DNA of 64,000 bases from Candidatus Saccharimonadales bacterium (GCA_041600755.1 JBFIJL010000003.1:36678-100677), one strand, 5' to 3'. Shown: positions 1 through 64,000, numbered from the stretch's first letter. Translations and numbers: made by a program. Notes: a model not told the origin generated them from the letters alone.

Positions 1-24
1 GACCGTTTGCCATAACAGAACCTC

Positions 25-588
25 CTATTTATATAACTGCCTATACTTTATATGCGTTTCATCCAACCTTGCAACTAATAGTGTAATGAGCATATCTGGA
101 TCTTCAGAGAACATGACATCTGGGTCATTTTGCTTTCCTGCAGCATGCAAAATTTCGTCTATCTGTGTGCTGATACCTCCAGCGCCTTGCAAAAATCCAA
201 TCGGGCGATTTGTCTCCATGGCGATGGTAAATTCATGCAGAGTACCCAATCTTCCACCAATACTAACTACAGCATCGCTTGACTGAATAAGTAGCGTATC
301 TCGACCTATATAATGAAGACCAGTGTAGAGAATTGTGTCGTAAGCTTCGGTTGGAAGTCGGTACTTCGCTACGTGCTCTATCTTGCTTTGTGCTGGGCTA
401 ATTCCAACGCTCATGAGTCCTCCCGCAGCCTTATACCCTTCAGCGGCATAATTTGGCAGCCCAACTGTGGCGCCTGTCAACAAACTGTGTCCAGCTTTAG
501 CGATTGCCCGCCCCGCAGCGATTGCTAACTCTCGTCCTTCTTCTACGCTTTTGCCTTTTGCTGCTCCTGATACACAAATTTGATACAT
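25..588 (-). CDS. LOG/TIGR00725-family Rossmann-fold protein (lysine-decarboxylase-like)
   Basis: 187-aa ORF with ATG at 588 preceded by AAAGGA. Carries the LOG-family GGxGTxxE signature (IGGRLGTLHEF) and an N-terminal glycine-rich segment. Last gene of the fba operon. Confidence 0.6.
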   Translation of the reverse strand: MYQICVSGAAKGKSVEEGRELAIAAGRAIAKAGHSLLTGATVGLPNYAAEGYKAAGGLMSVGISPAQSKIEHVAKYRLPTEAYDTILYTGLHYIGRDTLLIQSSDAVVSIGGRLGTLHEFTIAMETNRPIGFLQGAGGISTQIDEILHAAGKQNDPDVMFSEDPDMLITLLVARLDETHIKYRQLYK

Positions 589-600
589 TCTAATTCCTTT

Positions 601-1836
601 TTAACCTAATAATTCCGGTGCAACCATCTCATTGTCTAGCTGCTTTAATATCTGTCGCTCTAGTGTCTTTTGCCCCATATATCGAATAAATATTTCATTC
701 CAGAGACTCTCCCTGAAGTGATATATTGCACGACTGGCATATGGGATTTCATTTACATAACTAATCGCAATGTCCATGAGGTTGAACGTTATGGGGCGTC
801 CATCAAACATAACCGCTACGTAGTCTAAATCATACCAGAAATGAAGAGCAGGTTCTATCCGGTATAAAACTTCTTCGGCTTTACGCCAGTGCAAATCTTC
901 GGGCTGAAGATGAGGTTGGAAAATCTCTGGATGATCTTCATTCTCGAGCTTACCAAAATAACGCTGAATGATCCGCCAGTGAACATACTTACCGGCCATC
1001 ACTGCATGCTTGTCAGGATCCGCAATGAGCGTATCGACTAACACTTCCCCAAAATCTGGACGCACCTGCTGGAGCTTGAAATATGAACTATAAAGCCTCA
1101 CTTCATTGTAGTAATGAAGCAGTAATGGCAAAACAGTTATCACAATCCCCCGCATTCTCTCCATGGGCATCGGCAATATCACAATTACGCCAAGCTCTTT
1201 TAGGTGTGTCAAGTTGTGGCGCTTTTTATGAACAAATACGTCTGTAAGCGCTCCCCATTTTTTCTTATCAAGGGTGACTATTTCGATATTGCGCACTTCA
1301 AAATCTGCAGGAGTAAGTTTTTTGTACAGTTGCAAGAAACTATTCAGCCACTCGCCGTCTTCTGCAAAACGCAAGGCTGCAAATAGCTCAGGTACTTTTT
1401 CGCGCTTTACCATCGAATCAACTGATCGATAGCCAAGGTGTTTCATTATTTTCTTTGGTGGCTTAGCAACCAGCAACTTCTTTGCAGCAGCGTGCTTCAA
1501 CACCCACACCTTCTTGGGTACGTCCATTTTTCTAGCAAAAGAAGCAAGATTTTTTACAACTGCCTGTACGTCCTCTGGGTCTGTTACTCCCATGCTTTTA
1601 GCAAGCATTGCATCATGGCTCCTTACAAGCGACAGTAGTGCGGCGTACAATTCTTCGCCCGTCGTGTCGTGAGGATCCAGGCCAAGCTCTTTGAGCTTCA
1701 TGAATACTTTTCCTGACACCTCAGAAGAAAGCCTCAAGTCTGCACTTGGGTTGCCGCTAGCTAGTTCTAGCTGCGAAAGTGTTTTTGTAAACAACGGTTC
1801 TTCCGCGGCAAGCAGTTCTGAAAGTAACCGTGACAC
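601..1836 (-). CDS. hypothetical protein (411 aa), no recognisable motif
   Basis: Long uninterrupted ORF. GTG start lies 4 nt after the PfkB kinase stop, and the stop lies 12 nt before the LOG-like gene start, so operon context supports coding. I recognise no family signature. Confidence 0.5.
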   Translation of the reverse strand: MSRLLSELLAAEEPLFTKTLSQLELASGNPSADLRLSSEVSGKVFMKLKELGLDPHDTTGEELYAALLSLVRSHDAMLAKSMGVTDPEDVQAVVKNLASFARKMDVPKKVWVLKHAAAKKLLVAKPPKKIMKHLGYRSVDSMVKREKVPELFAALRFAEDGEWLNSFLQLYKKLTPADFEVRNIEIVTLDKKKWGALTDVFVHKKRHNLTHLKELGVIVILPMPMERMRGIVITVLPLLLHYYNEVRLYSSYFKLQQVRPDFGEVLVDTLIADPDKHAVMAGKYVHWRIIQRYFGKLENEDHPEIFQPHLQPEDLHWRKAEEVLYRIEPALHFWYDLDYVAVMFDGRPITFNLMDIAISYVNEIPYASRAIYHFRESLWNEIFIRYMGQKTLERQILKQLDNEMVAPELLG

Positions 1837-1840
1837 CGTC

Positions 1841-2842
1841 TTAGAATCTTTCTGGTTTATACCAGTCCGGTGCCTTGTGGAGATAGTCGCTCATTTCACG
1901 CTCGGACAGAAGCCCTTCTTGCGCACCAACATGCTGAACAACATTCATCGAATTAATTGGCGCCCATTGTAATGCGCTTTCGACACTTGCACCCTTTATG
2001 ATTGCTGCAACAAATGCTGATGAAAATGCATCTCCGGCACCAGTACGCTCCAATGGAGGCGCTGGATCCGGGTAGGCCGGCATCTTGAAGCGGTTTTCGC
2101 CATCACTGGCATAAGCTCCGTCTGGACCATCGGTCAGACACACAACCTTCGGCCCAAGCTCGTGCATCTTGGTGAGCAGTTCATGGATATCTTCGTGGTT
2201 TCCGCCAGTAACTTGCACCGCTTCCTCGCGGTTAAGAAGCAGGATGTCGGTTTCTTTATATAGTCGAGACAATCGCTCAACACCTGCGGCAATCTGAAAA
2301 GTTCCAGGCTGAAATGCCAGTCGCACCTCTGGATGCTGCTCAAACCATGTTGCCATCTCATCGTGCATTTCCATGGCATTTTCACTGATCGAGCTAAAGT
2401 AAACCCATCCCGGTAGGTCAGACTCCTTAAATTCAGGCCAATGATAATCGTACTCTTCGTGCTTAATAAGAATGGTTCGCTCTTCTTTATACCAAAGAAC
2501 GTAGTGGTAATTGCTCTTGTTGTCTGGGTTGATTCTAACAAATCGTGAATCTACATTTTCTGAATGCAGCTTATTTATCATGTCGCGTCCCGCGGTGTCG
2601 CCACCAACGTTACTAACTAATCCACTTTTGAGCCCCAATCGAGAAAAACTTACCGCAGCATTTGGTGCATTACCCACGGCTTCTTTAATTTCTGCATGAT
2701 CAAATGGCAACTTAGAGCCAAGCTCCATTGCCAGTACATTCATTCCATTTTCGTCCTTATAGCTAAACGAAAAATCTTCCTTGAGCTTAATAAAGGCATC
2801 GCTGACTATATCTCCAACACTGATTACATCAAATTTTCCCAT
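1841..2842 (-). CDS. PfkB-family carbohydrate kinase
   Basis: C-terminal PfkB signature TGAGDAFSSAF and N-terminal VISVGD. The track start at 2851 is GTG. ATG at 2842 (MGKFDVISVGD) is preceded by GAGGTG at good spacing, so it is preferred. Confidence 0.8.
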   Translation of the reverse strand: MGKFDVISVGDIVSDAFIKLKEDFSFSYKDENGMNVLAMELGSKLPFDHAEIKEAVGNAPNAAVSFSRLGLKSGLVSNVGGDTAGRDMINKLHSENVDSRFVRINPDNKSNYHYVLWYKEERTILIKHEEYDYHWPEFKESDLPGWVYFSSISENAMEMHDEMATWFEQHPEVRLAFQPGTFQIAAGVERLSRLYKETDILLLNREEAVQVTGGNHEDIHELLTKMHELGPKVVCLTDGPDGAYASDGENRFKMPAYPDPAPPLERTGAGDAFSSAFVAAIIKGASVESALQWAPINSMNVVQHVGAQEGLLSEREMSDYLHKAPDWYKPERF

Positions 2843-2864
2843 GTTTCCCACCTCTTCTTAATGC

Positions 2865-3779
2865 TTATTCTACTACAGCTTTGCCTTCAGACAAAAATAC
2901 ATCGAGCTTTGCTTCTACAACCTCTTGAACGGCGTCGATCACCTTATCCATAAGTTTAACAACCGCATACTGCGTTGGATTGTCTTGCAATTGCTTTACC
3001 AGCGTCTCACGGTATGCGTAGCGCATATCCGAGTTGATATTGACCTTTGTCACGCCGATTTTGGCTGCATCCTTGAAGTAATGACCTGGTGTGCCGCTTC
3101 CGCCATGCAAACTAATATTACAAGGAATTGCGTTACGAATTTCTTTTAACAAATTTAGATCAAGAACCTTAGGGACAGGATACTTACCGTGGAGGTTGCC
3201 AATCGCAGCTGCAAAAGTATCAATTCCAGTTGCCTCTACGAACTCCCTTGCACCTTCTGGAGTACTAAAGGTCTTCTTTATTTCTGCGTAATCAATTTTC
3301 TCGGTGTGCATGTTGGAACTTCCGCCAAAGTAATGTGGCTCGCTCTCAACCATTGCCCCAGTTAATCGGGCATAGTCCACGATTTGACGGGTTTCTGCAA
3401 CAATCTGCTCTACGGTTGCATCTTTCCGAGCTTGGGAGATGTCGATGTGAATAAACTCAAATCCAGCTTCAATTCCAGCAATTGCATCAGCAATAGTTGG
3501 ACTGTGATCGAGATTGATATACATCTCAACACCGTACTCTTGCTTGTAGTTGTCGACCATATCGCGAATATTTTCGAGTCCAAGAGCTTCAACCTCGCCA
3601 GCGCTTACCTCAACCATAACTGGGGCGTTCTTAGCTTTCGCAGCACGAGCAATCGCAATCAATGTATCTTGGTTGTCGATATTAAAAGCACCGATGGCGT
3701 AGCCGCCTTCGCGAGCACGGTGCATAGCCCTTCGGGCACGTAAACTGTTTTCTCTCATTTGCGTAAGTGTTAAAGGCAT
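2865..3779 (-). CDS. fba: class II fructose-bisphosphate aldolase
   Basis: 304 aa. N-terminal GGYAIGAFNIDNQDT and overall class II (zinc) aldolase/tagatose-bisphosphate aldolase pattern. TATACT box 6 nt upstream of the ATG and no SD. Confidence 0.85.
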   Translation of the reverse strand: MPLTLTQMRENSLRARRAMHRAREGGYAIGAFNIDNQDTLIAIARAAKAKNAPVMVEVSAGEVEALGLENIRDMVDNYKQEYGVEMYINLDHSPTIADAIAGIEAGFEFIHIDISQARKDATVEQIVAETRQIVDYARLTGAMVESEPHYFGGSSNMHTEKIDYAEIKKTFSTPEGAREFVEATGIDTFAAAIGNLHGKYPVPKVLDLNLLKEIRNAIPCNISLHGGSGTPGHYFKDAAKIGVTKVNINSDMRYAYRETLVKQLQDNPTQYAVVKLMDKVIDAVQEVVEAKLDVFLSEGKAVVE

Positions 3780-3855
3780 GTCAACAGTATAGCCAAACTG
3801 CTTGTGTTTGTATAGAAGCTAATGTGCATACTTAATATCTATAAAAGGAGAACTC

Positions 3856-4203
3856 ATGGAAAAGCTTTCGAAGCCAAACATGCTTATTGCGTCTACTGCT
3901 ATCCTTGGTGGTCTATTATTGGCTGGCTGTAGTGAAACTCAAGCGACTTCAGACCCAAATGCGTTGAGAGTTTCCGATACAAAAGGAGATTTCACCGTTA
4001 CGCATGCTTACGGCGACGGAAAGCGAATCACTTCTATACCTAACGGTAGTTTTGGAGTCGCAAATAGCTACGAATTCTGTGATGCAAATGATCTTGTCGA
4101 GTATTGGAATGGTGGCCATGACGGAGGACCTGAACGCACCCAAGACCATCCTGCTTGCGATGATGGCGCACTAACACCTTCCGATTTTGAAATTGAAGGC
4201 TAG
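3856..4203 (+). CDS. small secreted lipoprotein, unknown function
   Basis: 115 aa. Signal peptide ends in the lipobox LLAG|C. Strong SD (AAAAGGAG) 6 nt upstream of the ATG. Confidence 0.6.
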   Translation: MEKLSKPNMLIASTAILGGLLLAGCSETQATSDPNALRVSDTKGDFTVTHAYGDGKRITSIPNGSFGVANSYEFCDANDLVEYWNGGHDGGPERTQDHPACDDGALTPSDFEIEG

Positions 4204-4205
4204 CA

Positions 4206-5083
4206 CTAGCTAAGTATTAAGAACATTGCAACGATTGCTATTATGCTAATTGCAAACTTTTCTTTTAATCTCTGCCTCTCGTGAAGAATCAAAGCTCCGA
4301 ATATGGTGATTAGCACAATCTTGAAGTTTGTGACTGTCACTAAAACACCAATAGCCCCACCCGCAATCTGTGCCTGTATAAATGCGAAGCCCGCTAATGC
4401 CCTCACAACACCCAGTGCGCTACCTTTTGCCACCAGAAGCTTCACCTTGGCCTGCCTGTTGCTGTCAAATAAATACACACCTAGCGCAATACAGACCGAG
4501 CCCAGTGCCTGAACCCCCCAACCATAAAACAAGTACGACTCGAACGTCACCTTGCCGACTAAAGACTTCTCTTGGACTATTGCGAGTCCGTAGATCATGC
4601 AAGCAATTACTACGTAAAACGCGACCTTAAGTCCGGCTTTACTGTTTCTCTTGTTTTTTGTGCCCAAGTAGTTAGCCAGAAATATTGCAAAGAATAGGAC
4701 TATCGAACCTACCGTCTGCGAGGCAGTGAACACTTCTTGTAAAAGTAAATATCCGAACAAGGCGCTAAAAAAGCTGAAAGCATTATTGCAATCGATGCAA
4801 AAGCAGCGTCCAGCTGTGAAAATATCTTGTGCCTAAGCACATTAGATACAGCAAGCATAGTTCCTGCTATTAAATATATTGGAGCAAGTTGAGTGTCCAG
4901 AGCTGGCGTATTTCCGGAAATTACAACCCAAGCTAATCCAGTGAAGTACAAAGAAATGAACGCGGCGGCATTAACAATTGACGCCTCAAGAAAAGACGGA
5001 TGACGCTTGGCTATGGCCCTCAACAGCAAAGCATGCACAGAACTAATGCAAGTATGAATGATAACCAAATATTGCCAGGACAT
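4206..5083 (-). pseudogene. EamA/DMT-family 10-TM transporter interrupted by a -1 frame change
   Basis: ORFs 4709-5083 and 4206-4760 are in different frames and together give about 292 aa of typical EamA repeats. The downstream half has no ATG (track start is TTG). The frames join at the A6 run 4767-4772 (minus strand T TTT TTA). Confidence 0.6.
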
Positions 5084-5086
5084 GAA

Positions 5087-6061
5087 CTACTTCTTGGCGT
5101 CGTATACGTCGTGGGCTGCCATCATTATGTGATGCACTGTGAGGCCATGCTTCTTGAATAATTCCTCAGGGGTTCCCGATTCGCCGTATGCATCATTAAC
5201 CCCTAGTCTCTTGAGACGAGCTGGGCAATGTTCAGCAATCAGCTCGGCAACCGCACTCCCAAGCCCACCATTTATTTGCGCTTCTTCTAGTGTCACGACG
5301 GCCTTAGTCTTTTTTATGCTTTTTAGCAATGTCACAGTGTCGAGTGGCTTAATGGTTGGGCAATGAATCACCTCTACATCAACACCCTCCTTGAAGAGCT
5401 TCTCGGCGGCCAGCATCGCGTTATAGGTCATTGTGCCAGTAGATACAATAGTCACATCCATTCCGTGCGTATACATGTAGGCTTTGCCGATTTCGAATGG
5501 GGTTTTGTCAGTAGTTAGAATTGGCAAATTTTCTCTGGCGAGTCGAATGTAGTTAGGGCGGCTATCCTTGGCCATAGCCAGAGTCATGCGTTCTGCTTCT
5601 AAGCTGTCGCCGGGCACTAAAACAACCATATTCGGCATTGCTCTCATTAATGCGATGTCTTCAAGCATCTGATGTGTCGCGCCGTCTGGACCAGTATAGA
5701 GACCGGCATGTGCACCAACGATCTTTACCGGCATGTCGTTGAGCGCTGCGGTTGTTTTAATTTGCTCCCAGTTGCGCCCCGGACTAAAAGCCGCATAGCT
5801 ACTTACAAATGGGATTTTGCCCATTGCGGCAAGCCCAGAACCGACTGTTGCTAGGTTTTGCTCTGCGACGCCAATCTCAATAAAGCGCTCAGGGAAAGCA
5901 TCGCGAAAAATACTAATTTTGGTTGAGTCAGTCAGATCGGCGCAAGCGGCAACAACCCTATCGTCAAGCTCACCTGCCTTCTTTAGCCCACGACCAAATC
6001 CTACGCGATTAGCTTCGTACTGCACGTCTTTATGAATATCTGCCAAGTATAAACTACTCAT
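5087..6061 (-). CDS. tkt: transketolase, C-terminal (pyrimidine-binding) subunit
   Basis: 324 aa with transketolase Pyr and C-terminal domain pattern (EIGVAEQN, GPDGATHQ). ATG overlaps the stop of the upstream N-terminal subunit, so this is a split transketolase. Confidence 0.9.
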   Translation of the reverse strand: MSSLYLADIHKDVQYEANRVGFGRGLKKAGELDDRVVAACADLTDSTKISIFRDAFPERFIEIGVAEQNLATVGSGLAAMGKIPFVSSYAAFSPGRNWEQIKTTAALNDMPVKIVGAHAGLYTGPDGATHQMLEDIALMRAMPNMVVLVPGDSLEAERMTLAMAKDSRPNYIRLARENLPILTTDKTPFEIGKAYMYTHGMDVTIVSTGTMTYNAMLAAEKLFKEGVDVEVIHCPTIKPLDTVTLLKSIKKTKAVVTLEEAQINGGLGSAVAELIAEHCPARLKRLGVNDAYGESGTPEELFKKHGLTVHHIMMAAHDVYDAKK

Positions 6062-6911
6062 GTTCGCTCACAATCTTACCCTTAAGTGTACGGAGTTCGT
6101 GTAAAGCCTTTTTAGCCTGCTCCTTGTTAGGCGGTGCACCATGCCAATGAAAATCATGCTCCATAAAATCAACACCCTTGCCGGGAATCGTGTGTGCCAG
6201 TAAAATCACCGGCTTCTCGACAATCGCTTTTGCCATTGCCACCGCATCGATAATTGCCTCAATATTGTGGCCATCAATTTCAATAACATGCCAACCAAAT
6301 GCCTGCCACTTACCTTTTAGGTCTTCAAGAGGCATTACCGATTCTGTAGGGCCATCTATCTGAATATTATTTCGGTCAATTATTCCAACTAGATTTGTTA
6401 GTTTTTCTTTGCCGGCAAGCATTGCCGCTTCCCAGATATTGCCTTCGTTGAGCTCGCCATCACCCATAACTACATATACAAATCGGTGCTGCTGTTTGTC
6501 CATACGAAGCGCTAACGCCATGCCCACACCCTGGCTAAGCCCGGAACCAAGTGGGCCGCTAGTATTTTCGAGGCCTGGTAGCTTTGTTCGCTCGGGGTGA
6601 CCCTGGAGACGTGAACCAAATTGACGCAGTGTCATAAGCTCTTTTAGTGGAAAATAACCGGCTCGAGCCATTGCAGCATATTGCACTGGTGCACAATGTC
6701 CATTGCTGAGCAGCAATAAATCACGATCTTCCCACGAAACGTTTTTTGGATCATGACGAAGTATATCGAAATACAATGCGCTAAAAATGTCAGCCAAACC
6801 AAGCGGGCCAGCACTGTGTCCACTCTTGGCATGCTCAAGCATCTTGATAATATCTGCCCGAATATCGTAAGCGATGCGCTCCAACTCCTCAATCGTATAG
6901 TGCTGTTTCAT
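6054..6911 (-). CDS. tkt: transketolase, N-terminal (TPP-binding) subunit
   Basis: TPP-binding motifs SGHSAGPLG and GDGELNEGN. The track start at 6956 is GTG. ATG at 6911 (MKQHYTIEELERIA) fits family N-termini and has TATACT 8 nt upstream. Confidence 0.85.
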   Translation of the reverse strand: MKQHYTIEELERIAYDIRADIIKMLEHAKSGHSAGPLGLADIFSALYFDILRHDPKNVSWEDRDLLLLSNGHCAPVQYAAMARAGYFPLKELMTLRQFGSRLQGHPERTKLPGLENTSGPLGSGLSQGVGMALALRMDKQQHRFVYVVMGDGELNEGNIWEAAMLAGKEKLTNLVGIIDRNNIQIDGPTESVMPLEDLKGKWQAFGWHVIEIDGHNIEAIIDAVAMAKAIVEKPVILLAHTIPGKGVDFMEHDFHWHGAPPNKEQAKKALHELRTLKGKIVSEHE

Positions 6912-6984
6912 TGTGCTTAAGTATAACAGGTCTCGATGCAAGTTAAACATTGACACTTGATAGTTTTTATGTTACAATTAGAAG

Positions 6985-7722
6985 ATGCCAGTGCGTTCAC
7001 ACAATCAAGTTTTTGAAGCCGCCCAAACTGATCTAGAAGAGATGCATGGTGGGTACCCAATACATGCATTTAATAAAAGTATTTATGGCCTGCTAGACAT
7101 TGTTTCTGATAATTACCTTGTAAAATCTTCTAGCGCTATGCCCAATGTCTTCGATGAGACGGCAACTCCCAAAACACAGCTTGGATCATATGTTCATGAT
7201 CTGATTGCTACACGTAAACTCACACATACACCAGAGGCCATTGATCTGCGCATCAGTGAGTTTTGCGACATAGCAGAACCCACAATGCTTACTGCATTAG
7301 ATCAGGCAGATACTCCCCGCTCAAGGCCACTTATTTTCGTACACGATACAGACGATCAACCAATCGCAGTTATAAAAAATAAAGGTGACGCAACCGCATT
7401 TGCATTGCAAGACAATAGAAGATTTGTACTTGGGGAGTCTGGTATCTATTCAATGACATTTGGACCACTAGATACAATCAAAACCAGCGTGCCACACATT
7501 AAACGCATAAAGCTGGGCAAAATCGAGTCACTAAAACCTGGACGAATCAGTGTATTCGCCGGCTCAGACGATGATCGTGCAAAGTATCGTCCAGAGAGAC
7601 TACATAAATGGACAGCGACAAAACGTGACAAAATACCAAAGCAAGTACTAAAAGACTTGCCTGCAGTATCTCACTATGAATTAGTACGTCGAGCAGAAGA
7701 GCTCAGTGAGTCTATCCGCTAG
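6985..7722 (+). CDS. hypothetical protein (245 aa)
   Basis: Single long ORF on the opposite strand inside the pentose-phosphate cluster. TACAAT 6 nt upstream of the ATG. No recognisable motif. Confidence 0.45.
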   Translation: MPVRSHNQVFEAAQTDLEEMHGGYPIHAFNKSIYGLLDIVSDNYLVKSSSAMPNVFDETATPKTQLGSYVHDLIATRKLTHTPEAIDLRISEFCDIAEPTMLTALDQADTPRSRPLIFVHDTDDQPIAVIKNKGDATAFALQDNRRFVLGESGIYSMTFGPLDTIKTSVPHIKRIKLGKIESLKPGRISVFAGSDDDRAKYRPERLHKWTATKRDKIPKQVLKDLPAVSHYELVRRAEELSESIR

Positions 7723-8348
7723 CTAACGGCGGAAATGATCTTGCTGTACTGAGCGTTGGGGTCTTTTGCTTTCTGAATAAACCCTCCGACGTTCAAGATA
7801 TCGATTCCCCCTGCAACAAGCTGCTTAGCATTTTCATCATTAATGCCTCCGTCCCAACCTAGCTCTAGGCTTGGTTTTAGCTTTTTCAGAGCGGCTGCTT
7901 TATCCAGCAAGCTTAAATCAACATGCCCTCCAAAATGACCAAGGTTTCCAGAAAATATTAATACATGATCGATAGCCTCAAGCGACGACGCAATGACGTC
8001 AATCTTTGTATCTTGAAGTAGGCAAACACCTACTTTAATCCCAGCACCATGCAACGCATCTGCAAAATCACCAAACGCACCTTGCGCCTCAGCGTGCACA
8101 ATCACTAAGGATGGCTTCAATCTTAAGATCACTGGAAGTGACAAGTCTGGACGCATGTACATAAGGTGCAAATCTATCTGCTTGTTCTCAGGCAGCCAAA
8201 TCTTATCCAGATCGACAGACTTGTTGGTCGTGAATAGTCCGTCCATGAAATCCAAGTGAATTCGCTCGGCAAAAGGTTCGAGTCGCTGCAACTGCTGTCG
8301 ATAAACGTGCAGGTCTTCGGCTGTGACCGTCGGGCACACAGTTGCCAT
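7719..8348 (-). CDS. rpe: ribulose-phosphate 3-epimerase-like protein (divergent)
   Basis: 209 aa. N-terminal CPTV...ERIHLDFMDGLFT resembles the Rpe (I)APSIL...HvDvMDGhFV metal-binding pattern. Adjacent to rpiB. Confidence 0.6.
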   Translation of the reverse strand: MATVCPTVTAEDLHVYRQQLQRLEPFAERIHLDFMDGLFTTNKSVDLDKIWLPENKQIDLHLMYMRPDLSLPVILRLKPSLVIVHAEAQGAFGDFADALHGAGIKVGVCLLQDTKIDVIASSLEAIDHVLIFSGNLGHFGGHVDLSLLDKAAALKKLKPSLELGWDGGINDENAKQLVAGGIDILNVGGFIQKAKDPNAQYSKIISAVS

Positions 8349-8349
8349 A

Positions 8350-8796
8350 CTAGGTTAGTTCATCGATCTGTTTAAGGCGTCGAATGAATCGCGGTGCAGC
8401 AGCAAATTTCGTGGAAAGCCATGTCTCGATGATGATATTTGACTCGTCCGCCTCGAGTAAGCTTGCTGGCAAGCATGCTACATTGCTATTGTCATCATTT
8501 CGGGAAGTCCTGGCGGAAGCACGATCATAAAGCAGTGCAGATCGAATGCCCTTAAATCGATTCGCCGCCATACACATCCCTTGTCCGCTTCCACAAATCA
8601 AAATACCGCGTGGATCGTTGTCGTCGCTAGTTAAAACATCAGTTACGACCTTATGCGCAAATACAGGGAAATCATCATCAGGATCTAACTGCTTATCACC
8701 CTCGTCGACTACATCATAGCCGGCACGCCGCAAGTAATCGATGAGTGAGTTTCGTAAACGAAATCCGTTATGATCCGCACCAACATAGATTTTCAT
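8350..8796 (-). CDS. rpiB: ribose-5-phosphate isomerase B
   Basis: 148 aa. N-terminal MKIYVGADHNGF and the CGSGQGM active-site Cys motif typical of RpiB/LacAB. Confidence 0.85.
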   Translation of the reverse strand: MKIYVGADHNGFRLRNSLIDYLRRAGYDVVDEGDKQLDPDDDFPVFAHKVVTDVLTSDDNDPRGILICGSGQGMCMAANRFKGIRSALLYDRASARTSRNDDNSNVACLPASLLEADESNIIIETWLSTKFAAAPRFIRRLKQIDELT

Positions 8797-8797
8797 A

Positions 8798-9814
8798 TTA
8801 GCTCTTTTTTAAACCCTTGGCCGTGTCGGCAACAACTTCTACGAGTCGGTTGCTGTAGCCCCATTCATTGTCATACCATGCAATGATTTTTACCATGTTT
8901 CCGGCAACAACTTTAGTAAGGCTTAGATCGACAGTCGAGGAGTGGCTGTCGCCTATAAAATCAGTCGATACCAGCGGCTCCTCTGTAATTGCCAAAATGC
9001 CTTGATAGTACGGATTTTTCACTGCGTCCTTAAATGCTTGATTCACTTCATCAACAGTTACGTCGCGCTTAAGTAAAAAGGTAAAATCGCTAAGACTAAC
9101 GATTGAGGTTGGTACGCGAACTGCCATGCCATCAAAAATACCCTTGAACTGCGGCAAAACTTCCTGTGTCGCAATCGCAGCACCAGAGCTAGTTGGAACT
9201 ATATTCTGAGCAGCAGCCCGTGCACGTCGCAGATCACTGTGTGGACCGTCCTGTAAGCTTTGATCGGCAGTATAGCTGTGAATAGTGGTCATCATGGCCT
9301 TTTCAACACCAAAAGCTGATTCCATAACTGCAGCTGGCGGAGTTATGCAGTTTGTGGTGCATGAGCCATTGCTCAAAATATCTTCGGCAGTTTCAATGGC
9401 ATCATCATTAACGCCAAGCACCACGGTAGTTGCGCCTTCGCCTTTTGCCGGAGCAGAGATCACCACTTTTTTGGCACCAGCGTCAATGTGCGCTCGAGCT
9501 TTTGCTGGGTCAACAAAGAATCCTGTAGATTCGATTACCACGTCAACGTCCAGCTCTTTCCATGGCAACGCGCTCGGGTCGCGTTCTGAGTGCACCTTAA
9601 TATGCTTACCATCTACAAATATCCCAGAATCATCGGCCGACACCTCATGCTGATAACGGCCATAGTTGCTGTCGTACTTTAATAAATGTGCGAGTGTTTT
9701 TGTGTCGGTTAAATCATTGATTGCGACAATTTCGATATCACTTCTCTCGAATGCGACTTTAAACGCGTTGCGTCCAATTCGTCCAAATCCGTTGATTGCA
9801 ATCTTTGCAGCCAT
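8798..9814 (-). CDS. gap: type I glyceraldehyde-3-phosphate dehydrogenase
   Basis: 338 aa. INGFGRIGR NAD-binding N-terminus, catalytic SCTTNC and C-terminal WYDNEWGYS. SD AAGGGG upstream. Confidence 0.95.
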   Translation of the reverse strand: MAAKIAINGFGRIGRNAFKVAFERSDIEIVAINDLTDTKTLAHLLKYDSNYGRYQHEVSADDSGIFVDGKHIKVHSERDPSALPWKELDVDVVIESTGFFVDPAKARAHIDAGAKKVVISAPAKGEGATTVVLGVNDDAIETAEDILSNGSCTTNCITPPAAVMESAFGVEKAMMTTIHSYTADQSLQDGPHSDLRRARAAAQNIVPTSSGAAIATQEVLPQFKGIFDGMAVRVPTSIVSLSDFTFLLKRDVTVDEVNQAFKDAVKNPYYQGILAITEEPLVSTDFIGDSHSSTVDLSLTKVVAGNMVKIIAWYDNEWGYSNRLVEVVADTAKGLKKS

Positions 9815-9887
9815 TTCCTACCCCTTAGTCTTATTAGCATTAGCAATACTGCCTCTACTATACGAGGTCACGCAAATTCACGCAATA

Positions 9888-10328
9888 TCAAGCGAACTGA
9901 TTATTATCGACAAGATACTGTAGACCATCAACCCACACTGGATGCTGATACACCGTCTTTAGAGACTCAAAACTCATCCATTGGTATGCGCTATGCTCGT
10001 GACTGAGCGTGACTTCGACGTCAGTAGCGACCTTGCCGACGAAAAGAAACCTAACTCGGCTTACCTGCTCCTTAAAATCTGTCTGGCTATAGGCAAGGTC
10101 AATTGAATCTTCTGCTATTGCAATACCGGTCTCTTCTAGGACTTCACGAATCATGCCCTCTAACGGTGACTCCTGATGATCGATAGTGCCACCTGGAAAG
10201 TCGAGTTCATTTGGGCGATGATCGTCAGTTGCCGCACGGGTCAAAACCAGTATTTCATTATTGTCGTTAAATAGCGCCGCTTTGCCAACGAGTGACGGAG
10301 GTTGAACTATGCCCACCGAGCAATACAT
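9888..10328 (-). CDS. NUDIX hydrolase
   Basis: Nudix box GGTIDHQESPLEGMIREVLEETGI. The ATG at 10328 overlaps the ppa 3' end by 22 nt, so the start is uncertain (GTG at 10316 is possible). Confidence 0.75.
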   Translation of the reverse strand: MYCSVGIVQPPSLVGKAALFNDNNEILVLTRAATDDHRPNELDFPGGTIDHQESPLEGMIREVLEETGIAIAEDSIDLAYSQTDFKEQVSRVRFLFVGKVATDVEVTLSHEHSAYQWMSFESLKTVYQHPVWVDGLQYLVDNNQFA

Positions 10329-10831
10329 TCATTAATGACTTGTTTTGCTTCGTCGATATCACCGAATGATACGACTTTAGTTGTGCCGGGCTTTTTAAGA
10401 TCTTTGTAGTGGTTAAAGTGAAACTGTATCTGATTCATGACCATTTCTGGCACATCTTGCAGCGACTGAATTGCATTACCGTTATTGCGATCATCGGCTG
10501 GGACGCAAATAATTTTGTCGTCAACCTCGCCGTCGTCAACAAATTTCATAACACCTATCACGCGTGCCTCGACAACGACTCCAGTGGTGAGCGGCTCATG
10601 GCCCAAGAACAATACATCAAGCTCATCGCCGTCTTCGTCTAGGGTTCGCGGAATAAATCCATAATCTGTTGGCTTTGCAAAAACCGATGGTTCAGCGCGG
10701 TCTAGTTGAAAAAACGCCTTTTCACGGTTCCATTCAACTTTCATGCTGCTACCCTTTGAAATTTCAATAACAACATTAACGATGCCGTTTTTGACATCTC
10801 CTGCATCTAGTATCTGGTTAAAATCTGGCAC
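10307..10831 (-). CDS. ppa: inorganic pyrophosphatase (family I)
   Basis: Family I PPase pattern (YGFIPRTLDEDGDELDVLFL). The track start at 10927 would overlap the divergent gene. GTG at 10831 is preceded by AAAGGAG and gives a typical 174-aa product. Confidence 0.85.
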   Translation of the reverse strand: MPDFNQILDAGDVKNGIVNVVIEISKGSSMKVEWNREKAFFQLDRAEPSVFAKPTDYGFIPRTLDEDGDELDVLFLGHEPLTTGVVVEARVIGVMKFVDDGEVDDKIICVPADDRNNGNAIQSLQDVPEMVMNQIQFHFNHYKDLKKPGTTKVVSFGDIDEAKQVINECIARWA

Positions 10832-10878
10832 TTTGTCTCCTTTTGGTTCGCTTCCATCATAGCGTAGAATAGTAAGAC

Positions 10879-11532
10879 ATGAAAATAAAATTTCACCACC
10901 GTGAAGATCTGACCGAACACATATCAACCTACAGCTTTGTGAAACCCACTAGTTATTACTACATAGCAGGTCAATTCATTGAGTTAAAATTGCCCCATCA
11001 AGCCGACGATAGGGGTGAAAAACGCTGGTTTACATTATCTTCTGCGCCTCACGATGAATACCTAAGCATCACCACCAAGCATAGCCTACCATCAAGCAGC
11101 TTTAAAAAAACTCTACACGATCTAAAATCTGGAGACCTTGTAGGAATCAGCGAACCGATGGGTGATTTTGTATTACCTCGGGACACGACAAAGCCATTAC
11201 TATTCGTAGCTGGCGGAATCGGCATTACGCCTTTTTTGAGCATACTGAGTGAAGTTGCACATCAAGGCAAGACTCGGGACATCACCCTCATCTATAGCGC
11301 CACAAATAAAACAGAGTTCATTCACCGTAAACTGCTCCAGGAACAATGCACTGCAAACTTTACAACTGAGCGCATTACGCCAGACTCAGTTCGTGCCATT
11401 GCTAGTAAACTTTCATCACCAACGGTTTACATGTCTGGTCCAGAGCCAATGATAGAGTCACTCTATCAATCACTGAAGGACAACTTTACTCAGTCGCAGC
11501 TACTCACTGACTACTTCCCAAATTATAAATAA
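10879..11532 (+). CDS. FNR-like FAD/NAD(P)-binding oxidoreductase
   Basis: 217 aa. RWFTLSS (RxYS-type FAD motif) and LLFVAGGIGITPFLS (NAD(P) binding) match the ferredoxin-reductase-type fold. TAGAAT 8 nt upstream of the ATG. Confidence 0.65.
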   Translation: MKIKFHHREDLTEHISTYSFVKPTSYYYIAGQFIELKLPHQADDRGEKRWFTLSSAPHDEYLSITTKHSLPSSSFKKTLHDLKSGDLVGISEPMGDFVLPRDTTKPLLFVAGGIGITPFLSILSEVAHQGKTRDITLIYSATNKTEFIHRKLLQEQCTANFTTERITPDSVRAIASKLSSPTVYMSGPEPMIESLYQSLKDNFTQSQLLTDYFPNYK

Positions 11533-11579
11533 ACTGTCTTTATCTAAATATTAGCTCAAAAAAGATACTAGCGCTCTTT

Positions 11580-12026
11580 CTATGCTGAGCGTCTAGAAAT
11601 TTCGTCTTGAACTTGGTTATATATCTGTAAATGCGTTCCAGGAATGGTTTTTAACAAATCGCTGAAAGATTCATCAAGTGCCTTGTCTACTCGCTTTAGG
11701 GCATCTTTGCCGCGTTCAGTGATGATTGCCGCCTTACTTCGACCATCTTGCTTGCTGCGCTGAATCTTTATAAGGCGTTTTAAAGTAAGGTTGTCTATTA
11801 AGGCTGTGATTTGGGGTTTTGTGACCCCAAGTGTGACCCCAAGTGCGCCAAGCACAACTCCAGTTGCAGGCCCGCGTGAAATAATACTCAACAAAAGCCA
11901 CTCTGTTGTAGTCATGTCGCCTTGCTTCTTAGCAATCGACAAGGTTCGCTGTCTCAGTGCACGATCAACCTGGGTTGCCTGCAGAATCATGTCGAACGTG
12001 GTTTTAGAACGTTTATTCATACTCAT
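11580..12026 (-). CDS. MarR-family transcriptional regulator
   Basis: 148 aa. Winged-HTH pattern (TEWLLLSII...LGVTKPQITALIDNLTLKRLI..Q....DGR). Last gene of the trxB operon. Contains a 12-bp tandem duplication at 11821-11844. Confidence 0.8.
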   Translation of the reverse strand: MSMNKRSKTTFDMILQATQVDRALRQRTLSIAKKQGDMTTTEWLLLSIISRGPATGVVLGALGVTLGVTKPQITALIDNLTLKRLIKIQRSKQDGRSKAAIITERGKDALKRVDKALDESFSDLLKTIPGTHLQIYNQVQDEISRRSA

Positions 12027-12048
12027 ATTATATCAGTCCCTTGCAAGC

Positions 12049-12993
12049 TTATTGATGATGAGGCTCAAGATACTTACGAATCATCAGGGCTGCTGTTGCA
12101 CCTTCGCCAGTGGCGCTAGCGATTTGCATGGTTGCACCACTGCGCACATCTCCAGCTGCAAATACGCCCTTCATGCTAGTCTCTAGAGTGTCATTGGTTT
12201 TTATCATGCCGACTTCATCAAGTTCGATGGCTGAATCTTTCAAAAATCCAGTGTTTGGCAACAATCCAATAAAAATAAACACTCCATCAGTCTTAAACTC
12301 AATCTTTTCATTGGTGATATTGTTTTTTGCTGCTACATGGGTAACTTTATTGTCGACACCGACAATTTCAGTGGACGATACGTTAAAGTGCACTGTAATT
12401 TTATCGGTGTTTTTTTCTAGCTCATGTTGCAGAATTTCAGATGCCCTCAAAGAATCGCCGCGAACCAATAAATCAATCTTTGTCGCGAATTTTGTTAAGA
12501 AAATTGCCTCCTGGACGGCAGAGTTACCACCACCGACGACAACCAAATGCTTATCGCGATAGAACGCACCATCACATGTTGCACAGTAATGAACGCCCCG
12601 ACCGTAATACTCTTTTTCGCCAGGTATGCCAAGTTTGCGGTAATCGCTTCCTGTCGCCAGCAGAACGGCTTTAGCTCGCACTATGCCGTCGGTCGTTTCA
12701 AGTACCTTCGTGTCGCCGTCTTCAGTAATTTTGGTTACTTCACCGAGACGAATATCCGCACCAAAACGCTCCGCCTGAAGTCGTAATTCTTCTGATAAAT
12801 CGAGACCGGAAATACCCTTGGAGAATCCTGGATAGTTGTCTACCCAGTCAGTGATTGCGGCTAGCCCGCCAATCACGCCCTTTTCGTATAAGGTTGTTTT
12901 TATATCTTCTCTGGTCGTATAAATTGCGGCAGTCAACGCAGCAGGTCCGGCTCCGATCATCACAACATCTAGTTCTTCAATTTGCTCGCTCAT
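12049..12993 (-). CDS. trxB: thioredoxin-disulfide reductase
   Basis: 314 aa. GAGPAA FAD motif, redox-active CATCDG and GGGNSAVQEA NADPH motif. Confidence 0.9.
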   Translation of the reverse strand: MSEQIEELDVVMIGAGPAALTAAIYTTREDIKTTLYEKGVIGGLAAITDWVDNYPGFSKGISGLDLSEELRLQAERFGADIRLGEVTKITEDGDTKVLETTDGIVRAKAVLLATGSDYRKLGIPGEKEYYGRGVHYCATCDGAFYRDKHLVVVGGGNSAVQEAIFLTKFATKIDLLVRGDSLRASEILQHELEKNTDKITVHFNVSSTEIVGVDNKVTHVAAKNNITNEKIEFKTDGVFIFIGLLPNTGFLKDSAIELDEVGMIKTNDTLETSMKGVFAAGDVRSGATMQIASATGEGATAALMIRKYLEPHHQ

Positions 12994-13070
12994 GCTCGCC
13001 TTTCCTATAAATTCCTTTTGTTGTCTGCTTGTCAGTTTATCCTATTTTAACATTCAAGCACTGTTTGGTC

Positions 13071-13322
13071 TTACTCTATCTCGCCAAGATAGACTTGTGA
13101 TTTCAGGGCACTAATAGCAATCTTATCAGCCTCTCTTGCTTCGCTTAGAGCAGCTAATTCATATCCTGGAATAATTGGACGGTCAGACTTCAATGCTCCA
13201 ACCCGCTTTATAGCAGTTCCCAATGCTTCCATTTGTGACTCGGGCAATTCAACGTCACTATTTGTAGGACGTGCAATTCTTGCTGTACCGCTCCCATTAA
13301 AGTCGCGTATCACTCTACCCAT
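13071..13322 (-). CDS. hypothetical small protein (83 aa)
   Basis: ATG lies 2 nt after the stop of the glutaredoxin-like gene, so it sits inside the redox operon. No recognisable motif and no Cys. Confidence 0.4.
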   Translation of the reverse strand: MGRVIRDFNGSGTARIARPTNSDVELPESQMEALGTAIKRVGALKSDRPIIPGYELAALSEAREADKIAISALKSQVYLGEIE

Positions 13323-13324
13323 AG

Positions 13325-13573
13325 CTAGCTGACCGCCGGTGCAAGCTGTCCGAGATTGTAGCCAACGATCACTGAACGAGTATCGTCATCTTTTGTCACA
13401 ACCGTCACTGGAACAGTTAGTGCACCAGACAACTCAAAGGCTTCTTGCTGACGGGTTGGGTCATCGTCCAGATTAACTTCTTCGTAACTTAACCCTTTGC
13501 TACCAAGCCATTTCTTGACCATGCCGCAGTAGCCGCAGGTGTTAGTTGTGAAGATTGTGATATTTTTTGGCAT
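13325..13573 (-). CDS. glutaredoxin-like protein (NrdH/YruB type)
   Basis: 82 aa. N-terminal beta-strand followed by the CGYC redox motif (ITIFTTNTCGYCGMVKKWL), and a TVP cis-Pro motif. Strong SD AAAGGAG. Confidence 0.75.
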   Translation of the reverse strand: MPKNITIFTTNTCGYCGMVKKWLGSKGLSYEEVNLDDDPTRQQEAFELSGALTVPVTVVTKDDDTRSVIVGYNLGQLAPAVS

Positions 13574-13625
13574 AGTCTCTCCTTTAGCCTGGTTTTTATT
13601 TGCTCATTGTAGCTTACGGTTATCC

Positions 13626-13663
13626 ATTATATAGCGTAGTCAATGTTATGCAAGACGCTATAT
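13626..13663 (-). promoter_or_regulatory. candidate promoter (TTGCAT-16-TATAAT) embedded in a 9-bp perfect inverted repeat
   Basis: Minus strand: -35 TTGCAT (13648-13653), 16-nt spacer, -10 TATAAT (13626-13631), about 50 nt upstream of the nrdH-like ATG. IR arms ATATAGCGT (13629-13637) and ACGCTATAT (13655-13663) flank the -35 box, and the promoter-proximal arm overlaps the -10 box. Confidence 0.4.
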
Positions 13664-13681
13664 GTTGTGTTTTTTGCGATT

Positions 13682-14254
13682 TTACTGGTCAACAGATACG
13701 AGTACAATATCGAACACTAGGTCGGCATTTGCTGGAATATCTGGTGATGGTGAATTTGCGCCATAAGCTTGTGCGGCTGGAATTGTAAGGCGACGAGTTC
13801 CGCCCACTTTCATGCCTGGCACACCCTTTGTCCAGCCTTCGATTACCTGATTTAGTCCAAATGGAATTGGCTGACCTGCGTCATATGAACTTTGGAAAAT
13901 TGTTCCATCCGCTGCAAGTGCACCCGTGTAATGTGCAGTTACCGTAGCTCCTTCTGTGACGACTTCACCAGTTCCTTCAACTATATCTTCGATTTTCAGT
14001 GTATCTACTGCTGACACTGGTGTAAAATTCTCTAGTTTTGTTCCTTGTAACATTGTTTCTCCTGTGTCTCCACTTAATAATGATGTATCGCCAGCCTCCA
14101 ACTGCTGTTGAGTTTCTAGTTGCGATGTAATGTCCGCCGTATCAACTGAATCGTCTTTACTGAAATCTATTATTACAAAAATGCTTAGTGCTACTGATGT
14201 CACTAGAAACAGCATTGCAATGCTAAATATAACTACACGTTTTGAATTTGACAT
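13682..14254 (-). CDS. membrane-anchored FKBP-type peptidyl-prolyl isomerase
   Basis: N-terminal TM helix followed by an FKBP domain (HYTGALADGTIFQSSYD...GWTKGVPGMKVGGTRRLTIP...LVFDIVLVSV). SD GGAGG. Confidence 0.85.
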   Translation of the reverse strand: MSNSKRVVIFSIAMLFLVTSVALSIFVIIDFSKDDSVDTADITSQLETQQQLEAGDTSLLSGDTGETMLQGTKLENFTPVSAVDTLKIEDIVEGTGEVVTEGATVTAHYTGALAADGTIFQSSYDAGQPIPFGLNQVIEGWTKGVPGMKVGGTRRLTIPAAQAYGANSPSPDIPANADLVFDIVLVSVDQ

Positions 14255-14315
14255 GATTTACCTCCGCTCATTGTCGTTATGCTCAAGTATAGCGCAACGG
14301 CGTTCTAGGTGCGAG

Positions 14316-17057
14316 TTATTTTTTGGACTTTTTGAATCTTTTAACAATGAGCCCAAACGAGACTTTAGCTCTTATTTTTTCGGCAACCAAGTAATAGTAT
14401 GGGAATGAAATCAATACGAAGAATGTACTGCTAATTAGCCCGAAGATGATTGTGAAAGCCAAGGCCTCCCAGAATGGATCAGCAAGCGCCAGTGGCAACA
14501 ATGCTACAACCGTAGTCGTGGTGGTTGCGAGTAGTGGACGGAAGCGTTTTGTTACGGCGTTACTGATAGCATCGACTGGCGATTCTCCAGCCTCACGCTC
14601 CTGATTGGCATAGGTCGTTAGCAAAATAGTGTTATTGACCGCAATACCGATTAATCCAATCAACCCCACCATTACGAAAAAGCTCAGGCTGTTATCGGTC
14701 AGATTTAATCCGCCGAATACTCCGAGGAATGTAAACGGTATTGCCATAAATATCAAAAGCGGCTGCAAGAATGATCGGAACTGTAGTGCTAGCAATACAA
14801 ACATTGAAAGTAGTGCAATTGGAAAGACTAGTCCAAGGGCTGCAAAAGAGTCAGCATTTTCTGATTCTTGACCGAAGTCATAGGTAATTTTAGCGGATTC
14901 AAAGCCCTGGATTCTCAGATACTCATCGGTGAAGATATTCTCGGTATACTCTTGAGCAGACATGAGCAGAGCAGACACATCATCTGCATCAAAACTTGCA
15001 GACACCTCAACAAATCGTTTGCCATCAGCTCGCGACACACTCGTGTTCTTGATCTCATTTACATCTGTAATTTTAGCAGCGCCACCACTAGCCCGAGTTA
15101 TCTCTGCACCGTTTATTTTATCTGAAATCTGCATGGCAAGCTGCACCGCTTTTTCTGCATCCTCGTCATAAACCTGAACCTTGAATGGGTAATCGTCAGT
15201 TGGCGGACCTGCATCAAATTGCGATACTTTGATTTTTGCCTTGTCACCAAGCACTGCATCTAGTTTTGTTTGCAATCTTGCAATTAATTCAGGAGATTTT
15301 TCATCACGTTCATTAAATGGAACCAGATCAATTAAAATGTCTGCACTGCGTGCATTTGGCTGAACAATGCTGTAACTTCCGTAAGTTACACGACGCGTAA
15401 GTGCACCCAACTCATCAGCAATAATGGCGTCCGCTTCAGACGAAGTTTGTTTTGCTGCCGCAATATCACCCGGAGCAAAGCTAAGCGATACACCAATCTG
15501 ATCACTGTCTTTGCTTGCAGGGAAGATATTGAACGGCACCTGCCCAGCAAGCGTCAAAGCCGCACCAAGACCCAGAATACTTAACGAAAACAAAAAGAAT
15601 GACAGCGGACGACCGACTTTTTTATTTTTCTTAAGCAATCGCGGCAATTCGCCAATTCGATGCGCTAACCAAGATTCAAGATTAGAAACAGGATTCATCC
15701 TTGTGATCCAACTTATCTTATGAGGTCTCAGGATTAGATACTTCGACAAAACCGGAATCAGAGTTAGTGACAATAACAGTGAGCTAAGTAACGAAATGAT
15801 GACAGTGATTGGCATTAAGCGAATAAATTCCCCAAGAATTCCAGAGATAAAAGCTAGCGGCAAAAATACAAGAATCGTAGTGAACGAACCGGCAAAGCTT
15901 GCGGCACCGATTTTGGATATCGCTTCACGAACAATGTCTTTTGGCTTCTTCTTTTTAGAATTAGCCGCATCAATCGATTCGACCACAATAGTGGCATCAT
16001 CCACAAATAAACCAAGGGAAAGAACAAGCGCGAAGAGTGTAATAGTGTTTAGTGTGTAACCTACGATATAGAGAACCAAGATAGTCAGCGCCATAACGGT
16101 CACCATGAAGATTGCAGTAATTATAGATGCGCGCCATGTGATGAGCAGGAGAGTTACGAGTGCAACTGCAATTAAACCAGTAATGAGGTTGCTTTCCAGC
16201 GAACTAATTTGCGTCTTTATAGATTCTGCAAAGTCAGCACCAATCACAACCTGGTAATCATTATTGTTGTTCGGAATTTCGTACGCAGCCAAGTATCCCG
16301 TTACCGCCTCAGATAACTCTATGACATCAACGTCATCTGTTCGATTGACACCAATCAGCACACTGTCGTAAAAAACTGCCTTTTCGTTTTCAGAGAATGC
16401 AACTCTATTGAATGAGGTTTGAACTTTTTGAATTTGCCCAGTTTGTGGATTAGCTAGCTCGTTTATTTGTGACAAAGATTCTGCCGCAGCCACCGCATCG
16501 TCACTAACCAATGCCCCAGCTACCCCGTCGGCCACGGCTTGCAGTTCTTCTGGTGATGCTCCATTTTTTGCATAAACACTAAGTAGCATGTCGTACTTAT
16601 TCAAGTAAGCTGAAGGATCGATACTTAAAACCTGCACTTGTGCTTCTGCTGGCAGCTTGCCTGCAATTGCTTCTTGAATTGCCTGGGCACCTGCCTCGGA
16701 GGTAACCGATTCATCAAAATACACGACGCCATTAAAGTCGTTAGCGTTAGAAGTAGTCTGGACTGTATCTACACCTTCAATTTGACTAACTGCATCATAA
16801 AAGGGCTGCGCGAGCTGACTGTCAACCACGTCCTTGTCATTAGCTGCATAAAATCCACTCACGAAACCTAGCGGAAACTGGATTGGCGGAAAACCTTCAC
16901 GCTTAATGATCGAAGAGTACACTGCACCGCCGGATACGAGCAGTATAAGAACTCCAAGAAGCGCCAACCGCGCATGTGCGAAAAAGTAGCTCGAGAACCT
17001 AGCAAGATATCCGGTTTTTGCCAACTTCTTGTTCGGTGCGGTTTTTGCTTTTCTCAT
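14316..17057 (-). CDS. RND-superfamily efflux permease (AcrB-like)
   Basis: About 913 aa with two 6-TM bundles and large loops in AcrB-like layout. ATG at 17057 is preceded by AAAGGAG and directly follows the ABC gene stop. The track start at 17087 is unlikely. Confidence 0.75.
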   Translation of the reverse strand: MRKAKTAPNKKLAKTGYLARFSSYFFAHARLALLGVLILLVSGGAVYSSIIKREGFPPIQFPLGFVSGFYAANDKDVVDSQLAQPFYDAVSQIEGVDTVQTTSNANDFNGVVYFDESVTSEAGAQAIQEAIAGKLPAEAQVQVLSIDPSAYLNKYDMLLSVYAKNGASPEELQAVADGVAGALVSDDAVAAAESLSQINELANPQTGQIQKVQTSFNRVAFSENEKAVFYDSVLIGVNRTDDVDVIELSEAVTGYLAAYEIPNNNNDYQVVIGADFAESIKTQISSLESNLITGLIAVALVTLLLITWRASIITAIFMVTVMALTILVLYIVGYTLNTITLFALVLSLGLFVDDATIVVESIDAANSKKKKPKDIVREAISKIGAASFAGSFTTILVFLPLAFISGILGEFIRLMPITVIISLLSSLLLSLTLIPVLSKYLILRPHKISWITRMNPVSNLESWLAHRIGELPRLLKKNKKVGRPLSFFLFSLSILGLGAALTLAGQVPFNIFPASKDSDQIGVSLSFAPGDIAAAKQTSSEADAIIADELGALTRRVTYGSYSIVQPNARSADILIDLVPFNERDEKSPELIARLQTKLDAVLGDKAKIKVSQFDAGPPTDDYPFKVQVYDEDAEKAVQLAMQISDKINGAEITRASGGAAKITDVNEIKNTSVSRADGKRFVEVSASFDADDVSALLMSAQEYTENIFTDEYLRIQGFESAKITYDFGQESENADSFAALGLVFPIALLSMFVLLALQFRSFLQPLLIFMAIPFTFLGVFGGLNLTDNSLSFFVMVGLIGLIGIAVNNTILLTTYANQEREAGESPVDAISNAVTKRFRPLLATTTTTVVALLPLALADPFWEALAFTIIFGLISSTFFVLISFPYYYLVAEKIRAKVSFGLIVKRFKKSKK

Positions 17058-17070
17058 TTTTTCTCCTTTA

Positions 17071-18843
17071 TTACGCTGCAATGTCATAAGCTTTAAGTTT
17101 CTTCTTGCTTGCCTCAGTTTTGCCCCCCTGGAGCTTCAAGAGCTGTCCATAGATTCCATTGGTTTTTGCAAGTTCACGCGGTGAACCGATCTCATCAACT
17201 GTGCCATTTTTCAGCGTAATAATCTGATCAACATCCTTGATTGTACTGAGCCTGTGAGCAATGATTAGTGTCGTTCGGCCTTCCATAAGCCTATCGAGCG
17301 CCTCTTGTACTGTAACCTCACTTTTACTGTCTAGGCTGCTAGTTGCTTCATCCAAAATTAGTATTGGTGCATTTTTAAGTAGTGCGCGGGCGATTGCTAT
17401 GCGTTGCTTCTGCCCACCTGATAAGCGCAGCCCTCGCTCACCAATTTCTGTCTCGTATCCATTCTCGAACTTTGTTATGAAATCGTGGGCGTTGGCAGCC
17501 TTCGCGGCTGAGATAATCTGCTTATCTGTTGCCAGAGGCTGAGCATACGCAATGTTGGCTTTGATAGAGCCGCTAAAAAGTGCCGGCTCCTGGAACACTG
17601 CACCAATATTGCGGCGAAGCGAAAGCTGCTTTACTTCGTCTATATTTACACCATCAATAGTAATCGCTCCAGATTCTGGTTCATACAAACGCATTAGCAA
17701 ATTGGTTATTGTGGATTTTCCTTCTCCGCTCTCACCAACCAACGCAATCTTGGTGCCTGGCCTGGCTTCAAAGCTTATCTCTTTTAGAACTGGTTGATTC
17801 TTGTCGTAACTAAAGCTCACATTATCAAAAACTACATGTCCCTCAGTTACCTCAAGCGTGCCGGCTAGTTTCTTGTCTGTTATTGCCGGTTTTACATCCA
17901 TGATTTCAAAATAATCTCGACTGTCGGCTACAGCCTTCTGCATGTTTTCGACCAAGAAACTGATTGTAAATATCGGAATACGAATCTGAGCTGAAAGCAA
18001 AATCAATGCAACCGCCACACCAGGAGAGTAAAGTCCGCTGGCCGCTTGGATAAATATAAACAAATATACGAAAAAGAAAATTATATTCAGCACTAGCCGT
18101 CGCCGCACATCGCGTTCATGCCAAAATTTTGATTGAGGCTTATTTATTGCAACCACAGACTGTAGGTGCTTTCGGAAGAATATTAGCTCGTTTTTTTCTT
18201 GCACGAAGCTTTTGACAACCTTCACTTGATTGATCGCTTCAGCAAACCGCCCACCAGATATATCTATATGTTCATTCTTCTTGGCTTGATACTTTTGCCA
18301 CCTATTACTAGTTTTAATAGTTAGGTAGATATATACCGGATATAGCAAAAATAAAAGCAGGGCTACTTGCCAACTGTAAAAAGCTACAAGCGCTAACGAG
18401 AAAATGGTTGTAAGAATAAACTGTAAAAAGTTATTGCTCATCATCTGCATAAAGGTCGTGATCTGCACTATCGAACGGTTCAGCCGGTTGATTATCTTGC
18501 CTGAAATCTCGTTATCAAAATAACTTTGAGGCAAAGACAATAGATGCTCAAAATATCGCACACTCAAGATTTTATTAAGCTTAATCCCCATTTGATCGCC
18601 CCAGTAACCAACTAGATTGTTCAAAAAAGTTCCTGCAATATCTAGCACAAAAATTCCAAGTGCGAACCATACTAACCGGCTAATATCTGCATCAGTTCCC
18701 CGTTGAATTTCGTCTATGGCTCGTCCGCTCAGAAGCGGCAGTATCAATTGGCTTAAACTTACGACCACCATCAGTATGCTGATGCCGACGTAGTATTTTT
18801 TTAACTCCCCTGCAGAACGAAGTATCTTAAATATATGTTTCAC
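17071..18843 (-). CDS. ABC exporter, fused permease/ATPase (MsbA-like)
   Basis: 590 aa. 6-TM N-terminal domain, Walker A GESGEGKST, signature LSGGQKQR and Walker B ILILDEATS. GTG start. Confidence 0.9.
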   Translation of the reverse strand: MKHIFKILRSAGELKKYYVGISILMVVVSLSQLILPLLSGRAIDEIQRGTDADISRLVWFALGIFVLDIAGTFLNNLVGYWGDQMGIKLNKILSVRYFEHLLSLPQSYFDNEISGKIINRLNRSIVQITTFMQMMSNNFLQFILTTIFSLALVAFYSWQVALLLFLLYPVYIYLTIKTSNRWQKYQAKKNEHIDISGGRFAEAINQVKVVKSFVQEKNELIFFRKHLQSVVAINKPQSKFWHERDVRRRLVLNIIFFFVYLFIFIQAASGLYSPGVAVALILLSAQIRIPIFTISFLVENMQKAVADSRDYFEIMDVKPAITDKKLAGTLEVTEGHVVFDNVSFSYDKNQPVLKEISFEARPGTKIALVGESGEGKSTITNLLMRLYEPESGAITIDGVNIDEVKQLSLRRNIGAVFQEPALFSGSIKANIAYAQPLATDKQIISAAKAANAHDFITKFENGYETEIGERGLRLSGGQKQRIAIARALLKNAPILILDEATSSLDSKSEVTVQEALDRLMEGRTTLIIAHRLSTIKDVDQIITLKNGTVDEIGSPRELAKTNGIYGQLLKLQGGKTEASKKKLKAYDIAA

Positions 18844-18891
18844 TTTTATTTAGAGTAGCGCAATTTGCGACGTTTGGCGAACATTTATGTC

Positions 18892-20637
18892 CTACCAGCC
18901 GCCGCCACCTCCGCCGCCGCCACCTCCGCCAGAGAATCCACCCCCGCCAGAGAATCCTGAACTCCCAGAACTAGAGGGGGCAGAAAAGCTTGTACCAACT
19001 GCGGCAGCTGCACTACCCAAGTTATTGGCCAGCGCTACTGCAGTAAAGCCATTCGCGGTGCCATCAAGCCAACTGGGGCTCTTGTCGATATATATGTCTT
19101 TAAATTGTTTTGCCCATGACTTTTCAACTCCCAGCACAATCGCGTATGGTAATAGTTTTTCGAATAACTCAGCAGTCTTTTCTGGTCGCGCATAATCACG
19201 CTCAACACTTTGAAGTTTATCTAGCCTATCAGACTCGGCTGTACTCATGTACAACTTGAGGCCCATTATTTTCTCATACATCTCAACGCCAGAATGACTA
19301 CGACGCTTCATGAAAGGCAATACTGCAAAAATAGCAGCGATCCCCAAAAGTCGACCAATCATCCAACCCCAACCAAGCCCTGGTAGTATGAACAAACTCC
19401 CGATTAAAACGACCCATGCGACTATCAACCGACCGTACTTACCCTTTTCAGATTCTAAATAGCCATGTTTTTCAGTAAGTGCAGTTGTCAGGGCTTTTTG
19501 TTGACTTGTCATGAAATTATGCAGAGTGCTCGAATTCTTTTCGCCTATCTTGAACTTACTTCCAATTTTCATGTCAGAGAACAGTGCTTTTAGAAGCTTT
19601 GTTTCGTGATCTGAGAAGTCTTTGGTCTTAGTTTTAATTAATTCGAGCTCGAATTTATGCTTTTTGATAAATCCAAAATAGTTTTTTGTTTCTTGATAAA
19701 TTTTTATGTACCCGGCAACCGCAAGTCCAATAATTGAGCCTGTGATATCGCGAGAATTTAATTTATAGTCCGCAAGCAGCCCAACTTCTGCAGGTATTAA
19801 CCCTTTGGGGGGCGTGTACTCCGGGACAATAACTCCTCTGCCAGCGTAATCCTTGCCGTGTTGTCGCCAAATAGTCAATGCCCAGACAGCAGTCATCAAC
19901 CCAAGTCCAAGCCCAATTATTTGCAGAGCATTATCGCTAACCCAGTCCATTGTAGTTCTCGGTGCTACAACACCTTGATTAATAGCCAGTACATAGGTAA
20001 GCCCTTCACTTGCCTCAAGTCGACGATTTGTCCGAATCGTAATCTCTTCGCCGTCAACCGACACCGTACATGCAGACTCGCTACTCCCAAAACTCCCAGT
20101 AAAGCATTTTGGCTGCAAAGCGGTATACAAAGCCCCCTCGGGCACAACCACAGTAGACTTAACGCTCAAAAATGGCTGCTGCCACTCGTCGCCGTTAACG
20201 TCCCAATATAGCTCAATGTGGTCGTCCAGAAATTGCACCACATTCTGAACTTCGTATGAAATCCTATAACGTTGCGAACCAGTAACAGTCTCGCTTGCAT
20301 CGCCAATTCTAAGAACAATATTGCCATTCTGATGCGAATCGGTGTAGGGTTCACTGGATCCGTTCCTCTGCACAGACAAGACTTTAACTTTCAAGGATTG
20401 CCCTTTGTATGACTCAGGTATTGATCGTAAAATGCCGTGATTTTGCGCAGAGAAAGCTACATCTATCATTTCAGTGACCCTCATTCGACCACCACGCGTA
20501 TCATCAAACAGCTCGTACTTTGCATCGAACGAAGTAATAACAAAATCGTTCACTGATTGTGCTTTGGCATTTACACCAAGACCAAGCAACACGACGCAAC
20601 ACAGGATGGACGCCAATAGTCGTCCAAATAATTTCAT
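18892..20637 (-). CDS. DUF2207-like membrane protein with C-terminal poly-Gly tail
   Basis: Signal peptide, large ectodomain, several TM helices and a terminal SSGSSGFSGGGGFSGGGGGGGGGGGW tail, an architecture I associate with DUF2207. Start overlaps the pheT stop (TAATG). Confidence 0.6.
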   Translation of the reverse strand: MKLFGRLLASILCCVVLLGLGVNAKAQSVNDFVITSFDAKYELFDDTRGGRMRVTEMIDVAFSAQNHGILRSIPESYKGQSLKVKVLSVQRNGSSEPYTDSHQNGNIVLRIGDASETVTGSQRYRISYEVQNVVQFLDDHIELYWDVNGDEWQQPFLSVKSTVVVPEGALYTALQPKCFTGSFGSSESACTVSVDGEEITIRTNRRLEASEGLTYVLAINQGVVAPRTTMDWVSDNALQIIGLGLGLMTAVWALTIWRQHGKDYAGRGVIVPEYTPPKGLIPAEVGLLADYKLNSRDITGSIIGLAVAGYIKIYQETKNYFGFIKKHKFELELIKTKTKDFSDHETKLLKALFSDMKIGSKFKIGEKNSSTLHNFMTSQQKALTTALTEKHGYLESEKGKYGRLIVAWVVLIGSLFILPGLGWGWMIGRLLGIAAIFAVLPFMKRRSHSGVEMYEKIMGLKLYMSTAESDRLDKLQSVERDYARPEKTAELFEKLLPYAIVLGVEKSWAKQFKDIYIDKSPSWLDGTANGFTAVALANNLGSAAAAVGTSFSAPSSSGSSGFSGGGGFSGGGGGGGGGGGW

Positions 20638-23111
20638 TACAGCCTCACGGCTCCAGTTTGCGCCCCAACCCTTTCTGCAAGCTCATTAAGCATGGAATTA
20701 ACTTCTTCTGTCTTGAGTGTTTTTTCGTGTGAAGCAATAGTAAGTCTGAAAGAATAGTGTTTTGCATCGGCATTCTCGTATATATCTAATGGCACGAGTC
20801 TCCATGTGTAGTCCGAAGATACTTCAAATGAATCACGTATAACGGAATAGATTGAGCCAAATTGCGAATCTTTCGCAACTTTCAGTGTTATATCTTGCGA
20901 AACACTTGGGAATTTCGACAGTGGACTGTATGAGGTAAACTTATTAGATTTCATGAGAACAGATGTCGAGATTTCAAAACCTGCAGCTCCAGCCGGAAGC
21001 TTGAGCGCCTTCCGCGTATTAGAGCTAAATTCACCAACAACACCCAGAACACTGTCACCGAGTTTTACGACTGCAGTTCGAGATTGATCGAATGGCGCAA
21101 GCGTCTGTCGCCCGGTTTCGTAATCAAATTCGTGGTCAATTACTTCATATCGAACACCCTTAATTCCTAACTGATCAAGCAACTCATCGAGCTGCTTTTT
21201 TGCAAAATAGTAAGCAGGCTGACTAGAGGCATTGCTTACATAAACACAAGCTACTCTCTCTTCTTCTTTTGGTAAATTATCCTCACCAACATGGCCCTTA
21301 ATATGCGTCTTGCCAATTTCAAACAAGGCAAATGTGTCATATCCTGCACGAATATTTGCGTAAACTTTATCAAGCAAACTTGGTGTGAGGCTCATGCGGT
21401 AAAACTGCAAGTCGGGACTGAGTGCATTCGTAACTTTAAATGCGTGCGCAGAATCTTGACCGACCGCCTGAATAAGCTTGCCGTGCACAAAACTGTAGGT
21501 CAAAAGCTCGTTGGCGCCTGCTGCAGCCAATTGGCTACGAATTGCCGATTTAGTAGATAGTAGCTTGTCTTTTTCTACGGGCTGCATGGAGCGCATCGGA
21601 AGATGAGCTGGCAAATGATGGAATCCTAGCAATCTTCCGACTTCCTCAACAATGTCCTCACGAATCTCTATATCGGTTCTCCAAAATGGTGGCGTTACTC
21701 GCACCGTATCGCCGTCAACTACAGAATCAAATTCAACATTTTGAAGCAACTCTGCAATATCATCAGCCTGGACTGGCTGACCTAGTCGCCGAGACACAAA
21801 CTCGGATGTAATTTCCACAGTAGGGATCGGTTCGACTTCTCCTCGTGCATCTTGCACACCCCCTGCAACTTCACCACCAGCGAGTGACTGAACCATAGCA
21901 ATTGCTTCTTCTAGAATTGTGTCGTTTTGCAGTGGCGATTGGCCCTTATTGAATCTACTTACAGCATCCGTGAAAAGACCAAGACTCATACTGGTTTTTC
22001 GAAGCTTATACATGTCAAAATTTGCACATTCAAGGATGATGTTTTTAGTGCTATCGTCGACTTCCGTATCTGCACCACCCATCACCCCACCTATGCCAAT
22101 AACCTGCGAATCGGTCGCAATTACCATATCAAAATTGCCCGGGACTGTGGTTTTTCCATTTAGCAGTTTTAATTCCGAGTTTCCGTCACCGTGACGCGCT
22201 TTTATAACGGCACCTTCTGCGTCGGTTCGACTAGCGACCTTGTCATAGTCATATGCGTGTAGAGGCTGGCCAGTTAATACCATCAAATAATTCGTAATAT
22301 CTACAATGTTATTTATGGGTTTTATGCCTACCCGCGCAAGGAATGACTGGATAATAACCGGACTCTTGCCGACAGTAACGTCACGAATTGGAACCACCAC
22401 AAATCTCGGAACAAGATCAGGAATGTCATTCTGGACGGCTAACGGCAGCTGTTCTGAACCTGGTTTTATTCGGTCTAGTGGTTGCAAGTACCACTCTGGA
22501 CTGACAAATCGTTTGTGTGAGATTCCCGCAATCTCGCGGGCCACGCCGAGCTGACCAAAACAATCAGGTCGATGTGTGAACATCTTATTTTCGATGTCAA
22601 TGATTGTATCGTTCAGCTGATAGACATCTGCAAACTTTTGCCCAACTTCGGCCGGAACATCAACTTCCAAGATTCCATCATGCTCATCGCCAATCGAGAG
22701 TTCTTTCATGCTTGCAAGCATGCCGTTGCTCATTTTTCCTCGGAGTTCACGTGCACCCAATACAAATGGATCGGTGTCATATGTTGATGGCACCGTTGCG
22801 CCAGGTGGCAACCAAGCAACCTTAATGCCAGCTTTAACATTTGGTGCACCACATACAACCTGCACCAAGCCATCTGTTCGCTCGACTCCTTCAACCACCC
22901 CACCATCATTTATCATGCAAACACTCAATTTATCAGCATCTGGGTGCTTTTCACACGACACGACTTCGGTGATTATTACGTCATTGTATTTTGGACCAAG
23001 TTCAATTACTTCCTCAACAGCACCAAGCTGCTCGCCAATTTTCTTCACCAAAATATCAGTAGATATATCTATGTCTGTAAATTGCTTTACCCAAGCTAAA
23101 CTAACTTTCAT
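20637..23111 (-). CDS. pheT: phenylalanine--tRNA ligase beta subunit
   Basis: 824 aa. N-terminal tRNA-binding domain (MKVSLAWVKQF...), B3/4, B5 and FDX-ACB domain order. Downstream of pheS. Confidence 0.95.
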   Translation of the reverse strand: MKVSLAWVKQFTDIDISTDILVKKIGEQLGAVEEVIELGPKYNDVIITEVVSCEKHPDADKLSVCMINDGGVVEGVERTDGLVQVVCGAPNVKAGIKVAWLPPGATVPSTYDTDPFVLGARELRGKMSNGMLASMKELSIGDEHDGILEVDVPAEVGQKFADVYQLNDTIIDIENKMFTHRPDCFGQLGVAREIAGISHKRFVSPEWYLQPLDRIKPGSEQLPLAVQNDIPDLVPRFVVVPIRDVTVGKSPVIIQSFLARVGIKPINNIVDITNYLMVLTGQPLHAYDYDKVASRTDAEGAVIKARHGDGNSELKLLNGKTTVPGNFDMVIATDSQVIGIGGVMGGADTEVDDSTKNIILECANFDMYKLRKTSMSLGLFTDAVSRFNKGQSPLQNDTILEEAIAMVQSLAGGEVAGGVQDARGEVEPIPTVEITSEFVSRRLGQPVQADDIAELLQNVEFDSVVDGDTVRVTPPFWRTDIEIREDIVEEVGRLLGFHHLPAHLPMRSMQPVEKDKLLSTKSAIRSQLAAAGANELLTYSFVHGKLIQAVGQDSAHAFKVTNALSPDLQFYRMSLTPSLLDKVYANIRAGYDTFALFEIGKTHIKGHVGEDNLPKEEERVACVYVSNASSQPAYYFAKKQLDELLDQLGIKGVRYEVIDHEFDYETGRQTLAPFDQSRTAVVKLGDSVLGVVGEFSSNTRKALKLPAGAAGFEISTSVLMKSNKFTSYSPLSKFPSVSQDITLKVAKDSQFGSIYSVIRDSFEVSSDYTWRLVPLDIYENADAKHYSFRLTIASHEKTLKTEEVNSMLNELAERVGAQTGAVRL

Positions 23112-23509
23112 TTTTGTACTCCTAGAATTTTGGCTTGGATTTCATCCAGCTTTGCTTCATCCGTTTTTTCTCCATCTTTGGAGGTGATATATCCTGGATA
23201 ATCTTCGTGCTGTGGGATCAGCTGTACGTGCGCATGAGCAACACCAGTTCCATCAACCGCCATGCCAACACGATCTATCCCAAAACTGCGCTTCAATGTA
23301 GTTGCAACTTCACGGACTGCCTCAAATAATGCAATGTAATCACTTTGATTTATCTCAAAAACATTATCACCTGGGTTTTCTTTTGGAATTACCACAGTAT
23401 GTCCAATGGTGTTTGGAAACGGTGTTAAGAATGCCAAATGAGTATCTGACTCCCAAACTTTCCAGGATCTCATCTCGCCCGAAACAATATCGTCAAAAAT
23501 CGTCTTCAT
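23108..23509 (-). CDS. HIT-family nucleotide hydrolase/transferase
   Basis: 133 aa. The histidine-triad region reads GVAHAHVQLIP (HxHxQ, third His replaced by Gln). ATGA overlap with pheT and TAATG overlap with pheS. Confidence 0.75.
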   Translation of the reverse strand: MKTIFDDIVSGEMRSWKVWESDTHLAFLTPFPNTIGHTVVIPKENPGDNVFEINQSDYIALFEAVREVATTLKRSFGIDRVGMAVDGTGVAHAHVQLIPQHEDYPGYITSKDGEKTDEAKLDEIQAKILGVQK

Positions 23510-24537
23510 TAAAACTGCCTCAAGAAGTCTAGTTTACCACTGTTGAAGTTTCGGATGTCTTCGATTTCGTATTTCATCATGACTAAGCGTTCGATGCCAC
23601 AACCCCAGGCAAAACCAGTGTAAATCTCTGGATCAATGTCAGCTTCTCGCAGCACATTTGGATGTATTAGCCCGCAGCCCAATAGCTCTAGCCATTGCTG
23701 CTCCTCGGAATCATCTTTTCTGAGTGCGCGTGGTCGTTCAACTGCCATTTCAAAACTCGGCTCGGTAAACGGGAAGTAAAAGGGTTGCAGCTTGACATCA
23801 AGCGCTTCGCCAAAATAGGCATTCAGGAAGGTTTGTAGAGTCGCTACCAAGTTACCTACATTTGCGCCTTTTGACACATATACTCCCTCAAGCTGATGAA
23901 ACGTATGCTCGTGCGTAGCATCGAGGTCTTCGTTACGGAACACGCGCCCCGGAATTGCCACGGCAATTGCCTTGCCTTCTTCTAGCAGGTGCTTGCGTTC
24001 GCTCATAACTCGTTGCTGCATGGTGCTCGTGTGCGCAGGCGCAATCAGACCATCTTCTGTCATGAAGGTGTCGTAATCATCACGAGCCGGGTGACCTTCT
24101 GGGAAGTTAAGGCTACTAAACATGTGGTATTCGTCGTCAATCTGGCGTGACTCAACAACTTCAAAACCCATTCGGTAGAAAATATCCGATATGCGCTCCA
24201 TCTCTGTTGTAAGCGGATGCCTAGATCCAGCATCTGCGCGACCAATCTGTGGCCTGTCTTGCAAGCTAGTGTTGGCGGCAAACGGTGCAGTGACATCGAT
24301 TGGCGGCAATGCCTCGGCAAGCTCCTGATGTTCATCAACCATCTGTTGCAGTTCATTCTTGAGTGCATTTATTTCCTGGCCAAAACCTTTTCGTTCACTT
24401 GGATCGAGCGTTGGGATTTGGCTATACAGCGCTTTTAGCTCTACCGCCTTCAAAATGTCTGACTTAACTTCGATCTCGTCAAAGCGACGCTTTAGCAACT
24501 CAGCAGTTTCTCCCACCTTCTTGTTTTGATAACTCAT
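23509..24537 (-). CDS. pheS: phenylalanine--tRNA ligase alpha subunit
   Basis: Class II aaRS motifs (FRNEDLDATHEHTFHQLEG, GFAWGCGIERL). ATG at 24537 (MSYQNKK) gives 342 aa. The track start at 24714 would run through the divergent yajQ promoter and gene start. Confidence 0.95.
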   Translation of the reverse strand: MSYQNKKVGETAELLKRRFDEIEVKSDILKAVELKALYSQIPTLDPSERKGFGQEINALKNELQQMVDEHQELAEALPPIDVTAPFAANTSLQDRPQIGRADAGSRHPLTTEMERISDIFYRMGFEVVESRQIDDEYHMFSSLNFPEGHPARDDYDTFMTEDGLIAPAHTSTMQQRVMSERKHLLEEGKAIAVAIPGRVFRNEDLDATHEHTFHQLEGVYVSKGANVGNLVATLQTFLNAYFGEALDVKLQPFYFPFTEPSFEMAVERPRALRKDDSEEQQWLELLGCGLIHPNVLREADIDPEIYTGFAWGCGIERLVMMKYEIEDIRNFNSGKLDFLRQF

Positions 24538-24594
24538 ATTGAACCCAAGTATAACACCGTATCGTGCTAAAATTAAGGGAGTAAGGGAGTTTTT

Positions 24595-25092
24595 ATGGCA
24601 AATTTTAGTTTTGATATTGTGAGCGATTACGACAAGGCGGAAATGAACAACGTCTTTGACCAAGCCCAGCGTGAAATCGACAGTCGATATGACTTCAAGG
24701 GTACAAGCGCCCAACTGGAGTGGCTAGACGGCGACAAGACCGGACTGAAGATAACCGGCGACAGTGACTACCAGATTGATGCAATCATCGAAATGGTGCG
24801 CAAAAAGCTGGCGACACGCGGCCAAAGTCAGAAAGTGCTCGACACAACCAAAGACGCAACCACCACAAACCTAAAAACCACAAAAGAGGTGCCATTCAAA
24901 AAAGGACTCGACCAAGACAAGGCCAAAAAAATAACCAAACTGGTTCGAGATAAGCTTCCAAAAGTTAAAACCCAAATTCAGGGCGATGAAGTACGCGTAA
25001 CTAGTGGAAAAAAAGATGAGCTTCAGGAGACGATGCAAATCTTAAAATCTCAAGATTTTGACTTCCCTATCTCATTTACCAACTTCCGATAA
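24595..25092 (+). CDS. yajQ: YajQ-family (UPF0234) nucleotide-binding protein
   Basis: 165 aa. N-terminal FSFDIVSDYDKAEMNNVFDQAQREIDSRYDFKGT is the characteristic YajQ start. SD AAGGGAG. Confidence 0.85.
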   Translation: MANFSFDIVSDYDKAEMNNVFDQAQREIDSRYDFKGTSAQLEWLDGDKTGLKITGDSDYQIDAIIEMVRKKLATRGQSQKVLDTTKDATTTNLKTTKEVPFKKGLDQDKAKKITKLVRDKLPKVKTQIQGDEVRVTSGKKDELQETMQILKSQDFDFPISFTNFR

Positions 25093-25125
25093 AATTCCCT
25101 AAGCATATGCGCTATACTTAAGTCT

Positions 25126-26448
25126 ATGAGCGATCTGGATGACGTGTTCGAACAGGCGAAAGCTGTTCTTGATCAGAACGATAGAGGCGATTTTACGGTG
25201 CCTGCGCCTGAACTGTATCCACACCAATGGCTATGGGATAGTGCTTTTATCGCTATCGGCCTCCGTCACGTAAACGTAGGCAGAGCACAAACCGAAATTC
25301 TTCATATCCTTGAGGCACAGTGGTCAAACGGCATGATTCCAAACATGCGTATTTCTGATCAGTATCGCACAAGTCGTGATGCAAAATTTTGGCGCAGCTG
25401 GATCAACCCTTCATCTCCATTCGATATGGCCACCAGCGGCATTACACAGCCGCCAATTCTGGCAGAAGCAGTTGTGCGCGTGGGCGAAAAGCTCACAAAG
25501 CCAGAGAAGCGTGCATGGTACAAAAAAACCTTCCCCGCTTTACTTGCCTACCATACTTGGCTGCATACAGAGCGCGACCCACACCAAGAGGGGCTAACAA
25601 TACAGGTTCACCCTTGGGAAACTGGGCTCGACAACACTCCACCATGGATGCGCGAGTTACATGAACATCAAATGCCACTCTGGATTCAAGCTGTCAGAGC
25701 ACTCAAGCTTGCTGGCATTATTAAGCTGTTTAGGCGCGACACGAAACTTATTCCAGCCGAACAACGACTGGACACCATAGAAGCGCTTAGCCTATACAGT
25801 ATTCAGCGTCGGCTGCGTCGAAAAATGTACGACATTGATCGAATCTTAAGCCACTCACACTTTGCAATCGAAGATCTGAGCTTCAATTGCATGCTCATAC
25901 GAAACGATACGCTATTGAGAGAAATTGCTGAATTCATCAAAGAACCACTCAGCGACAACCTTCATGAGCAAATGCAAAAAACAGTAAACAATCTGGAATC
26001 TCTCTGGGATCCATATAGCAACCAGTACTTTTCTCGCAACTTTGTCACCCACAAACTCATAAAAGAGCCCAGCATTGCTGCACTAATGCCGTTGTATGCA
26101 GGCACAATCAGCAAAGAACGTGCAAAACTACTCGTCAAGCAACTCGAAAACGAGCATGCCTACGGCCCGAACTTTCCTGTGCCGAGCGTAAGTGTGGAGT
26201 CGCCGTGGTTCAAACAGCTTGGTTATTGGCAAGGTCCCACTTGGGTCAACACTAACTGGTTGCTCATGGACGGCCTAAAACGGATGGGCTATCAGGAACA
26301 CGCGGATGCTCTTAAAGATTCCACTCTAGACATGGTAGGAACGAGTGGCATGTACGAGTACTTCAGCCCTCTCGATGGTAGCCCAGGTGGCGCCAACAAC
26401 TTCTCTTGGACAGCTGCCCTTACGATCGACCTCATAAAGTCAAAATAA
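25126..26448 (+). CDS. GH63-like (alpha/alpha)6 glycoside hydrolase (mannosylglycerate/glucosylglycerate hydrolase-like)
   Basis: 440 aa. LYPHQWLWDSAFIAIGL and GITQPPIL resemble the GH63/MGH family as I recall it. No signal peptide. TATACT 7 nt upstream of the ATG. Confidence 0.55.
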   Translation: MSDLDDVFEQAKAVLDQNDRGDFTVPAPELYPHQWLWDSAFIAIGLRHVNVGRAQTEILHILEAQWSNGMIPNMRISDQYRTSRDAKFWRSWINPSSPFDMATSGITQPPILAEAVVRVGEKLTKPEKRAWYKKTFPALLAYHTWLHTERDPHQEGLTIQVHPWETGLDNTPPWMRELHEHQMPLWIQAVRALKLAGIIKLFRRDTKLIPAEQRLDTIEALSLYSIQRRLRRKMYDIDRILSHSHFAIEDLSFNCMLIRNDTLLREIAEFIKEPLSDNLHEQMQKTVNNLESLWDPYSNQYFSRNFVTHKLIKEPSIAALMPLYAGTISKERAKLLVKQLENEHAYGPNFPVPSVSVESPWFKQLGYWQGPTWVNTNWLLMDGLKRMGYQEHADALKDSTLDMVGTSGMYEYFSPLDGSPGGANNFSWTAALTIDLIKSK

Positions 26449-26451
26449 TTA

Positions 26452-27612
26452 CTAAAACTTGGCGATACGATTACCTTTGCGCCAGGTTTTAAGCGCCATT
26501 TTGTAGGGCTGAAAATTGCGGTAAATTGCAAGATCTGCACGCCGACGAGCCAGCCAAGCCTTGTAGCCGCTTATAACTTTAGTCTTTGTTTGTAGAATCG
26601 CCCACTTTGGACCAATTGGCACTGCATAGATTGGCCGTATAGCTCTATACCATTGCAACTTTTCCCCTTGTAGCTCTAACAATATGTTCTTAGACAAAAA
26701 CATTGCGTCATGTAGTGCTGTTTGCGCCATACCCGTATACGGAGTCGCTGCATTGTCGCCAATAACATAAATATCATCGTTGCCAACCGCCCGCAAATAC
26801 TGGTCAACCTTAACTCGACCACGCTCAAGTTCGAATACATTACTGTGGTCTGCATAGAATCCAACTGCCTTACTTCCAGCTGTCCAAACAATCAAGTCTG
26901 CATCAATATCACCCGTGCTAATGCACACTTTCCCGGGCAAGCAAGAATTTACTTGAGTCCCCAACATAACCTTCACTCCAAGTTGCTTTAATCGAGATAG
27001 GGCTTTTTTGCTAGCTTTAGTATCAAGAAGTGGCAAAACAGTATTCGAACCCTCGATTAGTGTTGCGGCAACCTTGCTCCTTGGCAGTGAAAACTTTTCT
27101 GCCACCATGTCTGCAAAGTGCTGTAACTCTCCAACAAGCTCTACCCCGGCTGGCCCTGCTCCAATAACCGCAATTTTAACCGCCTTCTTGCTGCTCTTAA
27201 ATAACGTAGTCATTTCGTGTCTCAGTGCTATGGTGTTGCTAATCGTGTCCAAGGTCATGGTCGAATCTTCCATGCCGGTAATTCCAAAATAATTCACCAC
27301 ATTGCCCATGGCGAATACAACCTTATCGTAATCATAGGTCGTCCCGGACTCGCTCACCACATACTTTTTTCTTGCATCAAGTCCGACGACCCTATCAAGC
27401 ACAAGTCGCACGTTTTTGGCCCGTTTAAATATATCCCTAAGTGGCAAAACTACCTCAAGAGGCGAACGGCCAGTACCAGAACGATATAGAGCTGCATGAT
27501 ATTCAAAATTCTGGATTTGACTAATCAGAGTCACCTTAACGTTTTTTTTGTTTGCCAACTCCAAGGCCAATTTAGTGCCGCCAAATCCACTACCAACCAC
27601 AACAATATTCAT
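26452..27612 (-). CDS. ndh: type II NADH dehydrogenase-like FAD-dependent oxidoreductase
   Basis: 386 aa. Two dinucleotide-binding motifs (VVVGSGFGG, AVIGAGPAGVE) with NDH-2-like spacing. Confidence 0.7.
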   Translation of the reverse strand: MNIVVVGSGFGGTKLALELANKKNVKVTLISQIQNFEYHAALYRSGTGRSPLEVVLPLRDIFKRAKNVRLVLDRVVGLDARKKYVVSESGTTYDYDKVVFAMGNVVNYFGITGMEDSTMTLDTISNTIALRHEMTTLFKSSKKAVKIAVIGAGPAGVELVGELQHFADMVAEKFSLPRSKVAATLIEGSNTVLPLLDTKASKKALSRLKQLGVKVMLGTQVNSCLPGKVCISTGDIDADLIVWTAGSKAVGFYADHSNVFELERGRVKVDQYLRAVGNDDIYVIGDNAATPYTGMAQTALHDAMFLSKNILLELQGEKLQWYRAIRPIYAVPIGPKWAILQTKTKVISGYKAWLARRRADLAIYRNFQPYKMALKTWRKGNRIAKF

Positions 27613-28706
27613 TAGTCATCTTCCTCGGTTGGCCTTGTGACAGTTCCCTCAATTGCCCCAACAGTTTCACCGGAAATTTTATAAACGTCAGTGTCAACTT
27701 TGCGAAACTCTTTGCTGGCATTATTAAAGTGACCAACTGTAGTTCCGAGTGAATTGCCTAGCTTCTCCATATAGGTTTTGTAGCCACCCAGATGTCGGCC
27801 AAGCTTGCCAACATTCTTTTGAATGTCCTTAGCCTTCTCTTCAATTTCAAGCGCGCGTAAGCCTTGCAGGACAGTCTGCAGATATGCCATGAAAGTAGTT
27901 GGGCTAACAATAATCACCTGCTTCTCACGAAATGCATACTCCAGTAAATCGCGGGCTGAAGTGCCAGTAGATCCGACCTTGTTAATCAATAAATCGTAGT
28001 AAATCGCCTCTGATGGAATAAACATAAAGGCGTAGTCCATTGTATCTTCTTTAGGCCTAATATACTTGGCTGTCTCATCAATTCGTAGCTTAAGGTCAGC
28101 CTTGAATGACTTAACATGCCGGTCTCTATCTGTGTCGCTCTTAGCTTCGAGTACACGGTTATAGTTTTCAAGACTAAACTTACTATCCACCGGGAGAATT
28201 TTGCCATCCAGCTGTATTATGGCGTCAACGATTACCCCGTCTTTAAACTTGTACTGCAGTTTGTAGCCGTCTGGCGGGAGAACATTCTTGAGAACTTGGT
28301 CAAGGTAGTATTCGCCCAAAACCCCTCGCTGCTTTGGATTCTGAAGCACATTTTGCAGCACCTTCAGCTCGCTCGCAATTGAACCAACCTGCTGATTGGT
28401 TTTTTCCAGTTCAGTGAGTTTGCTAGTGACGTCTTTTATGATGGTGGCACTTTGTTCGAATTGTTTTTGCATCTGTTCGGCATTTTTATCCATGCGCGTC
28501 GAAAGCTGCAAGCTAAGTCCTTCGCGGAGTTGCCCGATCGAAGAAGTTAGTGTTGTGATGTCATGCTTGAGCATCAAGGATGAGTTTTGATCCTGGGAAT
28601 TATTCTCCCTCTTATCACGAATAATAAACAGCAACAGCGCAGCGTTGCATAGGGCCAGTATTCCGATAACGATAAGCATTATTCTATTGTACATGCAGGC
28701 CGTCAT
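27612..28706 (-). CDS. rmuC: DNA recombination protein RmuC
   Basis: N-terminal TM helix, coiled coil and an RmuC nuclease-like C-terminal domain (DAIIQLDGKILPVDSKFSLENY). Start chosen at ATG 28706 (TAAAAT 7 nt upstream). ATG 28694 is also possible. The track start at 28796 overlaps the fur gene. Confidence 0.75.
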   Translation of the reverse strand: MTACMYNRIMLIVIGILALCNAALLLFIIRDKRENNSQDQNSSLMLKHDITTLTSSIGQLREGLSLQLSTRMDKNAEQMQKQFEQSATIIKDVTSKLTELEKTNQQVGSIASELKVLQNVLQNPKQRGVLGEYYLDQVLKNVLPPDGYKLQYKFKDGVIVDAIIQLDGKILPVDSKFSLENYNRVLEAKSDTDRDRHVKSFKADLKLRIDETAKYIRPKEDTMDYAFMFIPSEAIYYDLLINKVGSTGTSARDLLEYAFREKQVIIVSPTTFMAYLQTVLQGLRALEIEEKAKDIQKNVGKLGRHLGGYKTYMEKLGNSLGTTVGHFNNASKEFRKVDTDVYKISGETVGAIEGTVTRPTEEDD

Positions 28707-28728
28707 CAGTGCTATTTTATTTATAACT

Positions 28729-28743
28729 TGCGAATTATTCGTA
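28729..28743. promoter_or_regulatory. 7-1-7 inverted repeat, candidate Fur-family operator
   Basis: TGCGAAT-T-ATTCGTA (core CGAAT-T-ATTCG is perfect) lies between the divergent rmuC and fur -10 boxes, 9 nt upstream of the fur TAGAAT box (28752-28757). Confidence 0.35.
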
Positions 28744-28763
28744 AATTCGTCTAGAATAGAGAC

Positions 28764-29177
28764 ATGCAAGAAGCTCTCACGAATTTCAAAGACCATCTAA
28801 AAAAACATGATTATTTTGCAACGAAGCCTCGAATTCAGCTTTTTAAAGTTTTATTGAGTCACCAGTCTATGAGCACCCAGGAGCTAATAGATTCGCTCCC
28901 AAAACAAGACAAGTCTAGTGTCTACCGAAACATTGATTTATTCGAGAAGCTTAGGATCGTCAAAAAAGTACAGCTAGGCTGGAAATATAAGTATGAGTTA
29001 AGCGAGCTGTTCCACGAACACCACCACCACCTAAGCTGTTTGAGCTGCGAAAAGGTAATTATCCTTGATGAAGATTTAATTATCGAACAAGAACTCTCTC
29101 GCCTAAGCTATCGCCATGACTTCAAGGCGCTTGAACACACCCTAGAAATCCGTGGACTTTGTCGCGACTGCAGCTAA
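28764..29177 (+). CDS. Fur-family metalloregulator (Fur/Zur/PerR/Nur type, subtype not resolvable)
   Basis: 137 aa. wHTH N-terminal domain, HEHHHH metal site and two CxxC pairs (CLSC...CRDC). Confidence 0.8.
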   Translation: MQEALTNFKDHLKKHDYFATKPRIQLFKVLLSHQSMSTQELIDSLPKQDKSSVYRNIDLFEKLRIVKKVQLGWKYKYELSELFHEHHHHLSCLSCEKVIILDEDLIIEQELSRLSYRHDFKALEHTLEIRGLCRDCS

Positions 29178-29307
29178 ATCATTGACCAACAAAATTCCAA
29201 TAAATAATTCCAATAAATAAATAGGACCCCAGGGCAAACCTAGGGTCAGTGGAAGCCTCACACTTCCATATATAGCTTATGTCTTTGAGCTGATTTTGGC
29301 AAGCTCT

Positions 29308-29871
29308 TTAGTCTTTTTTAGCGGGGTTATGCACAGCCCATAACAACCCTGCAAAAATCAGCATCAATGCAGAATAAAGCCCAATTTCTCCATACAGCTC
29401 AATCTTGTAGCCCTCGTTAAAATTCCATACAAAATAGGCAACAGCGGTTGCTACATATGCAGCAATACAGAATAACGCAGTGCCAAAAATAACCGTACGC
29501 CGCTTGAGCACACTGGCTACAATGATTGGTATGCCGTACAACATGACAGCTCGGCTAGCCATCCCACGTGTTTGATAGATCAACAATGAAGCGGCCACGA
29601 CATCAACTGCTATAAGCAAGCCCAGTAATCTATCGAAAAAAACAATCTTGTTTGTTGGGGTTCGGGCAAACATCCACACAGATGTAGCAACGATGAACAA
29701 CATGCCTACAATTAGCCATCGTTGGAGTACTGCTTGCGGCGCAATAAGCTGCCAAGCATCATAAATCATTATCTGTACGGCAAGCGCTGCTGCTAAATAA
29801 AAATGTACGCGTGCAATTCGAACAATCTGAATTTTAAGCATCTCAACGGTATTTTTAGGTTTAGTAGTCAT
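29308..29871 (-). CDS. hypothetical polytopic membrane protein
   Basis: 187 aa with about 6 hydrophobic helices. No motif recognised. Confidence 0.45.
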   Translation of the reverse strand: MTTKPKNTVEMLKIQIVRIARVHFYLAAALAVQIMIYDAWQLIAPQAVLQRWLIVGMLFIVATSVWMFARTPTNKIVFFDRLLGLLIAVDVVAASLLIYQTRGMASRAVMLYGIPIIVASVLKRRTVIFGTALFCIAAYVATAVAYFVWNFNEGYKIELYGEIGLYSALMLIFAGLLWAVHNPAKKD

Positions 29872-29982
29872 CTAGATATATTGAAGCATAACCCTTGTGT
29901 TTGCGTCAATTTGCCACGCGTCTGTTATCTGAGTCTAATGCGTAGCCACATGGTATACTTAATGGGTAAATCGGAGGCGTAA

Positions 29983-30474
29983 ATGAACAAAAAATCACTT
30001 CTTATTGGACTGTTCATTCTGTTTGTAGGATCGGCATTTGGCTACACGATACTAAAATCAACTAACGAAACGTCTGATCTGGACCAAACCCCCAATTACT
30101 CTTCAGATGAACCAGAAAAATCTGCCAATATCAAAACTGAGCCAGACGACTCCTCGTCCACATCAACACCTGGCGTTTACGCAGATTACAGTGATGAATC
30201 ACTAGCCAGCGCAACCGGAGAAACAGTTTTATTTTTCCACGCACCATGGTGCTCACAGTGTCGCGCAATAGAAGCTGACATCAAACAGCAAGGTGTACCC
30301 GATGGCTATACAATCTTGAAAGTAGACTACGACAGCAACCAGGCTCTACGTCAAAAATACGAAGTTCGACTGCAAACGACGTTCGTAAAGCTCGATGCAA
30401 ACAATGATGCCAAGTCGCTTTTTGTAGCCTACGAAGAACCAACATTTGACGCCGTAAAACGAGACTACCTTTAG
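29983..30474 (+). CDS. membrane-anchored extracytoplasmic thioredoxin-like protein
   Basis: N-terminal anchor helix, low-complexity linker and a thioredoxin fold with WCSQC. SD GGAGG. Followed 8 nt later by ccdA. Confidence 0.75.
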   Translation: MNKKSLLIGLFILFVGSAFGYTILKSTNETSDLDQTPNYSSDEPEKSANIKTEPDDSSSTSTPGVYADYSDESLASATGETVLFFHAPWCSQCRAIEADIKQQGVPDGYTILKVDYDSNQALRQKYEVRLQTTFVKLDANNDAKSLFVAYEEPTFDAVKRDYL

Positions 30475-30482
30475 GTAACTAA

Positions 30483-31211
30483 ATGGAGCTTTTTGTCGTT
30501 TCATTTGTTGCTGGCATTCTCACTGTTGCAGCACCATGCATTCTCCCGCTTTTGCCAATAATCATTGGCGGCTCGCTTGCTAAAGGCGATAGAGAAAAGA
30601 ATGATTACACACGCCCAATATTAATCTCGTTAAGTCTTGGTGTGTCGGTCGTCGTGTCAACGCTTTTACTAAAAGTAAGCACTTCTTTGCTTGGCGTTCC
30701 TGAGCAAGTCTGGGCACTTATATCTGGACTGCTAATTATAGCGCTAGGAATTAGCCTAGTTCAGCCACTTTTTTGGGCAAAGTTGTCTAGCAAGCTGCAT
30801 CTAGAAACTAATTCGCTTAAATTTCTTTCAAAAAGCGATAAACATAATGGGCGAACTGGTGATATATTGACCGGTCTTGCATTAGGCCCAGTGTTTAATA
30901 GCTGTAGCCCTACGTATCTTCTAATCGTTGCCGCAGTGCTGCCGATTTCCTTCTGGCAAGGTTTTGCTTACTTGATTGCTTACGCTGCTGGGCTAGCAAG
31001 CACGCTACTTATGATTTCGTTCTTTGGCCAATCGATAATAAAAAGACTAAATTGGCTAAACAACCTCGCAACATTACAAAAAGTAATTGGCGTTTTATTC
31101 GTAATCGTTGGTGTGGGTATCATTTTTAGACTCGACAAGAATTTCCAAAGTTACGTACTTGAGCGAGGCTGGTATGATCCAATCGCAAGACTAGAGGACT
31201 CCCTCAAGTAA
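30483..31211 (+). CDS. ccdA: cytochrome c biogenesis protein CcdA / DsbD-family thiol-disulfide electron transporter
   Basis: 242 aa, 6 TM. Conserved Cys-Pro motifs (AAPCILPLLP and NSCSPTYL) as in CcdA. Confidence 0.8.
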   Translation: MELFVVSFVAGILTVAAPCILPLLPIIIGGSLAKGDREKNDYTRPILISLSLGVSVVVSTLLLKVSTSLLGVPEQVWALISGLLIIALGISLVQPLFWAKLSSKLHLETNSLKFLSKSDKHNGRTGDILTGLALGPVFNSCSPTYLLIVAAVLPISFWQGFAYLIAYAAGLASTLLMISFFGQSIIKRLNWLNNLATLQKVIGVLFVIVGVGIIFRLDKNFQSYVLERGWYDPIARLEDSLK

Positions 31212-31290
31212 TTCTGCAATTTTCTGCTTGCTTTTTTTGGGGTTGTTACCTATATTCCAAGCAAGATAAGCTAAAAAATTGGAGATAGTA

Positions 31291-32679
31291 ATGTTTGGAT
31301 TTATTTCGCGCTTTGCCGAAGGCACTGCAGCAGTCGCTGAACACGCAGCTGAAGCAGCAAGCCACGGTGGTGTTGAGCACTTTGGTATCGTTTTCTTAAT
31401 GGTTGCCATCGTGTTGATTGCCGGCAAGCTCGGTAACTTTGTAGAAAAGTTTGGTCAACCTGGAGTTATTGGTGAGCTGCTCGCTGGTATCGTTTTGGCT
31501 GGAGTTGGTTATGCCGGCTGGGGATTGATCGGCGATATTGCTGGTAGCCAAGTTATCAGCTTCCTCGCAAGCTTTGGTGCCGTACTGCTTCTTTTCTCGA
31601 TAGGACTTGAGTCTAATGTACATGAAATGAAAAAGGTTGGACCCTCAGCTCTACTCGTTGCACTTATCGGAGTAATTGTCCCGTTTGTGCTTGGGTCGTT
31701 TGTGCTTGGTCCACTATTCTATGGCGACCAATCACTTAACGCCCGCCTCTTTCTTGGCGCATCATTAGTTGCTACAAGTGTGGGAATTACTGCCAGTGTG
31801 TTCCGATCTTTAAAGCTTACACGACGACGAGTTGCAAAAACCGTTCTTGGTGCTGCAGTTATTGACGACGTACTCGGTCTGATCGTACTTGCAGTGGTGT
31901 CGTCGCTGGCATCAGGTGGCTCAGTAACTGCATCAAGCGTGGCAATTATCGCAGCGAAATCATTTGGATTCTTGGGTGGTGCACTTATCGTGGGCACCAT
32001 ACTAGCTAAGCCGCTTTCAAAAGCCTTCAGTTTCATTACAACCGGAATTGGCATGAAAGTAACACTGGCGATTGGATTCGCACTTATTTTTGGATACATA
32101 GCTGAACTATTCGGTCTTGAACCAATTATTGGTGCCTTTGCTGCTGGACTGTTGCTAGAAGAAGTTCATTTTGATAGCTTTGATAAGCCAGAAATTGTCC
32201 ATGATCTTGAAACTCTAAAATACGACGACAAGCACGACAAAGAAAAGGTTAACGCTCTAATCCACAAACACAATCACGCTCATGTCGAGGATTTGATTGG
32301 TAGTATCAGCCATGTATTCGTGCCAATATTCTTCGTTTACACCGGACTTCAGGTGGATATTCAGTCCTTACTAAACGTCAACCTTTACTTAGTAGCTGCA
32401 ATAATTTCCGTTGTAGCAATCGCAGCCAAGTACGTTGCTGGCTTTGGAGCTAAAGGAACAAAGACCGAAAAGATGCTAGTTGGTGCTGCCATGGTGCCAC
32501 GTGGAGAAGTTGGATTAATCTTTGCAGCAACCGGTCGATCGCTTGGTGTTCTCAATGATGAAATGTTTTCAGTAATCATTTTGGTAGTTATCGCGACAAC
32601 CTTCATTGCTCCACCAATTATCGGCAAACTGGGCAAGCGACTAGTCGCCGAAGAGAAAGCAGCCAAGTCCGCTAAATAG
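31291..32679 (+). CDS. cation:proton antiporter (CPA2-like, Kef/NapA type)
   Basis: About 462 aa, 12-13 TM, Na+/H+ exchanger-type pattern. ATG at 31291 is preceded by GGAG. The track start at 31279 is TTG. Confidence 0.75.
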   Translation: MFGFISRFAEGTAAVAEHAAEAASHGGVEHFGIVFLMVAIVLIAGKLGNFVEKFGQPGVIGELLAGIVLAGVGYAGWGLIGDIAGSQVISFLASFGAVLLLFSIGLESNVHEMKKVGPSALLVALIGVIVPFVLGSFVLGPLFYGDQSLNARLFLGASLVATSVGITASVFRSLKLTRRRVAKTVLGAAVIDDVLGLIVLAVVSSLASGGSVTASSVAIIAAKSFGFLGGALIVGTILAKPLSKAFSFITTGIGMKVTLAIGFALIFGYIAELFGLEPIIGAFAAGLLLEEVHFDSFDKPEIVHDLETLKYDDKHDKEKVNALIHKHNHAHVEDLIGSISHVFVPIFFVYTGLQVDIQSLLNVNLYLVAAIISVVAIAAKYVAGFGAKGTKTEKMLVGAAMVPRGEVGLIFAATGRSLGVLNDEMFSVIILVVIATTFIAPPIIGKLGKRLVAEEKAAKSAK

Positions 32680-32688
32680 CGGGCACCC

Positions 32689-33660
32689 ATGAATATCCTG
32701 ACAGTCTTAATCGTTATTGTTCTTATTGGTATCTCTGCCCTGTGTTCCGGGTTAAACGTAGCGTTAATGTCGCTCGACCCAAGTGAATTGCGACGCAAAG
32801 CAAAAGGTGGAAACAAGCAAGCCAAGCGCATTCTGCCACACCGCCGAAATGTGCACATTAGCCTATCGAGCATCCTACTAACCAACGTTGCGGTAATATC
32901 AGCCACGTCACTTGTTTTAGAAAGTGCTATATCAGGATTGCTTGCTGGAATAATAAGTACTTTGCTGATCGTGCTGTTCGGCGAGGTGATTCCCCAGGCT
33001 TTGTTTACAAAGCACGCAATGCAGTTTATGTACTACTTTGCACCCTTGCTCAAAATTATGGTCATACTGACCTACCCTATTGCGAAGCCGCTTGAACTTC
33101 TTCTGGATAAGTTATTGGGTGGCAGTGAATCACAACGACTGCATTCCAGATTAGAGCTCGGTGTCATGATTGACGAACACCTTGAATATAATCACAGCGA
33201 ACTCGACGAAGACGAGGTCGAGATCATGCGTGGCGCTCTTAGTTTAAGCGAAAAGCGTGTACGTGACATCATGACACCCATCAAAAACACTTATTTTCTT
33301 CGTTCTGGAGCAAATCTGGATAATAAAACCATCGAGTCAATAAAGAACAGAGCGTATAGTAGAATTCCAATTTTATCCAAAAACAGAAGTGAGTGCGATG
33401 GGATTTTACTCATGAAAGAACTAATAGATATCAATTTTGTCGATCATGCCTACTCAGTCGACGACTTTACGCTTCATCAGACTAAGACTGTCGGCTCGCT
33501 GACTGCACTCGACACACTGTTCCGTAAATTTATCGCTAACAAATCACACCTCATGCCTGTCGAAAAAGATCACAAGATTATTGGCATCGTAACAATCGAA
33601 GACCTAATTGAAGAGATTATCGGACACGAAATTGAAGATGAAACCGACAGGCAGCGCTAA
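32689..33660 (+). CDS. CNNM/DUF21-CBS family transporter (hemolysin-like, lacks CorC C-domain)
   Basis: 323 aa. 4-TM DUF21 domain followed by a CBS pair (VRDIMTP...IGIVTIEDLIEEIIG). Confidence 0.8.
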   Translation: MNILTVLIVIVLIGISALCSGLNVALMSLDPSELRRKAKGGNKQAKRILPHRRNVHISLSSILLTNVAVISATSLVLESAISGLLAGIISTLLIVLFGEVIPQALFTKHAMQFMYYFAPLLKIMVILTYPIAKPLELLLDKLLGGSESQRLHSRLELGVMIDEHLEYNHSELDEDEVEIMRGALSLSEKRVRDIMTPIKNTYFLRSGANLDNKTIESIKNRAYSRIPILSKNRSECDGILLMKELIDINFVDHAYSVDDFTLHQTKTVGSLTALDTLFRKFIANKSHLMPVEKDHKIIGIVTIEDLIEEIIGHEIEDETDRQR

Positions 33661-33667
33661 ATAGTAT

Positions 33668-34597
33668 CTATAGCCACTTGCGATTTCTGAAGTACAAAAC
33701 AGTAAGCAATGAAGCACCAATAATGAGTGCTATCAACCCAGCGAAGGCGTTTGCGCTACCCGCAAAAGGCAATGCGACGTTCATGCCATAAATACCTGAC
33801 ACAACCGTTGGCACCATCAAGAATATCGATATCGAGGTTAATCGCTTGAAAGTTTTATTCAGCTCACTAGCAGCAATTGCATCATAAGACTCACGAATAG
33901 TTACAATTGTTTTTAATCTTGATTTAACCAACTCAATGGTTTCAGTGATGCTCAACGCTATGTCTTCTATTAGATCTTTGTCCTCTTCGAACAAACGCAT
34001 AAATTTACCGGTGAGCAATAGCCTCAATACGGCCGACTGCGGCTGTAGTGCCCCCAAGAATTCGTTTAAATCATCTTCAAGGACTACAAAATCAAACAGC
34101 GTGCGATGGCTCACCTTGGTCTCATGAAGCTGAGAACGCACTCGGAATATCTTGCGAGTAACGGAATTTAGGTAAGTTGTATAGGAGTAGTTTACGCTTT
34201 CCAGGATTTGCAGCAGTAGCTTTGTGCGCTGAGTGGTGATAATTCCCGATCCAGGCTGGCTTAATTTTTCAATTACTGCATTGTTTGCACGCGTTACGGT
34301 CAATAGTACTGTTGGCGTGTACACAATAAGCATCGGCTCGGTTGCGTTTATAACATCTACATTGGGATGATAGTATCGAACATACACATAAACCGCATTG
34401 CCGTCGCGCTCTGTACGAGGCGATTCATACTGGTCTATGCCGTCGGTGAGCAAATCGACATTAAGTCCATGCTTTGTTGCGCAGTCCTTAAGCTCCTCTT
34501 CTGATGGATCAATTAGCTGCTCCCACGCACCATTGCGAAAATCATCAATAAGCTCAAGTTGGCTGGATTTAGCGTTACTAAAATATACTTTTTGCAT
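33668..34597 (-). CDS. corA: CorA-family magnesium/cobalt transporter
   Basis: C-terminal two TM helices with the YGMNV (GMN) signature. ATG at 34597 (MQKVYF) preferred, giving 309 aa. Confidence 0.85.
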   Translation of the reverse strand: MQKVYFSNAKSSQLELIDDFRNGAWEQLIDPSEEELKDCATKHGLNVDLLTDGIDQYESPRTERDGNAVYVYVRYYHPNVDVINATEPMLIVYTPTVLLTVTRANNAVIEKLSQPGSGIITTQRTKLLLQILESVNYSYTTYLNSVTRKIFRVRSQLHETKVSHRTLFDFVVLEDDLNEFLGALQPQSAVLRLLLTGKFMRLFEEDKDLIEDIALSITETIELVKSRLKTIVTIRESYDAIAASELNKTFKRLTSISIFLMVPTVVSGIYGMNVALPFAGSANAFAGLIALIIGASLLTVLYFRNRKWL

Positions 34598-34744
34598 GTT
34601 TATTTGTCCTGTTCGTTGAATGAAGTGTAGCATGTCGCAATAACACCCGTCACTACCCCAATAGATTTACAGGGGATAATCTGCTACAATTTACACCGCT
34701 GAGCAACAGTCCAGCACACATTAACAACCTGAATTCAAATATAT

Positions 34745-34819
34745 TGGGATGTCGCCAAGTGGTAAGGCACTGGTTTCTGGTACCAGCATTCGGGGGTTCG
34801 AATCCCTCCATCCCAGCCA
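34745..34819 (+). tRNA. tRNA-Gln (anticodon CTG), CCA encoded
   Basis: Manual cloverleaf: acceptor TGGGATG/CATCCCA, D-arm GCC-AAGTGGTAA-GGC, anticodon stem CTGGT/ACCAG with loop TTCTGGT, T-arm GGGGG-TTCGAAT-CCCTC, discriminator G, CCA. Confidence 0.9.
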
Positions 34820-34827
34820 GTAAAAAC

Positions 34828-34854
34828 GCATCGACCTAGTGTCGGTGCTTTTTT
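34828..34854 (+). terminator. intrinsic terminator after tRNA-Gln
   Basis: 8-bp stem GCATCGAC/GTCGGTGC (one G-U pair), 5-nt loop, followed by T6. Confidence 0.6.
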
Positions 34855-34950
34855 ACTTCTTGAGAAGTTCCAACCCGCGAATGCCATTCGGGGTGAAAAA
34901 TGCCTGTGGCATTTTGCAAGCAAACCTACTCTTCAAAACTTGTTTTGAAA

Positions 34951-35000
34951 GATGTAGTTTCGGGCCTGCCAATGGTAGGTCGAATCCCTCCATCCAGCAA
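34951..35000 (+). other. degenerate tRNA-Gln-derived fragment (acceptor/D-loop fused to T-arm, no anticodon arm)
   Basis: 34980-34995 (TCGAATCCCTCCATCC) is 16/16 identical to tRNA-Gln 34798-34813. Upstream, GATGTAG...GCCAATGGTAGG resembles the tRNA 5' acceptor and D-loop. It cannot be folded as a full cloverleaf. Confidence 0.4.
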
Positions 35001-35009
35001 CGCAAGAAG

Positions 35010-35031
35010 CCCGCCGAAGGGTGGGATTTTT
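35010..35031 (+). terminator. intrinsic terminator closing the structured intergenic RNA
   Basis: Stem CCCGCC/GGTGGG (one G-U pair) with a GAAG tetraloop, followed by ATTTTT. Confidence 0.55.
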
Positions 35032-35134
35032 ACGTGGCTTTAATCAATTAAATTCTCGAGGTTACGACAATGTTGCAGTAGATAATTCGTATAAATTTTT
35101 TGAATTTAAGCATGCATCATTCGCAAAAAGGCGC

Positions 35135-35140
35135 TATAAT
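35135..35140 (+). promoter_or_regulatory. candidate -10 box (TATAAT) for the zinc-ribbon gene
   Basis: Perfect TATAAT lies 34 nt upstream of the ATG at 35174, and SD AGAGGGAG lies between them. No convincing -35 box. Confidence 0.35.
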
Positions 35141-35173
35141 GCGAAAAGTCATAAAATAAGAGGGAGAACTACA

Positions 35174-35365
35174 ATGGCAACAGGATACTGCGTAAAGTGC
35201 AAAGAAAAAGGTGTAGAACTAGCAGCACCAGCAATCCACCAAACTGCAAAAGGCGGCTTCATGGCCAAGGGTAAGCACGAAGCATGCGGCACAACTGTAT
35301 GTGCGATGATGTCTAAAGAAAATGCAGAAAAAGCAGTAGCAGACGGCGCAACAAAAGAATATTAA
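35174..35365 (+). CDS. small four-Cys zinc-ribbon protein (DUF5679-like)
   Basis: 63 aa, MATGYCVKCKEK...CGTTVC. Strong SD AGAGGGAG. The track ORF start at 35021 runs through a terminator and promoter and is rejected. Confidence 0.6.
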   Translation: MATGYCVKCKEKGVELAAPAIHQTAKGGFMAKGKHEACGTTVCAMMSKENAEKAVADGATKEY

Positions 35366-35397
35366 TTTCTTCTGTTAGCCTAACGGCTAGCGTCACC

Positions 35398-35437
35398 AAA
35401 AAGTGCATGGTGCCCTTAAAGTATCATGCACTTTTTT
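35398..35437. terminator. intrinsic terminator (A-tract / stem / T-tract, potentially bidirectional)
   Basis: AAAAAGTGCATG ... CATGCACTTTTTT: 7-bp GC core extended by A-T pairs, 15-nt loop, T6 tail. Lies after the zinc-ribbon gene. Confidence 0.5.
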
Positions 35438-35462
35438 ATTACTTAATATGCATTGGATGAGT

Positions 35463-36005
35463 ATGAAAATCACTTACTTTGTTCACTCAATTACGAAGGA
35501 CAACGAACTAGGATTAGCGACGGGTTGGCTCCAAGGCGAACTATCTGAAGAAGGCATTAGACGAGCTAAAGCGATCACTAAAGATGTATCTAGTAGGTCT
35601 TTTGATGCGGTGTTTTGTTCTGATTTAAAGCGAGCAATAGATTCAACTGAGCTATTCTTTGCAGGCAACTTTCCTGTTTTTCTAGATTGGCGACTGCGTG
35701 AATGCAACTACGGCAATCTTGATGGCACTCCAGCGAAAGACTTCAAGAAAAATAAAGAACAAGAGTATGTAAATACTCCCTTCCCTGGTGGTGAGTCGTA
35801 CAAAGATGTCGAGAAGCGTATCGGCTTATTTTTGCGTGACGCCGGCAATCTCTTTCCTGGCGGGCATATTGCAATCGTAGCCCATCAGGCACCTCAACTT
35901 GCTCTCGAGGTACTTTTGAACAGCAAAACCTGGGAACAGGCTATAGAACAAGATTGGCGAAAGACACAAGCCTGGCAAGCAGGCTGGGAATACGAAACAG
36001 CCTAA
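35463..36005 (+). CDS. histidine phosphatase (phosphoglycerate mutase-like) family protein
   Basis: 180 aa. Family layout (YFVHSITKDN...SDLKRA...RECNYG...IVAHQAP), but the RHG motif reads VHS. Start at ATG 35463, because the track start at 35403 lies inside the terminator. Confidence 0.65.
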   Translation: MKITYFVHSITKDNELGLATGWLQGELSEEGIRRAKAITKDVSSRSFDAVFCSDLKRAIDSTELFFAGNFPVFLDWRLRECNYGNLDGTPAKDFKKNKEQEYVNTPFPGGESYKDVEKRIGLFLRDAGNLFPGGHIAIVAHQAPQLALEVLLNSKTWEQAIEQDWRKTQAWQAGWEYETA

Positions 36006-36006
36006 A

Positions 36007-36993
36007 TTATTGCGAGGCGATCGCGGTGCGGGATGCATCTAACATGGCTAGCGTGCCCAGTCGGTACACCATTCGATCGGTGATTCCCATGGCAGCACCA
36101 ATAACCGTAACCGATTCGCCCACTGCATTCTGTACTTCTGCAGAGAACAACAAGCACAAACCTGCTTCATCTGTAAGCCCCGGCTTAATGCCTGTCACCC
36201 CGGGCTCTAGAATCAAGTTATTGTAATTTGGTACGGTTCCGGCGACGGCAATCGTTGCTTCTGGCTGGGCTACAATTTCTGCAATAACGCGTGATTGCAG
36301 GGCTTTTTGACCCACAACAATAAGCTCAGAGGGAGTGCTGACACTACCAGGATTAAAGCCGCTGGCATCTGCGAGTCTAGTTTTGGTAAGCCCGTAGCCA
36401 CTGAGCATTTCATTAGCAAAAGTTATAAAATCTTCTTGCGAGTCAAAATATCTATCTACGAGTGTATCTGCAATATTATTGGCCGACGGCAGCAACATCG
36501 CCTGAATTGCTTCGTACTGCGTCATCTGCAACCCGGCCGTTACTGGCGCCACCGTTCCTAGAACCGCCACGTAATCGTGATAGTACTGCTCGTCCTGCAG
36601 GCTAAGGGTAATAGTGTCGCCCTGGCTGCCTTCGGGTATTGGTGCTTTGTCGAGTATTGCCAGTGCAGTGACGACCTTTGTGATGCTCGCCATTGGTGCG
36701 CTTTGTTCATCTTCTTGACTGGAATTCAACACGCCAGCCTCTAATGTGCCAATCGCTGAAAACCCTTCACTTGGAAATGTGACAGACGATAAATCATAGC
36801 TTCTACCTGGCACTACTTCCGCGTCTATGCGTAGATCAGTCTCTGCCGAGGCATTGGTTGAGTCATTTGGCTGTGTGCCCTTATTAAAGTACACCATGAA
36901 TCCAGACAATGTAGTCGCAACGATCAGGGTTAGAACAAAATAGCGTTTTCGCTTCAGTTGCGTTTGATTGTGTGCGTAATATACGTGTCTCAT
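36007..36993 (-). CDS. D-alanyl-D-alanine carboxypeptidase (S11, PBP5-like)
   Basis: N-terminal anchor. SxxK (ASITK), SxN (PSANN) and a KTG-like KPG(LT) motif in PBP5 order. Confidence 0.8.
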   Translation of the reverse strand: MRHVYYAHNQTQLKRKRYFVLTLIVATTLSGFMVYFNKGTQPNDSTNASAETDLRIDAEVVPGRSYDLSSVTFPSEGFSAIGTLEAGVLNSSQEDEQSAPMASITKVVTALAILDKAPIPEGSQGDTITLSLQDEQYYHDYVAVLGTVAPVTAGLQMTQYEAIQAMLLPSANNIADTLVDRYFDSQEDFITFANEMLSGYGLTKTRLADASGFNPGSVSTPSELIVVGQKALQSRVIAEIVAQPEATIAVAGTVPNYNNLILEPGVTGIKPGLTDEAGLCLLFSAEVQNAVGESVTVIGAAMGITDRMVYRLGTLAMLDASRTAIASQ

Positions 36994-37078
36994 AACCGAT
37001 TAAGTATAGCAATATCACGCCATATTGATGCCTACTAAATTGAAAAATGAATAACGCTGTTTGCTATACTGATAACTC

Positions 37079-37486
37079 ATGACCCACCAAGACATAAACG
37101 CATCAGATGACCAGTTTTCGGCACTGATTGGCAAGGCACTGGATGAGCTGCCTGAAGAGTTTGTTAGTAAACTTGATAACGTCGTTATTACCTATGAAGA
37201 CAATCCCTCACTTGACCAGCGCAAGAAACTGCGACTTCGTTGCGATCAGTCTCTATTTGGCCTTTACGAAGGAATTCCGCTCACCAAGCGCAATGCTGCA
37301 TATAATCTAGTACTGCCGGATAAAATTACCTTGTTTAAGACGCCCCTGCTCAGAACAAGTAGTGATGAGCAGTCCTTTTTCAAAAATATCAAACACACTC
37401 TATGGCACGAAATCGCACATTACTTTGGACTTGACCACGATCAAATACATGCAATCGAAGCACGCTGGACCAGCCCAAAACCCTAA
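37079..37486 (+). CDS. small zincin metallopeptidase-family protein (DUF1025-like)
   Basis: 135 aa. HEIAHYFG(L)D HExxH-type motif near the C-terminus. TGcTATACT box 8 nt upstream of the ATG. Confidence 0.7.
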   Translation: MTHQDINASDDQFSALIGKALDELPEEFVSKLDNVVITYEDNPSLDQRKKLRLRCDQSLFGLYEGIPLTKRNAAYNLVLPDKITLFKTPLLRTSSDEQSFFKNIKHTLWHEIAHYFGLDHDQIHAIEARWTSPKP

Positions 37487-37531
37487 GCAGCTTGGCCCCT
37501 GATATTTATCTATGGCATAATAAACTCAAGC

Positions 37532-38704
37532 ATGATCATACTACGGAAAATTCTACTCTCCCTTAATGCTTGGGCCTTCCGCTTTTTGCTGTTTGCATTC
37601 GTGTTTGCAACTGCAACTATTGCTGCATTTTCAAATCCTCAAACACTTAAATCTACACTAGTTGAAGCAAACTCATACCAGAATTTTGTCGATGCCACTA
37701 TTCAGGAAAATATCAAAAATAATGAGCAAACGAGTTTGGATTTTTCTGACCCTCGTGTGCAGCAAATAATCAACAATAACTTCCCACCAGCCGATCTACA
37801 GAAAAAATCTGAACACGTCATTGATGCATTCTACGACTGGATTGATGGACGCGCTCCTGAGCCAGTCTTTTCTGTCGACTTTACTAGCAATATCGATTCA
37901 CTGGCACGTGACCTAGGGAGCTATGGTGCAGTGCGCTTATCAGAACAGCCGGAGTGCACGACAATACCCGAATCCTTGAACCCGTTCACGGCCACCTGCC
38001 TACCTCCGACCCTCAACCTCGCGAATGAAATATCAAAACTAGAAGGGGCAATAAAACAAGAAGGGGCAATCCTGCCTCAAAAAACATACACAGAAGCTGA
38101 TTTACCAAAAAATGATAAAAACCTGTCTATTGCAGAGGCCTACCCTAATGCTCCGGTTTGGGTAAGTTGGCTGAGGCTTGCTCCTTGGATAATCGGATTA
38201 CTGACGGCACTAAGCGGAGTCGTTCTCATCGCTTACAGCACAATCAGACGACGCGCCATCAGAATTCTTGGTATGACAACATTTACGAATGGGGTATTCC
38301 TGTGCCTTTCGCCACTGTTCTTCACATATATATTTCCACTCATTACAGACAAATTCAACAGTGGCTTTAGTGGCGGAGAGCATGGCACTGAAGCGTTGTT
38401 TAGCGAAATTGTTTCGCGCATATCAATACTACTTAACACATATCTAATAGTGGTGGGCTTCCTGGTTGCAGCAACAGGCTTGGCTATCGTCCTTCTTGAA
38501 CGTGCATCACGCCCACGTTTTAAATACGCCAGGCTCGAACGCCGAAGTGGCGTCATTAGTGCAGAAGGAAAGCGCAGAAATAATGGCAGATTCAGGCTTG
38601 ACCCGGCAAAAGTACCCCTGCAATCAAGTGAAATCAGCACCACTAAAAAACCAAACAAGAAACCAAACAAGAAATATCGTAAACTATACAAAAAAGGATG
38701 GTGA
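37532..38704 (+). CDS. hypothetical membrane protein with large ectodomain and basic KPNK-repeat tail
   Basis: 390 aa. N-terminal TM, about 170-aa loop, 4 further TM helices, and a C-terminal tail of KKPNKKPNKKYRKLYKKGW. Confidence 0.5.
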   Translation: MIILRKILLSLNAWAFRFLLFAFVFATATIAAFSNPQTLKSTLVEANSYQNFVDATIQENIKNNEQTSLDFSDPRVQQIINNNFPPADLQKKSEHVIDAFYDWIDGRAPEPVFSVDFTSNIDSLARDLGSYGAVRLSEQPECTTIPESLNPFTATCLPPTLNLANEISKLEGAIKQEGAILPQKTYTEADLPKNDKNLSIAEAYPNAPVWVSWLRLAPWIIGLLTALSGVVLIAYSTIRRRAIRILGMTTFTNGVFLCLSPLFFTYIFPLITDKFNSGFSGGEHGTEALFSEIVSRISILLNTYLIVVGFLVAATGLAIVLLERASRPRFKYARLERRSGVISAEGKRRNNGRFRLDPAKVPLQSSEISTTKKPNKKPNKKYRKLYKKGW

Positions 38705-38708
38705 GATT

Positions 38709-39353
38709 ATGAAGATTGGAATTATTGGATCCGGAAATGTTGCTCAGGCACTCGGCAAAGGCTTAGTTGCGGCCGGACACGACGTCATGCTTGGCACCCG
38801 CAATCAAACAAAGCGCAAGCTCGCGCCATGGCGAAAAAAAGATAACACACACGCATTAATCGGAAACGTTACACAAGCAGCCAGCTTTGGAGAAATTGCC
38901 ATTATCGCAGTCGCCTGGCACGCTGCCGAGGATGTTTTGACTCAGGTGCGGCCAGAACTTGCAGGAAAAATTGTTATAGACGTAACTAATCCGATCGAAT
39001 TTGAAGATGATGAGCCCCCGGTCCTTACAGTCGGTCACTCAATGAGCGGCGGCGAGATAGTGCAACAAAGCCTGCCAGACAGCCATGTTGTTAAAACTCT
39101 CAATTACGTAAGCTACCAGAACATGGTCCAGCCAAAATATGAAGAAGGCATACCAATTATGTTCGTGTGCGGAAACAACGATTCCGCGAAAGTTCATGTG
39201 CATGACTTGCTCGAAGAGCTTGGCTGGAAAGACCTAATCGACATCGGTGGGATCGAAAAAAGTCGGCTTCTGGAACCGCTCAGTCTCTTATGGATTGAAT
39301 ACGGTGTGAAGCGCGACACATGGAAGCATGCATTTTCGGTGCTGCTTAAGTAG
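38709..39353 (+). CDS. NADP-dependent oxidoreductase (NpdG / F420-dependent NADP reductase-like fold)
   Basis: 214 aa. N-terminal MKIGIIGSGNVAQALGKGLVAAGHDVMLGTRN Rossmann motif. SD AAGGATGG. The track start at 38466 overlaps the upstream gene. Confidence 0.65.
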   Translation: MKIGIIGSGNVAQALGKGLVAAGHDVMLGTRNQTKRKLAPWRKKDNTHALIGNVTQAASFGEIAIIAVAWHAAEDVLTQVRPELAGKIVIDVTNPIEFEDDEPPVLTVGHSMSGGEIVQQSLPDSHVVKTLNYVSYQNMVQPKYEEGIPIMFVCGNNDSAKVHVHDLLEELGWKDLIDIGGIEKSRLLEPLSLLWIEYGVKRDTWKHAFSVLLK

Positions 39354-39400
39354 TTATTTAAAGATATCGGTCTGGCTACGCTACTGTCGCTGCACTGAAC

Positions 39401-40039
39401 TTAGTAGCTTGAGCCAAAAATTCCTTGCACGAAAACAAATGCAATGTACAGCCATATAGCTACAACCAGTAGACTGAACGCATAAGTGACGAGATTCACC
39501 ACTGAAAATACATAGTAGACTTCGTTAAATCCATTGATAACCAATGGCGCAAAAAACACAAATAAGACATAGACAGTCCCTGCAAGACAAGCATAAAGGA
39601 TAGTATTTTTTAGAGAGTAGATGATCATGTCTATCAATATCTGTTTTCTGGCATAGTGACGAGGGTGAAGATAGTGCGATGCGATGTCCACATCATTCTT
39701 TACTTCCTTTGCGACCCGAATAAATGAACTGGTAGTTGAATACACTAGCACCCCAATGAATCCCCAAAAAGCAAGCACTACAGCATTTGGGGCAAACGAA
39801 AATGCGTCTAAAAGAGATAACGCATTTTGAAAATAACCACCAACTATTTGAATAATCGTTTCTGAGCTATCGTCCACCCCGCCCCCCTTAATAAGGTCGT
39901 CAGTGAGCTTTCTTGCATTTCCTAAAATAGAAATGAATAGAGTCAGCGCGAACAACATTATGGTCTCAGTGAGAGTTGGCGTAAGTCGATCTTTTATTTC
40001 ATGTTTCATGTATTTTTTCCTAATTCTAGTGTAACGCAT
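39401..40039 (-). CDS. hypothetical polytopic membrane protein
   Basis: 212 aa, 4-5 TM helices. An alternative start at ATG 40009 is preceded by AGGA. No motif. Confidence 0.45.
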   Translation of the reverse strand: MRYTRIRKKYMKHEIKDRLTPTLTETIMLFALTLFISILGNARKLTDDLIKGGGVDDSSETIIQIVGGYFQNALSLLDAFSFAPNAVVLAFWGFIGVLVYSTTSSFIRVAKEVKNDVDIASHYLHPRHYARKQILIDMIIYSLKNTILYACLAGTVYVLFVFFAPLVINGFNEVYYVFSVVNLVTYAFSLLVVAIWLYIAFVFVQGIFGSSY

Positions 40040-40105
40040 TGCCAGTTAATTCTGAATTAAACGATGCAACAAAATGCTTATGCATAAAAATATTATGACC
40101 AAAAA

Positions 40106-40134
40106 ATGACAAATTTCATATTCTTGGTTATAGT
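40106..40134 (+). promoter_or_regulatory. candidate sigma70-type promoter of the surface-protein locus
   Basis: ATGACA (40106-40111), 17-nt spacer, TATAGT (40129-40134), then SD AAAGGAGAG and the ATG at 40159. Confidence 0.35.
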
Positions 40135-40158
40135 TAATGTCAACTAAAGGAGAGTTAT

Positions 40159-42825
40159 ATGTCAGCAGGCGAATTTCGCACAGTTTACGAATATGGAAAA
40201 AAACTAGCAACTACGGTCTTACTAAGTTCAGCTTTGGTACTAACACCACTTACTGGGATCTTGGGCAATACATTTGGAGGATCTGCTGAGGCAGCAGTAA
40301 CCCACACATTGTTCTTTGACGATTTCGAGTCAGGTGATTTTTCAAACTGGGATAACAACGGTATCGATTGGAGCGTACTCGCTACAGACAGCGCATCAGC
40401 TGGAACTCATCATGCGCGTGGCCACGATGCCGACGACAACAATCTCTACCATTTCTTAATTAAAAACATCGATACTACTGGGTACGAAAACATCGAAGTG
40501 AGTTTTTCTTACAAGCGTTCAGGCTTAGAAGAAACTGACTTTGCTCGCTTATCCTACAACGCAGGAACGTCCTATATTCTTCATGATTTTTATGGAGAAA
40601 CAGGAACTGGGGACGATGACACGACCTGGCAATCGTTTTCTGGTGGACTTGGTGCTGTTGCCGACAACGCAGCAAACGTAAGCCTCACCATTTCAATAGA
40701 CGCGGCTGACAGCGAGTACTTCAGAGTTGATGATTTTAAGGTCACTGGCGAACTTATTGGCGCCACAACAGACACAACCGATCCAAGTTCATCAATAATA
40801 ACGCCAGAGCACGATGCTGTGGTTTTGACTGGTGCTTCAATCACGAATTTCACCTCCGTAGTTAGTGACGAAACGTCGGCAAACGAAGACCTCTCTGTTG
40901 TGCATTCATTCAATCCAGACCGCCCAGGATTGGTCACGCTATCAACCGTGATTTATAATCCTTCCGCAACAGGCATAAACTCCTCGCCTATGTCGGGAAC
41001 GACGCTAGCTTCTCTTACTGGCATGATCCCAGGCGACACCTTCTCGTGGAAGGTTACTGTACTTGACGAAGCTGGAAATGCTAGCGTTGACACAAAATAT
41101 GACCTGGTCTTTAGAGACCCTGTAGCCCGAAATATTCAAGACAACATCTATTTTGCCACCATCCAAGAAGCCATAGATGCAGCGACTACAGGAGCAGGAG
41201 AAACAATAGAGCTTTTGTCTGACGTTACGATTGACTCGCAAATCACTATAGATAAAGATATTCAGCTAGAGGGCAACGGCCACACAATACATGGGGCATT
41301 TACTAAATCAAGCAATAGCAACAATGCGATCATTGGAGTCATTGGCACGGACGGTGTAACCATACAGAACCTTGTGCTTGATGGCGTTTCAGGAGCCAGT
41401 CTGCACGGCATCAACTTTTACGAAGCGTCTCATTCAACCATTTCAAATATTACAGTTGCCGACAACGACAATGCGGGAATTATTGTTAATGGCTCGAACG
41501 TAGTTGCCGACAATCTAACAACAATCGGCAATGGCTGGTATGGAGTTGGCATCGATCAAGGCACAGGAGTAACAACACCTACAGTTTTTACAGCACAAAA
41601 TACGTCAAGTCATGATGAACTTGCGCACGTGAAAATTGACGACAAAACCAAAGATGTCCAATTTAACGATGACGACAATCAGTACGAACTTGTTTTCGAT
41701 GCGAATAATGTACAAGTCTACAATCTGATTACTCCTCAGCCAGAAGCTTGCATATCAACAAGCACCTTTGATGACTTCACTCTTGGAAGCGTGAATGGGC
41801 AGTCTGGCTGGAGCTCAACAGGTCCATATGATCAAGAAATTGTTGACAACATATACGGCTACACAGCGTTTGGGTGTAAGTCACTTCGAATTTCAAACGC
41901 GACAACTCAAGGTTCGTTTGGCGACCAAACATTCTCAGCATCTGTAGCAAATGAAGCTGGAGAAACTGATGCAGAAAACAATGGCCTTTCTGGCGGCGAG
42001 CGCAAAGATACATTTACTGCAACTTGGAGCTTTGCAAGCACAACTCCAACTGAATACCAACCAGGCCTACAAGTCACAGCGAGCCCAGATCGTGGTGATG
42101 GCGCACGCATGAGCTACATTCAGATGGTTGACCAAGCAGATGGACTTGCAGTTAACTTCTACGATTACCAGACAGGCGCATCGCCAAATAAGTTTGTACT
42201 CACGCAAATTGTTCATGGTCTAGACCGAAGCGTCCCTCATCAGATCATGGTTGTCATGAATTTCGTTGACGGACCCTCGAATGACGTCGTCAAAGTCTAC
42301 GTCGATGGCGTACTTATGCACACTGGAACAAGCTGGGAAGATTACTTCCGGGAGGTAGAAGAAACAGAGAGCCGTACCGTTGACTCAATATTATTCCGAG
42401 CTGCTGGCACCGCTGCACCTGTACTCGATGGCAAAGGCTTTTTGATCGACAACCTCTCTATCACAACTAGCAACATTGCCGACTCCACACCAACAACACC
42501 CGTGACGCCCACATCACCCGTCACAACACCCGTAGTTGCACAGACCTCTACCAGCGTATTGACCTCACTATTGAACGGAAATCAAGCTGGAAGCGGCGCA
42601 GTACTTGCTTCGACCACCAACAGCGAGCCCGCACAACCAAATGAAGCCGAAGAAAATGCAAGCGATGTACTAGCTACGAACACCGACGAAGATGCAAACA
42701 ATGACAGTGATTCGGAAGGCTGCTTTGAGATTTTTGGTATCTGCTGGTACTGGTGGATCGTTCCCCTTGTTGCGATTTTGCTGTATCTTTACTACCGCGC
42801 TAGAAAAGAAGCTGACGAAGAATAA
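40159..42825 (+). CDS. large secreted surface protein: two jelly-roll/LamG-like domains flanking a parallel beta-helix, with C-terminal Cys-motif TM anchor
   Basis: 888 aa. N-terminal signal/anchor. FFDDFESGDFSNW...FRVDDFKVTG and FDDFTLGSVNG...FLIDNLSITT lectin-like modules. Beta-helix-like repeats (IELLSDVTIDSQITIDKDIQLEGNGHTIHG). TP-rich linker. C-terminus reads CFEIFGICWYWWIVPLVAILLYLYYRARKEADEE. Confidence 0.6.
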   Translation: MSAGEFRTVYEYGKKLATTVLLSSALVLTPLTGILGNTFGGSAEAAVTHTLFFDDFESGDFSNWDNNGIDWSVLATDSASAGTHHARGHDADDNNLYHFLIKNIDTTGYENIEVSFSYKRSGLEETDFARLSYNAGTSYILHDFYGETGTGDDDTTWQSFSGGLGAVADNAANVSLTISIDAADSEYFRVDDFKVTGELIGATTDTTDPSSSIITPEHDAVVLTGASITNFTSVVSDETSANEDLSVVHSFNPDRPGLVTLSTVIYNPSATGINSSPMSGTTLASLTGMIPGDTFSWKVTVLDEAGNASVDTKYDLVFRDPVARNIQDNIYFATIQEAIDAATTGAGETIELLSDVTIDSQITIDKDIQLEGNGHTIHGAFTKSSNSNNAIIGVIGTDGVTIQNLVLDGVSGASLHGINFYEASHSTISNITVADNDNAGIIVNGSNVVADNLTTIGNGWYGVGIDQGTGVTTPTVFTAQNTSSHDELAHVKIDDKTKDVQFNDDDNQYELVFDANNVQVYNLITPQPEACISTSTFDDFTLGSVNGQSGWSSTGPYDQEIVDNIYGYTAFGCKSLRISNATTQGSFGDQTFSASVANEAGETDAENNGLSGGERKDTFTATWSFASTTPTEYQPGLQVTASPDRGDGARMSYIQMVDQADGLAVNFYDYQTGASPNKFVLTQIVHGLDRSVPHQIMVVMNFVDGPSNDVVKVYVDGVLMHTGTSWEDYFREVEETESRTVDSILFRAAGTAAPVLDGKGFLIDNLSITTSNIADSTPTTPVTPTSPVTTPVVAQTSTSVLTSLLNGNQAGSGAVLASTTNSEPAQPNEAEENASDVLATNTDEDANNDSDSEGCFEIFGICWYWWIVPLVAILLYLYYRARKEADEE

Positions 42826-42870
42826 ACCGCAACCGTTGCCAAAATTACCACTAAAATGGTAAAATAGTCC

Positions 42871-44718
42871 TTGAAATGGGAGCTTCACCGTGTCGTTGGC
42901 TATTGGCAAATAACCAGACAATCTGTCTGGTTATTTGCTTTATTTCTTGCTGGACTTTATGCTTTCAGCTTCACATCTATTGCTCTAGCCAATAGTGGAA
43001 CTGTTATGAACGAAAGAACAGGTGGAGTGTTTTCATCTATAGAAGAAGCCCTTCACGACAACAGTCTCCAATCTGGTGACATTATTATTGCTGGTCCTGG
43101 AACTTATGAACCACTGAATTACGACGGCTTACTGCCGAATAATATAACTATAAAAGCTAGTGCGGCTGGGTCTGCACATATTCCCTATATTTCACTCTCT
43201 GGGAGCACTTTTAACGGGTTGACTATTGAGGGATTTTCTTTTATGGGCACTTCCGCACTTCCCGGAGACGCCCAACTCTCTGTCCTTTCTTCTGGAAACT
43301 ATCAAGGACTTCAAGTAAAAAACAATATATTCGACGGCAAGCAAAGTGCCGTACGTGCCATAGCTACAACACAACCGATTGTCAATCTCACAATAGACAA
43401 CAACCAACTTTTTGGTTTTCGTGAAAGAACTAGCGAACCCTATCTATACTCTGTAATCATGGCTAGTAGTGCAAGCAGTACTACTAATAGATTCACAGCA
43501 CGCAATAATAGCCTCGCCGATTCTACGCTCCCTTCCTTTATTGAGTCTTTCGGCTACAGGAACGTGCTAATTGACGCAAACTCAGTCGACGCACAGGCAG
43601 GTCAAATATTAGTATGGTCTGGTCAGAGCGCAATACTTGAATCTGTCATCATTTCAAACAACACCATTAATACAGTTGGCGACTACGGCTTGGCAATATT
43701 TGGAAACACAGAAACTCTCAATTCAATTATTGGCAATCAGGTTAGTGGTCAGACAGTTTGTATAATTGCACCGCTCGTGCAAAAAATTAGTATCGAACGC
43801 AATGATTTGTCGAACTGTAAAAGTCTTGGAATTATGCTCTCATCTTCCCTACCTGGTTTCTTCGATACTGAGCTACTAGAGGCGTCAATCATGCACAACA
43901 CGATGACTAATTCGCCTGGCGGCATCAGTAGCAGCAACCAACTGTATATTTCTGGCTGCGTGAACACCTTTAATTCTGTCGATACTCATTTTCTCGGCAA
44001 CGTAGATTGCTTAGATACAGTTGGCCCGACGTTCACAAATGCCACTTTCAAAAACCAATACAACGAGCAAATTATAACTGCGAGTCCAGGTCAGCTTATT
44101 ACAATTGAGATCGAAATAGATGACCCATCAACTGTCATAAGTCCAACTGTCCAACTCCTGGCACCTGGCGGCATCGACATAACCTCCCAACTTACGCTAA
44201 CCGCGGAAGCAAACATATATAGTGCGCACTTCACCGCGCCGACTATTTCAAATCAATCAACAAGCGATAAAAGTGTCGTTACACTAGCATTTACGCTGAC
44301 CGCTACTGATTTTGTTGGAAATACTGGAACAAGCCAAGCTAGCCTACCGTTGTTCTCATTCATCGAGCCGCTAGACTCGAACCCTAACCAAACCGAAGGC
44401 CAAAACGCACGAGGCACATCCAGTGATGACACCGGACTACAGCAACCAACAAGCAGCAGAACGACATCTCCGATAGAAAACACCAACACTTCAACTAACT
44501 CAGAATCCAGTGAAGTACTTGCAGCACAAGATAGCCGCAACCCTGACTTTTCAGACTCAGACGTCAGAGGTTATAATTCAAGCACCGCCGATGATGAAAA
44601 AACCAGGTCATGCACGAATGCATTTGGAGTATGCAAAAACCTACTCCTCGGATTTGTTGGCCTTGCTTCACTTATAGGCCTTGTTGTTGCAGTGGCAAGA
44701 CGCGGATCAACAAACTAA
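42871..44718 (+). CDS. secreted parallel beta-helix repeat surface protein with C-terminal Cys-motif TM anchor
   Basis: 615 aa. Signal peptide ends ..SIALA|NSG. Repeated NNxhxG beta-helix turns (NNIFDG, NNQLFG, RNNSLAD, SNNTIN, IGNQVSG, ERNDLSN, MHNTMTN). C-terminus reads CTNAFGVCKNLLLGFVGLASLIGLVVAVARRGSTN. The only in-frame start upstream of the signal peptide is TTG 42871, with no SD, so the start is uncertain. Confidence 0.55.
   Translation: MKWELHRVVGYWQITRQSVWLFALFLAGLYAFSFTSIALANSGTVMNERTGGVFSSIEEALHDNSLQSGDIIIAGPGTYEPLNYDGLLPNNITIKASAAGSAHIPYISLSGSTFNGLTIEGFSFMGTSALPGDAQLSVLSSGNYQGLQVKNNIFDGKQSAVRAIATTQPIVNLTIDNNQLFGFRERTSEPYLYSVIMASSASSTTNRFTARNNSLADSTLPSFIESFGYRNVLIDANSVDAQAGQILVWSGQSAILESVIISNNTINTVGDYGLAIFGNTETLNSIIGNQVSGQTVCIIAPLVQKISIERNDLSNCKSLGIMLSSSLPGFFDTELLEASIMHNTMTNSPGGISSSNQLYISGCVNTFNSVDTHFLGNVDCLDTVGPTFTNATFKNQYNEQIITASPGQLITIEIEIDDPSTVISPTVQLLAPGGIDITSQLTLTAEANIYSAHFTAPTISNQSTSDKSVVTLAFTLTATDFVGNTGTSQASLPLFSFIEPLDSNPNQTEGQNARGTSSDDTGLQQPTSSRTTSPIENTNTSTNSESSEVLAAQDSRNPDFSDSDVRGYNSSTADDEKTRSCTNAFGVCKNLLLGFVGLASLIGLVVAVARRGSTN
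42906..42948 (+). terminator. perfect 15-bp hairpin plus U-rich tract (intrinsic-terminator-like)
   Basis: GCAAATAACCAGACA-ATC-TGTCTGGTTATTTGC (42906-42938) followed by TTTATTTCTT. Lies 80 nt after the stop of the 888-aa gene and inside the 5' codons of the next ORF. Confidence 0.6.
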
Positions 44719-45745
44719 TTACATTGGTCGAACTCTCGGGTACAATAAGCATGTGCACTATCAAGACGACAACAACCATATACACAATAAAGTCTGGACT
44801 GAATCAGAACTTCACACTCACTTGAGAGAGCTTTTTGCAGGCAATGACCTACTCCTGCCTGATGACGAGTTTTATGGCAACAAGCGGAATAAGGATGCCC
44901 TAGAACAGATGCTGCGCGTCATAAAAGGGCAATTAAAACTGCGAAAAACAGTGAATTTGCAGCTATCGCATAATGTTGCATTTCCTGGCCTCTGTACAAA
45001 GCACGAAAAAACCTACACCATAACTTTGCCGGCCCATCTGGTCGCCAAGCCGATGGTGGCGGCTGCGGCAATATCTCACCTAGCTACTCACATTTTATTA
45101 GAATCAAAAAGCATTACACATCGAGACAAAACACAAAATGAAACACTCATCACCTACGCCGTCGTCGAATCTGGTCTTGGAGTTGTGCTACTGAACGGAC
45201 TGAGGCCTGGTGGATGGAGATCACTTTTACCGCGGCATGATCATACTCAGCTTCTGGGGTCGTTGCAATATTCTGCCTACCTCCAACTACTTGAAACCGC
45301 TTTTCGGCTTCAGTCATTGAAAGTCCAAAAACAACTCCCGAAGCATATTGTATATTGGGAGCTTTCAGCGCTAAATATGAAGAAGCCAAAGAGGCGGCAG
45401 CTCCTTGTTTTTAAGCGTGCAGCACAGTTTCACGCGCGATCGTTAAGGGGTTTCGTGATCTTCATACTTCTTGGTACGGCGCTAGCAAGTTCTGCAATTG
45501 CTCTCGGGCTGCGAAAGCCAGCTTATCTCAGTCCATCAATTGCCGATAAGCGGCAGGCTGCCGACTCACTAAGACTTGCCTATGACGGCTGCATTGAGAG
45601 GTTGCGATTATTTGAAACTGCCATCCCTCAAGACGATCTTGCTGCTGCTCGATTAGCTTCGGCCGAAACGGTCAAATGCAAAAGCCTGCAGAATCGCTAC
45701 AATGCCGCCGCGCGCGAATACAATGCCGCGCTTCAAAACCTCTGA
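44681..45745 (+). CDS. hypothetical single-pass membrane protein
   Basis: Up to 354 aa. One TM (FVIFILLGTALASSAIALGL) and a helical C-terminal domain. The track start is TTG and overlaps the upstream gene. GTG 44753 is an alternative. The 3' end overlaps sodX convergently by 13 nt. Confidence 0.4.
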   Translation: MLLQWQDADQQTNYIGRTLGYNKHVHYQDDNNHIHNKVWTESELHTHLRELFAGNDLLLPDDEFYGNKRNKDALEQMLRVIKGQLKLRKTVNLQLSHNVAFPGLCTKHEKTYTITLPAHLVAKPMVAAAAISHLATHILLESKSITHRDKTQNETLITYAVVESGLGVVLLNGLRPGGWRSLLPRHDHTQLLGSLQYSAYLQLLETAFRLQSLKVQKQLPKHIVYWELSALNMKKPKRRQLLVFKRAAQFHARSLRGFVIFILLGTALASSAIALGLRKPAYLSPSIADKRQAADSLRLAYDGCIERLRLFETAIPQDDLAAARLASAETVKCKSLQNRYNAAAREYNAALQNL

Positions 45746-46077
45746 CGCACTCTAGGCCACAACAGCACCCCCTGCACTTGATTGATATTGATTGCGCCCC
45801 AGTTGCGGCTATCGGTGCTCTGCTCTTGATTGTCGCCCAGTACAAACAATGATTCTTTTTCCATATGATTAACTCTTTTTACTTTATCTAGATCGTCATG
45901 CTGAAACTGGATCACCGATCCAACTTGTGGCTTCACGAAACTACAAAAAACAACAATTTGACCCGAAAAAAGAGTTGGCTCCATACTTGAGCCAGACACT
46001 CTACGCACATAAAATGGCCAGCGCACCAAACTACGCCGCTTGGCCTTCCATGTTCTTTTTAATTGCTGAGTAGTCAT
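45733..46077 (-). CDS. sodX: S26-family peptidase, NiSOD maturation protease SodX-like
   Basis: Signal-peptidase motifs GSSMEPTL (Ser), VKRV (Lys) and GDNQEQSTDSRNWG. Immediately downstream of sodN. The start is uncertain: ATG 46077 or 46119, and both overlap the sodN 3' end. Confidence 0.7.
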   Translation of the reverse strand: MTTQQLKRTWKAKRRSLVRWPFYVRRVSGSSMEPTLFSGQIVVFCSFVKPQVGSVIQFQHDDLDKVKRVNHMEKESLFVLGDNQEQSTDSRNWGAININQVQGVLLWPRVRQRF

Positions 46078-46456
46078 ACCCGGGCTTTGTATTGGCAAAG
46101 ACTTCACCAACTTCATCAATCAAGTCAATAAGCTTCTGGGCGTCCTCAACCTTGTCGGTTTTTTTAGCTTCTCCAGCCGCCTTGGTTGCTCGCCAAATTA
46201 AATCATGAAGTCCTGGATGCGCCTCTAGGTGTTCTGGCTTAAAGTAGTCAGTCCATAATACCCATAGGTGTTCTTTAACTAACTCTGCGCGTTTTTCCTT
46301 GATAGACAGTGCTCGCTGCTTGAAAACTTCATCATTTGTTGCGTGATACTTCTTGACCGCATTGTAAACAGATTGGGCTTCAATCCGTGCCTGAGCCGGG
46401 TCATACACCCCGCACATCAAATCACAGTGAGCATATACAGCTTTAATCTTAAACAT
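46031..46456 (-). CDS. sodN: nickel-dependent superoxide dismutase precursor
   Basis: 141 aa. Propeptide MFKIKAVYA followed by the Ni-hook HCDLMCGVYDPAQARIEAQSV. Strong SD AAAGGAGGG. Confidence 0.9.
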   Translation of the reverse strand: MFKIKAVYAHCDLMCGVYDPAQARIEAQSVYNAVKKYHATNDEVFKQRALSIKEKRAELVKEHLWVLWTDYFKPEHLEAHPGLHDLIWRATKAAGEAKKTDKVEDAQKLIDLIDEVGEVFANTKPGYDYSAIKKNMEGQAA

Positions 46457-46482
46457 AAACCCTCCTTTACTTTCAACTATCC

Positions 46483-46490
46483 ATTATACA
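46483..46490 (-). promoter_or_regulatory. candidate extended -10 promoter (TGTATAAT) of sodN
   Basis: Minus-strand TGTATAAT lies 27 nt upstream of the sodN ATG, and the SD lies between them. Confidence 0.4.
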
Positions 46491-46520
46491 GTTCGAGACA
46501 AGCTCATCATGAATACAAAA

Positions 46521-47357
46521 CTAACTCACCGTTTTAAGAATTTTTTGAATTTCCTTCCAGCTCATTGGAAAACAGGCTGCTATCTCGAAATCTCCAGTTG
46601 CATCTGCAAAAACCTTCATGGCAACAGATTCACCATCTATGTCAAACTTTCTTCCGTGCTCATCACGGCTCTTTTCAAAAAACTCACCCATCTTGAGGTA
46701 AATGTCTCGGTATTTTACCGACTCAATCAAGCCAGTCTTAAACTGTAACATCAGAGGTGTTTGTCTTAGTCTTGAAGTTTCTTCATCAACTGTTTCGCCG
46801 GCTCTTGCATACACCATACCAAACGCAAAGCGCAATATATTAATTCGACCAATTCTATCTTCGCTGCTCTGAGCGGTACCAACCGCAATCTCTGTTCTGG
46901 CCCCTGTGCTTAATGCCTCATTGGTCATTATTTCATCCAGCAAACTGTCTTTATCTATCAAAATAGCCATAAGCTTTTTAAATTTCCTTACATTAGTGTC
47001 TTGAATTTCGTTCTTCAGTAATCTAGCAGCTATAGCTGTGCCTATATATAGTTCTGCCAGCTCACTCCGGGTCAATCTATAGGCCTCGCCATATCGATGC
47101 ACTAGCTTATCGACAGTTGGCTGATCGTATAGAAGCGTAAATCTTGACCCTATACCGTCATCTTCAATTTTTGCAGGAAATTCACAGAACAAGCTTGGGT
47201 CTTCTACGCGCTCAATTTTTAAATTATTTCGAAACAATTCTGACTCGGAGGAGTTTGAAGTGATCTGTTCAGTGAGCCAATCAGCCTGCCTATTTGCAAT
47301 TATCTCCAAATCACTCAGTTCATTCGGACGAGGCTCGAACTCCATTGACCCAGTCAT
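46521..47357 (-). CDS. hypothetical protein (278 aa) translationally coupled to trmD
   Basis: ATG 47357 forms an ATGA overlap with the trmD stop. The track start at 47372 is also possible. No motif recognised, no TM. Confidence 0.5.
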   Translation of the reverse strand: MTGSMEFEPRPNELSDLEIIANRQADWLTEQITSNSSESELFRNNLKIERVEDPSLFCEFPAKIEDDGIGSRFTLLYDQPTVDKLVHRYGEAYRLTRSELAELYIGTAIAARLLKNEIQDTNVRKFKKLMAILIDKDSLLDEIMTNEALSTGARTEIAVGTAQSSEDRIGRINILRFAFGMVYARAGETVDEETSRLRQTPLMLQFKTGLIESVKYRDIYLKMGEFFEKSRDEHGRKFDIDGESVAMKVFADATGDFEIAACFPMSWKEIQKILKTVS

Positions 47358-47992
47358 TGATTGCTTCTCCATTTTTCAATATTGGCATGGTGGCCGCTCA
47401 GCAGCACTTCCGGTACTGTTAAGTCCTGGAAGGTCTCAGGACGGGTGTACTGAGGAAATTCAATACTAACGTCATCTTGCTGGAAAGATTCAATTTCGAC
47501 CGACTGATCGCCCCCTAGTACGCCTGGGAGCAAGCGAACAACACTATCTACTAACAACATCGCCGGAATTTCACCGCCAGTAAGCACATACGGCCCTATG
47601 CAGTATTGCTCATCTATCCAATTGGTTACTCGTTCATCGTAGCCCTCATAACGTGGGCACAAGATAATAATTCCGTTGTTGTCGGCTGCAATTTGCTTAA
47701 CTTTCGACTGCTTGAGCATTTCTCCACGAGGCGTTGGCAGATATACCTTGGCGGTAGGATCTTGTTTTTTAGCGTGCTCGATTGCTGCGACCATTGGCTC
47801 TATCATCAACAACATTCCATCGCCACCACCGTAAGGAGTGTCGTCAACCATTCTGCGAGGGCCTAGTCCAAAAGTCCGTAAATCTATAGTTTCGTAACTA
47901 ACAACCCCCTGTTCGCTAGCCTTCCAGAGCATGCTCGACCCAAAAACTGGAGTGAACATCTCTGGAAACAGTGTAATAATTTGCACTTTCAT
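47354..47992 (-). CDS. trmD: tRNA (guanine37-N1)-methyltransferase
   Basis: MKVQIITLFPEMF start and the LTGGEIPAMLLVDSVVRLLPGVLG SPOUT knot motif. The track start at 48028 overlaps the divergent promoter. Confidence 0.9.
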   Translation of the reverse strand: MKVQIITLFPEMFTPVFGSSMLWKASEQGVVSYETIDLRTFGLGPRRMVDDTPYGGGDGMLLMIEPMVAAIEHAKKQDPTAKVYLPTPRGEMLKQSKVKQIAADNNGIIILCPRYEGYDERVTNWIDEQYCIGPYVLTGGEIPAMLLVDSVVRLLPGVLGGDQSVEIESFQQDDVSIEFPQYTRPETFQDLTVPEVLLSGHHANIEKWRSNQ

Positions 47993-48012
47993 CATAATTA
48001 TAGTACCACATA

Positions 48013-48041
48013 TTGACATAGTGTGCATTAGCTTCTATTAT
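48013..48041 (+). promoter_or_regulatory. candidate sigma70-type promoter of the lipoprotein gene
   Basis: TTGACA (48013-48018), 17-nt spacer, TATTAT (48036-48041). SD TAGGAG lies before the ATG at 48073. Confidence 0.45.
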
Positions 48042-48072
48042 ATTAGTAAATCAACGAAATTAGGAGTGATAA

Positions 48073-48525
48073 ATGAGCGAAACATTAACTGTATTTAAAA
48101 AGATTGCCCTCGGGACAACCCTTGCAGTCGGCGGGCTTTCTCTCGCGAGCTGTGCTGAAGGAAAATCTGTAACCGAGACATTCACCTATGCAGTAGACTG
48201 CAATGAAAAAGATATAAATGTGCTGAGTTCAGAGATTTCCCGTCTAGACAAAGCAAGCGTCATTTTTGATTGTGAAGGTGAAGCGCCAGCTTCTATTAAC
48301 CTAATTAGTGGAGGGGACACCGTTACGATTGAACCTGCAAACGGAGATGAGACTATCGCAATAATGGTGACGAATGTGACTGGCGACATGGGCCTCAGTA
48401 CTGAACTTAAAAGCGAAACAAAGGTAAATTCCTTTGGCAAAGATGGCGAGGTAACAATCAGCGGTGTTGATGAAATTCACAGCGTTGTTGTCGGCAGTCA
48501 GCTAGCTGGAGAAACTCAAGGGTAG
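48073..48525 (+). CDS. small secreted lipoprotein, unknown function
   Basis: 150 aa with lipobox LSLAS|C. Has its own promoter and terminator. Inserted on the opposite strand within the rpsP-trmD cluster. Confidence 0.6.
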   Translation: MSETLTVFKKIALGTTLAVGGLSLASCAEGKSVTETFTYAVDCNEKDINVLSSEISRLDKASVIFDCEGEAPASINLISGGDTVTIEPANGDETIAIMVTNVTGDMGLSTELKSETKVNSFGKDGEVTISGVDEIHSVVVGSQLAGETQG

Positions 48526-48546
48526 ACTCAAGGTATTTGTTCAAAT

Positions 48547-48575
48547 AAAAAGGCCCGGAATAACCGGGTCTTTTT
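48547..48575. terminator. bidirectional intrinsic terminator
   Basis: AAAAA-GGCCCGG-AATAA-CCGGGTC-TTTTT: 7-bp GC-rich stem flanked by an A-tract and a T-tract. Serves the convergent lipoprotein (+) and KH (-) genes. Confidence 0.7.
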
Positions 48576-48676
48576 ATCACATAAAGCTCCCAACCTTCAT
48601 AGAAATGATGATTGGCTCGCAAGAGCTGTTATTTTTTGTTTTTCGTCGTAGTCACGACCGTCAAGTACAAGAAGTA

Positions 48677-49126
48677 TTATATATCTAAATCATCAAGATC
48701 ATCAAGTTCTTTTCGAGTCTTACTTACAACATCACTTTCGTGTGATTCATAGGTGTCTTCTGGTGTTGTCTTCTCTTCTGAGGCATCTGGTGATTCTACT
48801 GGACTACTGTCGCCTGCATCACTTCTTGAAGATTCGTTATCTGATTCGTTTCGAGGGGCACGCTCAGGACGCGGTTCACCATTGTCAACAATCTTTAGGT
48901 TATAGCGCGCATCATTCTTTGTTCCAAGAGCACGTAGCAATGTTCGAAGAGACTGTGCAGTTGCACCGCGCTTACCGATAACACGCCCTAAGTCTTCTGG
49001 ATCAACTGTGAGTTCTAGCAACACGCCTTTCTCGTCAATTGTTCGTTCAATCGAAATTTTATCAGGCTTGCTGACAATCGACATAACTATAAATTCTACA
49101 AATTGCTGGTCAATACTTGCTGTCAT
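48677..49126 (-). CDS. KH-domain RNA-binding protein (YlqC/UPF0109-like) with acidic C-terminal tail
   Basis: N-terminal about 80 aa KH domain with the GxxG motif (VIGKRGATAQSLRTLL), then about 65 aa of Asp/Glu/Ser-rich tail. Confidence 0.75.
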   Translation of the reverse strand: MTASIDQQFVEFIVMSIVSKPDKISIERTIDEKGVLLELTVDPEDLGRVIGKRGATAQSLRTLLRALGTKNDARYNLKIVDNGEPRPERAPRNESDNESSRSDAGDSSPVESPDASEEKTTPEDTYESHESDVVSKTRKELDDLDDLDI

Positions 49127-49169
49127 GCGGTATTCCTTTTCATTAATCAGTATGTGTTTTTAGTATAAC

Positions 49170-49199
49170 AAAAATGACGCCATGAAGTGCGTCATTTTT
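49170..49199 (-). terminator. hairpin with flanking A/T tracts between rpsP and the KH gene (terminator or attenuator)
   Basis: ATGACGC-(8 nt)-GCGTCAT stem flanked by AAAA and TTTTT. On the minus strand it follows rpsP. Confidence 0.5.
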
Positions 49200-49222
49200 A
49201 AAAATCAAATGCTGGATTCGAG

Positions 49223-49648
49223 TTATTTTTCTTCAGCTTCTGAAGCCGTCTCTTCGACTGCCGGTGATTCTTCAGCTGCTTCTGGTGCAGGTGCTTCTTC
49301 GACTGGAGCTTCTTCAGCAACCGGAGCTTCTTCTTTAGGCTGATTCTTGCGAAGCTTTTCAGGGTTCTTTGTAGATTTTGTACCCTGCTCTGGAAGCTTA
49401 ACCCAAGATGGAAGCTTTACGCCGTTAGCTTTTAGAATCCGAGCAACACGCTCAGATGGCTGCGCGCCGTTAGATAGAAATGTAGCTGCTTTTTCGATAT
49501 CAACAGTTGTTTCTTTGGTGTGAGGATTATAGCTTCCTAGATTCTCAACAACACGACCACTGCTTGGTGTGCGACGTGAATCCTGAACAATCATGCGGAA
49601 TTGCGCATGTCCTTTACGACCAGTTCTTTGCAAACGAATAGCTAACAC
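49223..49648 (-). CDS. rpsP: 30S ribosomal protein S16 with Ala/Glu/Pro-rich C-terminal extension
   Basis: (M)LAIRLQRTGRKGHAQFRMIVQDSR...GSYNP is the bS16 core. GTG start with SD AGAGGT. About 55 aa of extension (EEAPVAEEAPVEEAPAPEAAEE). Confidence 0.9.
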   Translation of the reverse strand: MLAIRLQRTGRKGHAQFRMIVQDSRRTPSSGRVVENLGSYNPHTKETTVDIEKAATFLSNGAQPSERVARILKANGVKLPSWVKLPEQGTKSTKNPEKLRKNQPKEEAPVAEEAPVEEAPAPEAAEESPAVEETASEAEEK

Positions 49649-49727
49649 TAATGTAACCTCTTTCTAAACTCTCTTAAATAAGTTGTAATAAGTATCTGCT
49701 GTATTCTACAGATAACCACCCCTATTG

Positions 49728-50429
49728 TCAACTCTTGTCTTGATACTGTTTCAGGGCGGCCTCGGCGGCTGCAACTTGGCCTGCCTGCTTGCTAGGCCCC
49801 TGACCACTTCCTCTTAGTTCTCCAGCAACAAACACGCCAACAGTAAAAATCTTGTCATGATCCGGCCCTACCTCTTGCAGTACTTTATATGATGGAGTAT
49901 GACCATCGCGTTGTTGCACAAGCTCCTGCAAATTGGACTTCGGATCCATCCATGACCCTGTTTTTAGTATTTCATCGAAGGTAATCAGTAGTGATTTCTG
50001 AATGAACGTTTTGGCTGCATCAAAACCTTGGTCTAGGTAGAGTGCACCAACAATCGCTTCAAAACTATTGGCAAGTATTTGAGCACGGGCGCGATCAGTA
50101 CCGCGCTTTTCGCCACGACTTAAACGAAGTAAAGGCTCAAATCCACTTCGAGCAGCCGCATCACCAATGCTCTCAGTACGCACCAAACTACTTCGCCAGT
50201 TTGTTAGAATTCCTTCAGGGTCAGGGTAGCTAGTGTACAAAAATTCAGTCACCACGAGCTCCAGAACTGCATCGCCCAAAAACTCAAGACGCTCGTTGTG
50301 CTCTTTAGCTGTTTTTCTGTGTTCATTTACATACGATCTATGTGTAAACGCCGTGACTAATAAGTCAATATCATTAAACTCAACCTCAAGCACATCTCGA
50401 GCAAACGCTACATATTTTTGCACATCCAT
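49728..50429 (-). CDS. rnc: ribonuclease III
   Basis: 233 aa. RNase III signature ERLEFLGDAVLELVV and a C-terminal dsRBD. Confidence 0.9.
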   Translation of the reverse strand: MDVQKYVAFARDVLEVEFNDIDLLVTAFTHRSYVNEHRKTAKEHNERLEFLGDAVLELVVTEFLYTSYPDPEGILTNWRSSLVRTESIGDAAARSGFEPLLRLSRGEKRGTDRARAQILANSFEAIVGALYLDQGFDAAKTFIQKSLLITFDEILKTGSWMDPKSNLQELVQQRDGHTPSYKVLQEVGPDHDKIFTVGVFVAGELRGSGQGPSKQAGQVAAAEAALKQYQDKS

Positions 50430-50431
50430 AG

Positions 50432-50929
50432 TTACTGTTTCTGATTCCTTATCTTTTTCAGACCAAGTAGCATCAACTTACTAATGTCTTCATATTCTAT
50501 TTTATCGAGAGCTTCATTTGCAGAAAACCATTTTATGCCATTCATCCACTCCTCTGGTTTGAGTGCGTCGGTATCACCAAGTGCTTTTACGAGAAAGATT
50601 TCTGTAGTCATCAATACCAGACTAGTAACCCGTCGGTAGCGGAAATTTATCTTGCCAAGCCAGCTCAAAATCTCAACATCTATAAGGCCAGTCTCTTCGC
50701 CAATTTCACGCTTAGCAGTTTCTTTGGCGGTTTCGCCCTCTTCGATATGTCCCTTTGGAATCGTCCAGCGATTTTTTGCGTCCTGAATCAACAAAATCTC
50801 AATCTTGCCGTCCTTATCTTTTCGGTAAATCACGCCACCAGCAGTTGGCTCACGCACCACTTCATTGATGGTTGGTCGGCGAGTATTTACAAACTTCTTA
50901 ATGCCACTGATTGGTTTAGGTCGTTTCAT
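50432..50929 (-). CDS. NUDIX hydrolase
   Basis: Nudix box [29 protein letters not shown] overlap with the nusB stop. Confidence 0.75.
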
Positions 50930-51432
50930 ACAGCCTTCTCTTTCGTTTCAGCAACAGGCTCGCTGACTTCAGCTTCTTTTTTCGTCTCAGAAGTTTCGGC
51001 GGCATCTCCAGCTTCATTGCGATACAGAGATCCAAGTACACCATTTATAAATTTACTGGAATTGTCCCCACCGAAAGCTTTTGCCAGCTCAACGGCTTCG
51101 TTTATCACAACCTTCGGTGGTGTGTCCTTCTGATGCAGTAGCTCGTAAGCACCAATTCGAAGCACTATACGATCCATTCGAGCTATTTGATCTAGCGGCC
51201 ACTCAGGTGCAAGCGGCTGCAAAGCCTCATCAAGCGCAGCAACGTTACTGTCTATGCCTTTTACTAAGTCTTTAACAAAAGCAACGTCATCAAGCGTTTG
51301 CTTGTAGCGCTTTATATTGCGATTTAAGACATCAGTGAGTTTAAATAACTTATCCTCGGAGGTAACTCGAAATTCCTGCTCGTACAATGTCTGCAGCACG
51401 ATAATACGACCAAGATGTCTGTTCGCGCTCAT
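50926..51432 (-). CDS. nusB: transcription antitermination factor NusB with acidic C-terminal tail
   Basis: 168 aa. NusB pattern ([13 protein letters not shown]...[25 protein letters not shown]). Confidence 0.85.
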
Positions 51433-51549
51433 ATGCAGCCTTTCTGTGACGTTTTCACTCTTACCTTACCAAGCTCAGTCTCTGTGCTCAAAGCTTATGC
51501 TCTAAAGCATACCAAGAACCTGCTTGTCGGTGCAAGCCGGTGAAGACGT

Positions 51550-51687
51550 CTACTTTCCAGTTTCTTTCTTGGTTGTTGTAGCCTTCACAGGTGATTTTGC
51601 GTTCACAGCTCGTGCCAGCTTGATAACATGATGACTTCGGCGCATGCCAGTTTTGCGTGAAGAGGTCTGTTTCTTTGGTTGTCCCAT
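51550..51687 (-). CDS. rpmF: 50S ribosomal protein L32 (missing from the ORF track because it is under 60 aa)
   Basis: Manual translation: MGQPKKQTSSRKTGMRRSHHVIKLARAVNAKSPVKATTTKKETGK (45 aa). This matches the bL32 N-terminal pattern M-x-x-P-K-x-K-x-S-x-x-x-x-x-M-R-R-(S/A)-H. It overlaps the spurious 72-aa ORF in another frame. Confidence 0.8.
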   Translation of the reverse strand: MGQPKKQTSSRKTGMRRSHHVIKLARAVNAKSPVKATTTKKETGK

Positions 51688-51771
51688 ACTTAAATTGTCC
51701 TTTCAAAAATAATGGATTAAAACTTACCCGTTATTTTACCCTAGTCACGCCTGTTACGCAAGTCCAAATCA

Positions 51772-51800
51772 TTGACATTAGTTATGTTTTTTGGTGTAAT
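51772..51800 (+). promoter_or_regulatory. candidate promoter TTGACA-17-TGTAAT
   Basis: TTGACA (51772-51777), 17-nt spacer, TGTAAT (51795-51800), 8 nt upstream of the ATG at 51809. Confidence 0.4.
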
Positions 51801-51808
51801 TAAGTATT

Positions 51809-51988
51809 ATGGGACTAAAGCTACCTTCTACAAATGAACAAGGGCCTACCATTAATCTCGATGGTCTATTCGACAGAATTGTTGAAACCACGAAAAACAT
51901 CGGTCTTGTTGTTCTCAACTCCTTAAGTGTATTTGATTCAGGGTCGCAAAACTCAAATACATCGAGTGAAGAAAATGAGCATATTTAG
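51809..51988 (+). CDS. hypothetical small protein (59 aa), possibly leaderless
   Basis: ORF found by hand (MGLKLPSTNEQGPTINLDGLFDRIVETTKNIGLVVLNSLSVF...). Supported only by promoter geometry. Its last 14 nt overlap the next ORF. Confidence 0.3.
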   Translation: MGLKLPSTNEQGPTINLDGLFDRIVETTKNIGLVVLNSLSVFDSGSQNSNTSSEENEHI

Positions 51989-52406
51989 TCGAAAGTCGCC
52001 ACTGGAAATTATTTCACCCGCTGAAAGCAAGCCTAAAATTGTTCCGTCATGGGAGTCGCCCTCCCAAAGCAAAAAATTGCTATCTGTTTTGGGCCGAATA
52101 TGCAGCTCCGGCGCCAAGCCCCTCCCGATAGAAATTGCACGAAAAATAGTTGAATCTCCAGTTGTCAGAGTAGATCACACCAAGCCAAGCAGCAGCCCAC
52201 TTCAAACAACTCATATCGATAATATTGATCCGATTACTGTTGACCCAGTTCCACAAACTAGTTTCTACGACCAAGATAATGAAAATGATGCACACCAACC
52301 GCACTCACATGACACCAGCCAGATGCCATTGCCTCAAGGTGAAGACTTCTCATCTGTAAGTTCAAAAGAAATCAAAACAGTCGGCGATCACCTGCGAATT
52401 ACTTAA
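51975..52406 (+). CDS. hypothetical low-complexity (Pro/Ser-rich) protein
   Basis: ATG 51975 (MSIFSRK...), 143 aa. The track start at 51927 is GTG. The composition looks disordered, so coding status is uncertain. Confidence 0.35.
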   Translation: MSIFSRKSPLEIISPAESKPKIVPSWESPSQSKKLLSVLGRICSSGAKPLPIEIARKIVESPVVRVDHTKPSSSPLQTTHIDNIDPITVDPVPQTSFYDQDNENDAHQPHSHDTSQMPLPQGEDFSSVSSKEIKTVGDHLRIT

Positions 52407-52416
52407 AAACCATATC

Positions 52417-54852
52417 TTAAACGACAAAATTTATGAGCTTGCCAGGTACTACTATCTCTTTTTTGATACCCTTACCCTCAAGATGTTTGGCAACATTTTC
52501 GTCACCCCTTGCTGCATTCAGTAATTCTTCTTTGGAGGCATCTACATTCATCTGCATCGAAGCTCGAAGCTTGCCATTTACTTGCACAACAATAGTGATT
52601 GATGACTCAACCAGCTTTGACTCATCAACTACCGGCCAATGGTCTTTCTGTGCGCTATCACTATGTCCAAGATCCTGCCACAGCTCTTCAGCCAGATGAG
52701 GCGCAAAAGGCCCAACGCACATCACCATTGCCTCAAGTGCTTGCTGCCAAGTATCAGATTTTGCAAACCATGACTCTTTCAGCTTATACAAATCATTGAC
52801 GCACTTCATGAGCGTCGCAATCGCAGTATTATAGGTATTGGATTCAATGTCTTCTGTGACTTTCTTGATCATGCTATGGACTGCAAAATCTACGTCTTTT
52901 TGAGTTTTAGCGTCCTCGTTGCCGGCCCCTCGCTCGACATACTCTTGCACCAAAACATAAAGCCTATTCAGAAACCGATACGCACCCGGAACCCCGTCCG
53001 GATCCCATTTTGAATTGAACTCTAGAGGACTTGCAAACATCAAATATGTTCGCAGAGCATCGGCGCCGTAGCCACTATTGATAATCTCTAGCGGATCTAC
53101 GCCATTGCCTTTGCTTTTGCTGAACACGCTACCGTCGCTGGCGCGAACTTTACCGTTAAATACAAACTGCTTGAATGGTTCAGGGTCAGCAACCAACCCC
53201 TTCTTATAGAAAAATCGGGTAATGAACCTTGCGTAGAGCATATGTGCAGTTGCATGATCACCGCCATTATAAAAATCTATTGGCATCCACTTCTTAGCAC
53301 GCTCAGGGCTAAATGCGGATTGCTGATTGTGTGGATCGGTGTAGCGCAACATGTACCAGCTACTGCAAATATAAGTATCGAGTGTGTCGGTTTCGCGCTC
53401 GCCAGGCTTGCCACAGTTTGGGCAATCTGCTGCGAGCCAATCTTTGGCCCGAGCGAGTGCACTTCTGCCGTCGCCACTTGGTGCAAAATCTTCAAGTTCG
53501 GGCAGCACGACTGGCAATTGGTCATCAGGAACAAGCACCGGTCCACAATCTGGGCAATATATGATAGGCGTTGGAGCACCCCAGTATCGTTGACGAGTAA
53601 CCGACCAGTCGCGTAGCTTGTAATTGATTTTTGAAACCGCAGCACCATCATTAGACAAAAGAGCTATGATCTTTTTTGCGGCCTCAGCGGATTGCAAACC
53701 ACTGAATTCACCAGAATTTATCAGTTCACCCTTGCCACTACTAAGCTCATCGTCGCTTTTAATAACTTGCTGTATGTCAATATCGTACTTTTTAGCAAAC
53801 TCATTGTCGCGCTCATCGTGCGCCGGCACGGCCATAATTGCACCGGTTCCGTAACCGTCAAGCACATAGTCAGCGATCCAAATTGGTATCTTTTGGTTAT
53901 TTACTGGATTTACTGCGTAGCTACCAGTAAATACACCAGTCTTTTCTTTACTTGCTTGACGTTCAACTTCAGACTTTAGTGCTGCCTGTTTTTGGTAGAC
54001 TTCTACTTCCGCCCGGCTAGCACTGGTTACGACACTTTGTACATAATCGCTTTCTGGAGCCAACACCAAAAATGTCGCCCCAAATAATGTATCAATTCGA
54101 GTAGTGAAAACTTTCACCTCTGTGTCTTGATTTTCTACCTTAAAGGAAACTTCTGCGCCCTCGCTTCGGCCAATCCAATTCTTTTGTGAGACTTTTACGC
54201 TTTCTGTCCAATCCAAATCATCGATTGCCGCAAGCAGCTCATCTGCATAATCAGTAATCTTGAAGAACCACTGACTGACACCTCGTTTTTCTACAATCGG
54301 ATCATCCGCACCATCATGTCGCCAACACTTCCCTTCAACAATCTGCTCGTTGGCAAGTACGGTTTGGCAGCTATCGCACCACCACTGCTGTCGCTGCTCC
54401 TGGTACACCAGTCCTGCTCGGAACATTTCACTAAAAATCCACTGTGTCCATTTGTAATACTCGGGTTTATGCGTAGCAATTTCCTTTTCCCAGTCATTGC
54501 TCCAGCCCATCGCCTTATACTGCGTATGGTAGCTCGGGATGATCGTTCCCATAGACTCCTGAGGACTCACACCGGCTTTGATTGCATAATTTTCTGCCGG
54601 TAATCCAAAACTGTCCCAACCAATTGGATGATAACTTTCAAATCCTTGCTGTCGCTTGAACCGTGCCTTGACGTCGGAAATTGTGTAGTTCATTGCATGC
54701 CCGATGTGAATACCGGCACCACTTGGGTAATTAAACATACTCATGGCGATGTATTTTGGCTTGTCGCTTTCAAGGTCAGTCGTGTAGACGCCTGTTTCAT
54801 CCCAAATTTTCTGCCACTTGGGTTCACTCTCGTTTGGACTGTATCGTTTCAT
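52417..54852 (-). CDS. leuS: leucine--tRNA ligase
   Basis: HIGH motif (GIHIGHAMNY), KMSKS variant (FSKSKGN), CP1 editing domain and zinc-binding Cys clusters. ATG 54852 (MKRYSPNESEPKWQ) preferred. Confidence 0.95.
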   Translation of the reverse strand: MKRYSPNESEPKWQKIWDETGVYTTDLESDKPKYIAMSMFNYPSGAGIHIGHAMNYTISDVKARFKRQQGFESYHPIGWDSFGLPAENYAIKAGVSPQESMGTIIPSYHTQYKAMGWSNDWEKEIATHKPEYYKWTQWIFSEMFRAGLVYQEQRQQWWCDSCQTVLANEQIVEGKCWRHDGADDPIVEKRGVSQWFFKITDYADELLAAIDDLDWTESVKVSQKNWIGRSEGAEVSFKVENQDTEVKVFTTRIDTLFGATFLVLAPESDYVQSVVTSASRAEVEVYQKQAALKSEVERQASKEKTGVFTGSYAVNPVNNQKIPIWIADYVLDGYGTGAIMAVPAHDERDNEFAKKYDIDIQQVIKSDDELSSGKGELINSGEFSGLQSAEAAKKIIALLSNDGAAVSKINYKLRDWSVTRQRYWGAPTPIIYCPDCGPVLVPDDQLPVVLPELEDFAPSGDGRSALARAKDWLAADCPNCGKPGERETDTLDTYICSSWYMLRYTDPHNQQSAFSPERAKKWMPIDFYNGGDHATAHMLYARFITRFFYKKGLVADPEPFKQFVFNGKVRASDGSVFSKSKGNGVDPLEIINSGYGADALRTYLMFASPLEFNSKWDPDGVPGAYRFLNRLYVLVQEYVERGAGNEDAKTQKDVDFAVHSMIKKVTEDIESNTYNTAIATLMKCVNDLYKLKESWFAKSDTWQQALEAMVMCVGPFAPHLAEELWQDLGHSDSAQKDHWPVVDESKLVESSITIVVQVNGKLRASMQMNVDASKEELLNAARGDENVAKHLEGKGIKKEIVVPGKLINFVV

Positions 54853-54894
54853 ATCTGTTAATGCTACCGCAAACAACGGTCACTGACAACCTGA

Positions 54895-56199
54895 TTAGTC
54901 TGGAGAATTTGCGAAATTAAGAATTTTTGTAACGATTTCGTTGAACTTCCCATCGTCTGGTTCGAGCAAGGTCATACGGAAGCCCTGGGTTGTACTGTTA
55001 AACCCGGTACTAAGCGGCACGGTGCAAATACCAGTGCTGGCGAGTAGCTGGTAGCAGAAACGCTTGTCGTGCTCATGTGGCTGTACGGTTTTGAGCGCCT
55101 CGTCTAGCAAGACTTGGGCTTCAGGGTTTGCTGCTCGTGCAGACTCTGGCGGCACGAAGCCGTCGCAGAAAGTCACCGGAGCATAGAAAGCTCCTTTTGG
55201 CTCGACCAGCCTCAGACACTTAGATGAATTTATACTTTCGGTAAGTTGTCGAGCGCGACGATGATAATGTTTTTTTCTTGCTTCTAAATGTGGCTGATAT
55301 CGTTCGTCGGACAAAATGTCCGGAAGAGCAGATTGTGGAAGTGTCGTTGAGCAAACCTCGGTCATCTTGGCCTCTTCAATTGATTTTGCATATTTCTCAA
55401 ATGACTCGTCGACGTGAGTGTTGTAAAACTCCACCCAGCCGCATCGACTGCCCGGCCATGGAACTTCCTTAGAAAGTCCGCGCATAATCATCAACGGTAC
55501 ATGCTTAGCCAGCGACGCCAATGAAACAAACTGCACATCCTGGTCATACGATAAGTTCGCATAAATCTCGTCGGCGATCAAAAATAGATTAAACTCGTCG
55601 GCAATCGCAACAAACTGCTCAAGTACTTCACGCGGATACACCACACCTGTAGGATTGTCGGGATTGATAATCAATAGAGCGGCAATGTTTTCGTTAGCTA
55701 CCACCTTGGCTCGAATATCTTCCATGTTTGGTAGCCATCCATTATTGGGGTCAAGTTGATACGTCAGATGCTCTGAGCGCCCATGAGCGCCCTCAATCGA
55801 TGAATGAGTAGGATAGGCCGGATTGGGGCCCAATACACGAGCTTGAGGGTTCAGCCAGGTATAAACCTTACTGATCGCATCACCTAGTCCATTAAAAAAC
55901 AAAATATTTTCGGGTAATAAATTATTACCAGTCTCTTTGCTGCGTGTATCTGATAAGTATTGACGAGCCTCATTTAGGCCTTTAGTTGGTGAATATCCAA
56001 AAGATGCATTATCTTGAGATTTGGTAGCGACAATATCACGAATCCATTGCGGGACTTGCTCTCCTTTTGCAACGGGATCACCAATATTCTCCATAACAAT
56101 ATCCATGCCAGTAGATTGCAATTTGTTCGCAAACTCCACTATACCGCGTATTTCATACTTCAACTCACCCGCACCAGGATGAACAATATTCACTCTCAT
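54895..56199 (-). CDS. class I/II pyridoxal-phosphate aminotransferase (AlaA/alanine aminotransferase-like)
   Basis: 434 aa. PLP-lysine region GLSKEVPWPGSRCGW and the NPDNPTG motif. Confidence 0.8.
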   Translation of the reverse strand: MRVNIVHPGAGELKYEIRGIVEFANKLQSTGMDIVMENIGDPVAKGEQVPQWIRDIVATKSQDNASFGYSPTKGLNEARQYLSDTRSKETGNNLLPENILFFNGLGDAISKVYTWLNPQARVLGPNPAYPTHSSIEGAHGRSEHLTYQLDPNNGWLPNMEDIRAKVVANENIAALLIINPDNPTGVVYPREVLEQFVAIADEFNLFLIADEIYANLSYDQDVQFVSLASLAKHVPLMIMRGLSKEVPWPGSRCGWVEFYNTHVDESFEKYAKSIEEAKMTEVCSTTLPQSALPDILSDERYQPHLEARKKHYHRRARQLTESINSSKCLRLVEPKGAFYAPVTFCDGFVPPESARAANPEAQVLLDEALKTVQPHEHDKRFCYQLLASTGICTVPLSTGFNSTTQGFRMTLLEPDDGKFNEIVTKILNFANSPD

Positions 56200-56997
56200 C
56201 TAAGTCCTCTTCTGTTCTTGATTATTATTTGGAGTAAAGATATGTAGAACTTCCCCTGTCATTCTATCAAGAAACCTGTTGACTGGCTGTGTATAGATAA
56301 GTTCTTTACCCTCTACTTTGGAAATTTGCTCCTCATCCCTGCATTTTCCGTAGCGATCAATATTGAGTTCGTCAGGATCAAAATATGTCATATTTTCGTC
56401 ATCTAATCCGATACATAAAACCGAATGTTTTCCAATTTTTTCAGGAAATTCACTTGAAGGGATTTCAATGCTTACAATCGGAAAGGCCCCCCGCCGCAAT
56501 GACAAATTTAATGCCCCAAGCCATCCTTTACGATTCTCTCCACCATGATCTGATACTTCTTTTAAATATTCTTTTTCAAATTCACTTCTTATTCTTCCAA
56601 CATGTGTCATTTTTTTAACATCAGTATCTTCGAAAGTGTAATTGAGATTATGTGATATTGCGCTGAAGCCATTCAAGCGAACTAGGTCAGCGACACCAAT
56701 TGTACTCCATCCGTCGTCTACAAAATACAGCTGAGAATCCTTGACTTGCCCAGTAATCGATTCCGGACCAGGTCGCACCACAGTTTCATTTAGAAACTTG
56801 ACGTAACTCTCTAAACTTTGGAGAGACGGGATACTCGTACCGCTCATTTCCGCAATCACCTCAACGCAGTGAGCAGTACACGAACGATCAAGCACAAATT
56901 TTAAATGTTCCGGATCACTGCTGCTTTCAAGTAGTAATTTACCCAATGCTTGTTGATAATTTTGCGTGAACGTGAATGATTCTTGTAGATTTTTCAT
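56200..56997 (-). CDS. putative papain-fold cysteine peptidase (C39-like)
   Basis: 265 aa, no signal peptide. Candidate nucleophile context RSCTAHCVEVIAEMSG, and candidate His/Asp context KHSVLCIGLDDENMTYFDPD, which resembles C39 (CGxAC ... HfVVl.G.d....v.DP). ATG 56997 lies 5 nt after the murF-like stop. Confidence 0.4.
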   Translation of the reverse strand: MKNLQESFTFTQNYQQALGKLLLESSSDPEHLKFVLDRSCTAHCVEVIAEMSGTSIPSLQSLESYVKFLNETVVRPGPESITGQVKDSQLYFVDDGWSTIGVADLVRLNGFSAISHNLNYTFEDTDVKKMTHVGRIRSEFEKEYLKEVSDHGGENRKGWLGALNLSLRRGAFPIVSIEIPSSEFPEKIGKHSVLCIGLDDENMTYFDPDELNIDRYGKCRDEEQISKVEGKELIYTQPVNRFLDRMTGEVLHIFTPNNNQEQKRT

Positions 56998-57002
56998 AAT
57001 AA

Positions 57003-58277
57003 CTATTGTGTTAATGACTCGAATTGTTTGCGCTTTTCGGTAAGCCACGTGTCTGATTGTCGAACCAACTTCTTTTGATCGTGGACATTTTTCAAAAGTG
57101 GTTTAATGGCTTCTTCTGCGAAGACACCATTTTGCGAACCTTTCGCAAGTAGAACTGTTTTGCCCTCTATTTGTTCACGCAAATAGAGCCCCGCCGCATA
57201 AGGATTCATGAACTCTTTTGTCTCACAGCCAAGTTTTTTTGCCTCATCGGCTATATATTTCGCCTCCTTGCCAATAGTAACCAACAGGTCTACTTCCGCA
57301 GGATTACAAAGTTTACCTATTTCTCGATGTGAAGCTTCACTCACATCTCCAAGTTCGTTCATAGAACCAAGTACTGCAATTTTTTTAGAAGCCTTTAGCG
57401 ACTTCAGGAGTTCAAGAGCCATTCGCACTGCGTCTGGGCTTGAATTATATGTGTCGTCGATGATTGTTGAGTCTTTTATACCACTAAGCATCTGCAAGCG
57501 ACCTGGCGTATCCCTAGCCATCAACTCATCCATAATAGAGGCGATTGCATCGGGCCTAGTTACTTCCGCAAAACCAAGTACGCCGAGTGCAGCAGCAAGA
57601 CTATAGCGCCGCTGAAGTGGCAATAGTTCGTTTTTGTGACTGTACACTAATTGGTTTTGGACGTACAGTGTAGTTCTTGTGCCAAACAGTGAGGCCCTCA
57701 CATCGTCATCCTTTGAAGTGCCGTAAAATAGCGCACGTTTGGCTACTGCCTCTGGAATTAACGTCACATTACAGAGATCCCTGTTGATCAGAATCTGATT
57801 AGCGAACTGCGCCACTGATAGCTCTTCTGTTGCAACAGCTTCAATTGTCTTGAACTGTTCCATGTGCTCAGGTGCAATCCCCGTAACTACGGCGACATCT
57901 GCTCGCAAATAAGAAAATTCATTAATTTGACCAGGACCATCAGTTCCAAGCTCTAGCACGGCATACTGAAATAAGTATGATCCACGAATTGTCTGTTCAT
58001 TCTTCCAAAACAATTTTACCCACGCCAGCATATTTAAAACATTTCGGGGGGTTTCTTGTCCGAAGAGCACTAGCGGAACGGTGATGCGGTCGTTGTAGTT
58101 TCCGTCCTGAAATACTACATTGGCGATCTTTTCTAAACTATGCGCAATGGCCAGTTTTGTACTTGTCTTGCCGATACTCCCGACAACAACAATGGTTTTA
58201 TACTCATGAGCCTTCTGAAGACGCCGCACCTGCCATTCAAGAACGCCTGCTACAAGTGTTCTAAATATTTTTTTCAT
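57003..58277 (-). CDS. murF: Mur ligase family protein, MurF-like but lacking the usual N-terminal domain
   Basis: 424 aa. P-loop VVVGSIGKTSTK lies only about 30 aa from the N-terminus. Mur ligase C-domain motif DDTYNSSPDA. Confidence 0.7.
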   Translation of the reverse strand: MKKIFRTLVAGVLEWQVRRLQKAHEYKTIVVVGSIGKTSTKLAIAHSLEKIANVVFQDGNYNDRITVPLVLFGQETPRNVLNMLAWVKLFWKNEQTIRGSYLFQYAVLELGTDGPGQINEFSYLRADVAVVTGIAPEHMEQFKTIEAVATEELSVAQFANQILINRDLCNVTLIPEAVAKRALFYGTSKDDDVRASLFGTRTTLYVQNQLVYSHKNELLPLQRRYSLAAALGVLGFAEVTRPDAIASIMDELMARDTPGRLQMLSGIKDSTIIDDTYNSSPDAVRMALELLKSLKASKKIAVLGSMNELGDVSEASHREIGKLCNPAEVDLLVTIGKEAKYIADEAKKLGCETKEFMNPYAAGLYLREQIEGKTVLLAKGSQNGVFAEEAIKPLLKNVHDQKKLVRQSDTWLTEKRKQFESLTQ

Positions 58278-58306
58278 GCCGATAGCTTTTTGGGAGATTT
58301 ACCTTT

Positions 58307-59794
58307 CTATAGCTGAAAACTATTCAATAGTGAGTCTGAAAGCAATGATGACGACCCATCATCTACGTCGGTCGAATCATATAAGCCTGTAGAAGATGAC
58401 CCACCTCCAAGCAAAAACCCCATTAGTTCATTGACTGACTTAGCGTCACTTGGTGCTTCAACATTCAGTGGCTCATTCTGCGACTTAACAGTAAACTTGC
58501 TTTCGACTTTCATCGCTTCGTCTTTGTCTTCGTAGTTGAATGAAATCACTGCAGTGTCTTGATCGGTGTCAAGAGAAAGGCCGATGTTCATAGCCAGTGA
58601 TCCATCTGTGGTTGATAATTCAAATGGATAGACAGATCCGCCTTCGTATAACATTGATATATCTATTGTCTCACCGTCATCGGTCGTAGACCTGATATTT
58701 CTAATTGTCTTCGTTTGCATGTCCACCCAAACTTCTACGGTCTCATCTGTCGCTTCTGCTTCCCGCACGTCTTTGATGGCATCGTCAAAAGATTCGTCAT
58801 AGTTATCACCGGCAAGCTCCTTGACCTTAGTGTCCGCCAATCCTGCCTTGAGATCTTCAAGGTATTTTGCAAAGTTTTCTTGATTTGCTTTTACTTTGAA
58901 TTTAAATGAATTTCGACCTTCAAAGTCCTCTTTGCCAACTTCTTCTGCGACTTCAAAAACCCCATTCTCATCGCTAGCAAACAAATACTTTCGGTTTGCG
59001 TCACTGATTTTTTCAGTAATCTGCTTTAAATCTTCACTTGAGAGGTTTGGAATAGAGCTGTCTGCTGATTCTTGCTCAATAGATGACAGGGCCGTATCGA
59101 GAAGCGAGTGATCAACTACAATCCACTGATTCTCTACTGCATCAACAATCGGCCCATACTCCTCTGTGGAGCCAGAAAGCTCGGCCAAGCCCGACAGACC
59201 ACTCGCCTTGATGTACAAGTCAGGTGTTTTGGCATTTTCTTTTGTAATTCCTAGAAACTCAACTTCGTAGCGTGATCCCAAAAATCCAACATCCAAAGAA
59301 CCCTGCCCTTGCTTCTCGTAGGTCTTGAGTGTGATATTCCCGTCGCCGGAGGCTTCGGGGGTGCTAACGGCTATAGTGCCAGTTAGGTCAATTCCCTTGG
59401 CGCCTACTTGCTCATGGGCAAACTCAGAAAGGCCGTCGTAGCCTGCAGCAGTGTTGCTAAGGGCCTTAGACCAGATATTTTCAGGCTGATTTGGCACGAT
59501 ATACCCAAAATATGCTGCAGCGGAGCCGCCGAGCAGCAACATTACCACCAGCGCCACAATTAGTGCGAGGGGTTTCTTCTTGGGTTTTGGCTGAACTTGC
59601 ACTGGAGCAGGTCCACTCGGGCTTGGCTGGGCAACAGGTTCAACTGATGCAGGTGCTTGAGTTGGTGGCGTGCTTGGACTCGCTGGCTGTTGCGTATCTA
59701 CTGGCTGCTGTTGTGCCATAGCAGTACTTGGTGGAGGTGGAAGCGCTGCTCCATTCGGCTGTTCATTTGGCACAATTAAATTATTCTCATCCAT
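58307..59794 (-). CDS. hypothetical N-terminally anchored ectoprotein with Pro/Gln-rich cytoplasmic head
   Basis: ATG 59794 with a perfect SD GGAGGG (the track start at 59806 is TTG). About 75-aa P/Q/A-rich segment, one TM, then a roughly 400-aa acidic ectodomain. Confidence 0.5.
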   Translation of the reverse strand: MDENNLIVPNEQPNGAALPPPPSTAMAQQQPVDTQQPASPSTPPTQAPASVEPVAQPSPSGPAPVQVQPKPKKKPLALIVALVVMLLLGGSAAAYFGYIVPNQPENIWSKALSNTAAGYDGLSEFAHEQVGAKGIDLTGTIAVSTPEASGDGNITLKTYEKQGQGSLDVGFLGSRYEVEFLGITKENAKTPDLYIKASGLSGLAELSGSTEEYGPIVDAVENQWIVVDHSLLDTALSSIEQESADSSIPNLSSEDLKQITEKISDANRKYLFASDENGVFEVAEEVGKEDFEGRNSFKFKVKANQENFAKYLEDLKAGLADTKVKELAGDNYDESFDDAIKDVREAEATDETVEVWVDMQTKTIRNIRSTTDDGETIDISMLYEGGSVYPFELSTTDGSLAMNIGLSLDTDQDTAVISFNYEDKDEAMKVESKFTVKSQNEPLNVEAPSDAKSVNELMGFLLGGGSSSTGLYDSTDVDDGSSSLLSDSLLNSFQL

Positions 59795-59842
59795 GTTTCC
59801 CTCCAATACTAATTAAGCTTAGTATACCTTAAGGAATAACAG

Positions 59843-60718
59843 TTAACGAATTGTTTGTAGTTTTTGTTGTAGTTCAGAAATGCTAATTGTTTCGTCTGGG
59901 AAAAGTATCTCTTTTACGGCACCGTATGCGCTATACGTCTCTTCACGAGATCCGTCAGCGAAACTTACACTCACTAGCTGACCTGAAAGAATATCAATAC
60001 TCATCGTCACTTGAATATCTGGACTGTCCTTAAACTGGGCTGGATCTATACCTTCAAGTTGAGCAGAGTTTACGTATGCAGCAAACTTTATGAGCATTTC
60101 CACATACTTGGCTGGCTCAATATTGGCTTCATATACATATACTTTTCGACCTTGTTCTGTCGTTTGTTTCTGAACGGTCTCGTAGTCAATTCCATATACA
60201 TCGTTTTCAACAACAAAAGACACAGTGTCCGCGCGCGATTCCGCATCTAATCGACCGAAAGGAACGATACCAAGTGTCGCTTCGCCAAAAAGCTCTCCAG
60301 AACGAATTGTTGGGTCGCCATTTACTGACTCCCCCCATTGACCAAGTACTGAGTCAAAATTCAATTCGTTCCCCTCTGCACCTAGTTGCGATGTGGATAT
60401 GGCACTATAGCGAATGTAATCACTCGTAGGAGTTCCCAAGCTCTCTGTCTCTATGACTGTGTCGCCTGCTGCTTGAGATATATTGGTGTTACCTGAGATA
60501 ACATTCACAGCGCCAGTTTGAGCCTGTACGGTCTGAACGACCCTTGAGCCCGAATCCTGGACCATCGTGCGCGATGCACCAAAAGATGACAAGTTAGACT
60601 GAAGCATGCGCTCAAAAACAATTTGGGGTGTATTGTACCGATTAATGAAAAAGATAAGCCCAGCACCTAGCAGCAATATGACTGCTGTTATTCCTATAAT
60701 TCCAGTTGTTCGTTTCAT
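59843..60718 (-). CDS. hypothetical N-terminally anchored ectoprotein
   Basis: 291 aa. One N-terminal TM (IIGITAVILLLGAGLIFFI) followed by a soluble domain. No motif recognised. Confidence 0.5.
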   Translation of the reverse strand: MKRTTGIIGITAVILLLGAGLIFFINRYNTPQIVFERMLQSNLSSFGASRTMVQDSGSRVVQTVQAQTGAVNVISGNTNISQAAGDTVIETESLGTPTSDYIRYSAISTSQLGAEGNELNFDSVLGQWGESVNGDPTIRSGELFGEATLGIVPFGRLDAESRADTVSFVVENDVYGIDYETVQKQTTEQGRKVYVYEANIEPAKYVEMLIKFAAYVNSAQLEGIDPAQFKDSPDIQVTMSIDILSGQLVSVSFADGSREETYSAYGAVKEILFPDETISISELQQKLQTIR

Positions 60719-60769
60719 AGTTCCTCATAATAGCAGAGTTGTAATAAAACACTGCACTTCTTGATCGTA

Positions 60770-60846
60770 TGGTGGAGCATAAGGGATTCGAACCCTTGAC
60801 CTCTTCCATGCCATGGAAGCGCGCTAGCCAACTGCGCCAATGCCCC
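60770..60846 (-). tRNA. tRNA-Ala (anticodon GGC), CCA encoded
   Basis: Manual cloverleaf: acceptor GGGGCAT/ATGCTCC with the G3:U70 alanine identity pair, D-arm GCGC-AGTTGGCTA-GCGC, anticodon arm CTTCC-ATGGCAT-GGAAG, T-arm AAGGG-TTCGAAT-CCCTT, ACCA. Confidence 0.9.
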
Positions 60847-60884
60847 TTAACTTTCAAAAGTATAGCCATCTAAATGCCAGTTGT

Positions 60885-62876
<1,992 letters not shown>

Positions 62877-63866
62877 CTACAGTAGCTTTCTATACAACTC
62901 GTACATGTAGGCGTGTGCAAGAATTAATGCGGCAACAGTCAACACAAAGAACACTGCCTCGGCAATTACAGTGGCGTAAATAATAATAGGTAGCATGATT
63001 GCAACCAGCAATAACAAGAGACCTAATGGCAAAAACAAAACCTTTCGGGCAACCATAGCTCTACGATGGAGCACCAATTGCCTAGCCGACCTTAAGGCCT
63101 GCATCGGTGTTATATTTGGTAAAGTTACTATATATAGTGCAAAGACTGATGAAGAAATCATATACAAAGATAGCAGCCCCGAAAACATAAAAACTAGCAG
63201 CCATAAAATCTTCTCTAGCATGGTAACCGCAATTCCATTGGAGACAACGATACTGTATAGAGCATTACCCAGCACTAGCGGAAGTAACTGCAACATCACA
63301 ACGCACATCACCAGCAAGAAAGGCACTAATGGGTACAGTCCATTGTAGTAGGCTTCCTTAAACTTAGGTCGAGCTTTTCCATGTGTTTGTCTCAGCGCCC
63401 AAACAATCACCAAGCTGCCAATGAGCAACAAAACAGATGCATACAAATTTGCAACATCGGTCGATCCACTATTGGTACTAGTAACCAAAACCCCAACAAG
63501 CGTCAAACTAGAATATACGCCAGTCAATAGCGACGAATCGCCAGCAAATAATTCCTGCACAATATCTTTAGTCTCGGCAAAATTACCCGTAAATATACCA
63601 AATCCTTTAACAAAAATCAGTGAGAGTAAAAGCTGCGTGAGTAAAATCCCAAAAAACAACCGTTTGTGTCTAAAGATGTGCCTGACTGATGCAGCGAACA
63701 GCTTTCTAGCCCTGGGTAGCGCTTTGGCATCGTGACGTATGCGCTTGCTTAACCGAAACGACTTATACTGAGGCTTGTCGATTTTTCGAACCGGCTTATT
63801 CTTGGCAGCCTTAGCAGGAGTAGCTGTTTTTGCACTGGTACTCTTAGTTGTCGACTTCACTGCCAC
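62877..63866 (-). CDS. hypothetical polytopic membrane protein with basic N-terminal tail
   Basis: 329 aa. GTG start overlaps the htpX stop (TAGTG). Lys/Ala/Thr-rich N-terminus followed by about 6 TM helices. Confidence 0.5.
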   Translation of the reverse strand: MAVKSTTKSTSAKTATPAKAAKNKPVRKIDKPQYKSFRLSKRIRHDAKALPRARKLFAASVRHIFRHKRLFFGILLTQLLLSLIFVKGFGIFTGNFAETKDIVQELFAGDSSLLTGVYSSLTLVGVLVTSTNSGSTDVANLYASVLLLIGSLVIVWALRQTHGKARPKFKEAYYNGLYPLVPFLLVMCVVMLQLLPLVLGNALYSIVVSNGIAVTMLEKILWLLVFMFSGLLSLYMISSSVFALYIVTLPNITPMQALRSARQLVLHRRAMVARKVLFLPLGLLLLLVAIMLPIIIYATVIAEAVFFVLTVAALILAHAYMYELYRKLL

Positions 63867-64000
63867 TACAGCGATGTTCCCATTCCGCGCAACCTTCGAA
63901 CGCGTTCTTCTACAGGCGGATGTGTGCTAAACAAACCCGAAAAACTAGACTTTTTTAGTGGATTTGCAAAAAACAAGTGAGCAGTTGAAGCGTTCTGCTT
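63866..64000 (-). CDS. htpX: M48-family protease HtpX, C-terminal fragment (gene continues beyond the window)
   Basis: Manual translation ends ...[36 protein letters not shown]. The STHPP-x-x-x-R-(I/V)-x-x-L ending is typical of HtpX. Confidence 0.6.

Follow-up and report, generated by a model that had tools for sequence, protein, structure and literature searches.

Three neighboring open reading frames (ORFs) were analyzed within a 64-kb window, meaning the whole stretch of 64,000 nucleotides of Candidatus Saccharimonadales DNA under study. The ORFs, encoding proteins of 888 aa (P1), 615 aa (P2) and 354 aa (P3), are present as described in the first-pass annotation, whose label of "giant" for P1 and P2 is generous at these lengths. 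The features are as follows:

37079..37486, + strand: small metallopeptidase gene, Zincin_1 family (Pfam PF06262), a conserved neighbor of tail-carrying genes in related loci
40159..42825, + strand: P1, putative 888-aa secreted surface protein with a canonical Cys-box tail (ORF)
40159..40293, + strand: P1 predicted signal peptide, aa 1-45, KK, hydrophobic core and AEA/A (read from sequence; AF2 N-terminal helix, residues 3-27)
40300..40758, + strand: P1 predicted jelly-roll/CBM-like beta-sandwich, aa ~48-200 (AF2 beta strands, pLDDT 60-80)
41116..41703, + strand: P1 predicted right-handed beta-helix, aa ~320-515 (AF2 pLDDT ~90; confident over residues ~320-500)
42481..42720, + strand: P1 low-complexity Thr/Ser/Pro and then acidic stalk with VL[TA][ST] motifs, aa ~775-854 (sequence; disordered in AF2)
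42721..42744, + strand: P1 Cys box CFEIFGIC, aa 855-862 (regex; tail profile)
42745..42795, + strand: P1 aromatic collar and transmembrane (TM) helix WYWWIVPLVAILLYLYY, aa 863-879 (hydropathy; AF2 helix, residues 864-887)
42796..42825, + strand: P1 putative cytoplasmic tail RARKEADEE and stop codon (basic-then-acidic pattern recurring in Saccharibacteria-type tails)
42871..44718, + strand: P2, putative 615-aa secreted beta-helix protein with a degenerate Cys-box tail (ORF; same form in the NCBI annotation, P0005)
42871..42990, + strand: P2 predicted signal peptide, aa 1-40, hydrophobic stretch ...SIALA/NSG (read from sequence; AF2 helix, residues 2-34)
43003..43860, + strand: P2 predicted right-handed beta-helix, aa ~45-330 (AF2 pLDDT 75-95)
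44359..44610, + strand: P2 Ser/Thr/Asn/Asp-rich stalk with an EVLAAQ motif, aa ~497-580 (sequence; AF2)
44611..44634, + strand: P2 Cys box CTNAFGVC, aa 581-588 (regex; only the C-x3-FG-V-C core is kept)
44635..44718, + strand: P2 TM helix KNLLLGFVGLASLIGLVVAVA, basic tail RRGSTN and stop codon (hydropathy; AF2 helix, residues 589-611)
44681..45745, + strand: P3, 354-aa membrane protein of unknown function (ORF adjoining P2)

The ATG of P1 follows a strong Shine-Dalgarno sequence (AAGGAG, 7 nt upstream), and its first 45 aa read as a probable signal peptide. The 615-aa form of P2 begins at a TTG that no obvious Shine-Dalgarno sequence precedes, and its ORF contains a strong hairpin at 42905-42939. 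The P2 start codon is uncertain; the NCBI annotation uses the same TTG, and the signal peptide exists in the 615-aa form only. In Foldseek searches with the AF2 models, the N-terminal beta-sandwich of P1 matched CBM61, CBM16, CBM22, MAM and a hyaluronan-binding module, its beta-helix matched GH87, GH28, pectate lyase and tailspike proteins, and the beta-helix of P2 matched PL6 alginate lyases, chondroitinase B, tailspikes, GH28 and the PfbA adhesin. The beta-helix matches (PL6, GH87, GH28, tailspike) had a probability of ~1.0, the underlying AF2 alignments for P1 and P2 being shallow (6-9 sequences) and AF2 confidence being low across the tails. The secreted beta-helix/jelly-roll architecture first proposed for the pair therefore appears to hold at the level of predicted fold, with signal-peptide-like N-termini in both proteins.

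The C-termini of the two proteins read ...SEG-CFEIFGIC-WYWWIVPLVAILLYLYY-RARKEADEE for P1 and ...TRS-CTNAFGVC-KNLLLGFVGLASLIGLVVAVA-RRGSTN for P2, confirming from sequence the succession of C-x3-F-G-[IV]-C box, TM helix and basic tail that had drawn attention to the locus. A six-frame search of the window with the regex C...FG[IVLM]C returned these two boxes only (42721-42744 and 44611-44634), as compared to ~0.09 matches expected from six-frame composition, and they sit 26 and 27 residues ahead of the stops of their respective ORFs. The claim that the bodies of P1 and P2 differ was borne out, similarity between them being undetectable (BLASTP E=0.22).

The profile check proposed in the first-pass annotation was then extended to other proteins. 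A profile of the two window tails alone, searched against 1.84 billion proteins, recovered 10 further proteins with every match in the last ~35 residues, and a metagenome scan with FGICWYW gave 12 confirmed loci, in all of which the first Cys lies 4 residues ahead of the F, the box is 22-38 residues away from the stop, and a TM segment and basic residues follow. A total of 21 further distinct proteins were found to end in the module, 12 of them Saccharibacteria-like and 9 from metagenome contigs, several demonstrably archaeal (L094 with an archaeal 23S rRNA and an Hjc gene, L096 with a tRNA-intron endonuclease and L090 with tRNAs of intron-containing length). All 23 distinct tails, P1 and P2 included, end 22-38 residues past the second Cys, i.e. 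at the extreme C-terminus of the precursor, and share the layout C-x3-[FL]-G-x-C, 17-25 hydrophobic residues and then R/K, with both box cysteines invariant (23/23) and directly ahead of the TM helix. The box originally singled out is thus conserved, but the full signature extends beyond it to C-x3-[FL]-G-[IVL]-C-W-Y-W-[WYF], followed by the TM helix and basic residues. Saccharibacteria tails conserve the W, Y and W, an I-P pair and a cytoplasmic end of the form Y-x-Y-R-x-R followed by acidic residues; some archaeal tails carry four Cys (CCLLFCAQLFGIC). In a 1.6-Mb six-frame translation, the tail profile scored members at 37-71 bits and noise at ≤14 bits. An archaea-only profile detected Saccharibacteria tails at 25-34 bits and the reciprocal search also succeeded; FGICWYW is identical in the tails of both groups, part of this archaeal similarity being by construction since the archaeal loci were found with FGICWYW as query.

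Against a profile made without P1 and P2, the P1 tail scored 61-67 bits, and P1 is on sequence grounds a canonical carrier of the module. The P2 tail reached only ~8 bits against a profile built without P2, and is therefore regarded as a degenerate copy. Carrier bodies are mosaic, P1 resembling P0012 and P2 resembling P0013 in parts only: the N-terminal 550 aa of P1 are homologous to P0012 (E 6e-46), the tail region forming a separate alignment (E 4e-15), and the P2 body has a homologue in an internal module of P0013 (E 7e-45), a protein that itself bears a canonical tail. The Pfam content of the archaeal carriers differs, in keeping with portability, and two giant paralogues encoded on the archaeal contig L090 differ in their C-terminal tails. 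About 20 syntenic Saccharibacteria loci lack the P1 gene, the P2 gene and the motif. The tail is a real, conserved, portable and always C-terminal module carried by unrelated bodies in Saccharibacteria and archaea, and the likeness between the P1 and P2 tails goes beyond chance or recent paralogy.

The module is also new to the Pfam and NCBIfam catalogues. Searches against Pfam-A 2025 and NCBIfam (20.0, June 2026), including all CTERM sorting-domain models, gave no match, in agreement with the initial impression that the box lay outside the catalogued CTERM families. The P1 and P2 tails gave nothing at E≤10 against NCBIfam 20.0, and 10 further tails gave noise only (e.g. 12.8 bits for a different tail with JDVT-CTERM, whose cut-off is 27). 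The motif is mentioned in no paper of the searchable literature.

P3 has one clear TM segment (~residues 254-276), as expected from its description as a single-pass membrane protein, but a second, weak hydrophobic stretch is also present. It matched no family in Pfam or NCBIfam and no homologue was found beside any other carrier or in any related locus examined, so that its proposed place in a surface "system" was not upheld. Homologues of the Zincin_1 gene adjoin or lie near a carrier gene in L083, L084, L086, L097 and L098; any functional link would be hypothetical.

Genes for sortases, CPBP proteases, rhomboids, exosortases or archaeosortases were found neither in the 64-kb window nor within 10 kb of 13 other carriers, the search having covered gene neighborhoods; CPBP (PF02517) specifically had no match among neighbors in the window, L083, L084, L097-L099 and the archaeal loci scanned. 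Apart from the carriers and purH, bacterial and archaeal neighborhoods had no families in common. Genes for a DsbA-like Thioredoxin_4 protein and a "GGCVACG" (CxxC) membrane protein come after the carrier gene, or are one gene away from it, in five Saccharibacteria loci, which amounts to about one evolutionary observation since these loci are positional orthologues of one clade. The DsbA neighbor is absent at the window locus and L099. Some carriers (L098, L092, L093 and L095) have genes for copper or cation ATPases nearby. Carriers have an even number of cysteines, arranged in close pairs such as 531/573 and 855/862 in P1 and six such pairs in P0009, and the only two Cys of the 1431-aa P0020 are those of the box. 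The window encodes a membrane thioredoxin and CcdA, counted as support for a disulfide.

The explanation we favor, with a confidence a little short of even, is that P1 and P2 are Sec-exported surface proteins of beta-helix/carbohydrate-binding type, kept in the cytoplasmic membrane by means of a portable type-I C-terminal anchor with a disulfide-closed loop. From outside to inside, such an anchor would comprise the long low-complexity stalk, the Cys box C-x3-[FL]-G-[IVL]-C, an aromatic W-Y-W-W collar opening the single TM helix, and a short basic (then acidic) cytoplasmic end. The two invariant cysteines would lie on the outer membrane face, where a DsbA-type oxidase may join them as a disulfide closing a loop of 8 residues with the invariant Gly at its turn, and the module would remain on the mature protein as its anchor. 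We infer this topology, the disulfide and the retention rather than cleavage of the tail. The AF2 helix begins immediately past the second Cys in both P1 and P2, which was counted for the disulfide loop, and the paired cysteines together with the DsbA neighbor point to a retained disulfide-loop anchor at least as strongly as to a processed tail. The conserved cytoplasmic end of the Saccharibacteria type and the lack of known sorting-enzyme families nearby were counted for retention. Counted against this explanation, conservation of the tail so strong and across both domains exceeds the needs of a plain anchor and follows a pattern typical of tails recognized by a membrane-embedded enzyme; the hallmarks of cleaved Cys-containing CTERM signals are present as well.

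The principal alternative, rated as a serious but lesser prospect, is a true sorting signal of the MYXO-/JDVT-/CGP-CTERM kind, in which an intramembrane enzyme encoded elsewhere would read the Cys box and helix, modify a box Cys (e.g. with lipid) and remove the TM helix, leaving the protein lipid-anchored or wall-attached. The tail fits the tripartite layout perfectly and is in every case at the very end of the protein, with the invariant Cys signature abutting the helix, WYWW within it (and I-P in Saccharibacteria) and a basic cluster; the upstream low-complexity linker, Ser/Thr/acidic or Pro/Glu, resembles those of archaeosortase and CGP-CTERM substrates; and the tail occurs on unrelated bodies in two domains of life. 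Cleaved Cys-containing CTERM domains likewise combine a signature abutting the TM helix, conserved in-helix residues and a Ser/Thr- or Pro/Glu-rich linker (Haft 2023, 10.1101/2023.06.07.544157). Low copy number is no objection, JDVT-CTERM occurring once per genome, and MYXO-CTERM frequently has two Cys (Haft 2023, 10.1101/2023.06.07.544157). The differing tails of the two L090 paralogues suggest interchangeable anchoring signals. Against this, low-copy signals of the JDVT-CTERM type usually have an adjacent enzyme gene, and none of the candidate families was found near the carriers; the bacterial and archaeal neighborhoods share just carriers and purH; no catalogued CTERM model matched; and paired Cys with a DsbA neighbor suit a disulfide better than a lipidated free thiol. 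The initial proposal of a dedicated sorting or anchoring signal thus stands as regards a conserved, portable C-terminal module, while nothing shows processing and the candidate-enzyme search of the window and 13 neighborhoods was negative. Of the outcomes named there as refuting, a box missing from all other proteins and a match to a catalogued CTERM family did not occur, and the remaining one, a C-terminus left unprocessed as a plain TM anchor, coincides with the explanation favored here. The fuller version, in which the Cys box/WYWW tail is the recognition signal of a new sorting system common to Saccharibacteria (CPR bacteria) and archaea, with a membrane enzyme modifying the box Cys and removing the helix, is more doubtful still. 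If true, it would mean either a new family of sorting enzymes or a known family in a new role, and the presence of the tail in bacteria and archaea alike would be a sign that surface-display machinery had been exchanged horizontally.

It is improbable that the retained anchor instead uses its cysteines between chains or for ligands, with disulfides stapling beta-helix trimers or oligomers at the membrane, or a metal bound together with the aromatic collar. The fold matches include tailspike-like beta-helix proteins, which are often trimers, the i/i+7 spacing would put both Cys on one face if the box extends the helix, and the four-Cys archaeal tails and nearby ATPase genes were also counted in its favor; however, the AF2 helix stops short of the box, the invariant Gly favors a turn, and the ATPase neighbors reflect lineage-specific synteny. 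Chance, or recent tandem paralogy without wider meaning, has next to no likelihood as the source of the P1/P2 tail similarity: the weak P2 profile score and the syntenic loci devoid of both genes and motif would suit it, but the regex excess at matching distances from the stops, the unrelated bodies, the recurrence of the P1 tail in 21 other proteins from both bacteria and archaea, and the canonical tail on P0013 speak against it, and it is refuted by the profile matches, the metagenome loci and the clean separation of member and noise scores.

The tail may represent a new way in which proteins are fixed at, or sorted to, the cell surface. The predicted body folds of P1 and P2 resemble PL6 alginate lyase/chondroitinase B, GH87, GH28, phage tailspikes, PfbA and CBM jelly rolls, whereas their matches to Pfam Beta_helix (PF13229; P1, E=0.003, 17.6 bits, gathering cut-off 25.9) and NosD (PF05048; P2, E=0.0044, 16.9 bits, cut-off 23.6) fall under the curated cut-offs, and these families have no bearing on the tail. 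Like proteins anchored by the LPXTG/sortase route, P1 and P2 are large and adhesin-like with a C-terminal TM helix and basic tail, but their Cys-box signature has no spacer before the helix and the window has no sortase gene; no LPXTG-like motif turned up in the last 150 residues of either protein, the sole regex match being "VAQTS" in P1, ~60 residues upstream of the Cys box and ~70 ahead of the TM helix. With PGF-CTERM/archaeosortase A, PEF-CTERM, Heimdall-CTERM and VPXXXP-CTERM, too, archaeal surface glycoprotein-like proteins end in a signature, a TM helix and a basic tail, and one L090 paralogue has a PG-containing tail in place of the Cys box. In contrast, the Cys-box tails lack a PGF or PEF motif, cysteines being their invariant residues, and the PGF-, PEF- and Heimdall-CTERM models gave only sub-threshold noise, at best 13-14 bits with a single variant tail (cut-offs 23-24).

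The Cys-containing domains MYXO-CTERM (TIGR03901), JDVT-CTERM (NF033191), Synerg-CTERM and CGP-CTERM (TIGR04288), which are processed by CPBP/Rce1-like myxosortases (Haft 2023, 10.1101/2023.06.07.544157; mBio 2025, PMC11980579), also invite comparison. The window-type tail differs from them in matching none of their HMMs, in its two invariant Cys six residues apart, invariant Gly and invariant W-Y-W-W collar, and in its occurrence in Saccharibacteria and archaea with a CPBP protease in no neighborhood examined. Nevertheless, it is like all four in its position at the extreme C-terminus, in an invariant-Cys signature abutting the TM helix and followed by basic residues, in the low-complexity linker upstream, and in being carried by otherwise unrelated surface proteins, at a low copy number as for JDVT-CTERM.

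The three open reading frames described in the first-pass annotation were all present in the window, on the forward strand:

40159-42825 (+), P1, 888 aa
42871-44718 (+), P2, 615 aa
44681-45745 (+), P3, 354 aa

P1 showed a strong ribosome-binding site and a signal-peptide-like N-terminus, and the 615-aa form of P2, which uses a TTG start, was the same as in the NCBI annotation and the sole form with a signal peptide. P1 ends in ...SEG-CFEIFGIC-WYWWIVPLVAILLYLYY-RARKEADEE, the stretch ahead of RARKEADEE including CFEIFGICWYWW, and P2 in ...TRS-CTNAFGVC-KNLLLGFVGLASLIGLVVAVA-RRGSTN, each tail following a stalk of low-complexity sequence some 80 residues long. Across all six reading frames of the window, the pattern C...FG[IVLM]C occurred at these two sites only, 26 and 27 residues ahead of the respective stop codons, against ~0.09 matches expected. 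The P1 and P2 bodies showed no detectable relatedness (BLASTP E=0.22). At 42905-42939 (+), 80 nt past the P1 stop and inside the 5' portion of the P2 frame in its 615-aa form, there is a perfect 16-bp hairpin with a T-rich run after it; it could be the terminator of P1 or an attenuator, and it bears on the choice of P2 start (TTG at 42871 vs ATG at 43006). TrmD from the same region (47354-48028) shared 65-74% identity with TrmD from Saccharimonadales/Saccharibacteria MAGs. Around 20 syntenic loci from these groups contained neither homologues of P1, P2 or P3 nor the motif, and the P1-P3 locus is therefore a variable island set among conserved housekeeping genes.

Pfam matches of P1 and P2 to Beta_helix and NosD were sub-threshold only, and a PDB sequence search with both proteins returned noise or nothing. 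AlphaFold2, using shallow alignments, predicted a confident beta-helix in P1 (~320-500) and P2 (~45-330) and a moderately confident beta-sandwich in P1 (~100-200), with low confidence in both tails. Foldseek matched these models to GH87, GH28, PL6 and tailspike beta-helices and to CBM-type jelly rolls, and together the models and matches uphold, at the level of predicted fold, the earlier description of jelly-roll plus beta-helix surface proteins. In a word-index homologue search, full-length P1 returned itself and two beta-helix proteins lacking the tail, and nothing else. With tail queries of 40-50 residues, the same type of search missed even the query proteins themselves, which exhaustive HMMER finds easily; short C-terminal domains thus appear invisible to word-index search.

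The tail containing the Cys box (C-x3-[FL]-G-[IVL]-C) is a real, portable and undescribed module. A profile built from the two window tails only, searched exhaustively against 1.84 billion representative proteins (E<=1e-3), gave 13 matches: both query tails, a single artefact due to repeats, and 10 other proteins, each of these ten aligning at its last ~35 residues; the family size is underestimated, since a two-sequence profile is weak. The box noted in the first-pass annotation is therefore recurrent but was incomplete, as it belongs in these ten further proteins to the longer signature C-[FYL]-x-[IVLM]-[FL]-G-[IVL]-C-W-Y-W-[WYF]-x-I-P-(TM)-Y-x-Y-R-x-R-acidic. The bodies of the proteins carrying the tail (carriers) are mosaic: P0012, a database protein, matches the first 550 residues of P1 and its tail, with nothing shared in between, and in P0013 a P2-like beta-helix forms an internal module while the end is a canonical tail. 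A profile built without the window tails scored P1 at 61-67 bits and P2 at only ~8 bits. In P2 the C-x3-F-G-V-C core, its distance from the C-terminus and the stalk motif EVLAAQ (cf. [PQ]EVLQS in the family) are kept; the aromatic WYWW collar and the I-P pair are lost. Since its body homologue P0013 has a canonical tail, P2 is best read as carrying a degenerate copy, in which the Cys box has remained constrained.

Recurring short motifs were also seen upstream of the box in the stalks (last ~110 residues) of the Saccharibacteria proteins P0009-P0018, P1 and P2, in the window at:

~42490-42720, P1 stalk
~44400-44610, P2 stalk

These include '(P)[QE]VLQS' ~20-25 residues ahead of the first Cys (DVLATN in P1, EVLAAQ in P2) and, further upstream, 'GG[IT]GGEPF[VLI]AQ' and 'VAG.NTG'.

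Scanning metagenomes for the heptapeptide FGICWYW produced 132 pattern matches, 12 of which were confirmed; the corresponding scan of viral contigs gave 17 and none, respectively. In all 12 confirmed loci the first Cys was four residues ahead of the F, and the motif lay 22-38 residues from the stop codon and was followed by a hydrophobic stretch and then basic residues. Three were Saccharibacteria-like; the other nine were of a different flavour, in that WYWW leads into Leu/Ile, the Pro is missing, the linker is rich in Pro/Glu and some tails have extra cysteines (e.g. CCLLFCAQLFGIC). Loci L083-L087 and L097-L099 were placed taxonomically by homology and synteny with the window. Archaeal features were found at L094 (23S rRNA, 1608 bits, and Hjc resolvase), L096 (tRNA-intron endonuclease) and L090 (tRNAs of intron-containing length), and L090 had genes in common with L092, L093, L095 and L091. 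Profiles built from one domain of life detected tails of the other at 22-36 bits, with noise at <=14 bits in a 1.6 Mb six-frame translation. FGICWYW is present in the archaeal set by construction, as the search string; the search did not select for where the first Cys lies, for a position at the C-terminus or for a TM segment followed by basic residues.

Some archaeal-type loci showed further features:

L090 2928-5762, 5765-6682 and 6710-10093, two paralogues and a UbiA-family prenyltransferase
L095 3419-3491 and 3577-3765, tRNA-Asp gene and tail remnant

The L090 paralogues are giant glycoprotein-like proteins with different tails, one having the Cys box and the other ending in VPGIDLLPVFLLLAVAAAIVYGYRAMKKG; both begin with a lipobox-like sequence (LGFFIGC, MLFMLGC) and carry N-x-S/T sequons at a density of 3.4-3.6 per 100 residues. 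The prenyltransferase lies between them and is also found upstream of the carrier in L093; L090 and L093 being orthologous, this amounts to a single observation, and it was not adopted. In L095, the tail occurs in a 62-codon stop-to-stop remnant immediately after the tRNA-Asp gene, which looks like a truncated carrier gene; the large protein ahead of it has its own, different TM anchor. A 'putative phage metallopeptidase' (PF18894, 7e-20; L096 1058-1453) is encoded directly downstream of another archaeal-type carrier.

The earlier view that the box matches no recognised C-terminal sorting signal was supported: 12 tails gave nothing above cut-off in NCBIfam 20.0, which includes MYXO-, JDVT-, Synerg-, CGP-, PGF-, PEF-, PEP-, GlyGly- and Heimdall-CTERM and LPXTG models, and likewise nothing in Pfam-A. 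A full-text literature search on the motif strings and on Saccharibacteria sorting signals found nothing relevant, and carrier proteins were 'hypothetical protein' in every named case, most being nameless. The fimbrial protein TafF was rejected, three archaeal tails scoring ~13 bits against an NCBIfam cut-off of 420, which is TM-level noise; TafF, which anchors fimbriae in haloarchaea and contains TM helices, has no motif relation to the Cys-box tail.

Carrier genes lay beside a Zincin_1 gene in five related loci, in which a DsbA-like Thioredoxin_4 protein and a protein with an invariant GGCVACG motif were encoded directly after the carrier or one gene off:

L083 14109-15421, DsbA-like/GGCVACG pair
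L084 7021-8331, same pair
L085 1759-3056, same pair
L097 5687-6991, same pair
L098 12176-13450, same pair

The GGCVACG protein (~190-200 aa, multi-TM) matched no Pfam or NCBIfam model and, by analogy with DsbB or VKOR, could be an undescribed re-oxidising partner of DsbA. Because the five loci are positional orthologues, and L083 is in addition syntenic with the window, the association amounts in evolutionary terms to about a single observation; no such pair was found nearby in the window or L099. The window encodes, 9 kb upstream of P1, an extracytoplasmic thiol-redox pair:

29983-30474 (+), membrane-anchored thioredoxin (Pfam Thioredoxin, 4.7e-9)
30483-31211 (+), CcdA/DsbD_TM protein (1.3e-8), directly after the thioredoxin

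Elsewhere in the window, a DUF2207 membrane protein with a long Gly/Ser run at its end (18892-20637, -; ...GGGGFSGGGGGGGGGGGW) adjoins an ABC exporter and an RND/MMPL transporter.

Neither the window nor any carrier neighbourhood examined contained a gene for a sortase, a CPBP/Rce1-like protein, a rhomboid or an exosortase/archaeosortase, and no families were common to bacterial and archaeal loci beyond the carriers themselves and purH. P3, the 5-TM protein at 39401-40039, Zincin_1 and a conserved 7TM-like protein of the related loci were rejected as processing enzymes, having no relevant protease-family match. Neither P3 nor the divergent 5-TM gene had homologues near other carriers, which argues against the earlier inclusion of P3 in an attachment system. 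Immediately after P3 come two genes on the reverse strand:

45733-46119 (-), nickel superoxide dismutase (Sod_Ni)
46031-46456 (-), small S24/S26 peptidase, presumably the Sod_Ni maturation protease

The Cys count of Saccharibacteria carriers was even, with close pairs in P1 (531/573, 855/862), P2 (297/316, 363/380, 581/588) and P0009 (six pairs), and P0020 had two cysteines in 1431 residues, both within the box. This pattern is the signature expected of extracytoplasmic disulfides and indicates that the two box cysteines are selected as a pair. In a retained type-I anchor, the box would form a disulfide-closed loop at the membrane surface. Such an anchor is slightly favoured over a cleaved sorting signal because the cysteines are paired, a DsbA-like gene neighbours carriers, the cytoplasmic end is conserved and no adjacent protease was found.

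Saccharibacteria live attached to host bacteria; the way in which they display their large surface proteins is, to our knowledge, poorly understood. Being compact and highly conserved, the C-terminal module provides an easy means of listing surface proteins in Saccharibacteria and some archaea, a defined target for Cys-to-Ser mutagenesis and for proteomics of C-termini, and a new query for phylogenetic profiling, the approach by which myxosortases were reportedly found.

Among known systems, MYXO-, JDVT- and CGP-CTERM are cleaved sorting signals with a modified cysteine (Haft 2023; PMC11980579), and the tail could by analogy fit the same type, as the signature abutting the TM helix, the residues conserved within that helix and the core identical across both domains of life would point to a membrane-embedded enzyme. 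However, low-copy signals such as JDVT-CTERM as a rule have an adjacent protease (Haft 2023), and none was found beside the carriers here. If processed like these signals, the tail would mark an undescribed sorting enzyme; if retained, as slightly favoured here, it would be an unusual juxtamembrane anchor that is locked by a disulfide and conserved in bacteria and archaea alike.
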